Positions 1-64,000 of a stretch of DNA of 64,000 nucleotides are shown piece after piece. Under the pieces are notes generated by a model. It had not been told where the DNA came from and did no database searches. It saw nothing but the letters and a program-made list of their open reading frames with translations. Both the position numbers and the translations under genes were made by a program. Numbering within the stretch: position 1 is the first letter of the stretch; the number at the start of each line of letters is the position of its first letter. The DNA is taken from the NCBI GenBank assembly GCA_030264375.1, contig JASCQW010000099.1, positions 42,284,639-42,348,638 of the forward strand, given 5' to 3'. The DNA comes from Carcharhinus longimanus. Lineage: Eukaryota.

Positions 1-104
1 ATCCAACTAGGCCAAGCTGACAAGTAATTTCAATTCCTAAAAAAGTGTCCCAGTTCCTCAATTGTTCCATAATTCAAAAGGGATTGTTTATTAAATATAC
101 TCAC

Positions 105-301
105 TGTCGTCAGTCTCTCCAATGCTGAAAACCTTTCATCCCACGTAGCTGCCGATTTCTCAAATGCCTCATGTCTCTTAATCAGTTTCTCCACCTCGTC
201 CACACTCTGACCCAATTCTCGACTTGATAGGTATGGCTCTTGGCCTAAAAGCCAGGCTTCTGCCACACCTGCATCTCTGGCAAACTGATGTACTTCCAAT
301 A
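105..301 (-). CDS. SPTBN1: SPTBN1 exon 30 ([25 protein letters not shown]...ALERLTT)
   Basis: Overlaps ORF 30..299; tag|TA...ACA|gtgagt; 197 nt. Confidence 0.95.
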
Positions 302-584
302 CTAAGCAAAGAAATTAAATTCAGGAGGAGAGTTCACAAAGTAAAGATAAAATGCAATGGCAGAACAATAATATTCGTTCATTTCCAATTAACATCAGAT
401 GCAAACTCACAGACAAAATATTTGAAGAACTACTTGAGACATGAAAACTTTGCAATGTATAGTCAGAAAGACTGACCAAAAAGTTCTTCCAATTCAACTG
501 ATTATAGGAAAATGTACATACATGTTGAAGTGCTTTGTTAAATATGAATCTGCTGTGAAAAAGGAATAATAGTGAATTATTTAC

Positions 585-669
585 CTAGTCTGAGCCACTC
601 CCATCTGTCCTCCCACTTGTCAATCATTTCTTTCCTCTTATCTGTTAGTTGCAACAACTTCTCCTTAAT
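585..669 (-). CDS. SPTBN1: SPTBN1 exon 29 (IKEKLLQLTDKRKEMIDKWEDRWEWLRL)
   Basis: cag|ATT...G|gtaaat; 85 nt. Confidence 0.95.
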
Positions 670-1231
670 CTGTATGTGATCAAAGAATCAGTTAGAGAAT
701 AGGATAATTCTTACTGTTATTATTGTACACTTAACAGCACGTTCGTTCTCTCATGTTACAACTAAGTATAATCATGAAACATTCATGCAGAAAGTGAGGT
801 AAACATCTATGTAGATAGAGTTTCATAAAAGTTCAGTCATCGTCTCCTGAAATATCAATATGCATTGAGAGTCATTTCTGCAAACTTTCAATTCCTAAAT
901 TTCTAATGTGCTTCTACTCTCCATCTGGCAGTATTTTACACAAGTGCTTGGCACACACATTCAGTGCCCAAAATAGAGTGCATTCCAATCTCCAACACGG
1001 ATCTTTCTTGCGTTTTCATAAATTCAATTATTCACTCAAACATTATCAAGAATATAACTAGAATTCTCATGTGTTCCAATAATTCAGTAAAACAAGCAAT
1101 GTTTTTACAGCTGATATTCACAATGACCGAACAATTCAGTCATGAGGGTTGACAAAATACAGTAATACAAAATGTGGCCAACAGTCTTGACGTCAAAGCT
1201 GAGCACAATATCTTGATAAAGGGAGTGCTAC

Positions 1232-1370
1232 CTCTTCAGATGCATAGTGCTTTCTTGCCAGGAGAGATTTTCCAAGTTCAATGCACGTTGTGAAACTGTC
1301 ATTACGGGCATCAATTTCAGCTTTGATGCCTTGGTGATTGTTCATTAGCAATTCCACTGACGAAACATCT
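1232..1370 (-). CDS. SPTBN1: SPTBN1 exon 28 ([46 protein letters not shown])
   Basis: Within ORF 1193..1411; cag|A...GAG|gtagca; 139 nt. Confidence 0.95.
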
Positions 1371-1552
1371 CTGAAACAAGATAAAATATATTTATGGTTA
1401 ATCATCAACAACTTGAGTTTACATAAAACACCTCATAGCAATTCAGAGAAGCATAAATCAGCCAAATATGACAAGGTCAGAGAACAAAATACTAGATAAT
1501 TATTATTAATAAATATCCCTCTATTCTTTTCACCCTTAACTCAGCATTTTAC

Positions 1553-1797
1553 CTTGGTTTCTCCTGGGTCTCAATTTGTCGAATAACATCTTCCATCCAA
1601 AGCATCAGGTCACGAACCATGCTAAAGAAGCGGAACTTATCACCAGTATCAAAAAGCTTTGCCCTCCGAGCCTCACATGCATCAAGAAGTGTTTTCCATG
1701 CCTCCAACACTTCTGCTTCACGTTTCTGAATGTCATCAGCCTTGTCACCAGCGTAAGCAGCCTGAAGACGAGCAGCGTCCTCCTGCAGCTGCCTTAC
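1553..1797 (-). CDS. SPTBN1: SPTBN1 exon 27 ([20 protein letters not shown]...IETQEKPR)
   Basis: Within ORF 1549..1836; cag|GTA...AG|gtaaaa; 245 nt. Confidence 0.95.
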
Positions 1798-3250
1798 CTG
1801 TAACGTAACAATATGTTGGAAATGCACCAAAATCATTTATTCTTACCCCCATTATCTTCATAACTGCCATAATACCTCTCACCCAAAACCTATGGTAAAG
1901 CTAACAATTACAAATGAAACCAGTAGCTTTGAGAAAGATAGCTAGGGACCATGAAATATGAAGCAAGCAGAATCTAATCACAGTATTTATATTTATGATA
2001 ATCTTCATGCTAAAAGCACTATCCTTATTGCAAATTTCAATTATGCTAATTTATGTAAATACCATACCTTGATTATATCATGTTAAATTGCACATTTTCC
2101 TTTTAAAGAAGGAACAGAAAAGTTTAAACATCTCCAAGGCTGACATTCACTCAATTTCCTAGCTCTCATCTACAAGTGTTTTCAAAAGTTCCATTCTATT
2201 AAAGTGAGAAAACAGGGATGATAAAATTAATACCATAATTCCATTTAATGTAAATTACCCAGTCATCTATCTATATGGCTGTACTGTAACCATCCCCTCC
2301 TCCTCAGTACATGTTGTAACCTTCAGATTTATATTCAGGATCCATTAAAACCATTTCACATATCTTTTAAGCTTCAACTATATTTGTTTTTTTGGTTAAA
2401 AATTAAAGGATCATAAATTAAAAGGTTTGCAACAATTTACAATTACTGGGAGAGTACTTTCAGACAACAGCAGTAATTATTCTTTGAGAATATGAAATCA
2501 ATTTCCTGGCATAGTTATTAAAACAGTTTGCTTTCAATTTAATGCAAGACAGCTTGATCTTCACTGTACGTGTGACTGCATAATGTTTGATGATAAAGTG
2601 AATTAAAATGTCATGATCCACAGGGTATCGAGTGGTAGTTTGCAGGTTTCTACATTCACAGTGAGGCATCATATAGCGATGATGAGATGCTAACAGAAGA
2701 CCTGCTGATTCCTCACAGAAGATAGAGAAATATCAAAGGTCTAACAATCATGTGCAGGTCTTGGCTTCCAATTTCAAAGTGATGTCGTGAGAGTGCTAAA
2801 GCAGGTTACCTACTCAGTACTTTGCTTGGAGATGCAGGCCAATAGAAGGAATAGAAATATTTCTCATCCTCAGTTACCAAAAAACATTGGTGGAAATGTG
2901 GAAGCAGGTCTTTCAAAAGTCACCTAGGTTGAATTTTTTATGCGACTTAGGAGATTGGAATGGAAGAAAATAAACTAAATATATATTTGTAATAAATGTG
3001 CACGTTCTGAGAAGTGAAATGAAGAGTCTTGGGAATGACCATCTAGTAATGGTCTGTACACTGAAAACTGTGATGGTTCAGGTTCAAGTGATCTTCAAAA
3101 GCAATGATACCACCTTGACTCTGAAGCACCAGTTACAGAAAAATAAATATGCAACTACATTTTGGCTATTGAATATTCAATTAAAAAGGTTAACAAGCCC
3201 AAACTGTGTCTTATTAGTATTAATTATATTGAGTACATTTGTTATTTTAC

Positions 3251-3625
3251 CTGAGTGCCAAGAGCTTGAATGTCATGTTCAAATGTTGTATGCATTCTCT
3301 GCAATGCTTCCACAGTATTCTGATCTCGTCCTAGTTCCTCTGGCAGCTTCTTGTGCTTGTCTTGAATTCTTCCAAGGATCTCCTTAGCATCATGATAAAA
3401 TTTGTGCAATTCATAAGAAGCTGCCAGAATCTGTGTTCTGGTGTCAATAAGCTCAAGGAGATCTGCCCAAGCCTCATTGAGTCCATCTTTCCATTCAGCA
3501 ATTGTGGCAGCATCAGAATGTCCAGAATTGATCAGCTCATCAGCCATACGGTTCACACTGTCAACTCGTTCCTGACCAATATTACCAGTATCACGGGCAA
3601 ATTCACGGAACCTCTCTTGTAGCAT
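3251..3625 (-). CDS. SPTBN1: SPTBN1 exon 26 ([21 protein letters not shown]...DIQALGTQ)
   Basis: ORF 3242..3625; cag|ATG...CAG|gtaaaa; 375 nt. Confidence 0.96.
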
Positions 3626-4139
3626 CTGAAAAGAAATATAAATTATTAAAGCTTTTTAAAATTTAGTCACTTAGGTTTTAGATAAAGCTAGGTTGGAAGG
3701 CTGACTCTGACCTGGTCTAATCATCCATTTAAAATTCATCGGGGTTAACATGGGTGGGAATTGTGATGATTGATTGAGCCACATTGATTGTTTTTGAAGC
3801 AAGCACATGCTATCCTATTGCTGCCTGTTCAGTTTTGGAGGAGTAAGCTTGTAGAAGTAAGCAACCAGTGTGATGGAGAAGGTCTGGTCCACATTTTACT
3901 ATTTTACTGCTGGGTCAGAAGTTTCTGCCCAGAGTAAAACAGAATGGCAAATTTGTCAAAGGTCTAGTTCGGTCTGAGACAGGGTCTGGGGGAGGGCTGG
4001 AGGAGGAGGAGACCAATGTTCGTTTTAAGCGGTGTGCATGAGATAGGCACGCAGCAACCTAGAAAACATTACTCAGGTCGATTACAAACTTTCTCTTTTA
4101 AGATACTGTTGTATAAATAAACAGCAAACAGAGCACCCA

Positions 4140-4490
4140 AGGTACTGGAGGAAACAAAGGAGGAGTGTGGGAAGGGGAAAAATGGGGGGGATGGGCAAGG
4201 AGGAGGAAGAGTGTAGGAACAGAAAAAGAGAGGAGGAGGAGAAGAGGAAGATCAATGGTGGTATAAATGAGGGTGGGAGAGGGTGAAGCAGGAAGGTGGG
4301 GGAAAGTGACGCAAGAGGGTAAAGCAAGAGTCTGGGAGAAGATGAATTGAGAGAAAGAGGTGTAGGAGGATGAGGGAAGGTGAAGGGGGAGGGTGCGGTG
4401 GAGAAGGTGGTGTAAGAGTAGCAGCAGCAGGGTTAGGGAGGAGAGGAACAGACAGAAAATGAATGACAAATGGAGTGGAAGGAGTTTGTG
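4140..4490. repeat. Purine-rich (GA/GGA) low-complexity tract
   Basis: Almost exclusively G/A on the + strand; generates the spurious L/P/S/F-rich ORFs. Confidence 0.8.
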
Positions 4491-4895
4491 GGAGGCCACA
4501 TGTCCCAGTGACAGGATTCCAGGTTCGAAGATTGCATTAAAGCCCAAACAAATCCTCTAGTTTGGTTTCTGTACTGCTCAGAGGGATGTTATTGCTTCAG
4601 CCTCATCAGTTTTATGCATGGTTCTGAGGATGCGTCCATTTTGTGGGACCCATGGACTTCCCTTGCTGTCATAGCAACACTTAACTTTCCCAACTAGGAC
4701 TCCTGGCCTTCCAAATATCAAATTTAATAGTCTTCANNNNNNNNNNNNNNNNNNNNNNNNNNNNNNNNNNNNNNNNNNNNNNNNNNNNNNNNNNNNNNNN
4801 NNNNNNNNNNNNNNNNNNNNNNNNNNNNNNNNNNNNATATCAAATTTAATAGTCTTCAATGGTAAGCATTAATTGGGGATTCATCTGTGTTCATA

Positions 4896-5237
4896 TCATA
4901 GAATCATAGAACTCCTGCAGTGCAGGAGTTGTTCAATCAGCCCATTTAATTTGCACCGACACTCCAACAGTGCATCTTGCCTATCCTCATAACCCCATGT
5001 TATTTACCCACTAACCTCCCTAACCTACACATCTGGGGACAATTAGGGCAATTCAGCATTGTCAATTAACCTAACCTATACACCTTTGGATTGTGGAAGG
5101 AAACTGGAGCATCTGGAGGAAACCCACGCAGCCACAAGGAGAATGTTCAAACTCCACACAGACAGATACCTAAGGCTTGAATTGAACCCAGGTCCCTAAC
5201 TCTTAAGGCAGCAATGCTAACCACTGTGCCACCATGT
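4896..5237 (-). mobile_element. HE1/V-SINE-type tRNA-derived SINE, near full length
   Basis: Reverse strand reads tggcacagtggttagcattgctgcc...tgggtttcctccagatgctccagtttccttccacaatccaaag, with a (catagaat)n CR1-type tail. Confidence 0.85.
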
Positions 5238-5629
5238 GGTACTATATATACACAGGTAATGGTCGAAATTGTGGGTTAATGGATCTTGAAGTACACAATA
5301 TTTAAATGTGTGTCTATATATAAAAAAAAGTTTGCACGTGCATTAGGTCTAGGATCCAGTTCTACTCTTCACTGTTCGGTTTTCTGAAGTATAACATCTA
5401 CCTGGATCAATTTAGGTATTGTTTCAATTAGAATACAGTGGCCAACATCAACGATCAGGTATGTCCTAAATGAATATAGGCACTATGTTCACAAATCAAG
5501 CAATGATGATCAACACAATAAAATGTAATATAAACAAACCTAATAAGAATAACATTAACAGCCTAATCTTGATTATTTATTCAAATTAAACTGCAGAATT
5601 TATAAAATATTTTTGAGACAGATGTTTAC

Positions 5630-5834
5630 CGTTACATGCTCATAGTCCTGCCCAAGTTCATGCGATCCAGCGACCACCTCACGTTCAGCTATCCATTGCT
5701 CCAGATCATCCACCTCCCTGTTTAATTGGAAAAGGCGGTACCTCTCATCCAGTTTCCCTCTTCTCTCCTCAGCCAAATCTTTCAGGCCAGCATAAAGCTT
5801 GTCCACCTGGGACTGGCGCATGCTGATACGTTCA
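5630..5834 (-). CDS. SPTBN1: SPTBN1 exon 25 ([20 protein letters not shown]...GQDYEHVT)
   Basis: Overlaps ORF 5600..5821; cag|T...ACG|gtaaac; 205 nt. Confidence 0.95.
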
Positions 5835-6669
5835 CTGAAAAAACAAAATGTGCCAAAAATTAATAATAAGGCTTTTTATTTAAAAAACGTCAACCACTTC
5901 TACATGAAAAAACTAAGAACAAAGACTAAGACCGTAGAGGAATGTCGGTTTTCTGCAATCACAGAGATGTGGGTATAAGACATTTAAATCTGGTGGCACA
6001 CTTGTTACCTAACCTGCAATATGAAGGCTCTACTTGACATTCACCTACTTTCACCCAGTTCTATGGTTATTTCTCCTCAATATCACAAATAAATGTGATG
6101 TCAGCAATTATTTACATCTTAATTTGATCCTTCCACAAGTTCACAAATTTCATGCTGACAGTGAGATATAATTCTTGATATGCACCTTATTTGTTAGATG
6201 AGTTTCATGACCCACTGATGATCACAAAGTCAAAAACGTAGATGTTAGAAAGCCAAATTTCAAAAGAATAATGAAACAAGGGCAAAATTAGATAAATGCA
6301 CCTGAGGGATAACTAAATTGAAGAAAAAAGGACTATCTACCAATTTGTGCTCCTGGCATGCAGCTTCACCCGTGGAGACTATAGTAGGAGTTTGGGCATG
6401 GAGGTCAAATAGGAAGATCTAATTATTAATTTAGTAGATGGAAAATCCTGCAAGTCACATCTAAAAACTGAAAGGTCACCGTAGTTCCAGATGTTCAGAG
6501 GCTGACAGGTGATGATTTTAAACTGAGGATTACCACACCTCAGGAGAGAAGCCAGNNNNNNNNNNNNNNNNNNNNNNNNNNNNNNNNNNNNNNNNNNNNN
6601 NNNNNNNNNNNNNNNNNNNNNNNNNNNNNNNNNNNNNNNNNNNNNNNNNNNNNNNATTACCACACCTCA

Positions 6670-6797
6670 GGAGAGAAGCAAGGTTGTGGAGGCAAGGCTT
6701 CATGAATAATCTCAGCTGGTATGGGAACTGAACCCACACTGCTGGCATCACTTTATATTACGAACTAGTCATCCAGCCAACTGAGCTAACTGACTCT
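6670..6797 (-). mobile_element. tRNA-derived SINE 5' region (second family)
   Basis: Reverse strand agttagctcagttggctggatg...gtgggttcagttcccataccagctgag has A/B-box-like motifs; homologous to 7781-7900. Confidence 0.6.
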
Positions 6798-7780
6798 AAG
6801 GTCACATCTACTTCTCTATCAAATATTAGACGTGTTCCTAGCAAGTGAAGCACTGGACTGGGAGCGTGAATTTGTAATATTCATAATACTGAATGTGCAA
6901 CATAAAGTAAACTAATATATGTAAACTAAGTGAGCAAACCCAACAATAAATAGGCCAATTGAAATAGGAAAAAACACACAAAATCTACGTAGTAAGAAAT
7001 GAATAAGAACAATGGGGATTGGAATAAAAATATATTTATATATGTTACTGAAAGACATTACAGACACAAAAAAAGGTTAGGATTTCAAAAAGCAAAATAA
7101 GTTAAGAATGGATTTAAACCATTATTCAATACTGCAATATAGCAAAATAGTAGTACAAGTAGTTGTTTAGATTTAAAAAAATAATTATGCATCCAACTGG
7201 TCATCATTGTGTAACATTATTGGACACTGCTGTGTTTCCACAGTATTGGAAACAGGTTAATGTGGTACTTGTATGAAAAAAGGGTGATAGAGCTCTTTTG
7301 AGCAACTGAGGCAATTTAGTCCAAGATCACTATTAAGAGAAAGCTAATTCAAAGCAATTTTAACTAAAGTTATAAATAATTAGACATTATGTCAGACAGC
7401 AACAAATGAATAGCAGCTAAGGTTTGGGCAAGGATGAATGTGCCCATATGCAAGGTGCAATTACTACAATAAAATAGTAAAAAACTGGAAGTAAAAACAT
7501 GAACTTAATAGTTGGGCCTTTTTGGAACATATAGGTAACAATGCATTTACCTTGAGGATAATGTTTAGAAAATCATTAAAAATCCTCCAAGCAGCTGCCT
7601 TTTATAGAAATATTTTCTTGTTGTTCAGGAATTGATTGTGGCACAAGCAGAAGTACCAGCAACAGACTAGACCTAAGTAGTGTCATGCAATACCCCTCTG
7701 GATAAAGTACCAGCTAAAATTTATTTAGTACAGGACTTTCTAGAAAAGGTGGTGCGGGGTGGGGGGTGGGAGTGGTGTTG

Positions 7781-7900
7781 GTGGCATGGTTAGTTCAGTT
7801 GGCTAGATAGCAGGTGTGGGGTTCAGAATAACCCCAACACTGTGGGTTTGATTCCTGTTGTAGCTGAGGTAGACTTGGGGATCTGCCTCCTCATCCTGCC
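7781..7900 (+). mobile_element. tRNA-derived SINE 5' region (second family)
   Basis: ggttagttcagttggctagatag...gtgggtttgattcctgttgtagctgagg; same family as 6670-6797 in opposite orientation. Confidence 0.6.
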
Positions 7901-9456
7901 CCTGACAGTAGAAGGTAATGGCAAACCACCGCTGACAAAATCTCCAAAGAGAATGGCTCAGGATGAAGCATCAGGTATGTGCCAAGGACTTGCCTTTGGG
8001 CATAACACATAGTTTCTCGAAGAGGGTGCCAGATGCAATGAGAGGCTTTTCTCAGCACCAAAGACTTTTGAAATGCTAGAGCTTATGCAAGTCGCAGAGG
8101 ATCCAAAAAAAAATCTCCACAATTCTAAGCAGAACATGACCTGCAGCTTCCTTTTGGACAGCATTGCCCACGACACAGACTGAATTTTCTGTTTACTCGT
8201 CCTTGTGATTTGAATGTAGATTGCACTTTGAGAATCAAACATCCCTATCTTTTCTTATAGGGTCACTTTCCAGCACACAATTGGAGAATTTGAAACATTT
8301 TGTAAACTGCAAGATGCACGTTGTATGAAGGTAACCACTGCTGGCAGATACCTTGCTTGGACCTTTCAGTGGCAGCACATGCCACTGAGGAGCACAGCAG
8401 GCATAACTTAAAAAGGAATTTGGCTAGACCAGTAACAATTAAAAGGTACTCATCACAACTAGGACAAACATGGCAATGAAGGATAATGATGTAGTGAAAA
8501 TTTAGAATGAGACTGTGCCCAGCAGGGCCAATGGAAATTACAGTACAAGCTGTTTGCTGATTGTGTAATTTCAACCTGAATATTCGTGGCAGTTTTCAGG
8601 CAGATTTTAATGAAAATGTGTGGTTTTCATCCAGTTTTCTGACGATAGTTCATTTGCACACATGGCACAGAGCATCTCTTGATCAGCCTGCCTGATTACC
8701 ATCACATTACTGACTTCCTTTATTGTCCAACCACCAACAGGAATATTCCCACTAATATTGGGGATATAAAATGATTTACAGTAATTAACATGCCAGAAGG
8801 TGAAAAGATAACATGGGAAAAATAGAAAATGACTGAAGTACACTTACTTTAACTTTGCTGTGCCCTTGCAGTAAGGTTCAGCATGCAACCATTAACCCTG
8901 ATTTCCACCTGATAACTTGCACCCAGGTTATTCCGATCCTCAACGTATACTAAATGAAGCACCTCTTTGTTGTTACAGCATGGTCTGTCACCACTGATCT
9001 CTGTGCTTTTAAGTTACACTGCAGCCAAGTTCAGGCAAAATTAAATTCCTGCCCATTTTCTATTAGCAGCCATCTAGTATGCAATGGATTGACAAGAAGA
9101 AAAATTTGGCCTTGTTTTAGGCCACAAAGTAAAACCTGACTTAAAAAACTTAATTTTCCATATTTAGATGACAGCTTTACATTGATGTAAGAAAATGCAC
9201 AAAAAAGGAGTGATTAAATATTTAGGAATTGAAACTTGTCTTTGGTGGTCATGCTAGATGGGTAATGAGTTTGCAGAGTTTCACAGCTGATCAATGGAAA
9301 ATGAATCAAGTGGGATGTAAAGTAAGCTGCCATTTTGCCACCATTCATATTATGCTATTGCTGAAGGACCATTTCTGTGAAGACCAATTTCATCCTTTTT
9401 GTACTTCTCAATACTATTGAACTTGGATATAATATGAATGCCAAGATTAAACCAAC

Positions 9457-9587
9457 CTCTCTGGGTGTCCATCTGCCACCAGAGCTCTGCTCGTTTTTGA
9501 GAGCTGATGCACAGTCTCAGCATAATCTTCCACTGCCAACTCCAAAATCTGATGTTTCTTCAACATCATCACTGCACTCTGCTCATC
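9457..9587 (-). CDS. SPTBN1: SPTBN1 exon 24 (DEQSAVMMLKKHQILELAVEDYAETVHQLSKTSRALVADGHPES)
   Basis: Manual translation; cag|GAT...AG|gttggt; 131 nt. Not in the ORF track. Confidence 0.95.
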
Positions 9588-10049
9588 CTGCAAACAAAGT
9601 GATACGTCCATAAACTGTTAAAATTCCCCAGGAATTTTCTAAATTTCTGCTTAAAAATATAAACTGAAAAGGGATTCAAATACTAAGTAACTTAGATACA
9701 GACTTCTTAAAAATGCTCAGAAATGCAGGTTGAAAAGAAAAGTAATAGTAGAGGTAGATTGCCCAACATGTTCAGCACTTTTACTGGGGTTGGGTGCAGT
9801 GACTATTAGAGACAACTATCTTTTTTTTGAACTACTGCAGAACCTTGGAAATCGAAGAGAAAGTTAATGGGGTATCATTCATAGAAGTTTGGGAACGATA
9901 TGTTGAATGTTTTTAATCAAGTTGTCCATTAGCTATCATAAATGCTTATTATTTTACTAGCTTTTTTTCCCCCCCAATTTAACATGTTTTCATCTAGCAT
10001 ATTTTTAGTCAGCTGCACTATCAGAGTAGTAAAATATGCAATATTCAAC

Positions 10050-10328
10050 CTTCGCTTTCTCTTCTGACATCATGTACAATTCTTGTTCACTCATCCAGGC
10101 TTCAGCCTCTGCAGCATCAAAGTAGTACTGCTGGGCTTTGTGAGACTCCACCAGACGATTGTGCCGTTTCTCCGTTTCTTCAGATAATAACTTCCAAAGT
10201 TCTCGTAGATCTGATAATCTCTGCTGAATAGCCTTCGCACTTGGGGAATCAGCAGTTACCATACTTTGGCTTCTCTCAAATATATCATCAATACGTGGTT
10301 TATGACCTTGAATTTCTTTTTGAAGAGT
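10050..10328 (-). CDS. SPTBN1: SPTBN1 exon 23 (TLQKEIQGHKPRIDDIFERSQSMVTADSPSAKAIQQRL...YMMSEEKAK)
   Basis: Overlaps ORF 10005..10262; tag|ACT...AAG|gttgaa; 279 nt. Confidence 0.95.
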
Positions 10329-11338
10329 CTAGACAAGAGAAAAAACATGATGCCTTATTTTCACCACACAGAAGAAATAGTTGGTGTATCCATATTGCCT
10401 GCCACTGGCTATAGTATAGTATGGGAATGTTAATTTCAACTGCAGCAAATTCCTTTCTTCTGAAAGACCTTTGGTCTGTTGGTTATTTTGTCAAATTCAG
10501 TTTTTCTTTTAATTCATTCATTAAATGAGTTTGCAATATGTTTTACTCATTCATCCAATTCTAAGACCACGTAAATGTTGCTATTTTCATTATAATTTTT
10601 TTGTTTCGATGGGTGTTTGGCAAAAAGGCAGGCAATATGAAATATTACAACTGCTGGATTACTGCCATGATGACCCCATAACGTGCTGCATAGTAATTTA
10701 GCTTTCTTATATTTTGGTTGGTTTTCTAATCAATCTCCACCCCAAGCAGACTTCGAGACTCTCTCCTTCCACCTGACCACAGCTGTTGCTACAGACCATC
10801 CTGCGAAGGGGTTTCCCCTTCCACAATGCTGCTCAGCTGCTTTCGCAACTTTTAAAATTTATAAATGTTAAAGTTGCAGAGAGGGGTTTCAAGAAGGATG
10901 TGTCCTCTCCTTCCTTAAACTGAAAAGATAGACTGTAGCTCCTCCTGTGCCGGAGGACCACCTAATGGCCCTTCAATTTAATGTGAATGACAAACACACA
11001 ATCCAACCACTAATTGGCCAATTCAGAGAAAATCACTACAGGGACATTCTTCTGCAAGCAGTCAAGTTCAGAACCCTCATCTGACCCTAACCTCAGGATC
11101 CTCACTAAATATCCTGCCCTGGATTACCCAGTTTATGCATTTGTGATTTTGGTGTTAAGTCTACTGGCAACAGCACACCCTTGCAGAAGCAAGGTATTTC
11201 CAACTTTTGGGTTCTGTGTTTAGCCAAGTGCGTGAATACCATAAACTACTGTCAGATTTACCATCTAATTATGACTAGCACTACTAGCCTCACTACTTTT
11301 CCACAAAATTTGGGCCAATGTTTCTCACTGAACATAGC

Positions 11339-12263
11339 TGTCACAGACTAAAGGAAGTGAAGTCTGCCTCAATAATCCTCTGAGTTAATTCTGTGCACCT
11401 TATCAAGATAGTATATACTTGTGTTTGTTCTTGCAATGCAACAGGGATAATCTCCCCAGCAAAAATCTGCCTAGTGACAGCTGTAGCCAGCATTCAAAGG
11501 GGATGATGAGATGCAACGCTTCCCAATAATGAGCAGGAATCCAGACAGAATCAGGCATAAAAAGCCCTATCATCAGGAAACATCTTACCTAGATGCCCGA
11601 GAGATCACTGGAGATTATACAGATGCTAATTTTGAGAATCATGGAATATAAGAGGTATAGCCAGCCTAAATACACAAGAAGGGAAAAGCAAAGAGGAAAA
11701 GCAGAAGCAGATAGGCTAGTTCAACAGCTGAAGGGCACTAACAGCTGAGAGGCATTGTAACAGCTAAGAACCAAGGCCAATTTAACATTTCACAATCGAG
11801 AGGCCATTTTAACATCCGAGAAATCTTAGAGTCAAGGTAGTGCAGAAACCTGAGGCTGTTTAAATATTTTTGCTGGACCAGGATTAGCCATGTTTCAGCC
11901 TTGATGTATGGTAACTATAAGCCAGATTTGATTTATAGATTTATTTAACTTGGATGTTTGGGAATGGGAAAGTCTTAAAGAGTTCAGAGATCGCAAATAT
12001 ATATTTTGGAACAAGAGCTATATCAACCATGTGTGCATTTAGTAATTCATATATTTAACTGTCAGAGTATTATAGTCCGATTTGTTTTCTTTTTCTTTAA
12101 TAAATAGTATTTAGTAATTGTCACACGACAACTGGGCTAGTTATTCTCACTGGGGGTTTCACATGACTCCTCCCACCATTCCAAAAATAAAACTATACAG
12201 CATGACAAGCCGGTGTTTCAAATTCAGACGCAGTTGCAGATAACATCAGCGCGGTTCATGACA
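11339..12263 (+). mobile_element. Possible solo LTR
   Basis: Inverted termini TGTCA...TGACA, internal short repeats (acagctga) and AATAAA near 12098. No clear target-site duplication. Confidence 0.3.
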
Positions 12264-12412
12264 GTTTAATAGCTCATTCAAAAGATGGCATCTCTGACAA
12301 AGCAGCACTTCCATCTCCTTCTCAGTACTGCTGTCTTGGTGTAGATTATATTTTCACATCCAGACAGGAACCCACAACCCTCTAATCTGAGGCAACAGAC
12401 TGAGTCAAGCAA
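12264..12412 (-). mobile_element. DeuSINE-type (AmnSINE/SacSINE-like) fragment
   Basis: gtttaatagctcattcaaaagatggcatctctgacaaagcagcact...ctcagtactgc resembles the reverse complement of the Deu core as I recall it. Confidence 0.65.
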
Positions 12413-12490
12413 ACATATCTGTGGTATTAGCAGTGAACAATCATGCTATGCTTTCAAAATATTTCTATCCATATATTTTTCACCAGTCAC

Positions 12491-12580
12491 CTGGTTTTTC
12501 TTGATCAGCATCTGTACAGTCTGAAGGTTGTGGCCATGGTCAGTGGATGTTGCAAGAGGCATGCGTTCTTCAGCCCATAA
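12491..12580 (-). CDS. SPTBN1: SPTBN1 exon 22 (LWAEERMPLATSTDHGHNLQTVQMLIKKNQ)
   Basis: cag|TTA...CAG|gtgact; 90 nt. Confidence 0.95.
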
Positions 12581-13208
12581 CTGCAAATTAAAAATGTTTT
12601 TTTTTATTATGTGTCAGCACTTCTAATGATGAGTAATAAATTATTTTTGTAAGCAGTTTCACAGGAGATTGCACTTCAGCTCTCCATTCATTTGTACATT
12701 TTAAAAGTGTATTTTTGAACAGAACATAAACTTTCAAGCATTTTCTTGTTTATGTGCCTGTCACGTAAGCAACTAAATTACATTGTTCAATTTTATAGAA
12801 TAATAAGAACAAATGCGATTTTGTAAAATAAATTAACTCATTGGACTTCTGATTTTTCCTTTTGCTGTTTCTCCACCTCTTCCAATTAGGAAGGAGAATG
12901 GGAGGGAACAAACTAAATAAACAGGTATCATATAAACCATTATGTTTTGGTGTTGGCAGTTTTATCTGCAATTAGATGATCTTTCAAACATAGTTAGAAG
13001 TATAACTAAGTTTATTTACAAGGCTACTTTCAATTTTGTAACACTGTCAGCTTTGTAGTGAAGCAATGTAACCTTTGATCAAACAATGAGAAATAATGAA
13101 GAAATCAACAGAAGTATTATCTAACCTAATTTCTGCATGGATTTTAATCAAGCCAAAACAGTATACACATGCTCTGTTTAGATTACGTATATTGTTGTTC
13201 GTACTTAC

Positions 13209-13433
13209 AATCTCATCCTCCAGATCTCTGTTGAATTGATGTATTTCTTTAGATGCCAACAAGTAGTTTTTTCTCTCCTGTAGTGGTTCTAGTAGCTGCA
13301 AGAATCTTTTTTCAACTATTGTACGCTTGCTATCCACCTCATCAATATCTTTGCCTTCTTGGCTCAAAACCTTGGCCTGACCCTTCAGTTCCTCCACCTC
13401 CTTCTTTCGCACTTCAATCTGATTTTCTAACAT
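13209..13433 (-). CDS. SPTBN1: SPTBN1 exon 21 (MLENQIEVRKKEVEEL...HQFNRDLEDEI)
   Basis: Within ORF 13047..13433; tag|ATG...ATT|gtaagt; 225 nt. Confidence 0.95.
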
Positions 13434-13620
13434 CTAATGAAAGAGGGGCATAAAAAAGCAGTTTATAATTAGTATCAAATAACTGCACTGAGATGGAATT
13501 TCTCTGTGTGGTCTTCAAAGATATTTGGGAGCAGAAAACAATTCTTATGCAAAATCTTGAGATTGCTAACTGGATAATACAAATTAATTTGGCATACTGA
13601 AGTTACCTTAATTTTAAAAT

Positions 13621-13796
13621 TATAGAATCATCGAATCCTGCAATGCAGAAGGCAGCCATTTGGCCCATCGTGTCTGCACTGTCCACAATCCCACCCAGAC
13701 CTTATTTCCATAATCCAATTCATTACCCTGGCTAGTCTCTCTGACACTAAGGGGCAATTTAGCATGGCCAGTCAACCTAACCTGCACATTTTTGGA
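13621..13796 (-). mobile_element. HE1/V-SINE-type SINE, 3' part
   Basis: atagaatcatcgaat tail; ggggcaatttagcatggccagtcaacctaacctgcacatttttggac. Confidence 0.8.
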
Positions 13797-13797
13797 C

Positions 13798-14126
13798 AAA
13801 ATTCTCATCCTTGTTTTCAAATGCCTCACCCTTCCCCATCTCTGTAATCTCTTTTAGCCATACAACCCTCCAAGAAATTATTGTTCTGCTAATTCTGGCC
13901 TCAATTTTAAGCGCTCCACCATTGGCAACCATACTTCATCTGCCAAGGCTCTAAGCTCTGGAACTCCCTCCCAACTTTTCTCTCTCTCTACCCCTCCTTG
14001 CTCTAAGATGTAAACCTGTTTTTTTCCTAATGTGGCATGGCATCAAATTTGATCACACTCCAGTACCTTGAAATACCTTGGAAGGTTTTATTACTTTAAG
14101 GGTGTTATATAAATTAAAGTTATTGC
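13798..14126 (+). mobile_element. L2-like LINE 3' fragment
   Basis: aaattctcatccttgttttcaaat...ctaagctctggaactccctccc...tatataaattaaagttattg, a typical L2-like 3' end. Confidence 0.55.
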
Positions 14127-14438
14127 TCCTGTGGATTTATAGCATAAAACTAATACTAAATTGGCAATGTGACCCAAAGAAGCCACCTAACTACTCCGTC
14201 TAAAGTTCATATTTTCCAGTCACCACAGATTATTCCATATTATCTTCATATCTTACTCCACTGAAAAGCAAATAGGCTACATAATGTATTACCTGTTAAT
14301 ATCAACTCTTGATGACAATTTCAGAGAAATACTTTGTTTAAGCAAAAAAAACCTCATGAAAAATATGCAAAGAGTATGGTCGTGCATATAACGGTTATTT
14401 AAAGATGTGTTGCTGATCTGTACGATTTTGACCCGGTC

Positions 14439-14464
14439 TATATATATATATATATACATATATA
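14439..14464. repeat. (TA)n microsatellite
   Basis: TA dinucleotide run with one interruption. Confidence 0.85.
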
Positions 14465-16040
14465 GTATAACCTCGAGGGAAAGCTACATTATGCAAAGGT
14501 TCAAACTGATTACTGCGTGTTCTTTCTGGGGGAAAAAAAACAAAATGGAAGAAACAGCAGTGCGGTCAACATAAAGGATTCTGCAGCTTTCAATCCAGGA
14601 ACAGCAGCTTCTTGTGCTCCATTTGTGCCAATGTTTGGCTTCACCTGAACGACAGCTTGAGAAGAAGGAGCATGAGATGTGTGGGGATAACCCGTGCGAG
14701 CTTGGTACAGGTGAAAGCTGTTTGTTGTAATGAGTGATGTCATTAAGTCACAGCTTCTAGCAGCAATGCACATTTATCAGTGGCGCAGTGATTTGTTTAC
14801 ATGCACAGCTTTAAGGCTGTCCCTTGTTGACTGTTCAGCAAAACTGGCAGACACATGGCAAAGTTTACTTGTTTCTAGGTGTTGATGGAAAGGAAAAAAC
14901 GTGTCTGTTGGTTTTGATTTTTGTTTGAAAATTTCTGAGGTCTTCCTTGTTTTGATGGTAGTCTTGCACTATTTCTCAAATTCTGGGATACATTAGTAGT
15001 TTTTGTGTTTCCAATCTTGTTTAAACTTATTCCCAACTGATACCTACTTCAGATTTGTCAATGTGGCCTGGAAATATTGTACTTGAAGTTTCCATTGGGC
15101 AAGGAAGGGTTACTGTCTCTTTTCTTCCACGACCCCCCCCCCCACCTCAAATCTTACTTGAAACCCTCGCCCTTGGACGCAGAACTTGGTTTCAGTATCG
15201 TTTGCACAAGTTCATTGCCAAGCAGTTTACCAGAATTTTACAGATTTCTGCTGTACTAATCGCTACACCTCACCAGCACTGAACTTCATCTTCACTTCAA
15301 ACCACTCCTGGGAACGGACACTAATCCCAGAAAGTGCTTGCGTACCAGTTTAGTTAACTTGAGAAAAGCAGGTGAGCCACCCTTCAACCCAGCTTGCTTC
15401 TCACTCACTAAGTATTGAACAAACGTACAAAACAGAAAAAAAAACAAGAATCTGGTAACATCAGAATGTGGTGACTTGTGATTTTTTTCACTGAATTTAA
15501 TTGTGTGCTCTTGTCCTGTTTCCCCATCCCCTAGAATAGTCAATAATACCCCAAAAGCAAAGTTAGTAGACTTTTCCCACTGAGTGTTATTACTGGGTGG
15601 CACTAGATGCTGGTATATATTACTGTACTCAAGCAATATCATTCCATTTTGNNNNNNNNNNNNNNNNNNNNNNNNNNNNNNNNNNNNNNNNNNNNNNNNN
15701 NNNNNNNNNNNNNNNNNNNNNNNNNNNNNNNNNNNNNNNNNNNNNNNNNNNTAATGCAATTAATTTTCCAAAGATACTATCACAATTTTCATTCTGCATT
15801 GAGGTTTGATATTTACATATTGCTATTTGTGGGTGGAGATATAATTCAACTTAATGAATTCTGCTACCAAAGCAATGAAAATCATTGTTCAGCTCTGAAC
15901 ATATACATAGCACCAAATGCCCAAAGCTGTGTTGGATCATGGAATTTAGAATTGATTATTAGAGGAATATAAAAAAGGAACATTTGAAGATTCAGCTGAT
16001 CAATGTTCCCAAATCTAAACTAACATTATTGGTTATATAC

Positions 16041-16304
16041 CTGCTGTTTCTTGAGTAGAATAGAGACACTGGTAAGGTCTTTGCCATAATCATCAGACTG
16101 GAGCTGACCTTCCAGATTATGCAACCATTTGTCTAAATCAGCACAGCTCTGGGTGAAAAGCTCTGCTTTGTTGGCATCAAACAGACGCTGAGCTTTGGCC
16201 TGTGTAGTAGATTCTAGTTCTTCCCACAAATGGTGGAGGGCTGTCAGCTTTTCCTTCACAACCACTTCAGTCTCTGGCTTCTCTGCAGTTAACTGCATGC
16301 CATC
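16041..16304 (-). CDS. SPTBN1: SPTBN1 exon 20 (DGMQLTAEKPETEVVVKEKL...SILLKKQQ)
   Basis: Overlaps ORF 16026..16298; tag|GAT...CAG|gtatat; 264 nt. Confidence 0.95.
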
Positions 16305-17712
16305 CTACAAGATAAATTGAAATCACATTCAGCATTCTATTAGTTCTCACAGCAACTATCCTGGTAATTGTGGAAACTCAAACAAGCAACCTTGAATAGC
16401 TTAAGTTGTTTACTTTCCAGACAATAAATCATTTGCATTTATTTATAAATAGGAAGTACTAAATATGTGTAGATCCTGGTGTGCTGTATGATCTGAAGGA
16501 CAGTGTGCACAACAGTAAATAAATGTCTACAATAGAATCTCAAGCATCAGCCAATGAAGATAATCTGGATCGTGAGTATGGCAGAGTACCTATGCACTGA
16601 GTCACAGAAGAATTCCTGATGAGATGAGATCTCAATTTCAGGGCGCTGCATGGCAAGAAGTGCCAATTAGACAAGTGGCATTTAACCACAATCAGAAGGA
16701 CAAACTAATCTAGGTTGCTTTTATGAATCCTTCAGTAGCACATAGGTGGCACTAGCCTTTTATGCATTTTGAATGAAATTACTAATTGCGTACATATGGC
16801 CACCATTCAAATCAATAACACAAGTCCCAAACATCAGCTTTATCCAAAAAAGCAATATTTTATCCAAGAAGCAATACAAAGTGCTACGTATAATCTGACT
16901 ATTGAACTGATGGTACAAACATCATCAGAATTTAACCTGAGGCAAATTTAACCCTGAGTAGCACTGCTACAGCTAAGTTTTATCACAGCACTGCTGTTTT
17001 ATCACAGGAAATGCCATGTTGCATTGAGAAAAAGTACAATTTTAACAAATAAGTAAATTCAATAAAAAGGAATTGAAATCTAGGGAAATGGAATAAAAAG
17101 CAATAATTACAAAAACTATACCCCTAAAATTCCACTGCTTTTTTGTGGTGTTTAGCTGGAACTCTAAACCTTTGGAGTAATAGCACTCATCAATGTGGTG
17201 GGGTGGGGGGGAGAAAAAGAGGGTCGGGTCAGGGAGGGGGTGAACTCAGTGGAATTTCCAGGTGTTTATACTTAAACTCAGTATAATAAGCCAGTTACAT
17301 GTGAAACTGAACATATTATTCCAAATACTAGTTAAACTCAAAACTTGTGGATTTACACAGATAGAAGATGATTCAAGCTTCTAGTAAATACACAGGTTAA
17401 AACTACAAAGATAATTTGAAAAAATAAGTAGGCCAAGAAGGGGAGAGCACAATTTTTAAAAATAAAATAACACAGCAAATCACTCAAGCAATGATATGAA
17501 TTTTATTTAATAAATTTTTACAAGTTATCACTCTGCTTCCAGAAAAACAAGTACCAATACTTGAACCCTGCAAGGTTTAAGATTTTATGCATCAGGCAAG
17601 CTGGGATCATTAATGTGTTGCCATTCAGAAGTAATAAAAACTTTAAAAAATCTCAAGCTGAGATATATTTATTACAAAAACAGAATTCTGAATATTCAAG
17701 ACTCTATCATAC

Positions 17713-17866
17713 CTTATCAANNNNNNNNNNTATCCAGCCATTCTTTATTTGATGCAAGCTCTGCCATAAAAGCCTGATGTTTCTGCCATTTGCTGTGTAA
17801 ATTTCTGGCTTCATCATAGGACATGTCCTGAGCAGTGAGCATCTTCTCGCTGATCCAAAGTGATAA
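17713..17866 (-). CDS. SPTBN1: SPTBN1 exon 19 ([45 protein letters not shown][gap]DK); contains a 10-N gap
   Basis: aag|TTA...AAG|gtatga; frame is interrupted only by the Ns at 17721-17730. Confidence 0.92.
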
Positions 17867-17974
17867 CTTTAAAACAAAAGCATTAACATGTATTCAAGGA
17901 ATATCACATTTATAATCCACAATACACATATAGCACAAGTATTTTGTTAAAAGTAAGTTGTATAGCGAGTTTAC

Positions 17975-18065
17975 TTCCTGGCAGTCTTGCAGAAACTTCT
18001 GTAGGTCTCTATTATCCTTAAGGCGCATAAGTAGTTCACTGGCAGCCTCACGGTTCTTCTTATGT
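17975..18065 (-). CDS. SPTBN1: SPTBN1 exon 18 (HKKNREAASELLMRLKDNRDLQKFLQDCQE)
   Basis: Within ORF 17894..18091; tag|A...GAA|gtaaac; 91 nt. Confidence 0.95.
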
Positions 18066-19863
18066 CTATAGGTTAAATTTGATAGTAACATTTTAAGAAG
18101 TTGTTTAGAATAAGATTCTTTTTAAAAAAACAGAACCTTAGTCTTTAGAGTCACCTTTGCATTAACTTTTCAATATATAGCTGCCCTCTATGTACCTGGT
18201 GCAGTTCTTGAATGTGCCAAAGAGAAGGGAATTAATTTATCTACTTTATACAAAAAATGCAGTAACTACATCTTGAAAACTACATTGCAGTACAACGCTG
18301 TAACACAAGCTAATGCTTCAATTTAGATTAAATGCAAGTATAAATCTCAAATAACTTATGACAGCCAGATAGCGAAAGTATCATGTCAATCTTTTACTTA
18401 ATACTAAATTTATTTATAGAATTCAACGTTGCAAATGTCTGCCTTCTCTCTAAACAACAGTCTCCCAGAAGTCTTCCTTTATAAGTACTCAAGGTACTCA
18501 ATGCCCTCCACTTGTATATCCTTAACAATACAATTAATTAACATTATAATCATAAACTTTGAAAACAGTAATGAATAATGGATAATGTTACCAATATTTT
18601 GGGACTTCCACCACTTATTGTTGCACACCATTGGGATAGTAGGTTACCTGGACTATGTCCTTCATTACTGTCAGTACTTTATTCTTGCTGCTTATAACAT
18701 GATTAGCAATTATNNNNNNNNNNNNNNNNNNNNNNNNNNNNNNNNNNNNNNNNNNNNNNNNNNNNNNNNNNNNNNNNNNNNNNNNNNNNNNNNNNNNNNN
18801 NNNNNNNNNNNNNTTATAACATGATTAGCAATTATGATCTGGACAATGCGGTGTGAAATCTGTGTCCAGAAATCAAATTCAAATCAGCTTTGTAGAATTG
18901 AGTGGAATGCGAGTTAGTATCAGACACTGCTGGTCTCCTTTGTTTGGACCTTTTGGAGGAATGTGTTAGTGGGAAAGAATTTCTTGCTGAAGAAAAACCC
19001 CTTGAACATGATACGGAACCTGTGATCTTTGTATTAGGTATAATTCTATATGGGTCTCCGGACTGACCAGGAATAACTTTAAACAGCATTTTAAGCCAAC
19101 TCTCAAAGTAATTAGCGAAACATGGGGCAAAAGAATGAGAATGGGCAATAATTACAAAGTAAAGATCCTGGACATGAGAAATTGTAGAAACACGCCTGCT
19201 AAAAGATCCTGAAAAACCCAGGTGTTTTCTCTTTTTGAATTTAAAATGCTGCAAATGTTTTAGCCTCAAAATATTTAAAAATATTCACCACTCTGTTGTG
19301 ACTGCCTTTTTTTTCCCCCGGGGGGAGCTGGGGTGGTGGGTATGACAGGGAAGTGTGATTTAAATACTTAACAGTTCCTTTGTAAATGCTGATTAGTTTC
19401 CAACAGTCACCATTAAACTGGTCTTAAGGAAGCCCCACAGTGTAAAGTGAAAAATGGCAACTGTTAATTTTAATGTTAAAATCATTTTTCAGAAATGGGT
19501 ATTTTTGCAAAACCAGTAATTACTGAGCTATATGTGATGGTAGAAAATATAATACAACAAATTATTTAAACAATTTTTTCATAACAATGCATACAATTAC
19601 ATTTCTACCATGTCAGCTTAAAGAATCCAGCTGCTTTATATAAAGGCCAAAATTTGAGATGGTAAAAGGGCAATCAAAATTCCTCAAGAGTGACTTCTCT
19701 AGCAAATCAAGACTCCAACAAAAGACAATGAAACAACAATAGTAACAAGTCACTCCTAGTAAAGTAGGACATAATTATCTGCAGAAAGTGTAGGATGCTC
19801 AGGGTTATTAAACCTCAAGGTTTACGAAAAGGACAGCACCTCATTTTGTTGGTTTTGTTTTAC

Positions 19864-20066
19864 CTTTCATCAATTGAGTCAACTTTTTCCTGGATTTTGT
19901 CAGAATAAATATTGCCATCACTGACTAGTCTCCTGCCTGTCTCCACTACTCCATTGATCTTATCTTCATTTGCATCCATGGTAGTCATGAAGTCTTCCTG
20001 CTTTTTAATGGCAGCTTCAGCAGCCTCCAATGTGGTGGGCATTTCAGTGTGTGCCAACACATATTC
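19864..20066 (-). CDS. SPTBN1: SPTBN1 exon 17 (EYVLAHTEMPTTLEAAEAAIKKQEDF...VDSIDER); acceptor is not AG
   Basis: ORF 19860..20060 extended by two codons (EY) on homology; 203 nt; donor gtaaaa; acceptor reads aat|GAA. Confidence 0.9.
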
Positions 20067-20309
20067 ATTTATTCCAACAAATCAATGAATTGTTAGTCAG
20101 CTTTGTACAGCCATTTGTAATCAGGGAACAAAAACACTGATTGCATACAAAATGACTAGTTCCACCTTCAACTTAATTCATGCTCAGAACAAGATTTTTT
20201 GAGAGATGGTTTGGATTGCAGTCCAGTATTTCCCAAGCTCTCTCTTTATGTAACTCTATTTTGCTTCTCAAATTTTGATTTCCATTTATCACTAACAGCA
20301 TTACGAGTG

Positions 20310-20438
20310 AATCAACACCAGCTGGATTGCTGCAGTTCAAGAAGACAGCTTATCATCACCCTCTCAAAGGCAATTAGGGATGGGCAACAAGTATTGGCCT
20401 TGCCAGCAACATTCACATTCCATGAAAGAACAAAAAAA
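20310..20438 (+). mobile_element. LINE 3' end fragment (same family as 60960-63870)
   Basis: gggcaattagggatgggcaacaagtattggccttgccagc...ccatgaaagaacaaaaaaa resembles the reverse complement of 60960-61028. Confidence 0.6.
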
Positions 20439-20531
20439 GTTGACCTATCTCACTGTTTATATCTCCTCAGCTGAGTATTTTTTTGTTGATCTGCACCAGA
20501 AGGTTTCAAAAAGTGGGCCAACAGAATCATA

Positions 20532-21483
20532 GGCCACGATTCTCCCGAACGTGCTGATTTGGTGGGAAAATTGTTCTAGATTTCGACTGTTTTGTCAATT
20601 CAGCTTCTGACCCAAATCTCCCCACCTTGTACACTGCAGAGATCCCAGTCATGAAATCACTAAAAACCTGAGGGGGGGTGCTATTTGCGCCAGAGTCTGA
20701 TAGTTCTGGAACTCTGTGCAAGCGCAGTGGCTCCAATCTGTCAGACTCCCCATTTGCTGACCAGCTTGATCACTGGCCAGCCTGGGACCCCCACAGTGCT
20801 GCCCTTCCAGCCACCCACCACCACCCCGGGTCTGATCATGGCCCCCACAATAATTTGTGGGCCAGCCCTGAACCACACCCCCCCTCCCCACTCCAGAGTG
20901 CCCGATGTACAGCACCACCTCCGTCCCCCTCCCCCCCCAATTGCAGTCTTCCCTCCATGCAAACTGATCCTGTCAGTAGTGACAGCAGGACCCCTCCACT
21001 CTCATTGATTGCCCCTAAGCCCCACCCACAATAGGCACTGCCTGATGCCTGGTGGGCAACACCAAGATGCTCTGTGGGCACTTACCAGGACACAGGCTGG
21101 CACTGCCAGGTGCCCATGCCCAGGGGGCACCACTCCTTCCTCCCAACTCCGAGCGCCCCCAAATGCGCCCCCCTCATTCCCTAGTTCAGGGAACTAGAGG
21201 GTCTCCCTCTAGTTCCCTGAACATTTAATGAAGTACTCCTGACAGGGTGGAAGATTCAATCAGGACCAGTAAATTCTCGATAATTTGACTTAAATGACAT
21301 TTCCAACTTAGTAAAAAAAAGATTCAAATTACTTAGCTGCCTTCCCACCAGTTTACAATGTGGTCTGGCCTGCGATTGCTCTCCGGCTCTGGGAGATGCA
21401 TATACGTTCCTGGCGCATGCGCAAATCCTGGAACAAGGCTGGCGACACGCATCTCCCACCCCCACGATGGGAGAATCATGGCC
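20532..21483. mobile_element. TIR-bounded non-autonomous DNA transposon (PIF/Harbinger-like MITE)
   Basis: 15-bp TIRs GGCCACGATTCTCCC / GGGAGAATCATGGCC (1 mismatch), GC-rich interior, no transposase ORF. Confidence 0.7.
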
Positions 21484-21645
21484 ATCATTTTCATCAGATT
21501 TAAATAAAATAACGAAATGAAATAAAATCTTATAAAAATGATGGAAGCAACATGCTAGGTCAGTACTCAAAAATTTCCAAAGGTTCCAGATTATAAGACG
21601 CCACTGAAAGTCAAAATTAAACACAAGACTCTGTGCTTAGCTTAC

Positions 21646-22402
21646 CTGGTTGTTAAGGAACCCTTCTGCCTGTTTTGTATCTCTTAAGAAAAGTTGGTAC
21701 GAATGAGATTGGGATAGGTGATTCTGTCTATTCTCCCACATTTTGTGCAGCTCATTCCATCCAGTATCCAAAGCCTGCAGACGCTGACGAAGGAACATAT
21801 ATTGTGCATCTGTTTGTCCCTGTGTTACCATTTCGCCCATGTCACGCATTTTCTGGTAGTCTTCTTCATAATTATTAATTTCGTTTTTGATGTTTTCATG
21901 CTGGGTAAGCAGCTTCTCTCCTTCTGCTAGAGTGTTGGGCATATCTTCAGAAGCAATAGCAGTTTGGGTTTTTGAAAGCCAGGACTGGAAGTCATCCAGA
22001 TCACGCAGGAATTGCTGAAGCTTGTTTGCTTCACCAAGTGATTCTTCACGGTTCTTCAAAGTAGACTTCATTTCTTCCCAGACATCATTTATTTCTGCAA
22101 GACGGCTCATAATAGCATGTGCCTGGTCAGGATGTTCAGCAGCAAGTCTTTCAGCTTCTTTCTGCAAGTCATCCAGTTTAGCTTCAATAGCTGTCAAATC
22201 ACGTTCCATTCCAGTTAATTTCCTTTGGAGGGCCATGACACCAGCAAGATCATTGCCCAGATCTTGCGTGGATTCAATGACTTTGGTCTTTTCCCTAATC
22301 CAAGATTTTGTTTCATTGCATTCAAGGTGGTAATTCTGAATACTGAGTGCAGAATTGAGTGCATCTTTCTTTTGGTCCACTAGTTGACGGAATTGACTCC
22401 AT
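21646..22402 (-). CDS. SPTBN1: SPTBN1 exon 16 (WSQFRQLVDQKKDAL...KQAEGFLNNQ)
   Basis: Within ORF 21637..22551; cag|A...CAG|gtaagc; 757 nt. Confidence 0.96.
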
Positions 22403-23282
22403 CTGGAATTAAAGTAACAAAATGGAATCATAGGCAAAGATAACATTGTGACATTCCTCTCTGAGAGGCAAACCATAAGTATTATTTTAAATGCCTTCCC
22501 CATCACCCAGATTCCTGTCAGGCAGGGGGAGTTAAAACTAAGAGGCAACATGTCTGTGTGCCTTAGCCTCTCTATAAATGATGCACCCTGCTATAAATTG
22601 AAAACATCTCTTGAATGAGGAACAAAATGTACATTTGGCTTCACAGTTTTAAATCCGATCTTGAATGTAGAAAACAAATACAGGTCATATTATCTGGCAT
22701 AGTGTAAGCAGCAATCAGTGAATACAGATCTAGTGGCAAGTTAACAAACACAAAGAATATTTAGCCTTTGATTTGCTGAAATTATTCCCTAGTCCAAGTA
22801 CTGACTAACAGGTTCATGCCATTATATAAACCAGGACAAAATTCAATAGGTCTCCACTGGCACTTTTTGGTCACTATTAGAATGATATCTTGGTATAGAA
22901 ATGCGCTCTAACTCTGACTGAGAAATGCAAGAAGTGAAAAATATCAATGCAGTTTAGTCTTATTTAAACTTTACAATGTAATCAAACTTGAGATGGAAAT
23001 CTAAATGCACTCCTATATTAGCAAAATTAAAATGAGTTCACATTGCTGTAAAAAGTGCTCAAGTGGTGAAGAAGATTTTTTTTAAGCATCAATGTATGAT
23101 CTACTGAGCAATCCGGCAAACTTAACCAGCAGTAGCTTGAAATTATCTGGTAGCAAATAAATTCAATGTGATGAGTACCCAATACTAAATGTAGTTAGAA
23201 AGTCAGGATCCAATGGATAGCACAATCTGATGACAACCTCTCAGCTGAATGGTAGTCAAAAAAGGTAGGTTTTCTTTTAATA

Positions 23283-23374
23283 AAGAAAGAACAAAGAAAA
23301 GAACAAAGAACAAAATCAGCCCGGGAAACAGGCCCTTTGGCCCAACGAGCCCACGCCGCCATCTCAACACCACC
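23283..23374 (-). mobile_element. CR1-type 3' end running into an assembly gap
   Basis: (aagaacaa)n tail plus aacaggccctttggcccaacgag. Confidence 0.6.
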
Positions 23375-23744
23375 NNNNNNNNNNNNNNNNNNNNNNNNNN
23401 NNNNNNNNNNNNNNNNNNNNNNNNNNNNNNNNNNNNNNNNNNNNNNNNNNNNNNNNNNNNNNNNNNNNNNNNNNAAAAGGTTCTCCTATATCCACCCATC
23501 TCCAACTCAGTCATGTGCCTGTCTAAGTTACTCTTAAAGGACTCTAGCGTGCTTTAACGTGCTCAAGTAGCAGGGATGCTACTACAGGAGTTGGGTACCA
23601 AGATTTGTAAAACATTGTAATCATGCACAAAAATTAGACATAGATTTGATGCTCAATACAAAAACAGTCTTTTCTACAAGACCTCTCAATCAAATTCTAT
23701 TTTCTTATTGGCCAGGATATTTTTCCTTTCTGTGACAGACATAC

Positions 23745-23882
23745 CTTGTATTTAGCTTATCTTGCTGTGCTTTGATCTCCTTTTCACTAGGATGCCCGCT
23801 GTGGATCAACTGACGAGCTATTTGGTTCACCACCGCAATACGAGAAGCCTGATTGTTCATTTCTGGCTCCAGACTTTCAAAC
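23745..23882 (-). CDS. SPTBN1: SPTBN1 exon 15 (FESLEPEMNNQASRIAVVNQIARQLIHSGHPSEKEIKAQQDKLNTR)
   Basis: Within ORF 23705..23899; cag|G...AG|gtatgt; 138 nt. Confidence 0.95.
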
Positions 23883-24447
23883 CTGGCAAGGAAATACAAA
23901 ATTTAAATGCAGATAAATCAAAGAGCTGGATTCCTGGATTGATTCCCTAATTCTTTAAAAATGGAAACATTAAACAGTACCATGGAGATGACGACTCTGG
24001 GAACATTTAGAAAACCTAATATTTGGTTACTTTTGTATTTTCTAATGTCTTATGTTTCCAACTTTCTTTTTCAATTTATGTTACAATAAGATGTTATTGA
24101 TACTTTCAGCTATTTTGCACAGTGGACATTCGATATATGCGAGTTGGGATATTAAGCACTAGTAGGTTCTTGTGGAGGTATCACTATCTAACTCAGTCTT
24201 AATTCCACACCAAATATGTCATGAAGGCATGCTTCAGCATACATCAGTGAGTATTCATTAGGAGCAGAAATTCTGGCCGATTTTTTAATTCTCAAGCCCA
24301 GGGATAGGTAGACAAATTATAGTATTCACCAATGATCATGTAGTGATCAGATAACTCAGTCCAAGCAAGGGATCCAGACATATTTGATAATTCAGAAACA
24401 CACAACAACTGCTGCGCTTTTAACTTCTGAGCTATTGAGGATGATTA

Positions 24448-24556
24448 TTCTGATAAAAGGTCAACCACCTGAAATGGTAATTATTTCTCTCTCCACTGAT
24501 GCTCCACTCAATGTTTCCGAGCATCTTCTGTTTTTATTTCATGTTTCCAACATCCA
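24448..24556 (+). mobile_element. Penelope-like terminal repeat relic
   Basis: ctgataaaaggtcaaccacctgaaatgg...tctctctccactgatgct...gcatcttctgtttttatttc; homologous to the 56815-57058 and 58083-58155 segments. Confidence 0.55.
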
Positions 24557-26014
24557 TGATGTTTTATTTCTGAGCCATCAAGCCTTGCTCTAATTTAGTG
24601 GTAATTTCTGACATTCTGAAACTCAAGATTCTTGACAAAGTTATACCATTGTTGACAATGCAGAACCTGTTGTCCATTACACTTGTATGACACAAGCACT
24701 GGAAATAGTGCTATTTAAATATTCAAAGATGCTCATTTAAAAACAAAATAAATCTCAATACGTACTCACCATGAAAACAAACAATTTTAGTTGCAACACT
24801 GAAATCATCAATAAATGCATTTACTCAAAAAAAAATCTCAGATTATGTACCTTGGACAGGAATCTGCTCTGGAACTGCAAGAGATTCATTAAGACTCTTG
24901 CTGCTCCTGAGCTCCATTAAACAAATCTATTTTGATGGCAATTAAATGACTTTTTAAATTTTAAAACATTCATTAATATTTACCTGGATTTTCAGAGTCC
25001 AGTGGTGCCATTTAAAAACGGCAGCAGGATCCGATTCCAGAATTCCAATCCCCACTCATGGAACCTTCAATTTCTGTGTGATAATGAATGCTGGCTGGCT
25101 CCCATTAGAGACATTGGCATCTCCTAGCCTCTCACAATTTAAGTGGACTTGAGCCAGATTCCCCATAATTTGTGGCTCATGGATCTCAGAGGAGTTGTGA
25201 ATCGTAGTTTGGATTCAGAAATGTTTTGAAAGGCAAGTTCAAAAGGTCTGACCTATGCTCACTTTTCATGCCATCTGTGTCAAAACCTATCCCCCACCAG
25301 CCTCAGATACCTTCCATGCCAATTCACCATTTTGTTCCCCTCAAGAAATATGAGTGCGTTCTTTTCACATATCATTGTTACTACAGAGTTCATCGGTTCT
25401 ATTCAGATTGCATGGACATGGAAAGTCCATGAGTTGACATGGGATTATAAGGGGTAATGAGTGAGGGGAGATTAGTTGGCATGGAGACTAGATGGGGAAT
25501 GACAGCGTAGGAGGAAGGATGGTCTAAAATGTAACCAAACAACTAGATTGAAGCAGGCCTATAATCAATTCACCTTAGACATCTCCTATCTGTTCCTGGG
25601 GAGAAATTGGCCCAACTACATTTTGCACTCGCTCCCCTGCAGTGACAATCGTTCCATTAAGAGCATACTCTACTGAGTCCGGTGTGGTGAAATGGAAATT
25701 GCCTGACTCAAGCTACCCACCTCAGTAGTGAAAATCATACTTGTGAGAAAGTATTGCTCCATTAATCACTTGCTTGTAAAAAAACCTTAAAAACCTTCTT
25801 GAATTGTGTCCCTATCTTGTTTTACATACTAGTAGTTGCATATCAGCATTACAGCTCTTAAGATACTGAGTTTTTGACCAAATTTTAAATTCTTGTTATT
25901 AAGATTACTGATCTCTGACCTAGAATGTTTGTTCTCCATTCTGCCTTTTTCAATTACATCTTGTATAATGCAGGCCTTTTTCACATTTTATAATCTTAGC
26001 ATTTTATTCCTTAC

Positions 26015-26885
26015 CTATGTTGGATAACCTCTAGATCTTCTAGTTTTTCCGGGATCTCCATGTTGTTCAGCCACTGCTCCTTTTCATCAATCCATAATTC
26101 ACAAGCATCTGCCTCACTGAACATCTTGTACTGCGACAGTGCATCCTGGAGAGCTTGTTTACGAAGCCGTGCCAGTTCTGTTAACTCCTTGTAACGTTCC
26201 TCAATATCAGTCAATCGACCTTCTATTTCTGGTGACTTATAATACTCATCAGGCAAACTTTGTCCCTGTTCATGTAGTGCATCAATGATTTGTCTGTAGC
26301 TAGCAATTTCCTCACCAACATCTTTGTGTTTCTTCACTAAGGCTTGAGTGGAGTATTCATCATGGCCAACATCATTACTGGAGACGATCCTCAGAATATC
26401 TAGCATCCACACATCAATATCATCACCATCAGCCTTAAACTGATGAACGTTAGCAGCTTCCTCCAGTCGCTTTTTCTGAACTGCAGACAGCTGCTCAAGG
26501 TGGGCCCACTGCTCCTGAATGTCCTTAATTCTCTCCTTAATCTTCTCTGATCCAAAGTGCTCCTCAGCTACCATCGCTTCACCTTCTTTTATGGTTTGTT
26601 GAAGAGGTCCACGCCGTCCACTCATTTCATCCTCAAATGCCTTGTGTTTACTGAGAAGACGAATCACACTAGTCAGATCCTTTCCATAGTCAGCTGATGA
26701 AAGTATCTGCTCTTTCTCCCGGATCCAGCCTTCTTCCTCTGCCATTTCCCAGAAAAACTTCCAGAGGCGCCGTGACTCTTCCAAACGAGCCCTTCGTTCA
26801 GCTGCCAGCTGACAAAGCTCTTGGTAACAGAATTCCAAGTGAGTCACACGATCACGAATAACTTGTGGGTCACATGGTTTATAAC
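26015..26885 (-). CDS. SPTBN1: SPTBN1 exon 14 (GYKPCDPQVIRDRV...KLEDLEVIQHR)
   Basis: Within ORF 26011..26949; cag|GT...AG|gtaagg; 871 nt. Confidence 0.96.
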
Positions 26886-27593
26886 CTGAAGAGGGAGAAG
26901 AGGAGAATGCTTCTTTCAACATGTTTATAAGCTTAAAAACAAAATCCAATTCAGTTTAGGTGCAAGCAGTAATACAGAGTCCATATGACAGCAGGAACTT
27001 CCACTATTCTTTATGGGTGATATGGTAAATAATTGTCCCAGTACCATTCTGCTCTGTTTTCTTTCAAGAGCTATACATCAAAAGCAGATTGAAAATGACA
27101 ACTGACCTGTTCGCAGGTTTACACCAATTTAATTCTTAACTGGGCAAAAAAATGACACATGAAAGTAGCCTGGGATGATTCTCCTTCCCTCCAACTTTCT
27201 GTTGTGTGCAAGTGAGTTATGCTGCTATGCTCCCAAATTATATTTTTCTGACATTTTACACTTTTCCCTCACTGCCATCTTGGCTGCAGGCAGTTGAGGC
27301 AAATTAGGGATTAACCCCTCTTCCGTGATGGATGTCAGTGGCACACCACATATGCCTTTTCCATCAAGAACTAAAATGCTATATAGTTTTTCATTGCCCA
27401 GTCTTCCTCCGGGGAACTTACGCATGTAACACTACCCAAACTGAGATTAGTTAACTGGTAAGGTTAGCTGTTGAGAACTTCCTGGTCTACACTGATCATT
27501 TAGTCTCAACGTATAGTGCACTTGCCCAATAAGCCATAACAGGAGCGCCCAAAATAATCGTGCTAAGGGAGAAAAAAAAAGCTTAAAACTTAC

Positions 27594-27747
27594 CATCGTC
27601 TTCAGAAGCAAATTTCTGAGCAGAAGCATTGACAACTTTCACTCTGTCAGCCTGAATAGCAATGTCAGCTTCAACCAATGCATGTTTCTGCAGGAGATCT
27701 TCAACACCAAGTAAATGTTTCCCATAGTCTTGTGATAGCAGTAGAAC
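27594..27747 (-). CDS. SPTBN1: SPTBN1 exon 13 ([51 protein letters not shown])
   Basis: cag|GTT...G|gtaagt; 154 nt. Confidence 0.95.
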
Positions 27748-27978
27748 CTGTAAGAATTTCAATAACTTCCATTAAGCATTAGGACAAAAGCAACATGAGG
27801 TGGTTATTACACATTGAAGAAGTTAGTAGGAAATAAATTTTAAACCATCTACTCTGGTATAAGTGCCATCAAAAATTATCGTTATAAGTTCTATGGTTTT
27901 TAACATATTAGTTATATCTTACACAAACAGAAGAAATTCCACAGTACATCTATATAACAGAAAAGTTGGTTTCTCTAC

Positions 27979-28281
27979 CTTCATTTCGTCCATCCAGTCC
28001 ATAATATACAGCATTTCCTGGAAAATCTTTTGTAAATTGAGATTCATTTCTAAACGATGACGACGAGCTCGCAGTAATTCCAGTAAATATTCCCACAGCC
28101 TGTAGACATTCTCTTTCCTTGCTGTGATGCGCTTGATGTCATGGTAGTTCTCTGCTTCTAGTTCCTTGGCCACAGCCACCACTGCCTGTACACGCTCTTC
28201 ATATGCAGCAATGTCTGTTTCAATAGCTTCATGCTTCTTAGTAGCAGCTTCCACAGCTGGGAGATCAAAACCAAAATTATC
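27979..28281 (-). CDS. SPTBN1: SPTBN1 exon 12 ([18 protein letters not shown]...DWMDEMK)
   Basis: Within ORF 27919..28290; cag|GAT...AAG|gtagag; 303 nt. Confidence 0.95.
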
Positions 28282-28526
28282 CTGCAGCACAAGAGTTAGA
28301 AGTCATATCAGATGATAGGATTTTTAAAAAAATTCAGGAAGATTGGTATTCTAGAGGTGGGGAGGTAATACAGGCGCTGTGAATAAAATATACATTTATT
28401 TTCAGAATCCTACTGCTAAAGGAGACTAAAAAGCCATAGAAACTTGAGCTTTAAATACTTTAAGTAGCTGTATGAACATCACACTATAAAACTCAATTTT
28501 CAAGTTGCTGCTTCAGGAAGGGATGT

Positions 28527-28627
28527 GGTTGAACACAAGATGTCCTCAATCTTCCCTGGATAACAGAGATTTTTAGTAATTTAGGGATGAGGAATAAGGG
28601 TTGAACACAAGATTTCCTCAATCTTCC
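28527..28627. repeat. 29-bp direct repeat pair
   Basis: ggttgaacacaagat(g/t)tcctcaatcttcc at 28527-28555 and 28599-28627. Confidence 0.85.
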
Positions 28628-29453
28628 TCCTCGACCACGAAAGTGAGAGTCTCCTTGCCACAACTCACCAATCAATAGTCAAGATAATATGCAGTTGCCT
28701 TGTCAGGGCATCTGCCAATGACGGTATGTAATTCAGTAATAGGGCAGTCTCACTCATCACCACGGCCTGGGCAGATTTAACCAGAAAGTTTGTACCATGG
28801 TGAGGCAGCTCATTTCTGGGATCAGGAATTCATCACGATGATGTATGTGTATTTTTACATTAGCATGGAAGTTCTGGAAGAGGGACATTGAACATTAAAT
28901 CCACAACCTCAGCTCCTCTCACTTTAGTGTACTAACATATTGCTGATGCCTGTTTGAGGGCAAATATTGACAGTTCTAATATTTTGCACTAAATTCAGTG
29001 GCAGAAAGATCTCTGGAGGTGCTGGAAGCACCTGATGCTGTCTCCTTTACAATTGCCATTGCAGCACTGGCTGTGCATTTGTTCCGAATGCAATATCAAT
29101 GTTAAAGTCTGCACTCTGTCTGTTTTCATACTTGTATTCATATCTAACTGTCTCCAGTTGCACTGAAGTTTTGCTAAACATAGCTAATGATTATTTCAAT
29201 TATAAGCAAATCAGTAAGCTCTTCATACTTTCAAAATTATACTGTGTACAAGCAGCTGTATGAAATCAATATATGAATTGGAAAGACAGTATTAGCCTTG
29301 CAGCGTTCACCTTCATTTTTTTTGCATTACTGTAGTCTTGAATTCTCAGCAATATGAAAAGTACATGATATCTTGATAGTTTCACATAGAAAATCAGTTG
29401 ATTTAAAACCAAAATATTATTCCTAGTCATTGAAAAATTAGCTGAAGCTTTAC

Positions 29454-29612
29454 CTGAGAAACAAGCCGCTGGTTCTCACTTAGCCAGGTTTCCCTCATAG
29501 CAGCTTTACGGTCAAATCGACGCGCAAGTTGTTCCAGCTTCTCTTGCCTGATCAGCTCAGTTCTTAACGCCAGTTCTCGCTCATGTTCAGCCTTTTCCAG
29601 TCGTTCCCAGGC
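29454..29612 (-). CDS. SPTBN1: SPTBN1 exon 11 ([53 protein letters not shown])
   Basis: cag|GCC...CAG|gtaaag; 159 nt. Confidence 0.95.
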
Positions 29613-30028
29613 CTGTGAAATTAGTATTCAGTAATTTGATAACAGGTTCATGAATTAATTGCTCACTGAAGTGTATGAAAATCAAAATTAATTATATCTA
29701 TGTTTTTCCATTAAAATTTAGATTATCTATATTAGATAAGAGATTGAAAGTGGAAAATGGTTGAAGCTTTTGTTAATTTTTAACCCAGCCATGTGGGGGC
29801 AGATTCTGAACATCAACAAACAGCGGTTGCAAGAAGCTATAGAAACAAATGTCAAAAGGAGAGACAGAAGCATGTCCAAATTGTCATCAATACTGAAATT
29901 CTACGAGATATACAAATACTGCTAGGACTCTGTATAACAAGGATCTCTTTAGGGAAAAAGGCGAAAATTTCATGTCTCTGTAGGAAAATTATGGGGGTGG
30001 AGTTAATCAATAAAACATGAAAGGGAAA

Positions 30029-30269
30029 GCATGATGCTTAGAGGAAGCGATTCTGGGCAAGTTTTCTTTCAGTCTCCTGTGGCTGCTCAGTGAGTCATGT
30101 TTTATTGAAGAAGCAAAATTAAAAATCACTTTTTCATCCAAGGGTAGTGCATGATGCTTAGAGGAAGTGGTTCTATGCAAATCTTCTTTTGGTCTCCTGT
30201 GGCTACTCAGTGAGTCACATTTTATTAAAGAAGTGAAATTAAAAATCACTTTTTCACTCGAGTAGTGCA
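30029..30269. repeat. 120-bp tandem duplication (2 diverged copies)
   Basis: gcatgatgcttagaggaag...aaattaaaaatcactttttca starts at 30029 and again at 30149. Confidence 0.9.
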
Positions 30270-30478
30270 AATGTACAACAGTCTCTCCAAAAAAGACTTA
30301 GTGCTGGGTCAACTGAAATTTTTAAGATTGAGACTGAGAAATGCATTAGGTTTCAAGAGGAACATAGATCAAAAGGTGAGTCTGCTATGATTTAACTGAA
30401 TAACAAAACATGTTCAAGGTCCCAGTGGCCTACACCTCTTCCTAGGCGTTAAACCAAGTAGCATCAGAGGCAATTACT

Positions 30479-30755
30479 GGGATTTTACCACCTCGCCCGC
30501 CCGAGGCTCGTAAGATCCTGCCCGAGGCCAACGGAGAATGCCGTTCTGCGAGCCTCGCCACCTGATTGAAAATTACTTTATTTAATTACTGGGTTGAAAC
30601 CACTGGTTGAGTTTTAAAAGACTTAAGTCACTGAAATGCTGTTGTTCAAACAGCAGTTTCTATGATGGTAAAACATTAATATAACTGCAGCTGCTGTGAA
30701 TGGAGATTTGGCTAAGTACCAAATTCTCCATTCACGCTGACTGGAGAATTCTGCC
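30479..30755. mobile_element. Short MITE-like element
   Basis: gggattttacc at left, ggagaattctgcc at right, and an internal imperfect hairpin at ~30696-30735; similar termini to other MITEs here. Confidence 0.4.
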
Positions 30756-31328
30756 ATTGGAGCTAGACTATCTAGATGAACCTACCAGAGACAATTACCT
30801 TAGAAGAATTTAATGGCCCATCTCCTAAACCATTCACAAAATATACGGCCAATCACTTGTGTACTCTGTATTAAATTAGGTGTAGAACAATTCATTAGAC
30901 ACAATCAGTTTTGACAACGAACCCTGTCTGAGCCATAATCTAACCGTGTCTATATTATGGACCTGGAAACAACTTGATATGGTTATGGTTGCTTAACTGG
31001 CCAATTGGTCAGATGGGATCACTTGATGAGTCAACTAACCCTCTTTTTTATTATATAAAACTGCTTTTCTCTATGCCAGATAAACACACTGAACTGGCAC
31101 GCATACTCTTTTTAAAAAACTTGCGGTCATGCGATGAGAGCACAGGAACAGTTGTGTTTTCACGATCTCTGACACTACTCATCTTTCAATCTTCTCTTTT
31201 ATCCTAATACATGATCTATAATTAGTTGATCTTGATATATTGTGTTGCTCTTGTGTCTTTAAAAGTGTATTTTTTAAATCACGATCTCTGCAGTTTGTAA
31301 GCATGGGTTTGTTTTTGGTATCATTGCT

Positions 31329-32040
31329 GTGATGTCTATTGAAGGCATATAATGAGCCTTTTGTTTATTTTTAATCAGGGCCTAATGCAATGTCCTGGAG
31401 TTTTACAAGTTTTACAACCCTTTTGAATTGTTGGGGGAAGACCGATTAATAGGTCAAGGTTAGCTGGTTCATTTACAGAGGAATCAAAGATTCACTTTTT
31501 GTTTGGCTAATTAGAAGCTGTCAGTTTCTGTTAGTGTTTCTCCCTGGAATTAGAAATTTAACACTTGGTGGCTAGCTGGCTAGTAACTAGAGACAAGGAA
31601 TGCCTCTATCTCTTTAAGCGTACCAGGGTTTGAAGGCCTCAGTGTTTTCAACTCATCATCCAAAGGATTAAACCACAGAGTAGGTGGAAAACTGCAAGAT
31701 CCAACATCACGTGAGCATATTTATTTTCTGTGCTAAACCAAAATCAGGTTCTATGTTTGTAAGAATATTTGTGTTGGAACAGTATTCATAGCTGGTAAGG
31801 TTTACACAATATCATGGTTTTTTCTCTTGATTGTAATTGGTAAAAAGTTATTGCTAATTTCCAATGCTTTAACTGTATTTTTAAATAAATCTTGTTTGAC
31901 AAAAGCTCCCTAGTGGGTCATTTGAATCATATATGGAGTGAAACATCTTATACTTACCCTTGCCGAAATTCAAAGTGCAAAACTTATAGTCCAGACTGTC
32001 TTCATAGAACACCTTGGAGTTTCTGACCTGGGTTATAACT
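31329..32040 (+). mobile_element. Possible solo LTR
   Basis: TG start, AATAAA near 31884, U5-like end ...ctgacctgggttataac; pattern recognition only. Confidence 0.35.
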
Positions 32041-32059
32041 ATATGTTATGCAACATTTG

Positions 32060-33520
32060 TGGAGGATCCTTGTTAATTTTTTTGACTGCCAGGAGTCAAA
32101 TTGGATCGAAGAAATCCTTATTTGTGTGATGTGGTTGGAGCTGACATGGGTGGAGCCCAATATGCAGTGACAACACCCGCAGGTGGACAGACCTATGCTC
32201 AGGTGGTACTGTTGGCGCCAAGTTGAAAATTAGTTTAATGAATGAAAATGTGGAAGAGGCATTCTGTTCCCCGGCACAGATTACAAGCATTCACAATAAT
32301 AAACTAGGAGATACCCTAGAAAGAATAAATGGTGCGGAGGTAATCGTCCTTTCAGTCGAGAGGGAGGTTTCCTCAGTGAAGGCTCATATTTGGTGCCTGG
32401 AAACCTGTTACATGGTGTGTAGGACATCCAATTTAAGTCGGGTGAGGTGATGACCTGACAAAGACTGCCTGTGAACTAATTCCCTGAAAGTGGAGGATTC
32501 CTAGCTGATTTTGAGGGCTGCCTGCCATATTTTTGTGATCTTGATTTGAGGACTGGGTGTCTTAAGTCCTGCATGTTCCTCAGCAGTTGTGGCTTTGGTC
32601 TTTGCCAGCTCCATGGATGGCTAGGGTTCATCGTTGATCCTGGACTTTGTTCCCTTACGATTTTGCTCCTGATTATGTGATGTTGAATTTTGTGTCCTTG
32701 CTGATGGCTCTTCCGTTGATGAGCTCCAGCAGTGAGGAGGGGTTTTCCAGCCAGAGGCCGTCTTCTTTCCTTTTTATTTTGTCAGGAAACGCTCCAAGTG
32801 AGTTGTGCATCTTGCAGATTCTACGATACATGTTTCATTGTTTTTCTGTGTGCTGTAAATTCTTGCATTTGCATGGGTGGATTACATTCTTTTGCAGTAC
32901 CCTTTGTTTTAGTTATAGAAAAGATGAGTAGGCCACAGCAGAGTGGTGGATGGATGGTTAGATGTAGACGTAGTTGGTATGGCTATAAGTCCTCATTTTA
33001 GGTGAGATGGCCCTTCATTAGAACTACTGGTGTTGCATTTTTCGTTGGTCATTCTGGGTCCAGGAAAACCTGTGCTTGTCCAATGGTGGTGCAGATAGAC
33101 TACATGTTCTGGAGTGGACTGGATTTCTTTTCCTTACCACTGACACTTCTGGTTGGTGGGACTGTTGGAGAGGTGTGTGATGGTTCAAGCCCAAGCGTGG
33201 ATAGGTCTTTGAGTCTAGAGTTTCTATTTTATTGCTCTGTGAAGGGGAATGCACCAGAATGCCACATTCGTGGTCTTATCCTGTCCTCCTGATTCCCCAT
33301 GCTTTTTTCTGTTGAGTCCTTCCCATACAGGAGAAGGTGATGACCATAATGGCAGAGACTGTGATGTCTGATTCTTTTAATTATTTTCATTGATCTATGC
33401 TGGTCTTCTCCATGTATATATGTGAAATGATCGTTTTATGCTGTGCTGAATCCTGACACTTTGTTGTGCATCATACTGAATATAATCTTGAAAATACTCA
33501 ATAAAAATATTATTAAAATG
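32060..33520 (+). mobile_element. Degenerate L1-like remnant
   Basis: Coiled-coil-like fragment (ORF 32223..32450), T-rich decayed body, ends tcaataaaaatattattaaaa. Confidence 0.3.
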
Positions 33521-34268
33521 AAAACCTGTTGCAGTCACTTCACCCAATTATAACAGAACGGCTGTGGATGCACTGAAATAGAGACTCAGGATCTGATCGT
33601 TTTGAGATGGGTGCTGAGATGGACTCTAGTAGTATTTTGAGGAGATGACAGATCAGATAGGTCAGAAGATACTGACAGTGGACAACATGCACAGCTTTTA
33701 ATATAACACAGAATCACAGATTTTTAAAAAACACAAACATTAGAAGAAATGTTACTCTCCAATGCTATCATGGATCCAACTTTTATCTATTCTTGGGGAT
33801 AAATTTTACACTCCTAAGCCCCATCACTACATATTTGTAGATGGGAAGGACACATAAAATGAAGCAGGTATCCAGCCCACCCCTAGCAAGTTACCCATAT
33901 TACAGTGGGCGGGTAAGACAACAGGTAGCCAACCCATCCTTTGACCTATCAAGTCCNNNNNNNNNNGACAATTCACTGCCACTGAAGGGCCTCAGTCCAC
34001 CTCTGCCACAGTTTTTCAGCTTGTGAGGAAAGGTGAATGCAAGGCAAGCAACCCTGCAACTAAGACAGTGCTGGCCGATGCCTAGCAAGATGAGGTGATG
34101 CTCTATGGGCAGTCCCTCTTGTCATTGGGGGCATCCCATCTACCCTCAAGGTGATAATCTCGCTTTGTCCTCTCCCCCACACCCAGTGTTCCCCCACCCA
34201 CCAGCCACTCAAAGCTGAAACCACCCCTCCCCCCCCCCAGCTACTCAATCCTCAGCCATCCCCATAAG

Positions 34269-34541
34269 GGGAGCACAGTGACACAGTGGTTAGCCCTGCC
34301 TCCTAACAGTGCCAGGGACCTGGGATCGATTCCTGGCTTGGATCACTCTGTGTGGAGTTGGCACAATCTCCCCACGTCTAGGCGAGTTTCCTGGCTCGTC
34401 TTAGTTAGGTGGATTGGCCATGCTAAAATTCTCCCTCAGTGTACCCGAACAGGCGCTGGTGCGTGGCAACTAGGGGATTTTCCACATAATTTCATTGCAG
34501 TGTTAATGTATGCCTGCTTGTGACACTAATAAATAAACTTT
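34269..34541 (+). mobile_element. HE1/V-SINE-type SINE
   Basis: cacagtgacacagtggttagccctgcc...gggatcgattcctggcttgg...gttaggtggattggccatgctaaa...aataaataaacttt. Confidence 0.85.
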
Positions 34542-35699
34542 GAAACACTCTAACCTCAATCCCCAACCCCACCCCCTTACTGGGGCCCCCCAGCCCTGGC
34601 TACCTCCACCCAAAATTTCTGAAATCCAGCACATCTTCAATTTCACTATTTCTAGTCCCTATAGTGGCCACTATTGTTTTCTGGTATTGCTGGAACTATG
34701 GCATTGCTCAGACTCTAGGTTGAGACTTTCTGTCCCTGAGGGGTGGAAATCCCACTCTGCACTATTTAAGGCTGCTTTGTGTTAGAGAACTTCAAAATAC
34801 TTTGGGATTTCAAACACTGTTCAAGACTATTAGAACTGAGTGGGTTAGCTTAGGATAAGAATCACAGACTGCCTTATATATATTTTATAAAGGAAATATC
34901 TTTCCTTTATAAAATATATATAAGAAATGTCTGCATAGAAATAAATTTAACCACAATTAGAGAATTTAAACATGTATTTTTGAACGTGTATTATTGAACA
35001 AGCATACATCTTGGCTAACAGCACAGGATTCTAGGGCATCATGGGAAATAGGCCAGTAAAGTGAACCACATTCCTTCTAACAATACACCCATAGAAATAT
35101 AGCTCTTATCAGCATGGGTACCAGACAGCTCATGAATGAGACATTCATTAAGCAAGGACAAGCTAGTGGTTCCAGACAGCTTCATGAATAGGCCAGATAG
35201 GAGTCCAGGACAGGTGGCCATGGGAAAGAAACTGCTAGAACATGTCGTTTCCATGCTGTCAGAGAATCTCTGCAATTGGCCAAGGTATGTAACATTTACT
35301 AATGATGATTGACCTGTTCTAATGATGATTGGCTCATGATGAGCCAAAAGACAGGTAAAAAGTCTTTTGGAAGTTGTATAATTGTATTGCCACTGTGATA
35401 AACTTGAGAGAAGAGTTGGATAGCTCAGCCCTCCTCTCCCAATAAAGAAACATCTTGCATCAGGACACTATAATCACAAGACTGTGTATTAGCTAAAGTT
35501 AAGCGCAATACTTAACTTCTAAAAAAACTTCTACACTTGTGTGCGTTAAAGCTTTCTGGGGCAGCTAAACTTGACGTTTACAAGGTGCAAAGCAACTACT
35601 GGGTCCGGGGGAGGTAATCTGTGCCCACTCACCACCATAAAACACACCCTCTGATCTATTTTTGATTCCTTCTCATGTTCAGTTTGCCCCTGCTCTATG

Positions 35700-36432
35700 T
35701 TTTCCATTCTAAGATACCATTTGGAAATGCAGCAAGACAGTACATGCTGAATAGTATGTTTTTTAAAGGGGGTGCAAGGAGAGAGAGACCTGGGACTGTT
35801 CATGCACAAATTGTTAAAGTTAACACAGCAGCTAATAAAGGATCTGGTATAATAGGAGCTTGGGCTTTGAAAAAAGCAGTGTACAAAAACCAGAAAATTA
35901 TGCTAAACCTTCATGAGACACTAGTTCAGTCTTAGCTGGAGTATTGTGTCTAATTCTGGATACTGTCACTTTAGGAAGGTCATGAAGAATTTGGAAAGGA
36001 CACAGTGATTTACTAAAATGATTCCAGGGATGAAAAGTTGCAGTTACTTGGATAGACTGGAGTTGCTCGGGTGCAGTGAAGGTTATATGAGATTTGTTTG
36101 AGGTGTTTAAAATCATGCTAGGTGGAGATAAGTAAATAAAAGAGAACCTATGTCCAATGGCTCAAAGGTCAATGAAGCAGGGGGCACAGATTTAAAATGA
36201 TTGCCAAAGAATCAGAAGTCATGGGAGGAAAACATTTATACATCACAAATGGTTAGGATTGGGATACACTGTCCACAGATTCAAAAAGGCACTGGATAAA
36301 TATGTGAAGGAGAAAATTGCAAGGATATAACAGAAGAGTGAGAGGGTGGTACTGATATGATCGATCTTTGAAAGAGCTAGTGCAGGCTTGATGAGCCAAA
36401 TGGCCTTTTTCTGTGCTGCACCAATCTATGAT
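35700..36432 (+). mobile_element. CR1 LINE 3' fragment, degenerate
   Basis: agctggagtattgtgtctaattctgg motif (LEYCV.FW) and the CR1 3' UTR gagccaaatggcctttttctgtgctg...tctatgat. Confidence 0.8.
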
Positions 36433-36625
36433 ACTATTTATAAACATACTTAGCTGATGTCTCCTCTCAACTGACATTCAGAAACCAGGAGAAAATAACC
36501 ACTAGTTCTACTTAAGGGATGTTGCTGTTCAGTTGAGTGCGGTCGTGAGGCCAGCTTAAACTATCACAAACATGACATTTTGTTCAATGAGAAAATAATT
36601 TAGAACAAACATTTTTCATGATTAC

Positions 36626-36743
36626 CTTGTTGATATCTGAGATGAGTTTGCCTTCTCTTGGCATGTACACTTTCTGATTGTTTGCTCTCATTTTGCTTTG
36701 AATGGTGAAAAGCAATACTTCAAGGTTTCCCTTTTCTGTAAAC
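36626..36743 (-). CDS. SPTBN1: SPTBN1 exon 10 ([39 protein letters not shown])
   Basis: tag|G...AAG|gtaatc; 118 nt. Confidence 0.95.
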
Positions 36744-37060
36744 CTATATTAGAAGAAATATCAGATAGCAGCCAAATCATTTTATGTATTATACTATAAA
36801 ATAATAAAAATTTCATATGCTTTTTAATCAATGGGTGAAGCAACAAGTTCAATAGTGATACAACTAGCTTTGTCAATTCCAGAAAAATTGCACCTGGTGC
36901 ACGTGGAATGAGCTTAAATCGGTTCTCACGATGACAAGAAACAAGACTGGACTCGGGAGGAGAATCAGAATTGCCCTTTTGTGCTTGCTTTGGATCAGAT
37001 AACATTCCGCTTTAATTAACAAACAGCAGGTACCACTTGCACTCAGGCAACCACCATCTT

Positions 37061-37132
37061 CACAGTGACACAGTGGTCAGCAATGCTGCCTCACGTGCCA
37101 GGAACCCGGGATCGATTCTGGCCTTGGGTGTC
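37061..37132 (+). mobile_element. HE1-type SINE head fragment
   Basis: cacagtgacacagtggtcagcaatgctgcctcacgtgccaggaacccgggatcgattctggccttgggtg. Confidence 0.75.
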
Positions 37133-38557
37133 TGGACATACTGCAGGGTACCTTTCCCCAGTTGGCTGCATGACATCATGCCGATACGAGTCATTAGTGC
37201 TTTTCAAGAGTGGAAACTAGTCGTGCTGGCCATGCTAGGGACACGGAGGTGCCTAAGGTCCCAGGGGTTGAGGGACAAGTTTGAACATTGGCTGTGGCAG
37301 TGTCCAGGGGCTCTGACAGGGGGTAACCCTCATCCATTAATTGGAGGTGGATGGGCTTTCCCTTTGTGTGTTGGGGATGGGGCGAGTAAGAGCCCTAATG
37401 CCCAAGAGGTCACGTGGGAGCCCTGATACCTGCCAGGGCAGGGGGTACCCCAATATTGGTGTTGGGGCGATCCCATGCTTGTGGGGGATCCCAATTTCCA
37501 ACAGAGGCCTTGGTGTCCGTGAGAGGGGGTGTTAATATGCAACATTGAGATCATGGTGGCATGTTGAGGCCCCTCTTGGAATTGTACAGAAGAAAAGGCA
37601 TCTGTAAAGCCATTGGATTTCTCACAGCTTTTCTCATCTGATCCAACATTTGACCCAAATTTTATGTCACAAGTAGCTGTGTCCTGACCCCTCAAAGTTC
37701 AAGCCATCAGAAACAAGAGATTTCAAGAAGTTTGATTCAGTAAAAGAGCAGTCTGTTTGAATGCCAGCCCTTCATTACCTTACTACCCATTCCTTCTATC
37801 ACTATCAAACTGCAACTGCAGTACAAGGGATCAATAGGAAGGTTTGCAGAAAACCCAATTCTATGGTGCCTCCCAGCCTTGTGGCAGTGAGAACAGTATA
37901 ATGAAAGCGCTACCATTTCCCAGTGATATACTAGCCTGAGTTACACACAGAGCAGGATTTTGTGCACCACTACCTGCCAGACATGTATTTGCAGGAAGGG
38001 GCACGTAAAGTATGAGGGGAGCCCAGCCCAACCCTGAGCTGTCCTCCATAAAATGTGAGGTGGGCAGGTGTCAAAATTGGTAACTCATCTGTCATTTTGA
38101 AACAAATAATGATCAATGGAGCTTGTTACAAAGCCAACTGACTGGGAATTTACACTAGTGGGGGTGTGGACAGGTGGACAGAAGTGGGCAGTTTGTTTTT
38201 TTGAGCCCAAGTTGAAAAAAGATAAGGGGGGGGCGGCGGTGCTGGAGGCTATCATTCCTTCCACCCCTGCTATCTTTGCGGGCAAATGGGGAATGGGTAT
38301 TAACTGAAGTCTTCTCAGTGTCACCCACATGCAGAGAATAAATTATAAGAATGTATTACTAAGAGCTAGCCAAATATCTTCATTCATTTATTGTTACTTT
38401 AATCTGATTTGCCACTGTTTGTGCACTATGATAGTCTATATTACGTGTACCAAGTCAGATAATTATGATGTGTTCAGTAATTAGCTCTGAGCTATGTTCT
38501 TCCAAGTAACTCATGAAGTTAATTAAAGTAGTGGTTTAGTAACTTTAACACTCTTAC

Positions 38558-38745
38558 TTTGATGGTTTTTCTACTGTGCGATATGTGTTAAATGCTTGTA
38601 GCTGCTGCTGAACACCAACAAGTGAGTTGGCAAATTTACGATTGTTCAAGATGATTATGGTCTGTTCAATCCACTCCAGCAGGTCAGATGCCAGGGATTC
38701 ATACTTTTCTATCATTTTCTCAGTCTCAATTGCATAGTCAAGCAC
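38558..38745 (-). CDS. SPTBN1: SPTBN1 exon 9 ([25 protein letters not shown]...RTVEKPSK)
   Basis: ORF 38554..38745; cag|GTG...AA|gtaaga; 188 nt. Confidence 0.95.
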
Positions 38746-39354
38746 CTGTCAGATTTTGAAATAGAACAATTTTATCATAAAAAATCTAAGACATGTCAGC
38801 TATATAAAAATAATATTCTACAATTACTTCAGTAAATGAGTTCTGGGACGGTTTAATCCGTTGATTATTGTATTAGAATAAATACTTTGGAATGAGTTAA
38901 TAACTGTACATAATTTAAAACAAAACAACTTTGAGGCCAGTAGCTTAATTGACTATATAATTATTTTGTGAATGCTTAAGGTGATTATTATGAAGCAGCG
39001 TGGTGTTCAACTCATCTACTGAGCTTATGACCTTACTTAAACCTTCATGGAATGGTGAGGCATTTCCCATTGAAGAAAAAATACATATTTTTAAAATATG
39101 GCAAATAACCCTTCTATGTCTGGACATGTAACTCAGTAGGATTATTAACAGAAACAAAAGCAGAGAACTGGTCTGACTATTGACACCAGTATTTAAGAAC
39201 TTAAGATGGGAGAATTACAGTTTCAATGTGTTTTAATTCAGACTGCTTTGTATACTTAGTTCACTGCTGAATGACATTACACCATTTTTCTGATGTTACT
39301 GGACGTTTTCCTTCATTTGTTACATAGTAGGTTACAAAAAAAACGTTCAAATAC

Positions 39355-39467
39355 CTTTCCAATACGTTTTCCTTCCACAGCAAGGGCCTTCATTTTGGAG
39401 AAGTAATGGTAGTATGTCACCACATAAGTAATAATTGACTTCTCATCAGGGTGATCAACACTGACAT
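39355..39467 (-). CDS. SPTBN1: SPTBN1 exon 8 ([38 protein letters not shown])
   Basis: cag|AT...AAG|gtattt; 113 nt. Confidence 0.95.
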
Positions 39468-39654
39468 CTGGCAATAAAATGTTGAGTATTACCTAACTGC
39501 ACAACAGTTCAAAACAGCTCGTATAAAATATAAGTGAAGGGCAATGATCAATTTTACATAACAGTGTATATTTAAGTTATTGATGTCAATGCATACTTTT
39601 AGGACAGCAAGTGAGAGATCAAATAACACAACCGAAGGATAACACAACCGAAGG

Positions 39655-39977
39655 ATCCCGACAAAGTAGAAAGCCATTTGGCCCAGTGAGTCTGCACTGA
39701 CTCTCTGAAAGAGCATCCCATCCACGCCTTCCCCTCTAACTCCACATGTTTCCCATGACTAACCCATCTAACTTACACATCTTTGGACACTTAAGGAGCA
39801 ATTTAGCATAGCCAATCAACCTAACCTGCACAGCTTTGAATTGTGGGAAGAAGCAAGAGCAACCAGAGAACACCCATGCAGACGCGGGGAGAACATGCAA
39901 ACTCCAGTCACCGAAGGCCAAATTCAAACCCAGTGCTGAGAGGCAACAGTGCTAACCACTGTGCCACCGTGCCACCC
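39655..39977 (-). mobile_element. HE1/V-SINE-type SINE, near full length
   Basis: Ends cagtgctaaccactgtgccaccgtgccaccc; V-domain core present. Confidence 0.85.
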
Positions 39978-40238
39978 TAATACTGGTGCTATTTTAGTTT
40001 TTTTCCCCCCAATAAGCTCAATTTAAATTATGAACATCAGATTGGGGAAATGATGCAAGGACTGGAGGTGGGGAAGAGTTCAGGAAATAAAAAGGTGATT
40101 TTGTTTGGAGAATGGAATTAACAACAGTTGAGAAAAGACATTTCTAGTTTTCAAGCAGCAAATTATACAAAGTCATTAGATGAAAAGTTCCTACAAAGTA
40201 ACATGCTAAGATTTAAAAATGGAACATTAAAAACTAAC

Positions 40239-40354
40239 CTTCGGGGTCCAGCAGCTTGGTAAGTCCAAGATGTTGCTCTGCAAGATTGAAAGCATTCTGG
40301 AGATTGTAATGGGCATTAGACTTCTTCAGCTTGTCAAAGTCAATCAAGTCCGGT
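40239..40354 (-). CDS. SPTBN1: SPTBN1 exon 7 ([38 protein letters not shown])
   Basis: cag|A...G|gttagt; 116 nt. Confidence 0.95.
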
Positions 40355-40461
40355 CTGACCAAAGACAACAAAGTGAGCAGATATGGACACATACGTATTA
40401 GAAACTGGATGCAAAGTGTGATTATTTAAATATTTCTTTGAATTTACCAATGCCAACATAC

Positions 40462-40542
40462 CTATGCTTGTGTATTACAGCATTGAACGCCATGCCATCC
40501 CTCCAGCTGGTGGTGAAGTTGTGAATATTGACATTGGGATAG
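40462..40542 (-). CDS. SPTBN1: SPTBN1 exon 6 ([29 protein letters not shown]2)
   Basis: Within ORF 40422..40619; tag|C...AG|gtatgt; 81 nt. Confidence 0.95.
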
Positions 40543-40934
40543 CTATGGAGAGGAACAGAAAATGTAAATTTATTTTTAATCTGCTTTTCAAAGTGGAAGT
40601 GAAGAAATTTAACAAACAAAAATTGACAAGCTACATTTCCTCATTGCCATTTTAATAAAATTGTAAACTCATTCTTCAGAAACAGATTTATAATTTGGTT
40701 ACACAGAGGAAATCTTCCTATGGGTTGGTTATATTGGAACTGCAGTGGCATTATTTCCTCAAATCCTTATCTCTGGTGAAAATGTTATTTAAAGGTTTTG
40801 ATAGACAAATCGGAAAACTTGCTACAATTACTATATTGCTAACACATGTAATTAGAGAAGAATTATCTCTGATATTAAAATTCACATTTAGCAAATACAC
40901 AGCTACTCTTGTAAGTTTAGAGTAATCAACAAGC

Positions 40935-42001
40935 GTGCTGGGTAAGACCAAGATTTAAAAAAGTGAGACAGAGGGTGGTGGTGGAGGGAGAATTTTCAGA
41001 CTGGAGGCCAGTTACCAGTGGTGTACAACAGGGATCACTGCTGAGTCCTCTGCTATTTTTATCAATGACTTGGAAGAGGGGGCTGAAGGGTGGGTTAGTA
41101 AATTTGCTGATGACACCAAGATTGGTGGAATAGTGGATGAGATGGAGGGCTCTTGCAGGCTGCAAAGGGACATTGATAGGATGCAGAGCTGGGCCAAAAA
41201 GGGGCAGATGGAGATTAACCCTGATAAGTGCAAGGTGATTCATTCTGGTAGGATAAATTTGAATGCGGATTACAGGGTCAACGGCAGGGTTCTGAGGAAT
41301 GTGGAGGAGCAGAGAGATCTTGGGGCTAATATCCACACATCTCTGAAGGTTGCCACTCCAGTGGATAGAACCGTGAAGAAGGCTTATAGTGTGTTAGTGT
41401 TTATTAACAGAGGGTTTGAGTTTAAGAGCCGTGGGGTTATGCTGCAACAATACTGGACCTCGGTGAGACCACGTTTGGAATATTGTGTGCAATTCTGGTC
41501 ACCTCACTACAAGAAGGATGCGGAAGCATTGGAGAGAGTGCCGAGGAGATTTACCAGGATGCTGACTGGTTTGGAGGGTAGGTCTTATGAGGAAAGGTTG
41601 AGGGAGCTGGGGTGTTTCTTTTTAGAGCAGAGGAGGATGAGAGGCAACTTAATAGAGGTTTATAAGATGATGAAGGGGATAGATAGAGTGGGCGTGCAGC
41701 GACAATTTCCTAGGGTGGATGTAGCTGTTACTAGGGGACATAACTACAAGGTTAATGGTGGGAGATATGAGAGGGATGTCTGAGGTAGATTCTTCACTCA
41801 GAGTGGTTGGCATGTGGAATGCACTGCCTGCTGTGATAGTGGAGTTGGACACTTTAGGAACTTTCAGGCGGTTATTGGATAGGTACGTGGAGCACACCAG
41901 AATGATAGGGAGTGGGGTAGCTGGATTTTGGGTTTGGACAGAGCTCGGCACAACGTCGAGGGCAGAAGAACAGTACAATACAGTACAAGTCCTATGTTCG
42001 A
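40935..42001 (+). mobile_element. CR1 LINE, 5'-truncated, with an open 237-aa RT C-terminal frame (41070..41783)
   Basis: SKFADDTKIGG (RT catalytic DD motif), RPRLEYCVQFWSPHY and LEQRRMRGNLIEVYK are CR1 ORF2 motifs; 3' UTR follows. Confidence 0.92.
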
Positions 42002-42439
42002 GGACTGTCAACTGAGTACCATTTAACAATGGTCCATCTTGACTGTCAATTTGCACTCGTTGTCCAGTTGAAGTTTGCCTTTTGGCCTCTCTGCAGACAT
42101 TGTTCTATAATTAGCTTCCAAATCTAATTTCTAAGTGTGTGTTTTTTGACCCCTAAATCTCAAGTAGCTAGTTTGCTGGACAACAGAACATTAAGTTTCT
42201 GTGTCGTTTCCGTTTGTTTCCTTGATACTGAAAATCAGCTTTGCAGAAGATGCCTGCTTTTGTATTGATTATATAGTCAACACTTCTATATTGTCCTGTT
42301 TTACTAATCGTTTTTCTACCTTTTAGTGTGCACACAGAGCATATTTGTATTCTTTCTGAATCCCCAGTGAAATTTCGTCAAGTTACTTTTCTTTCTGGCA
42401 AACCTTATAGCAAGAATTAGCAATATTTTATTGCCAGAC

Positions 42440-42905
42440 ATTAAATCTTGAAGGGAATTGCTTGATAGAGCAGACGCAGCACGGTTTCATTAAAGGGAAG
42501 TCGTGTCTGACAAATTTACTGNNNNNNNNNNNNNNNNNNNNNNNNNNNNNNNNNNNNNNNNNNNNNNNNNNNNNNNNNNNNNNNNNNNNNNNNNNNNNNN
42601 NNNNNNNNNNNNNNNNNNNNNGATGTAGCTGTTACTAGGGGGCTTAACTATAAGGTTCATGGTGGGAGATATAGGAGGGATGTCCGAGGTAGATTCTTTA
42701 CGCGGAGAGTGGTTGGGGTGTGGAATGCATTGCTTGTTGTGATAGTGGAGTCGGGACACTTTAGGAACTTTCAAGTGGTTATTGGATAAGCACATGGAAC
42801 ACACCAGAATAATAGGGAGCGGGATAGCTTGATCTTGGGTTCGGATATAGCTCAGCACAACAACGGGGGCCGAAGGGCCTGTACTGTACTGTTCTAAGTT
42901 CTATG
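42440..42905 (+). mobile_element. Second CR1 LINE copy, middle hidden by gap
   Basis: cagcacggtttcattaaagggaagtcgtgtctgacaaattta (QHGF.KGKSCLTNL) before the gap; after the gap closely similar to 41718-41990. Confidence 0.88.
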
Positions 42906-43614
42906 CCAAGAAAGAACCAAATGTAGGCTTCCTCAAAATAGCAGTGGGTGAAGAAAAGAATGCAATGAGTAAGAGCTAATTTATTCAGAATTTTGCTGCC
43001 TTTATAAACTCAGGTATAAGTTCAGAAATTAAGAACTAAAATTAATCTACCTATTACCAGTAAAGGCACTTTTTAGTGAAGGTGACCTGTATGCATGTAC
43101 TTAGAGTAAATGCATACATACAAGGTGTGTTTTTAAAACTTAAGAACTGGATTATAATGTTTCTAATACTTTGCCCCTAAAACATCACTTCATTTCCAAA
43201 TTATTTAGCTTTAAAAGCATGCTAAATACATAAATCTACCATTTAGATGGTTTGCAGGAATCCTTTACTCAGTTATTCATCCAAAAATAAGACAAATACT
43301 TGAATTGATTATATTTGCAATACCAAAGCCATTATTGCAACCCAAAAGTTTACAAAATGCCTTCAAAAGATAGCTCCAATTGAGGAGGTTATTATTTGAT
43401 AGATATTATAAATATATTTAACAAAACAACACAAGATATGGTTTTGTTTTTGAACATTCAAAGGGGACCTTAACTGAAACATCCCATCAAAGATAAAAGT
43501 AGTAAGAGCGCTGAGGCGAAGCAAAGCAGATTTTTGTCCGAACTTAAGAGCTTAAAAGAACAAAATCACAATTGCACAGAAACTTTATTACAGCAATTCC
43601 TTTATGGCACTCAC

Positions 43615-43706
43615 CCTGCTGTTTTCATTTGGCACCACAACAGCAAAGCATCTTTTGCAGATTTCTTTTCCTTGTTGTCTTCTGACTCAACGCTGATATC
43701 TTGGAT
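43615..43706 (-). CDS. SPTBN1: SPTBN1 exon 5 ([31 protein letters not shown])
   Basis: cag|ATC...GG|gtgagt; 92 nt. Confidence 0.95.
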
Positions 43707-43918
43707 CTGGATAATAAAAATGAATATCAAATTGGTTAATTTAGTTGCAAAATTTGAGCTACTGAAGAGAAGCAGGTTTAAGTGGTCCTAAACACATCAG
43801 GTGCTTGCACAAAAAGGAACGCTCATATTTTGTTTAAGTGGCCAAAGTGTAGAATAATTAAAACAAACATTAATTAATCCTAAAGATCCTAGCAGCATCA
43901 TTGCATTGATGAATTTAC

Positions 43919-44092
43919 CTGGAATCGAAGAATGATGGTCCAAATTAAACCAAGAGTGAGTCGGTGGTTTCCATCCACAATATCATGGGATCCCATATTT
44001 TCTAAATGTACTCTTTGCTCTTTAAGGAATTGAAGGGCTTTGTCAACATTTTCAAGACAATGGATTCGCATTCGTCCTTTTGTTGGTTTTGG
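43919..44092 (-). CDS. SPTBN1: SPTBN1 exon 4 ([58 protein letters not shown])
   Basis: Manual translation; tag|CCA...CAG|gtaaat; 174 nt, phase 0-0. Confidence 0.95.
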
Positions 44093-44394
44093 CTAGTTGA
44101 GAAAGAGGGGGAATATGCACATAAATACCAAATATCATGCAAAAGAACTGTAGCACTGGAGTACTGAATAAATGCTGGTCCAGAATTTTCAGTTGTAATG
44201 ACAGCAAAATTGTCAGCATTCACTGTCCTCACAGCTCTGAAACTGATAGCAAATTCCATGTTTCTTCAGAAAATGTGCTGTTGAAGATCCCTCCCAAATA
44301 CAACCAATCAAAAATCACTTAGGACGAAAATTAAAAATTTATCACCATCCCATCTCTAAACCCACTTTCCCCTCTAGAACCCTTGAACACATTA

Positions 44395-45391
44395 GGGGTG
44401 ATTTTACCATTGCGATCCACCCATTTTCAGGCATGACATGGTGGTAAAGTCGAGCTAAAACACTTAGCACGACTGTGCTGGTATTCACGACCGGCGCCAC
44501 TGTAAGAGTGCCACATTTGTGGCAAGGTCAGCCTCGCATTGGAAATGGGCGGGAGGTAGGTTAATATATGGAAATGTATTATAATGTTGTTTTACATTTG
44601 CTTAACAAGGCCAGCACTCAATCGCCCAGGCCTGCCCCCTGGGAAAAATTCATGCCGGCAAGGAATAGACATGCTCCCCACAAACAGGGAGCAGTCAACT
44701 TGGACTCGCCAGTGGAACCGGAGACCATTGAGACCCCACAGGGATGCTGAAGGCAAGGGGGGTGCCCCTTAGACAGTGCCAGGNNNNNNNNNNNNNNNNN
44801 NNNNNNNNNNNNNNNNNNNNNNNNNNNNNNNNNNNNNNNNNNNNNNNNNNNNNNNNNNNNNNNNNNNNNNNNNNNNNNNNNNNNNNNNNNNNNNNNNNNN
44901 NNNNNNNNNNNNNNNNNNNNNNNNNNNNNNNNNNNNNNNNNNNNNNNNNNNNNNNNNNNNNNNNNNNNNNNNNNNNNNNNNNNNNNNNNNNNNNNNNNNN
45001 NNNNNNNNNNNNNNNNNNNNNNNNNNNNNNNNNNNNNNNNNNNNNNNNNNNNNNNNNNNNNNNNNNNNNNNNNNNNNNNNNNNNNNNNNNNNNNNNNNNN
45101 NNNNNNNNNNNNNNNNNNNNNNNNNNNNNNNNNNNNNNNNNNNNNNNNNNNNNNNNNNNNTCCTGCTAATACATGTGTGCAGCATCAGTGGCCTGCACAT
45201 GCACACTATTCCCTCTGCAGGGTTTCAGGTGTGTTAAGCCCCGCCCATGACTTCAGCAACAGGCTTGCTGATATTTTTGCAGGCAGACAGCGTATGGGGA
45301 GAGCCTGAAAACACACCCAAAAGACAGATCTGAAACTCTTCCAGTTTTAGGTCCGCCCAGCAATTAGAAAAAAAATGGTAAACTCACTCCC
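44395..45391. mobile_element. TIR-bounded MITE-like element (gap inside)
   Basis: GGGGTGATTTTACCATT ... AATGGTAAACTCACTCCC imperfect TIRs; ATT flanks both sides. Confidence 0.65.
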
Positions 45392-45532
45392 ATTGTATCA
45401 TCTTTGACTCCAAGATGAACTTTTGACGTCATATTAGTGCCAGAGTGTGGAGCACCTATTTCCAGCTTTTAAATGTTGCTCAACATCATCCTCATCATCT
45501 CATCTGCTGCTGAAACTCATTCATACTTTCAT

Positions 45533-45677
45533 TAAGTGGCCAAAAGTGTAAAGATCCTAGTGGCACTCATTGCATTGCTGAAATTACCTGGAATCGGAGA
45601 ATGATGATCCAAATTAAACCAAGGGTCAGTCGATGGTTTCTCTCCACAATAGCTGAGTAGCCAGATATCTTTTCCAG
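45533..45677 (-). pseudogene. Partial duplicate of SPTBN1 exon 4 (3' half), its donor and downstream intron flank (pseudo-exon or alternative exon)
   Basis: 45588..45677 translates [30 protein letters not shown] followed by gtaatt. 45533-45587 aligns with the intron flank at ~43835-43918 apart from a ~25-nt deletion. Confidence 0.85.
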
Positions 45678-45699
45678 CTACCACCACCACCAGCCACAC

Positions 45700-46262
45700 C
45701 CTGTACCCCCGCTCCACCCCCAATCATCTAATTCTAGCCTCTCCAGCATCCCCGAATAGAGAGCCATGTAGGAGATCAGGTGGGAACACTTCGAACTAGT
45801 CAAGTCTAGAGATAATAAAAGTACGAATGAGTGGTTCAGCAGCAGATGAGCTGGTAAGGGGGTGAAGTCTAGCAACATCCAACAGCTGAAAATAGTCCAT
45901 CTCCCAGTTAAGGGTCATCTTGATTTGAAAATTCTCAGTTGTTTTTAAACCCCTTCTCCATAACCTGACCCCTCACGACCTTGTAATTCTCTCAAACTCC
46001 CCACCCTGAGACACCTGTACTCATCTAATTCTAGCCTCGAGCATCCCCAAATGGATAGCCATGCCAGGCCAAGCTCTGGAATTACGCGCCTACACCCCTC
46101 AGCCATTCTACCTGGAATTCACCCTTTAGTACAGTCCTAAAACCTACCTCTTTGACCAAGCTTTTTGTTATTTGACCTACGATTTTCCTGAATGGTTTGA
46201 TGTCATACTTTGTTTCATGATGCCTGTGAATCATCTTGGGATGTTTCATTACATAATAAAGC
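45700..46262. mobile_element. L2-like fragments in both orientations
   Basis: tcatctaattctagcctc occurs twice (near 45724 and 46021); aaaacctacctctttgaccaagcttt is an L2-like 3' motif. Confidence 0.5.
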
Positions 46263-46264
46263 AC

Positions 46265-46882
46265 AGGACATCCTGGGTTTTAATCAATAGGGCATTGAGG
46301 ACAAAAGAAAGAGAGTTAAATTAAACCTGTATAAAAAAAAGGTAAGCCTTAACTGGAGTACTGACGCAAGTTCTCAGCACCACACTTTAGGAAAGGCATT
46401 TGAGTACAGAAAGGATTCACAAGAATGGCTTCAGGGATGAGGAACTTCACACAACTGGAAAAGTTGGGAGTATTTTCCTTGGAGAGGAGGAAGTTGGGAG
46501 GATATTTGATAGAGGCATTCAAAATCGTGAAAGGTCTGGACAGAGTAGATAGGTGAAAAACTGGTCCTACTGATGGAAGGATTGAGAATCAAAGGGCACA
46601 GGTTTGAGGTAATTAACAAAAGGAGGAAAGGTGGCATGAGGAAAAACCTTTCAATGCAGCAAATAGTTAGGATCTGGAATGCACAGCCAGATAGTACGAT
46701 GAAGGTAGGTTCAATCAAGGCTTTCAAGATGGAATTGAATCATTATCTGAAAAGAGAATATTTGTAGGGCCTTGGGGGAAAGGCAAGGGAGTGGCATGAA
46801 GTGGATTGCTCCCTCAGAAGGCCAGCACAGACACGATGGGTTGAATGATCTCTATGGCATAAACATTCTCAGATTCTATGAC
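46265..46882 (+). mobile_element. CR1 LINE 3' fragment, degenerate
   Basis: aactggagtactg..., gatatttgatagaggcattcaaaatc (DLIEAFKI), 3' tail agattctatga. Confidence 0.8.
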
Positions 46883-47899
46883 TAAAGGTGTTAGGTTGTT
46901 GATGTTGCCTCATGCTCTTCGTCTCACTTTTTCAACCTTTGAAAAAAGTCACACCTTGTTGAATGAGGAAATAACTGTTTATAATGGCATAACAAGGTTT
47001 ATAATTATTACTCAATAGTCTCACAGGACCTGAAAGGTTAATTTTATAATTATTGATTTTTTTTGCATTAGGAGTTCCACATATTTAAAACAACAAAAAA
47101 AAAATTAGGGTAAGGCGGTGTGTGAAATTTATTCATGATCCTCATGGCTGCCCTGCATCAATTTAACGGCCCACCACCTCCTCTGCCCCCTGCAGGTGGG
47201 GAGCATCAGACAGGTTTGGAGCATATACCCCCTGCCTTCAAATCCTTTGGCTAAAAAGTACAGAATCCAGCTCAATATTTTTTTTGAACTTTATTTGAGC
47301 TCCACAAATATTTATGTTCCAATTATTTACTGCATTGCCTGCAAATTTTTTAAATTGAGGATGAAGGTGTTTTTATACTTCCTGGTTTGCTGTCTAAGGG
47401 AACACTTCAATGTGACTGGCTGCTTACTCTGTTAACAGCACCACTTGCGTTGCATGCCTGGAGATCCCTTGACTTGGTACCAGACTTGAAGTATTGTTTG
47501 TCAGGGGAAGTCCAAACCTAGACCTAAATCCAAGCTCGTTAGATCTTTGTGGGCAACCTTCTACGAGCCAATAGCAAATGCACTGCTTGTTGCTAGTCCC
47601 TAGTCCCAAAATCAAGCCCTTCTTTCACAATATTATTGTAGAATAATTACCAGGCTTATATTAACATGTCAAATTGCTTAACAAATTTCTTCTCACGGTT
47701 ATGACACTTAGAAATTTTTTGGGAAAGTTGCAACAACTAAAGACCAAACTTAAACGTGTAGAAGGCAAAAACCATTAACAACAAAGTTATGGTAACAGGT
47801 TGGGATTAGAGTGGCTCAGCACTTTTTTCTTTTACCCAATAGTTTAAATCATATGTATCTGCCAGTCATTTTTGTTACATTAATCAACGATAACTATTT

Positions 47900-48500
47900 G
47901 CATTTAGTTAGCACCTTCATTTCCATTAAATATTCCAAACTGCTTCATAGGAAGATCAAATAAAATTTGACACTGAACCACATAAAAACTTGTGTTAGGA
48001 CAGGCAAAGAGGTAGTTTTTGAGAAATACCATGGAAGCAATAGTAGTAGAGGCAGAGGAAATTGCAGAACTGAGAGCATATCTAGATGCAAGCACAGCTG
48101 TAAACTGTGGAAAGAATAAAACTGGGGGTGTGCAAAAGGCCAAAACTGGAGCACAAAGATGGCGGAGAATTGTAGGATGCAGAAGGTTACAGAGATACAG
48201 AGATGGGTAGAAAGGTGACCATGGAGAGTTTTGGAAACAAAAGCAATTTTAAAATCAAGCTTTGGCTAAACTGGGAGTCAATGCCAGTCAATAAGCGAAG
48301 GGTGGTGTGTAAATGGGACAAGGTACGAGTCCTGTGCCAAGTTTTAGATAGTTAAAGTTCATGGAGAGTGCATATAACCAGTCATTTGATTAGTTGGGTC
48401 TGGATATAACAAAGGTATGGATGAAGGTTTTAGTAAGATATAAGTTGAGGCAGTGCAAAAATGGGGTAATGTTATGGAGTTGAACGTAGATAGCCTTGGC
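47900..48500 (-). mobile_element. L2-like LINE fragment
   Basis: Reverse complement of an L2-like 3' region (gttaggacaggcaaagaggtagtttttgag...). Confidence 0.5.
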
Positions 48501-50029
48501 ACTTGAGTTCCTGACACATGGGTTTTATACATCCAGGAATATTTTCTTTGGATTCACCCAACTAAATATTTGGGGTGACCAAATTCAGTGTCTTCAGTAT
48601 ACACCAGAAACTTCATTCTAAACCATCAACTCCATCTCTCTTCATGGCTAAACAAGGCTATTCGCCATCTTAAGTTTTCCTGCTTGACCCACAGCTGGAT
48701 ATTGTAACAGAACAGCAATTGATTAAATGCTCATTTTCCTTCTTTTTCAAAGCAGAACTTAAATTCAAATCAGCAGAACTCAAATCATCTCAGTTAATAG
48801 CAATAGTTATGGTCAATAGTTGTTCAAACATCACACTAGAGATTATATGCATAAACTATACTGATTCTCCAACACAGTAGCCGAAGGAGTTATGTATTCT
48901 GGCATCCTTTGGTGAGATAGTCTGCTTCTTCCAGATGTTCAAGTGGTTGTTAAAAACCCTACAACACTGTAGAAAAACAAAATTCCACAGATTTTTTTAT
49001 TGCATGTATTGCATATCATGTACCACATGATATGATCATTTGATAGGAGATACTTGTGGTCATACAAGAAATAAGCCCAGGAGCTTTAATTGGTTACTTT
49101 GCACTCTTAATAATTTAGCTCAGTGAAAATTACTAATGTTACAGTTTACCATGTGGCTGAGAGCAAATAATAGTAATAATTCACACTGGGGAAATGAAAC
49201 ACAAGAATGCTTTTCTCAAGACCACAGTAATCTGACCCTTAAGAAGCTAGTGTCTATTTAAATGTCCTATTTGTGGGAACATCATTATGGAAACCATAGC
49301 TTTCTCGTTACCCTGGTGATTAATGATCAGTCGAATCTCAACTTACAATAAGTGTGCTATTGCAACAGACATTCTTGAGTATATTCAAATAAAGGAGTGT
49401 TTTAATTGTATTGCCTTCAGGATGTCAAAACAGCTTCGTCATGACTCAAGAGATTCTCACGTCCACTTTAACGGTTGAGCAACATCAAAGATGATAATTT
49501 GTTCATTAAGAGCCTAATCTTTTTGTCCATGCTTTGTTTTATAACGGTTGAAATATCTGTAGTATTTGGCATCAGAAAATGAAATCCTAAAGGCTTAATT
49601 TTATGATCCTGAAAGGGGACTAAACAGCAGAGGTGTCTAGAAAATAGTTGCTGAGTGTTATTAGTAGAAGTCCCACCAGCATTTTAGCTGGATGTCATTT
49701 TACAGGTCATGGAAAAGAGTATGAAGCAAGTGTGCCTACCTGTCCCTATCAGAAAAGCCAAGGTCAGACCTTTCACTGAGGTTTCCTGGCTTTCTGTCCT
49801 GCTCACATCTTAAAAGAGGTCATGTTGCAGGTCAGTAAAGAAGTAGAGATAGGGATTACTCCACACAAGGACCAAGTTTTGGATTGAGATTGATTTTGAT
49901 GAGCCCTCTGCTAATTTCTGTATGTAGCAGCCTCATTATCCAAAGGCTACTAAGTGTGGATTGCTTCACAATAATTACTGCAGCTGGTATGGTGATTAAA
50001 TATTGTCATTATTCTGAAACACACTCTAG

Positions 50030-51256
50030 CCACCTAAAATGCCAGACCTTTTTGATTATTGTCTGATGGCTCTGATATCCTTCATTATGAAATGCTTTAG
50101 AAAGTTAGTCATGGCACAAATCAGTTCCTGCCTCCTCCTGCACCCAGATAACAAAGACACCTACGTCAGGCTCCTATTCATAGACTACAGCTCAGCCTTT
50201 AACACCATTATTCCTAAAAGAGTCATCACCAAACTTTGTGGCCTGGGACTCGGTTCCTTCCTCTCCATTGGATCCTAGACTTCCTAACCCACAAGAACAG
50301 GCAACAACAACACCTCCATGATCATCTTCAACGCCGGTGTTCCGCAAGGTTGTGTTTTCAGTCCCTCGCTATACTCCTTATACACCTCCAACTGTATGGC
50401 CAAATTCCAACTCGATTTTCAAGTTTGCTGATGACACCACCGTTGTGGGTTGGATCTCAAACAATGATGAGACACGGTATAAGAGAGAGACAGAGTCTGG
50501 TGAACTGATGCAATGACAATAATCTCTCCCTCAACGTCAACAAAACGAAGGAGATAGCCATCAACTTCAGGAAGCATGGTGGAGGGCACGCCCTGTCTAC
50601 ATCAATGGGGAAGTAGTAGAAATGGTCAAGAACTTCAAGTTTTTAGGTGTCCAGATCACCAACAACCCGTCCTAGTCCGTCCATGCAGACACTATAATTA
50701 AGAAAGCCCAACACCTCTACTTTCTCAGGAGTCTAAGGAAATTTGGCATGTCCACTACAACTCTCACCAACTTCTACAGAATGCACCGTAGAAAGCATTC
50801 TTTCTGTTTGAATCACAGCTTGGTATGGCTCCTGCTCTGAGCAAGACGGCAAGAAACGACAAAAGGTTGTGAATGTAGCCCAATCCACTCAAATCAGCCT
50901 CCCATCCAGTGACACTGCCTGACTTCCCGCTGCCTTGGAAAAGCAGCCAGCATAATCAAGGAGCCCATGCACCCGGACATACTCTTCCATCTTCTTCTGT
51001 CAGAAAAAAGATACAAAGGTCTGAGGTCATGTACTAACTGACTCAAAAACAGTTTCTTCCCTGCTGCCATCAGACATTTGAATGGGCCTACCTCACATTA
51101 AATTGATCTTTCTCTACACCCAAACTATGACTGTAGCACTACAGTCTGTATTCTCACCTTTCCTTCTCTATATACGGTATTCTTTGTCTGCATAGCACGC
51201 ACAAAATAATACTTTTCACTGGATACTAATACATGTGACAATAATAAATCAAATCA
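50030..51256 (+). mobile_element. Rex1/Babar-type LINE, 5'-truncated and frameshifted
   Basis: [18 protein letters not shown] (ORF 50039..50278), aagtttgctgatgacacc (KFADDT), tail aataaatcaaatca. Confidence 0.85.
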
Positions 51257-51484
51257 TCTTTTGGGCAAAAAGAAAAACTGCTGCTCAGAAATTAAAGACA
51301 TACTTCAGTTTTTAAAAGGTTAGAACTGAAGCTGCAATTTATGTATGCTTTGTTTGATTTAATATCAAAAACTGCTACTTGAACAAAGCCTTTCATAGAC
51401 ACATGTTTGTGTAAGGAAAAATAACAGCACTTTGATCCAAGGAATATTACTGACCATGCATATTTCTGTCAATTAAATACTTAC

Positions 51485-51636
51485 AAGTCTTTCTCCTGAC
51501 AACACCTCGAGTAGCTTGATCAGCATCCGGCCATCGCGTAGGTCTGTGTACAAATCTGTGATTCTGCAAGACACTCGTGCCAAGTGCGAGTTTACCCATT
51601 TTGTGAAAGTCTTCTTTTGAACAGCTTCACGCTCGT
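51485..51636 (-). CDS. SPTBN1: SPTBN1 exon 3 (CH1 N-half: [51 protein letters not shown])
   Basis: Manual translation; cag|AC...CTT|gtaagt; 152 nt. Not in the ORF track. Confidence 0.95.
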
Positions 51637-51943
51637 CTGTAAGATACAAACATTGGTTTACTCACTGATCAGCATATCAAGGGAGCATTTGATCTTAACT
51701 TTTAGCTTTAAGTACTTCCAGGTTCTCTGTGACATCTCACTGCCCTCTGCTGAAGTGGAAGGCTTTGAGACAATCTGCCTCTGGGCTGCAGCCCTCAGTA
51801 ATCTTTGCCGTGGGGTAACTAAGTGAATTGATCTGACCCACTACATCCCCACTTGCTCCAAGTAGATCAATTAATGGCTCATTACTGTAAAAATCTAAAA
51901 ACTTTAAACAGTTTCCCTACAGTGATTTAATCAATAATTCGTA

Positions 51944-52212
51944 TTGCTGCCTCACAGCGCCAGGGACCTGTGTTCGATTCTGGCTTTGGGTGACTCTGTG
52001 GAGTTTGCACGCATTGTGTCTGCATGTATTTCCTCCAAGTGTTTTGGTTTCCTCCCACAGTCCAAAGGTGTGTAGGTTAGGTGGATTAGCATGGTAAATG
52101 CATGGGGTTGAGGAGAGGGCTGACCATTAGGCCTAGGTAAGATGCTCTTTTGGAGAATTGGTGCAGACTTGATGGACTGAATGGCCTCCTTCTGCACTGT
52201 AGTGATTCTGTG
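51944..52212 (+). mobile_element. HE1/V-SINE-type SINE
   Basis: tgctgcctcacagcgccagggacctgtgttcgattc...tttcctcccacagtccaaagg...aatggcctccttctgcactgtagtgattct. Confidence 0.85.
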
Positions 52213-52313
52213 GAGGTGGGTTGCTGACCATTCCTATGCATTAGAGGCATTTCATAACTTAATGAAAAGCTGGAAAGTTCAAATTAAACTTCACACATTC
52301 ATATTAATCACAG

Positions 52314-52567
52314 GGCCTTGGGTCACTGTGTGGAGTTTGCACATTCTTCCCATGTCTGCATGGGTTTCCTCTGAGTGCTCTGGTTTTCTCCCACAATCCA
52401 AAGATATGCAGCTTAGGTTGACTGGACATGCTAAATTGACCGTAGTATCAGGCGGATTAGCGGGGTAAATAAATGGGGTTACAGGAATAGGGCTTGGGTG
52501 GGATTGTGGTCGATGCAGACTTGCTGGGCAGAATGGCCTCCTTCTGCACTGTAGGGATTCTATGATC
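52314..52567 (+). mobile_element. HE1/V-SINE-type SINE, 5'-truncated
   Basis: ggccttgggtcactgtgtggagtttgcacattc...gcactgtagggattctatgat. Confidence 0.85.
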
Positions 52568-55349
52568 ATAGAAACCCTCTTTCAGAAAAGATCACTATGA
52601 ATTTAGATCAACTCCTGACTGCAAATGGCATGAATAAATTCAGAATTGGCATCATTTTTAGCTTCATACTTGCCTTTGAACCAGTCATTGTATTAACAAG
52701 AGACATTGGGACCACTTCTATCTTTTTCTTGGTAGCTATATTTAAACTAGATACATAATTCAAAATGTTCAACATATTGCAATGTTTTCAATGATTCGAA
52801 TGGTTATATTTATTACCTCTGTAACAAAGCTTTCTCACTTCTCATATCCTCAATGATAAAATTAGAAGGATCCCTCGTAGAACCTTTGCAGTTTTCAATT
52901 GACATGGCATCTCTAAGATTTGACAGATTTGTAGTGAATCTGGTACAGCTAAGTCAGTGACCACAGACAGTAAATACATAATTAATGCAGAAAAGCAAAC
53001 ATAAATCCCTTGATCTTACTTTCCTGTCACAATCACGCAACTAGGAGTTAGCTTTCATATTTAAGGCTGCGATGCTGTCCTCCATGATTTCTGGAGCTTG
53101 TTATCAAAAGCATTTGATTTTGAAATTTGGCATTTTTAGTCAGGTTTTAATAAAAAGTGTGTCCTTATGCCTTGGCTAAAGGTATCTAAAATTCTGGGGC
53201 ATTAAAAAAGCATAAACACATGCCCCTTTCCATCTTAATATAAGAATTATCTTGTGATTATAAATGAACTTCCATGGCTACAGCTGATTACTGCATCGTG
53301 ACTGATACAGTAATTAGAATTGAAAAGGGTAATGGATGCAATGGGGGTGCTGCCACTGAAATAGAAATTCACATCAAATACAGTGGAGTGTTGCTCAAAC
53401 ACAGGAATTACAGTCCCCAGTGACAGATCTGCAACGCAAGTGTGCACCGTAGCATTTTACAAGAAAATGCAATTTCCTCAAATATTCAAAACAACATGAG
53501 CAGATTTAATGCCCTAGTTACATTAAAAGGCAACCTTCCCTTTTCTCTACTGCGTAGTAGTCTCTTTGTTTATCAAGCTAAGAGAGGACTGGTATGGTCA
53601 GATTATTTATGGATCGCACAAGGACCATTATTCTCACATTTATTCAAACTGCTGCTAAGCAACAAATAAGTGCATCAAATGATCTTCAGCTGAGGCCTGA
53701 GGAATAAATAAATAATTGAGCTTTTCAATCTAGATACTTTATAGGAGGTTTGAAACTGAAAATCTATTATATTCTGCCTGAAAAGAATGAAAATAGCAGA
53801 AAATTAATTTAAGAACTAATTACAACGCACTAATGCTAAGGCTCAAGAGAAATTGGGTTGTATGCAACTACTTACATAACTATAATGCCCTAAAACATAC
53901 CAGAAGATGGTGAACAATCGTGATCTCAAAGTAGAATATAAAGAAAGACATGTTGCCAAAGCTTTCTGCCTTGCAATCAGGGAAACAGCAGCTAAATATG
54001 CTGAATGATGTGATAAACATTTGTGAAAATATATACACCCAAAAATACATGGGACCCACAATATGCAGTTATTTTATTTTACCTCTGGAACAGTGCATCA
54101 CTGTTTAAATTGATCTTTTGAATTGGCATAATACTGTCACTTGTAGTTACAGAATAGAATTTTATTAGAATAGCCACATGGTAATAGAATATTAAATAAG
54201 TTTCTCCTCAACCACATCTGCAAGCAACCAAAAGTTGTCATTATTTGAATACTCATTATGTGCAAGAGACTTAGTTAACAAGACTGCATAATTAATAAAA
54301 AAAATTCAAACTCTTTTTCTTTAAAAAGCATAATGTAGAAAATAAAGAATCATATTGACAAAGCTTAAGTGATGCAGAAATAGACTGCCCATTCAATATA
54401 TATTATTTCTCCTACATTTAACAGGCATCTGATCATGTCAGGGTCATTTCAAAATCATTTCTCTATAAGTACAATATTTATCCAAACTGTATGTACCAGA
54501 CTTTTGTTTTACTTTAGAATTAGTCAGCCATTATGGGTGATAGAGAACATGAACAGTTATCATTATGAGTTAAATCTGTTCACCCTGAAAACTCCCTGTT
54601 GCCAGTTAAGAAACTTACAATCAAATGGTATGTATTTTTAGTTACTCAACAATCTCTGAAGGGACTAGATGATATAGGTGGGGTCTTACTCATCTTACAT
54701 TTTAGTAAGGAAGTTTTCCCATGGGTTTACAAACAGGAGAACACTCTATGAAGAGCTCAACTCAGGAAAAAGGAAACTGCATGAGCAGTTATATTAATAA
54801 TAGGTAGTAATTTAGTGTTATCTTCAAGCAACACTGAAAGGAAGTTTCCTCTTAACGGAAATAACATACGGTTTAGAGTTACCACATTGAGGATTTCAGT
54901 TACTGCATCAATACCACTAGCAGAAAATATGGTTATTTGGTTAACTATATTCACAGAGGGGTTATTTTTCCTCAACCAACTATACTTACAGATACCTTAT
55001 TTTTCCTCCCATCTTTTCCCTGCCTGAAATTCTAAACAGATAGAAGGACAAAAGAAAAATGTAACTTGACACTACATTTTGTAATTACTTTTATCGATCC
55101 AAGACAGATTTTAGCAGTATAAAAACTGCCAAACACCTTGCTATTTAAAAAAAATCTTGTTTGAAAATTTACAATTACGTTCCACATTATAAAATTTAAA
55201 AGTATATCGAGATTCTCAATACAAATAGGAGAAGCATAAATGACATTGAACTATGAATGTGAAATGCTAAGATTAACACAGATACATTATGGACTAATGT
55301 GAAGGAATTTCATTTTCTCTTACATAACAAATCATATGCTCCTTTTTAA

Positions 55350-56812
55350 CTTGTGCATGACAAGTTTTGGATTAACACAGAGTGGAGTATAATCAATTCA
55401 TGCAAGGTCTGGCCACAATAGATTGGAAACAGCTACTAGTGGGAAAACCGACATGAGCATTGGGGCAGGGCGTTCAAAAAGGAAATAGAGAGGGTACAAG
55501 CTCAGCATGTTCTCTCTAGGGTGACAGAAAGGAGTAACAAACCCAGAGAACCGTGGATGACCAGATATATGCAGGATCAGATGAGAGGGAAATGAAAGGC
55601 TTTCAGTAGATACAAGGGGAACAAATCAGCAGAGACATTAGTGAAGTACAGGAAGTACAGGATGGAGCTTAAGAAAGCTATTAAAAAAGCCAAGAGGGGG
55701 CATGAGAAAGTTCTGGCTTCACCCAAAAGAATGAGGACGAAGGTATGGAACTTGGGATTAGACACTGTGAAGTTCTGAGCAAATTGACATTGGGAAGGGC
55801 AAGGGATTGGAGGTGTTGGCAGGCTTAAAAGTGGACAAATCTCCAGGTCCAGATGAATTATGCCTCTGGCTACTGTGTGAGGCAAGAGGAGATTGCAGTG
55901 TCTCTGACTCAAATTTTTAATTCCTTGGGGGAGGTACACACAGTAAGAAGTCTCACAACACCAAGTTAAAGTCCAATAAGTTAATTTGATGGTAAACCCA
56001 GAAGCTTTTGGAACGCTGTTCCTTCATCAGGTGAGTGGAAAGTTGTGATCAGAGATGGGTATATAAAAGCATATATAGGGCATATATATGCCCTTCTCTG
56101 ATCGAAACTTTCCACTCACCTGACAAAGGAACAGCGTTTTGAAAGCTTGTGGGTTTACTATCAAATAAACTTGTTGGACTTCAATCTGGTGTTGTGAGAC
56201 TTCTTACTGTTTACCCCAGTCCAATGCCAGCATCTCCACATTGCAGGGGAGGTCCCAGAGGACTGGAGAACTGCTAAAGTGGTTTTGCTTTTTAAGAAGG
56301 GTTATAAAGGTAAGCCAGGGAGTTATAGATCAATGAGTCTCCATCAGTGGTAGGAAAAGTACTGCAGAAAATTCTGAAGAACAGCACCTATATCCACTTG
56401 GAGGGGAAAAACTTGATTATGGATAGTCAGCATGGCTTCATCAGAGGGAGGTCATGCCCAACAAATCTGATTGATTTTTTGAGATGACCAGGTGTGTAGA
56501 TGACGGTAGTGCAATTGATGTAGTGTATATGGATTTCAGCTAATCTTTTGACAAGGTCTGCATGGCAGACTTATAAAGGAAGCAAAGCACATGGAATACA
56601 GGGTAATTTGATGAAGTGAATTCAAATTTGGCTTAGTTGTAGGAGACAGAGGGTGATGACAGAAGGCTGAAAGCCTGCGTCCAGTGCTGTACCACAGGGA
56701 TCTGTGCTGGGTCCTCTATTATTTGTCATTTATATAAACAACATAGATAACTATGTGGGGAGTAGCATTAATAAGTTTGTGGACAACACAAAATTTGCCT
56801 GGGTGGTTAATA
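55350..56812 (+). mobile_element. CR1 LINE internal fragment (degenerate ORF2), interrupted at 55936-56245
   Basis: ccagaggactggagaactgc (PEDWRTA), agtcagcatggcttc (SQHGF), tatatggatttcagc (YMDFS), gtaccacagggatctgtgctgggtcc (VPQGSVLGP). Confidence 0.85.
55936..56245. mobile_element. Penelope-like inverted terminal repeat pair (long hairpin) with 8-bp target-site duplication
   Basis: 55940-56065 is the imperfect reverse complement of ~56085-56210; GGGGAGGT at 55928-55935 and 56246-56253. Confidence 0.75.
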
Positions 56813-56814
56813 GC

Positions 56815-58155
56815 AGACAAAAACAAAATGCTGGAGAAACTCAGCAGCTCTGACATCATCTGTGGAGAGAGAATAGAGCCAACATTTCAGGATGACCCTT
56901 CTTCAGATTCCCCAGCTAGGGGAAACAACTTCTTAATGTCTACCCTGTGAAGCCCCTTGGAAGTACGCAGTAGGTCTTGCAGCATTGGTAGAGAGAAAAA
57001 CAGAATTAATGTTTCAGGTTGATGACCTTTCATTAGTTCTGATGAAAAGTTATCAAACACAACGGCCATGATCTGGTGGCCGTGTTAACTGTGGATGCAA
57101 ATTCCATTATGGCCGTTAAATCTCACAAGAGGCCCAAAACAGGATCTACGCTAACAAAATTGGTGTTTGGTATTTTCTAAGCACCCCTCTGAAGACATGA
57201 TCACTGTGAAGTCACGTGATGAGCCTTCCAAGAAGTTGACAATCATCGGTGAAGCAGTGGTAGCACTCTCATTGAAGAAATCCTTTGAACAGCAGCCTCT
57301 CTACTTTTCTGGAGTTCTTCAGGTTCGCTGACCAAATCCTTCCTAACTTGGTAGTTCTGCCGAAGAAGCTCCTCATGCCATGCACTTGCATTGGTGACCC
57401 TGGTGAGTTGTTGACAGCTCAGGAGACAGGTGCCCATATTTGAGTGTTAAAACAGTTAATCAGTACCTCAATTGCTTAGCTAACACCTCCAATCCCATAA
57501 GACCATAAGATATAGGAACAGGACTAAAGCCATTCTGCTCTTTGAGCTGACTCCACCATTCAACAGGATCGTGGCTGATCCAACATTCCTCATGTCCACT
57601 TTCCTGCCCTTTCCCACTAGCCTTGATTCCCTTACTGATAAAAAAAATCTATCTCAGCCTTAAATACACACAAGAACTCTGTCCCCACAGCTCTGGGGCA
57701 AGGAGTTCCAAAGACTCTCAACCATTTGCGAGAAGAAATCCCTCATCATCACAGTCATAAAATGGCACCCCGTTATTTTGAGACTATGCCTCTAGTTGTA
57801 TACTTTCCCGTGCGGGGAAACATTCTCTCAGCATTTATCCTGTCAAGTCCCTTAAGAATTCAATATCTCATCTTTGGCATTCCAATGTTTAATGTTTCCT
57901 CATAAAACAACTCCTCCATACCGGGGATCATCCCAGTGAACCTTCTCTGAACTGTCTCCCACCCAGGCAAAACCCAAATGAGGGTGTGATGATGTCAGGG
58001 TAGTGTCACAACTTCAATTTCTGGGGATTTAAACTCCCTACATGCAGTCAGGTCACCCTGTTCTTGCCTATAAAAATTCTGTCTGTTAACTCTGTTTTTC
58101 TCTCTATTGATTCTGCATGACTTGCTGAGTGTTTCCAATTATTTTTGATTTTATC
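56815..58155. mobile_element. Nested cluster: Penelope-like repeats, MITE-like insert from ~57064, and CR1 3' end (57496-57960, minus)
   Basis: aaatgctggagaaactcagcag...gacccttcttcag; inverse arm resumes at 58083; cataagaccataagatataggaacagg is a CR1 tail. Confidence 0.65.
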
Positions 58156-59672
58156 CTGTTTTTCATGGGGTTGCAACAGAATTTTTTTCTGCAGAATATG
58201 ACATGATGCAAGCAGTACAACATAATTTTTTAAACACTCTGTGCTTTCATCTTAAGGAACCACAAAAGAGTTAGCTCAACACTCCTAACACAGAGGATAA
58301 TTTCATGAAAACGTATGTAATGCAGATGAAATTATGCCACAACTTTTTAACAAATAATTCCTGCTTAGAATGTTCAGGAACATTGCTCCCTGGCTGACAG
58401 AAAATATTCCAGGCATCTCCACACTCATCCAAATATTGAGTCTGAAATTGACATTTCTGATTTGTGCAGGGCACATACAAAGGATGTTAATTACCAAATA
58501 ATTGCTGTGGCAATCTTTATTAAACTTGTATCAGTCACTATAATACCCTAACATTCCATTTTTATAATTTGTCAAAAAAGATACCAATATTAAATGTACA
58601 TGTAGGTATGCAAATATTACTCACTGGTTGACTTGAAAACAAAAGAAACAAACGTCCTTGGACGACACAGCTGGTCAATGAAATTCAGGAAACTTAGCCC
58701 TTCCTGCAGAATTAGCCTAACGTAACTTACATACAATAGCAACCTGGATAAGTAAATAAGTAATTATTCATGCATACTNNNNNNNNNNNNNNNNNNNNNN
58801 NNNNNNNNNNNNNNNNNNNNNNNNNNNNNNNNNNNNNNNNNNNNNNNNNNNNNNNNNNNNNNNNNNNNNNNNNNNNNNTTCATGCATACTCAGACATTGC
58901 CAAGTCAAAGTCTGCTTATTTGGGCAAATAAAAGAAACATTTTGGTTGGGGGATGGTGGAAAAGGTAACGAGAGATAGAAGACAAAGGTTTATTAATATT
59001 ATATTACAAATCAAAAAATTGCAATAAATTGTCAGTGTGGTCTGTTTGATGAATACAGACAACTAACATGTACAAACTCCATAATCAACTTTGCAGCTAG
59101 TAATTAACATAAGCAATCAACTAGATCCCCTAATTATGACTTGATCCTCATGCCAGGTTTCACTGAACATACTTTGTATGTGACTTCTGTTTTATTGTTC
59201 AAAAAGTTAAGATCTGAAAATGTTTTTCAGTACTTTGACTTCTACTTCCCCAACTGTTGTTGAAGTGAGCTTTCATCTATCATGTGTGAGCCCTGCCAAA
59301 ACATGTCCTGACAATAGGTACTTCTGAAAATGTGCCCTTAGTAATGAAAATAAAGAATTTCATATATCCACAGGAATCTGTGTGTTTGAAAAGTGGCAAT
59401 TTAATTGGTATTTTATTAATTGGCAAATAAGTTCTATTTACAGTAAATATTAAACTATTTTGACCCCTTGAATAAGAAAACTACACTTTAGAATTAATTT
59501 CAATACGAACATGTTCTGCTGAATTCTTGAATGCTCGACATGGCTGTTTATCTGATTCTCATTATCGATGCTATTCAGAGAGACAGCAATAGTGTGGACG
59601 TGAAATTAGCTCATGATCAGAAAACCAAATTTCAAATGTAGGCCAATCACAAGCAGGCCAATATTTAATAAT

Positions 59673-59805
59673 TTGCACGTTCTCCCAGTGTCTGCTTGGG
59701 TTTCCTCCAGGTGCTCCAGTTTCCTGGTGACCAAGGGAATTTCCAATAACTTCACTGCAGCGTTAATGTAAGCCTTAGCTGTGATTAATAAATTTTTACT
59801 TTTTT
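59673..59805 (+). mobile_element. HE1-type SINE, internally deleted
   Basis: tttgcacgttctcccagtgtctgcttgggtttcctccaggtgctccagtttcct joined to a tail like that of 34480-34541. Confidence 0.7.
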
Positions 59806-61029
59806 AATATTTCAGCAAACTTTGATAAACTTTTAACTCTATTTCCATATTATGTGTAACCAGGATATTCCTTGGGCTAATTTTATGCTTCTGCTTCAAA
59901 TGCAGGGCAACTTTTGACAATGTAATTACGATAGAACTTGCTGAAATATTACCTGAAGCTCCCATTGTTCAAAAACTCTAAGTTTTGGGATGGATTGTAA
60001 AATGGTAGGAACAACAGAAAAACAGAATTATTCAAACTTTGACATATGTAATGACTGATAAGGCAGTGTCGGATTCATTCCCAGAAATAACAGATATGCA
60101 GCTCTAATGTTGCAACCAAATACAGGAAATATTTCATGAAATCAATGAATGCTTCATGTTGTGAATCTCTTTCAACTATATAGACCTAATCATCAAATAC
60201 ATATCCTGACAGTTTGCCAATACAATAAGCTCAGGAATGTGAAATTTCTTATTATATGTACAATGGCAATCTCATTGTCTCTCTGTATTATATTGACTAA
60301 TTCAATGGATTCTGACATACAGGATATAATCATTCTCAGGATGTGGTGCACAAACTTCCACCATAAAACAATAGACGTTACCAAAGATATGTAGAGAACT
60401 TCCATGCAGTCCTTGCCATTTCCCATTTAAAAAAAAGCAAATCATGACCTTTTAACATCTAAATATTGGGAGAAAATTGTGGAGCATGTCCTGCCATAAA
60501 TCAGCATTTCCAGTTACTTTGAATACCTGTTAAAGAAAAATGTGCTGTTGGCAGAATCATTCTTGAATTGCATAGTTATCCCACCATTTTTTTTGCTTTA
60601 TAAGTATAAAAATATATCATATAGAATGCTCCATAACTCTTGAGCTTCTGTCAATAGGGAAATGTTACAACTGCTCTCTACATGCAAAATTTTCCTTTCA
60701 CAGTGGTAAAAGGAAAGGAAACTATCCCATTCTTTGATGTGTTACTACTAGAAGTTATGTTTTTCCACAAATACCTAACTTAAACCCACTCTTCTGGTGA
60801 AGTATTGCAGCAGAATTAACTTTGAATTTTCTGACTGTGCCTGCATGATATATGTGCAAGTAGTTGATATACACCTGCCCTTCCTAAGCTGTAATTAGGT
60901 TTTGTAGCACTTCTTATATTTACATTTGCTTGTGTAAACATGGTACAGTAGAATAATTTTTAAAAATTTCATGGGATGTGGGCATCGATTAGGCCAACAT
61001 TTATTGCTGATCTCTAACTGCCCTCAAGG

Positions 61030-61258
61030 TTTAGAACGGAGTTGAGGAGGAACTTCTTCACTCAAAGGGTGGTGAATCTCTGGAATTCTCTGCCCGTTGA
61101 AGNNNNNNNNNNNNNNNNNNNNNNNNNNNNNNNNNNNNNNNNNNNNNNNNNNNNNNNNNNNNNNNNNNNNNNNNNNNNNNNNNNNNNNNNNNNNNNNNNN
61201 NNAGGGCTAGATGGCCTACTCCTGCTCCTATTTCTTATGTTCTTATTATGATCTTATG
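61030..61258 (+). mobile_element. CR1 3' end (gap inside)
   Basis: RRNFFTQRVVNLWNSLP motif; tail atggcctactcctgctcctatttcttatgttctta. Confidence 0.85.
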
Positions 61259-63409
61259 ACATGGTGGCAAGTTGCCATTGCGAACCTCTGAAATTCATGT
61301 GATCTAAGTATATCCACAATACTGTTACAGAGGGAGTTACAGTATTTTTAAGCCTGCAACAGTAAAACAAACAGTAATATATTTCTTAGTCAGGATGGTG
61401 TGGCTTGGAGGGGAACTTGTAGGTCATGGTGTTCCCATGCATATACTGCCCACGACCTTTAGCTGGTAACAGGTTGACGGATTGGAAGGTGGCTGTTGAA
61501 GTAGCTTTGGTGAGTTGCTGCAGTGTTTCTATGGATAATACACACTATTATCAGTGTACATTGGTGGTGCAGGGAGTGGATGTTGAAGGTGGAGGGTGGG
61601 GTGCCAATCACACAGTCTTTTTCCTGGACGCTGTTGAGCTTTTGAGTCTTGGGGCAGCACCCACCCAGGCAAGTGGACAGCATTCCATCACACCCCTGAT
61701 CTGTGCTTTATAGATGGTGAGCAGGCTTTCAGGTACTGGGAGAAGAATTACTCTCCACAGTAATCCGAGCCTGTTACAAGCTGCTGTAGCCAAAGTATTT
61801 CAGTTCAGTTTCTGATCAATAGTAACTCCCAGGATGTTGATAGTGGAAGATTCAGTGATGGGAAAGCCACCAAATTCCAAGGGGAGATTGTTAGATTCTC
61901 TCAAGAGATATTCATTGCCTGGTACATGCATGGCACAAATTCATTTGCCACTTGAGCCCAAGCCTGAATATTGTCTGTTCCTATTCTGAGCTGACACGAA
62001 TGGTGTTGAACACTTAAATCATCAGTGAACTTCTGACCCTATCATGGAGGGAAGGTGATTACTAACAAGCTGAAGATAGTTGGATTTGAAGCATTTCCCT
62101 GACGGACCCCTATAGTAATGTTCTGAGACTGGGCTGGTTGACCTCCATTACCATCTTCCTTTGTGCTAGGTAAGAGTCCAACTCTAGTGGTGAGTCTTCT
62201 TCTTGATCTCCATTGACTCCTTTTTTGCTAGGGCTCCTTGATGCCACATTTGGTCAAATGCTGCCTTAATATCAAAGGCAGTCACTCTCACCTCAAATTC
62301 AGCTTTTTGTCCATGTTTGGACAGAAGTTGCAAAGAAGCCAGGAGCTCAGTAGCCCAGGCAGAACCCAAACCGAGCATCAGTGAGTAGTTTACTGCTGAG
62401 AAAGTGCACAGTTGATAGCATTAACGACGGCCTCTTCCCCTCACTTTACTGATGATCAGGAGATGACTAACAGGGCGGTAATCGGCCAGTTTGGATTTGT
62501 CCTACTTTTTGTGGACAGGATGTAACTGGACAATCTTCCACATTGCTGAAAAGATTCCAGTTATTCTTGTACTGGAACAGCTTGACTCGTGGGTGCAGTT
62601 AGTCCTGGCACACAATTCTTCAAGTGCTAGTATGTCAGGGCCCATAGCTTTTGCAGTATCTGGTACATTCAGCTGTTTCTTGATATCAAATAGAGTAAAT
62701 AAAATTGGCTGAAGACTAGCATCTCTGATGCTAGGGGCCTCTGGAGGAGACAAAGGTGAATCATCCACTCTGCTCCTGAGGCTGAAGATAGTTGCAAATG
62801 CAACCTGGCACATCGGTGCAACCTTATGTCTTGCACCGATGTGCTAGGCTTACTCATTTTTGACAACGGGGATATATATTTATGGAGCCTCTTCCTCCAG
62901 TCAGTTGTTTAATCATCCACCACTACTCACAACTGAATATGGTAGCACTGCATAACTTAAGATGTGATCCTTTGGTTGTGAGGTCACTTAGCTTTGTCAA
63001 TCAATTGCTGCTTGCTTTGTCTAGCATGCAAGGAGTCCTGCATTGTAGCTTCACTTGGTTGTCACCTCATTTTTAGGTATGCCTGGTGCTGCTCTTGGCA
63101 TGCCCTCCCTTACTTTGCATTGAACCAGGATTGAATACCTGCTAAAGTAGGTGATAGGCAGCAGGAGGTTAACTATATCGAGTTTTTGTGCATCTAGTCT
63201 CCTAATTTTGGCACAAACTCCCAAATGTTATAAAGGCTGGGTTTGCTGTTGTTCTCTCCAGTGCCTGTGTTGGTGCAGGGTGATCCATCCAGTTTCATTT
63301 CTTTTTGTAGACTTTGGAGTGGTTTTGATACAACTAAGTGGTTTGGTAGGCCACTGAAGAATCAACCACATCTACCACGGCTAATCTAACCAATAGGTGG
63401 CCTACATAA

Positions 63410-63612
63410 CTTGGGACACTTAAAGGCAATTTATCATTGCCAATCCACCTACCCGCACATCTTTGGATTATGGAAGGAAACCGGAGTGTCCAGAGGAAAC
63501 CACACATACACAAAGAGAACTTGCAACTCAGCACAGTCACCCAAGGCCAGAATCGATCCGGGGTTCCTAACAGTGAAGCAGCAGTGCTAACCACAATGCC
63601 ACTGTGCCACCC
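63410..63612 (-). mobile_element. HE1/V-SINE-type SINE
   Basis: ggcaatttatcattgccaatccaccta...ggaaaccggagtgtccagaggaaacc...gcagcagtgctaaccac. Confidence 0.85.
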
Positions 63613-64000
63613 TACTGAGAGTCTGGAGTCACATGCAGACCAGACCAGGGAAGGATGGCTGATTTCCTTCCCTCAAGGACGTTAATAAACCATTTGGGTT
63701 TTTAAATAACAAATTGACAACGGTTTCATGGTCACTATTGCCAAGACTAACTTTTTAATTCCATATTTTACTAATTGAATAAAATTCCACCAGTTGCTGT
63801 GGTGGGAGTTAAACCTGGGCCTCTGGAGTACTACATCAATACATTACCACAACACCACTGTTTCCCCTCTAATCTAATCTATCTCAAGAGAAATGTTTTC
63901 CAAAAATGTAATATTCCAACTTAGCACATATGTATCTTAAAACTTCAGAAACATGAGGCCGTCCTCATGTGTGCAGAACTGGCCATCAGTTTCTGCTCGG

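Follow-up and report, generated by a model that had tools for sequence, protein, structure and literature searches.

Background

Tandem exon duplication raises a simple question wherever part of an exon recurs in a neighbouring intron: is the second copy an alternative exon or only a remnant of sequence? The question is posed here by the third intron of a beta-spectrin gene of Carcharhinus longimanus, within a window (the whole stretch of DNA analysed) of 64,000 nucleotides that holds 11 N runs. A preliminary description of this DNA had drawn attention to a 90-nt open frame on the minus strand, regarded as an in-frame duplicate of the 3' half of exon 4, which could be either an alternative exon remodelling the actin-binding CH1 domain or a decaying pseudo-exon.

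The alternative exon pair of ACTN4 is located in the actin-binding region. Mutually exclusive homologous exons originate by tandem exon duplication, the members of the ACTN4 pair being 89% identical (PMC3228551, PMC5740500, in the parts of the texts used), and exons 19a and 19b of ACTN1 are described as another such pair in the excerpt of PMC1769375. CH1 binds actin in the structure of beta-III-spectrin, as given in the excerpt of PMC5676748. No alternative CH1 exon of a beta-spectrin was found in the titles and abstracts returned by the literature searches, and the term 'SPTB' does not occur in the body of PMC5740500; the MXE tables in the supplement of that paper may bear on the question.

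Results and discussion

The gene and its real exons

The gene is a conventional beta-spectrin, the segment 44092-43919 being best matched by the solved beta-spectrin chains 6anu (120 bits) and 8iah (116 bits); the names SPTBN1 and exon 4 were adopted from the preliminary description. The exons concerned are:

51485 to 51636, minus strand: exon 3, first half of CH1 (CH model positions 2-47), ending in phase 0
43919 to 44092, minus strand: real exon 4, 174 nt and 58 amino acids, second half of CH1 (PF00307 positions 58-108/109)
43615 to 43706, minus strand: exon 5, contiguous with real exon 4 in an RNA contig of run X19

The 174-nt exon is kept in four beta-spectrin paralogues of the genome (L009-L012, on contigs C99, C166, C112 and C180 of G000) with 95-100% protein identity. 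An 855-aa open frame at one paralogue was rejected, as it is an N run.

Extent of the exon copy

The open frame was read as described, with TAG, 90 nt at 45677-45588 of the minus strand and GTAATT in succession, and its phases (0-0) and translation were also as given before. The features of the putative exon and its downstream flank are:

45678 to 45680, minus strand: proposed acceptor TAG, in a very weak context; AC in organism D
45651 to 45677, minus strand: codons 1-9 of the putative exon, without homology to exon 4 (10/27 nt)
45588 to 45650, minus strand: copy of the last 21 codons of exon 4, template 43919-43981, 56/63 nt identical
45549 to 45587, minus strand: copied donor CAG/GTAATT and proximal intron 4, 39 nt, template 43881-43918
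45532 to 45548, minus strand: copy of distal intron 4, 17 nt, template 43834-43849, lying past a skip of 31 nt that has TA at each end

A BLAST search within the window aligned 45549-45651 with 43881-43982 at 91 of 103 nt (E 3e-32), and a search of the genome placed the exon-end sequence at two loci only, the copy and real exon 4; the match is far beyond chance. Homology to exon 4 begins at 45651/45650, so that 63 coding nucleotides of the supposed duplicate are indeed homologous, while its codons 1-9 agree with exon 4 at the chance level tabulated above and the 80 nt upstream give an alignment to exon 4 that does not surpass those of 883 of 1,000 shuffles. The likeness of peptides (LEKISG/LENMGS) which had suggested a longer duplicate lies one codon out of register and finds no counterpart in the DNA. 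Since the copy starts 63 nt before the exon end, the donor falls inside the copied piece, which includes neither the acceptor nor the other 111 nt of exon 4.

About 55 nt of intron 4 were copied after the donor. Exon-exon joints devoid of intron, which would mark a retrocopy, are thus not seen, in agreement with the earlier view that copying took place at the DNA level. The 31 nt missing from the copy (43850-43880) start with a repeat of TAGGAT. Instead of having been skipped during copying, these 31 nt may have been inserted into the real intron afterwards.

Anatomy of the surrounding patch

The copy does not stand by itself; it belongs to a patch set into a dispersed repeat, which replaces the earlier picture of a tandem exon duplication by one of several templates. 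The elements of the patch and of its host are:

45390 to 45534, plus strand: host dispersed repeat, left part, with dispersed genomic copies
45902 to 46264, plus strand: right-hand part of the host repeat, which follows the left part collinearly in copies L005, L006, L007 and L008
45766 to 45895, no strand assigned: inverted copy of the host repeat, 45813-45895 mirroring 45456-45534
45724 to 45768, no strand assigned: direct copy of the host repeat, source 46021-46063, 39 of 43 aligned nt
45652 to 45723, no strand assigned: filler of 72 nt, G-rich on the minus strand, p about 0.3 against the host-repeat copies

Four other copies of the repeat in this genome match both parts, 45390-45534 and 45902-46264, in that order, and from these paralogous copies within one genome the pre-insertion allele may be reconstructed. 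The two parts are spaced by about 150 nt in L008 and L006 and by 367 nt here; about 150 nt of the host repeat is lost, with a 367-nt patch in its place. The inverted segment 45766-45812 preserves about 48 nt of repeat gone from the original place. The dispersed copies are 60-80% identical; the repeat gave no Pfam family in either of two frames and one weak other copy in a protein search, and it may be L2 LINE-like.

The exon 4/intron 4 boundary occupies two consecutive pieces of the patch, with templates 1.67 kb away. At 45532-45534 the repeat and the intron template have TTA in common (11 of 14 letters matching when the joint is extended), TA is shared at the 31-nt skip and ATG at 45766-45768, and 6 nt of filler lie at the joint 45896-45901. 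Microhomology of 2-3 nt is thus present at three of the six joints, two others having no known template, and is a weak sign after 12% divergence. No significant template for the filler 45652-45723 was found in 43000-48000 or in the repeat copies. A gappy match of L008 to the filler (0 of 200 shuffles) was not trusted, as it lies outside the repeat segment.

The anatomy of the patch is that of a complex templated insertion. The exon piece within it very probably represents a 63-nt partial exon copy, laid down with the rest of a locally duplicated patch by template switching in the germline, which is now a neutral, unspliced pseudo-exon. In such an event, a broken 3' end would have primed on several nearby templates, perhaps in one episode, and repair of the MMBIR-like or of the polymerase-theta-like kind would fit. 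The same neutral outcome might also have come about in separate events that happen to adjoin, namely an inversion, a minor direct duplication and a short duplication or ectopic conversion of the exon boundary; this is the less probable history though one deserving attention. Between piece and template the divergence varies from 0/16 to 13/79, and two joints are without a resolved template, as separate events could produce. Against this, all pieces abut within a single gap of the host repeat, sequence deleted at that site survives in the inverted piece, and with such small counts the divergences are compatible with a single age.

Complex germline MMB-TI numbers 33 and 26 events in two people, with up to five templates, in the excerpted report PMC8421209. 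The present patch resembles these events, as far as that excerpt describes them, in drawing on several short nearby templates in reverse and forward orientation (the inverted, direct and exon/intron pieces make at least two nearby templates, in both orientations) and in its fixation in the germline with no gross rearrangement, short microhomology or microhomeology also being described there. It differs in being old, fixed across four species labels and 12% diverged, and in having the boundary of a coding exon, 1.67 kb distant, among its templates.

Splice signals and the predicted stem

A small acceptor model was trained on 21 real acceptors chosen by eye within this gene, whose leave-one-out scores run from -1.8 to 9.0. 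At -11.8 bits, the proposed acceptor falls below all 21 and ranks 431 among the 442 AGs of intron 3; its context is G-rich, and the pyrimidine tract is missing, as already pointed out earlier. The remaining in-frame AGs (45668 and 45641) take ranks 401 and 188. Of 939 random positions of intron 3, 527 (56%) would supply an in-frame AG with the frame open, and its occurrence here is therefore not beyond chance. The copied donor equals the real one and is unchanged in organisms B, C and D. The strongest AGs near it are 45805 (rank 4 of 442) and 45795 (rank 30 of 442), and the exons that they would open (218 and 208 nt, respectively) both contain stops.

As a consequence of the inverted duplication, a stem is predicted around the copy. 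The arms 45456-45534 and 45813-45895 agree at 66 of 79 aligned nucleotides; the predicted pre-mRNA fold has -185.6 kcal/mol (z=-8.26) with about 71 of 83 arm pairs, and the proposed acceptor is paired in it. The stability of the arm stem is -97.6 on the transcribed strand against -84.4 on the other. Seven of nine transition mismatches are G-U on the transcribed strand, which is not significant (one-sided p about 0.09).

Weak acceptors and flanking inverted repeats can silence pseudo-exons. The copy is like such pseudo-exons in having one good and one poor splice site inside a predicted long stem, and unlike them in that its donor and coding-like sequence come from the next exon of the gene itself. 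The spliceosome would ignore the copy as only the donor was copied and the AG would have arisen by chance, with no pyrimidine tract, while the inverted arms may pair so as to enclose the copy and loop it out. It is likely, judging from the predicted fold, that the copied donor is tolerated because the event that brought it also made the stem that would hide it.

A cryptic exon used at a low level, in which the donor is occasionally joined to a weak AG as splicing noise or as a poison exon, is improbable. The material for it exists: candidate AGs at 45677, 45668 and 45641 are in frame and those at 45652, 45795 and 45805 out of frame, the last two being the stronger, and the donor is the intact one common to B, C and D. 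However, the predicted hairpin arm contains or adjoins 45795 and 45805, and run X19 yielded no contig of this kind.

Transcript evidence

No run on record as RNA matched the stretch, and six runs were guessed to be RNA. In one of them, X19 (organism G), the single record is a contig of 6,649 nt (depth 33) showing the canonical exon 4-exon 5 junction; it carries the real exon's letters at the seven differences, and its loose ends coincide exactly with the beginning of exon 5 and with the 5' part of real exon 4. X19 gave no contig peculiar to the copy, which is weak evidence, as assembled contigs drop rare isoforms and G may lack the patch. Across 43600-51700, four RNA-like runs are dominated by repeats, with real exons 3-5 nearly uncovered. 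The intron 3 segment 50100-51256 is a dispersed repeat with thousands-fold contig depth in all four, which shows its family to be abundant and transcribed; 46300-46900 is another repeat fragment, presumably CR1-like, with moderate cover in the RNA-like runs.

Divergence of the copy and its state in other species

Taken together, the four copied pieces outside the coding sequence show 21 differences from their templates in 174 nt (12%). In the neutral-copy model, the real exon is free to change only at synonymous sites (15.7 of 63), and a divergence of 12% together with this constraint leads to an expectation of 1.9 synonymous and 2.9 non-synonymous differences; 4 and 3 were seen in the final 21 codons. 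The counts given in the preliminary description are thus right, but the excess of synonymous differences that it had drawn from them stays within the neutral-copy model (P=0.29 for at least 4 of 7). A point that counts against neutrality is that 4 synonymous differences at 15.7 sites exceed the neutral 1.9 (P=0.12 for at least four). The three changed residues (D, G or an S-context G, and T) are D, G and T in all four genomic beta-spectrin paralogues; therefore, the changes arose in the copy.

Sixteen DNA-like runs were listed, of which three, one each of organisms B, C and D, were compared over 45490-45800. The whole 311-nt stretch is present in one gap-free contig in each, with 9, 5 and 6 letters differing, and each organism carries a separate contig for real exon 4; hence the patch is older than the splits of these organisms, and the event would precede the split of the four sampled species labels. 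Twelve of the 20 differences are listed (piece ends left out); all are private and fall within 45521-45769. The orthologous copies sought by the preliminary description do exist, with no indel, frameshift or stop in the 90 nt in any of the three DNA contigs, whereas their rate of change does not set them apart: three of the twelve listed changes fall in the 90 nt against 4.3 expected if uniform (P=0.32). These are R to Q in B, and F to Y, at an invariant residue, with one silent change in D. The contig of organism B has depth 2 and may hold errors, and with one contig per organism alleles may be polymorphic; leaving B aside, two of five changes fall within the 90-nt frame, one synonymous and one not. 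The real-exon pieces of B, C and D differ from the copy at 9, 10 and 9 letters and the exon of the window itself at 9, consistent with a real exon 4 nearly unchanged across B, C and D.

Organism D has TAC in place of the acceptor TAG. As D is the most distant by word share, the AG may have been gained after its split. An exon being born, with an AG gained after the D split and low-level inclusion in some tissue, is a quite improbable reading. If true, the protein would gain 30 residues, forming a second C-terminal helix of CH1, or the copy would act as a poison exon, and the inverted arms of the same event would form a built-in structural switch; should inclusion be shown, the birth of an exon could be traced in the part of beta-spectrin that is most conserved.

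A functional alternative or mutually exclusive exon remodelling CH1 is more improbable still. It would account for the open phase 0-0 frame with an intact donor, for the absence of indels and stops in B, C and D and for the 4 synonymous against 3 non-synonymous differences. However, with 90 nt in place of 174, the middle of CH1 would lose 28 residues and have 9 others scrambled, and inclusion in addition to exon 4 would insert 30 residues mid-domain. The 30-aa peptide has no Pfam CH match, whereas exon 4 has one; changes fall at residues invariant in all four paralogues; and neither the acceptor nor the first 111 nt of exon 4 was copied, the AG coming from unrelated filler, being among the weakest of the intron and absent in D.

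The comparison with known mutually exclusive exons leads to the same result. The copy is like them in being a homologous neighbour in the adjacent intron with the same phase and a GT donor, and unlike them in that it has half the length, an acceptor that was not copied, a 5' third that is not homologous, another structural part and an AG that is not conserved. Set against five features of such exons, as presented in the parts of PMC3228551 and PMC5740500 used, it departs in three: the length is dissimilar (90 against 174 nt), the splice sites are not a conserved usable pair, the donor being intact and the acceptor uncopied, and homology extends over 21 of 58 codons rather than over the exon and the same structural part. 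It agrees in frame and phases (0-0), which chance provides at 527 of 939 positions. As to the fifth feature, junction reads to both flanking exons, the RNA-like runs gave the canonical contig of X19, from another organism, and no junction of the copy.

An assembly artefact beside the 377-N gap (44784-45160) that separates the copy from the real exon is refuted by the gap-free contigs of the 311-nt stretch in three of three independent DNA runs under other species labels, the 12% divergence of the copy and the separate contig for real exon 4 pointing the same way, and its likelihood is negligible.

Conclusion

The decaying pseudo-exon, rightly listed among the options of the preliminary description, is the reading that best accounts for the locus. 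The patch is very probably a tidy fossil of multi-template repair, which placed a live splice donor in the intron of an essential gene, and is in itself of little importance. It offers a caution for genome scans, since a partial copy of an exon inherits the frame, the donor and a synonymous excess with no selection on the copy.
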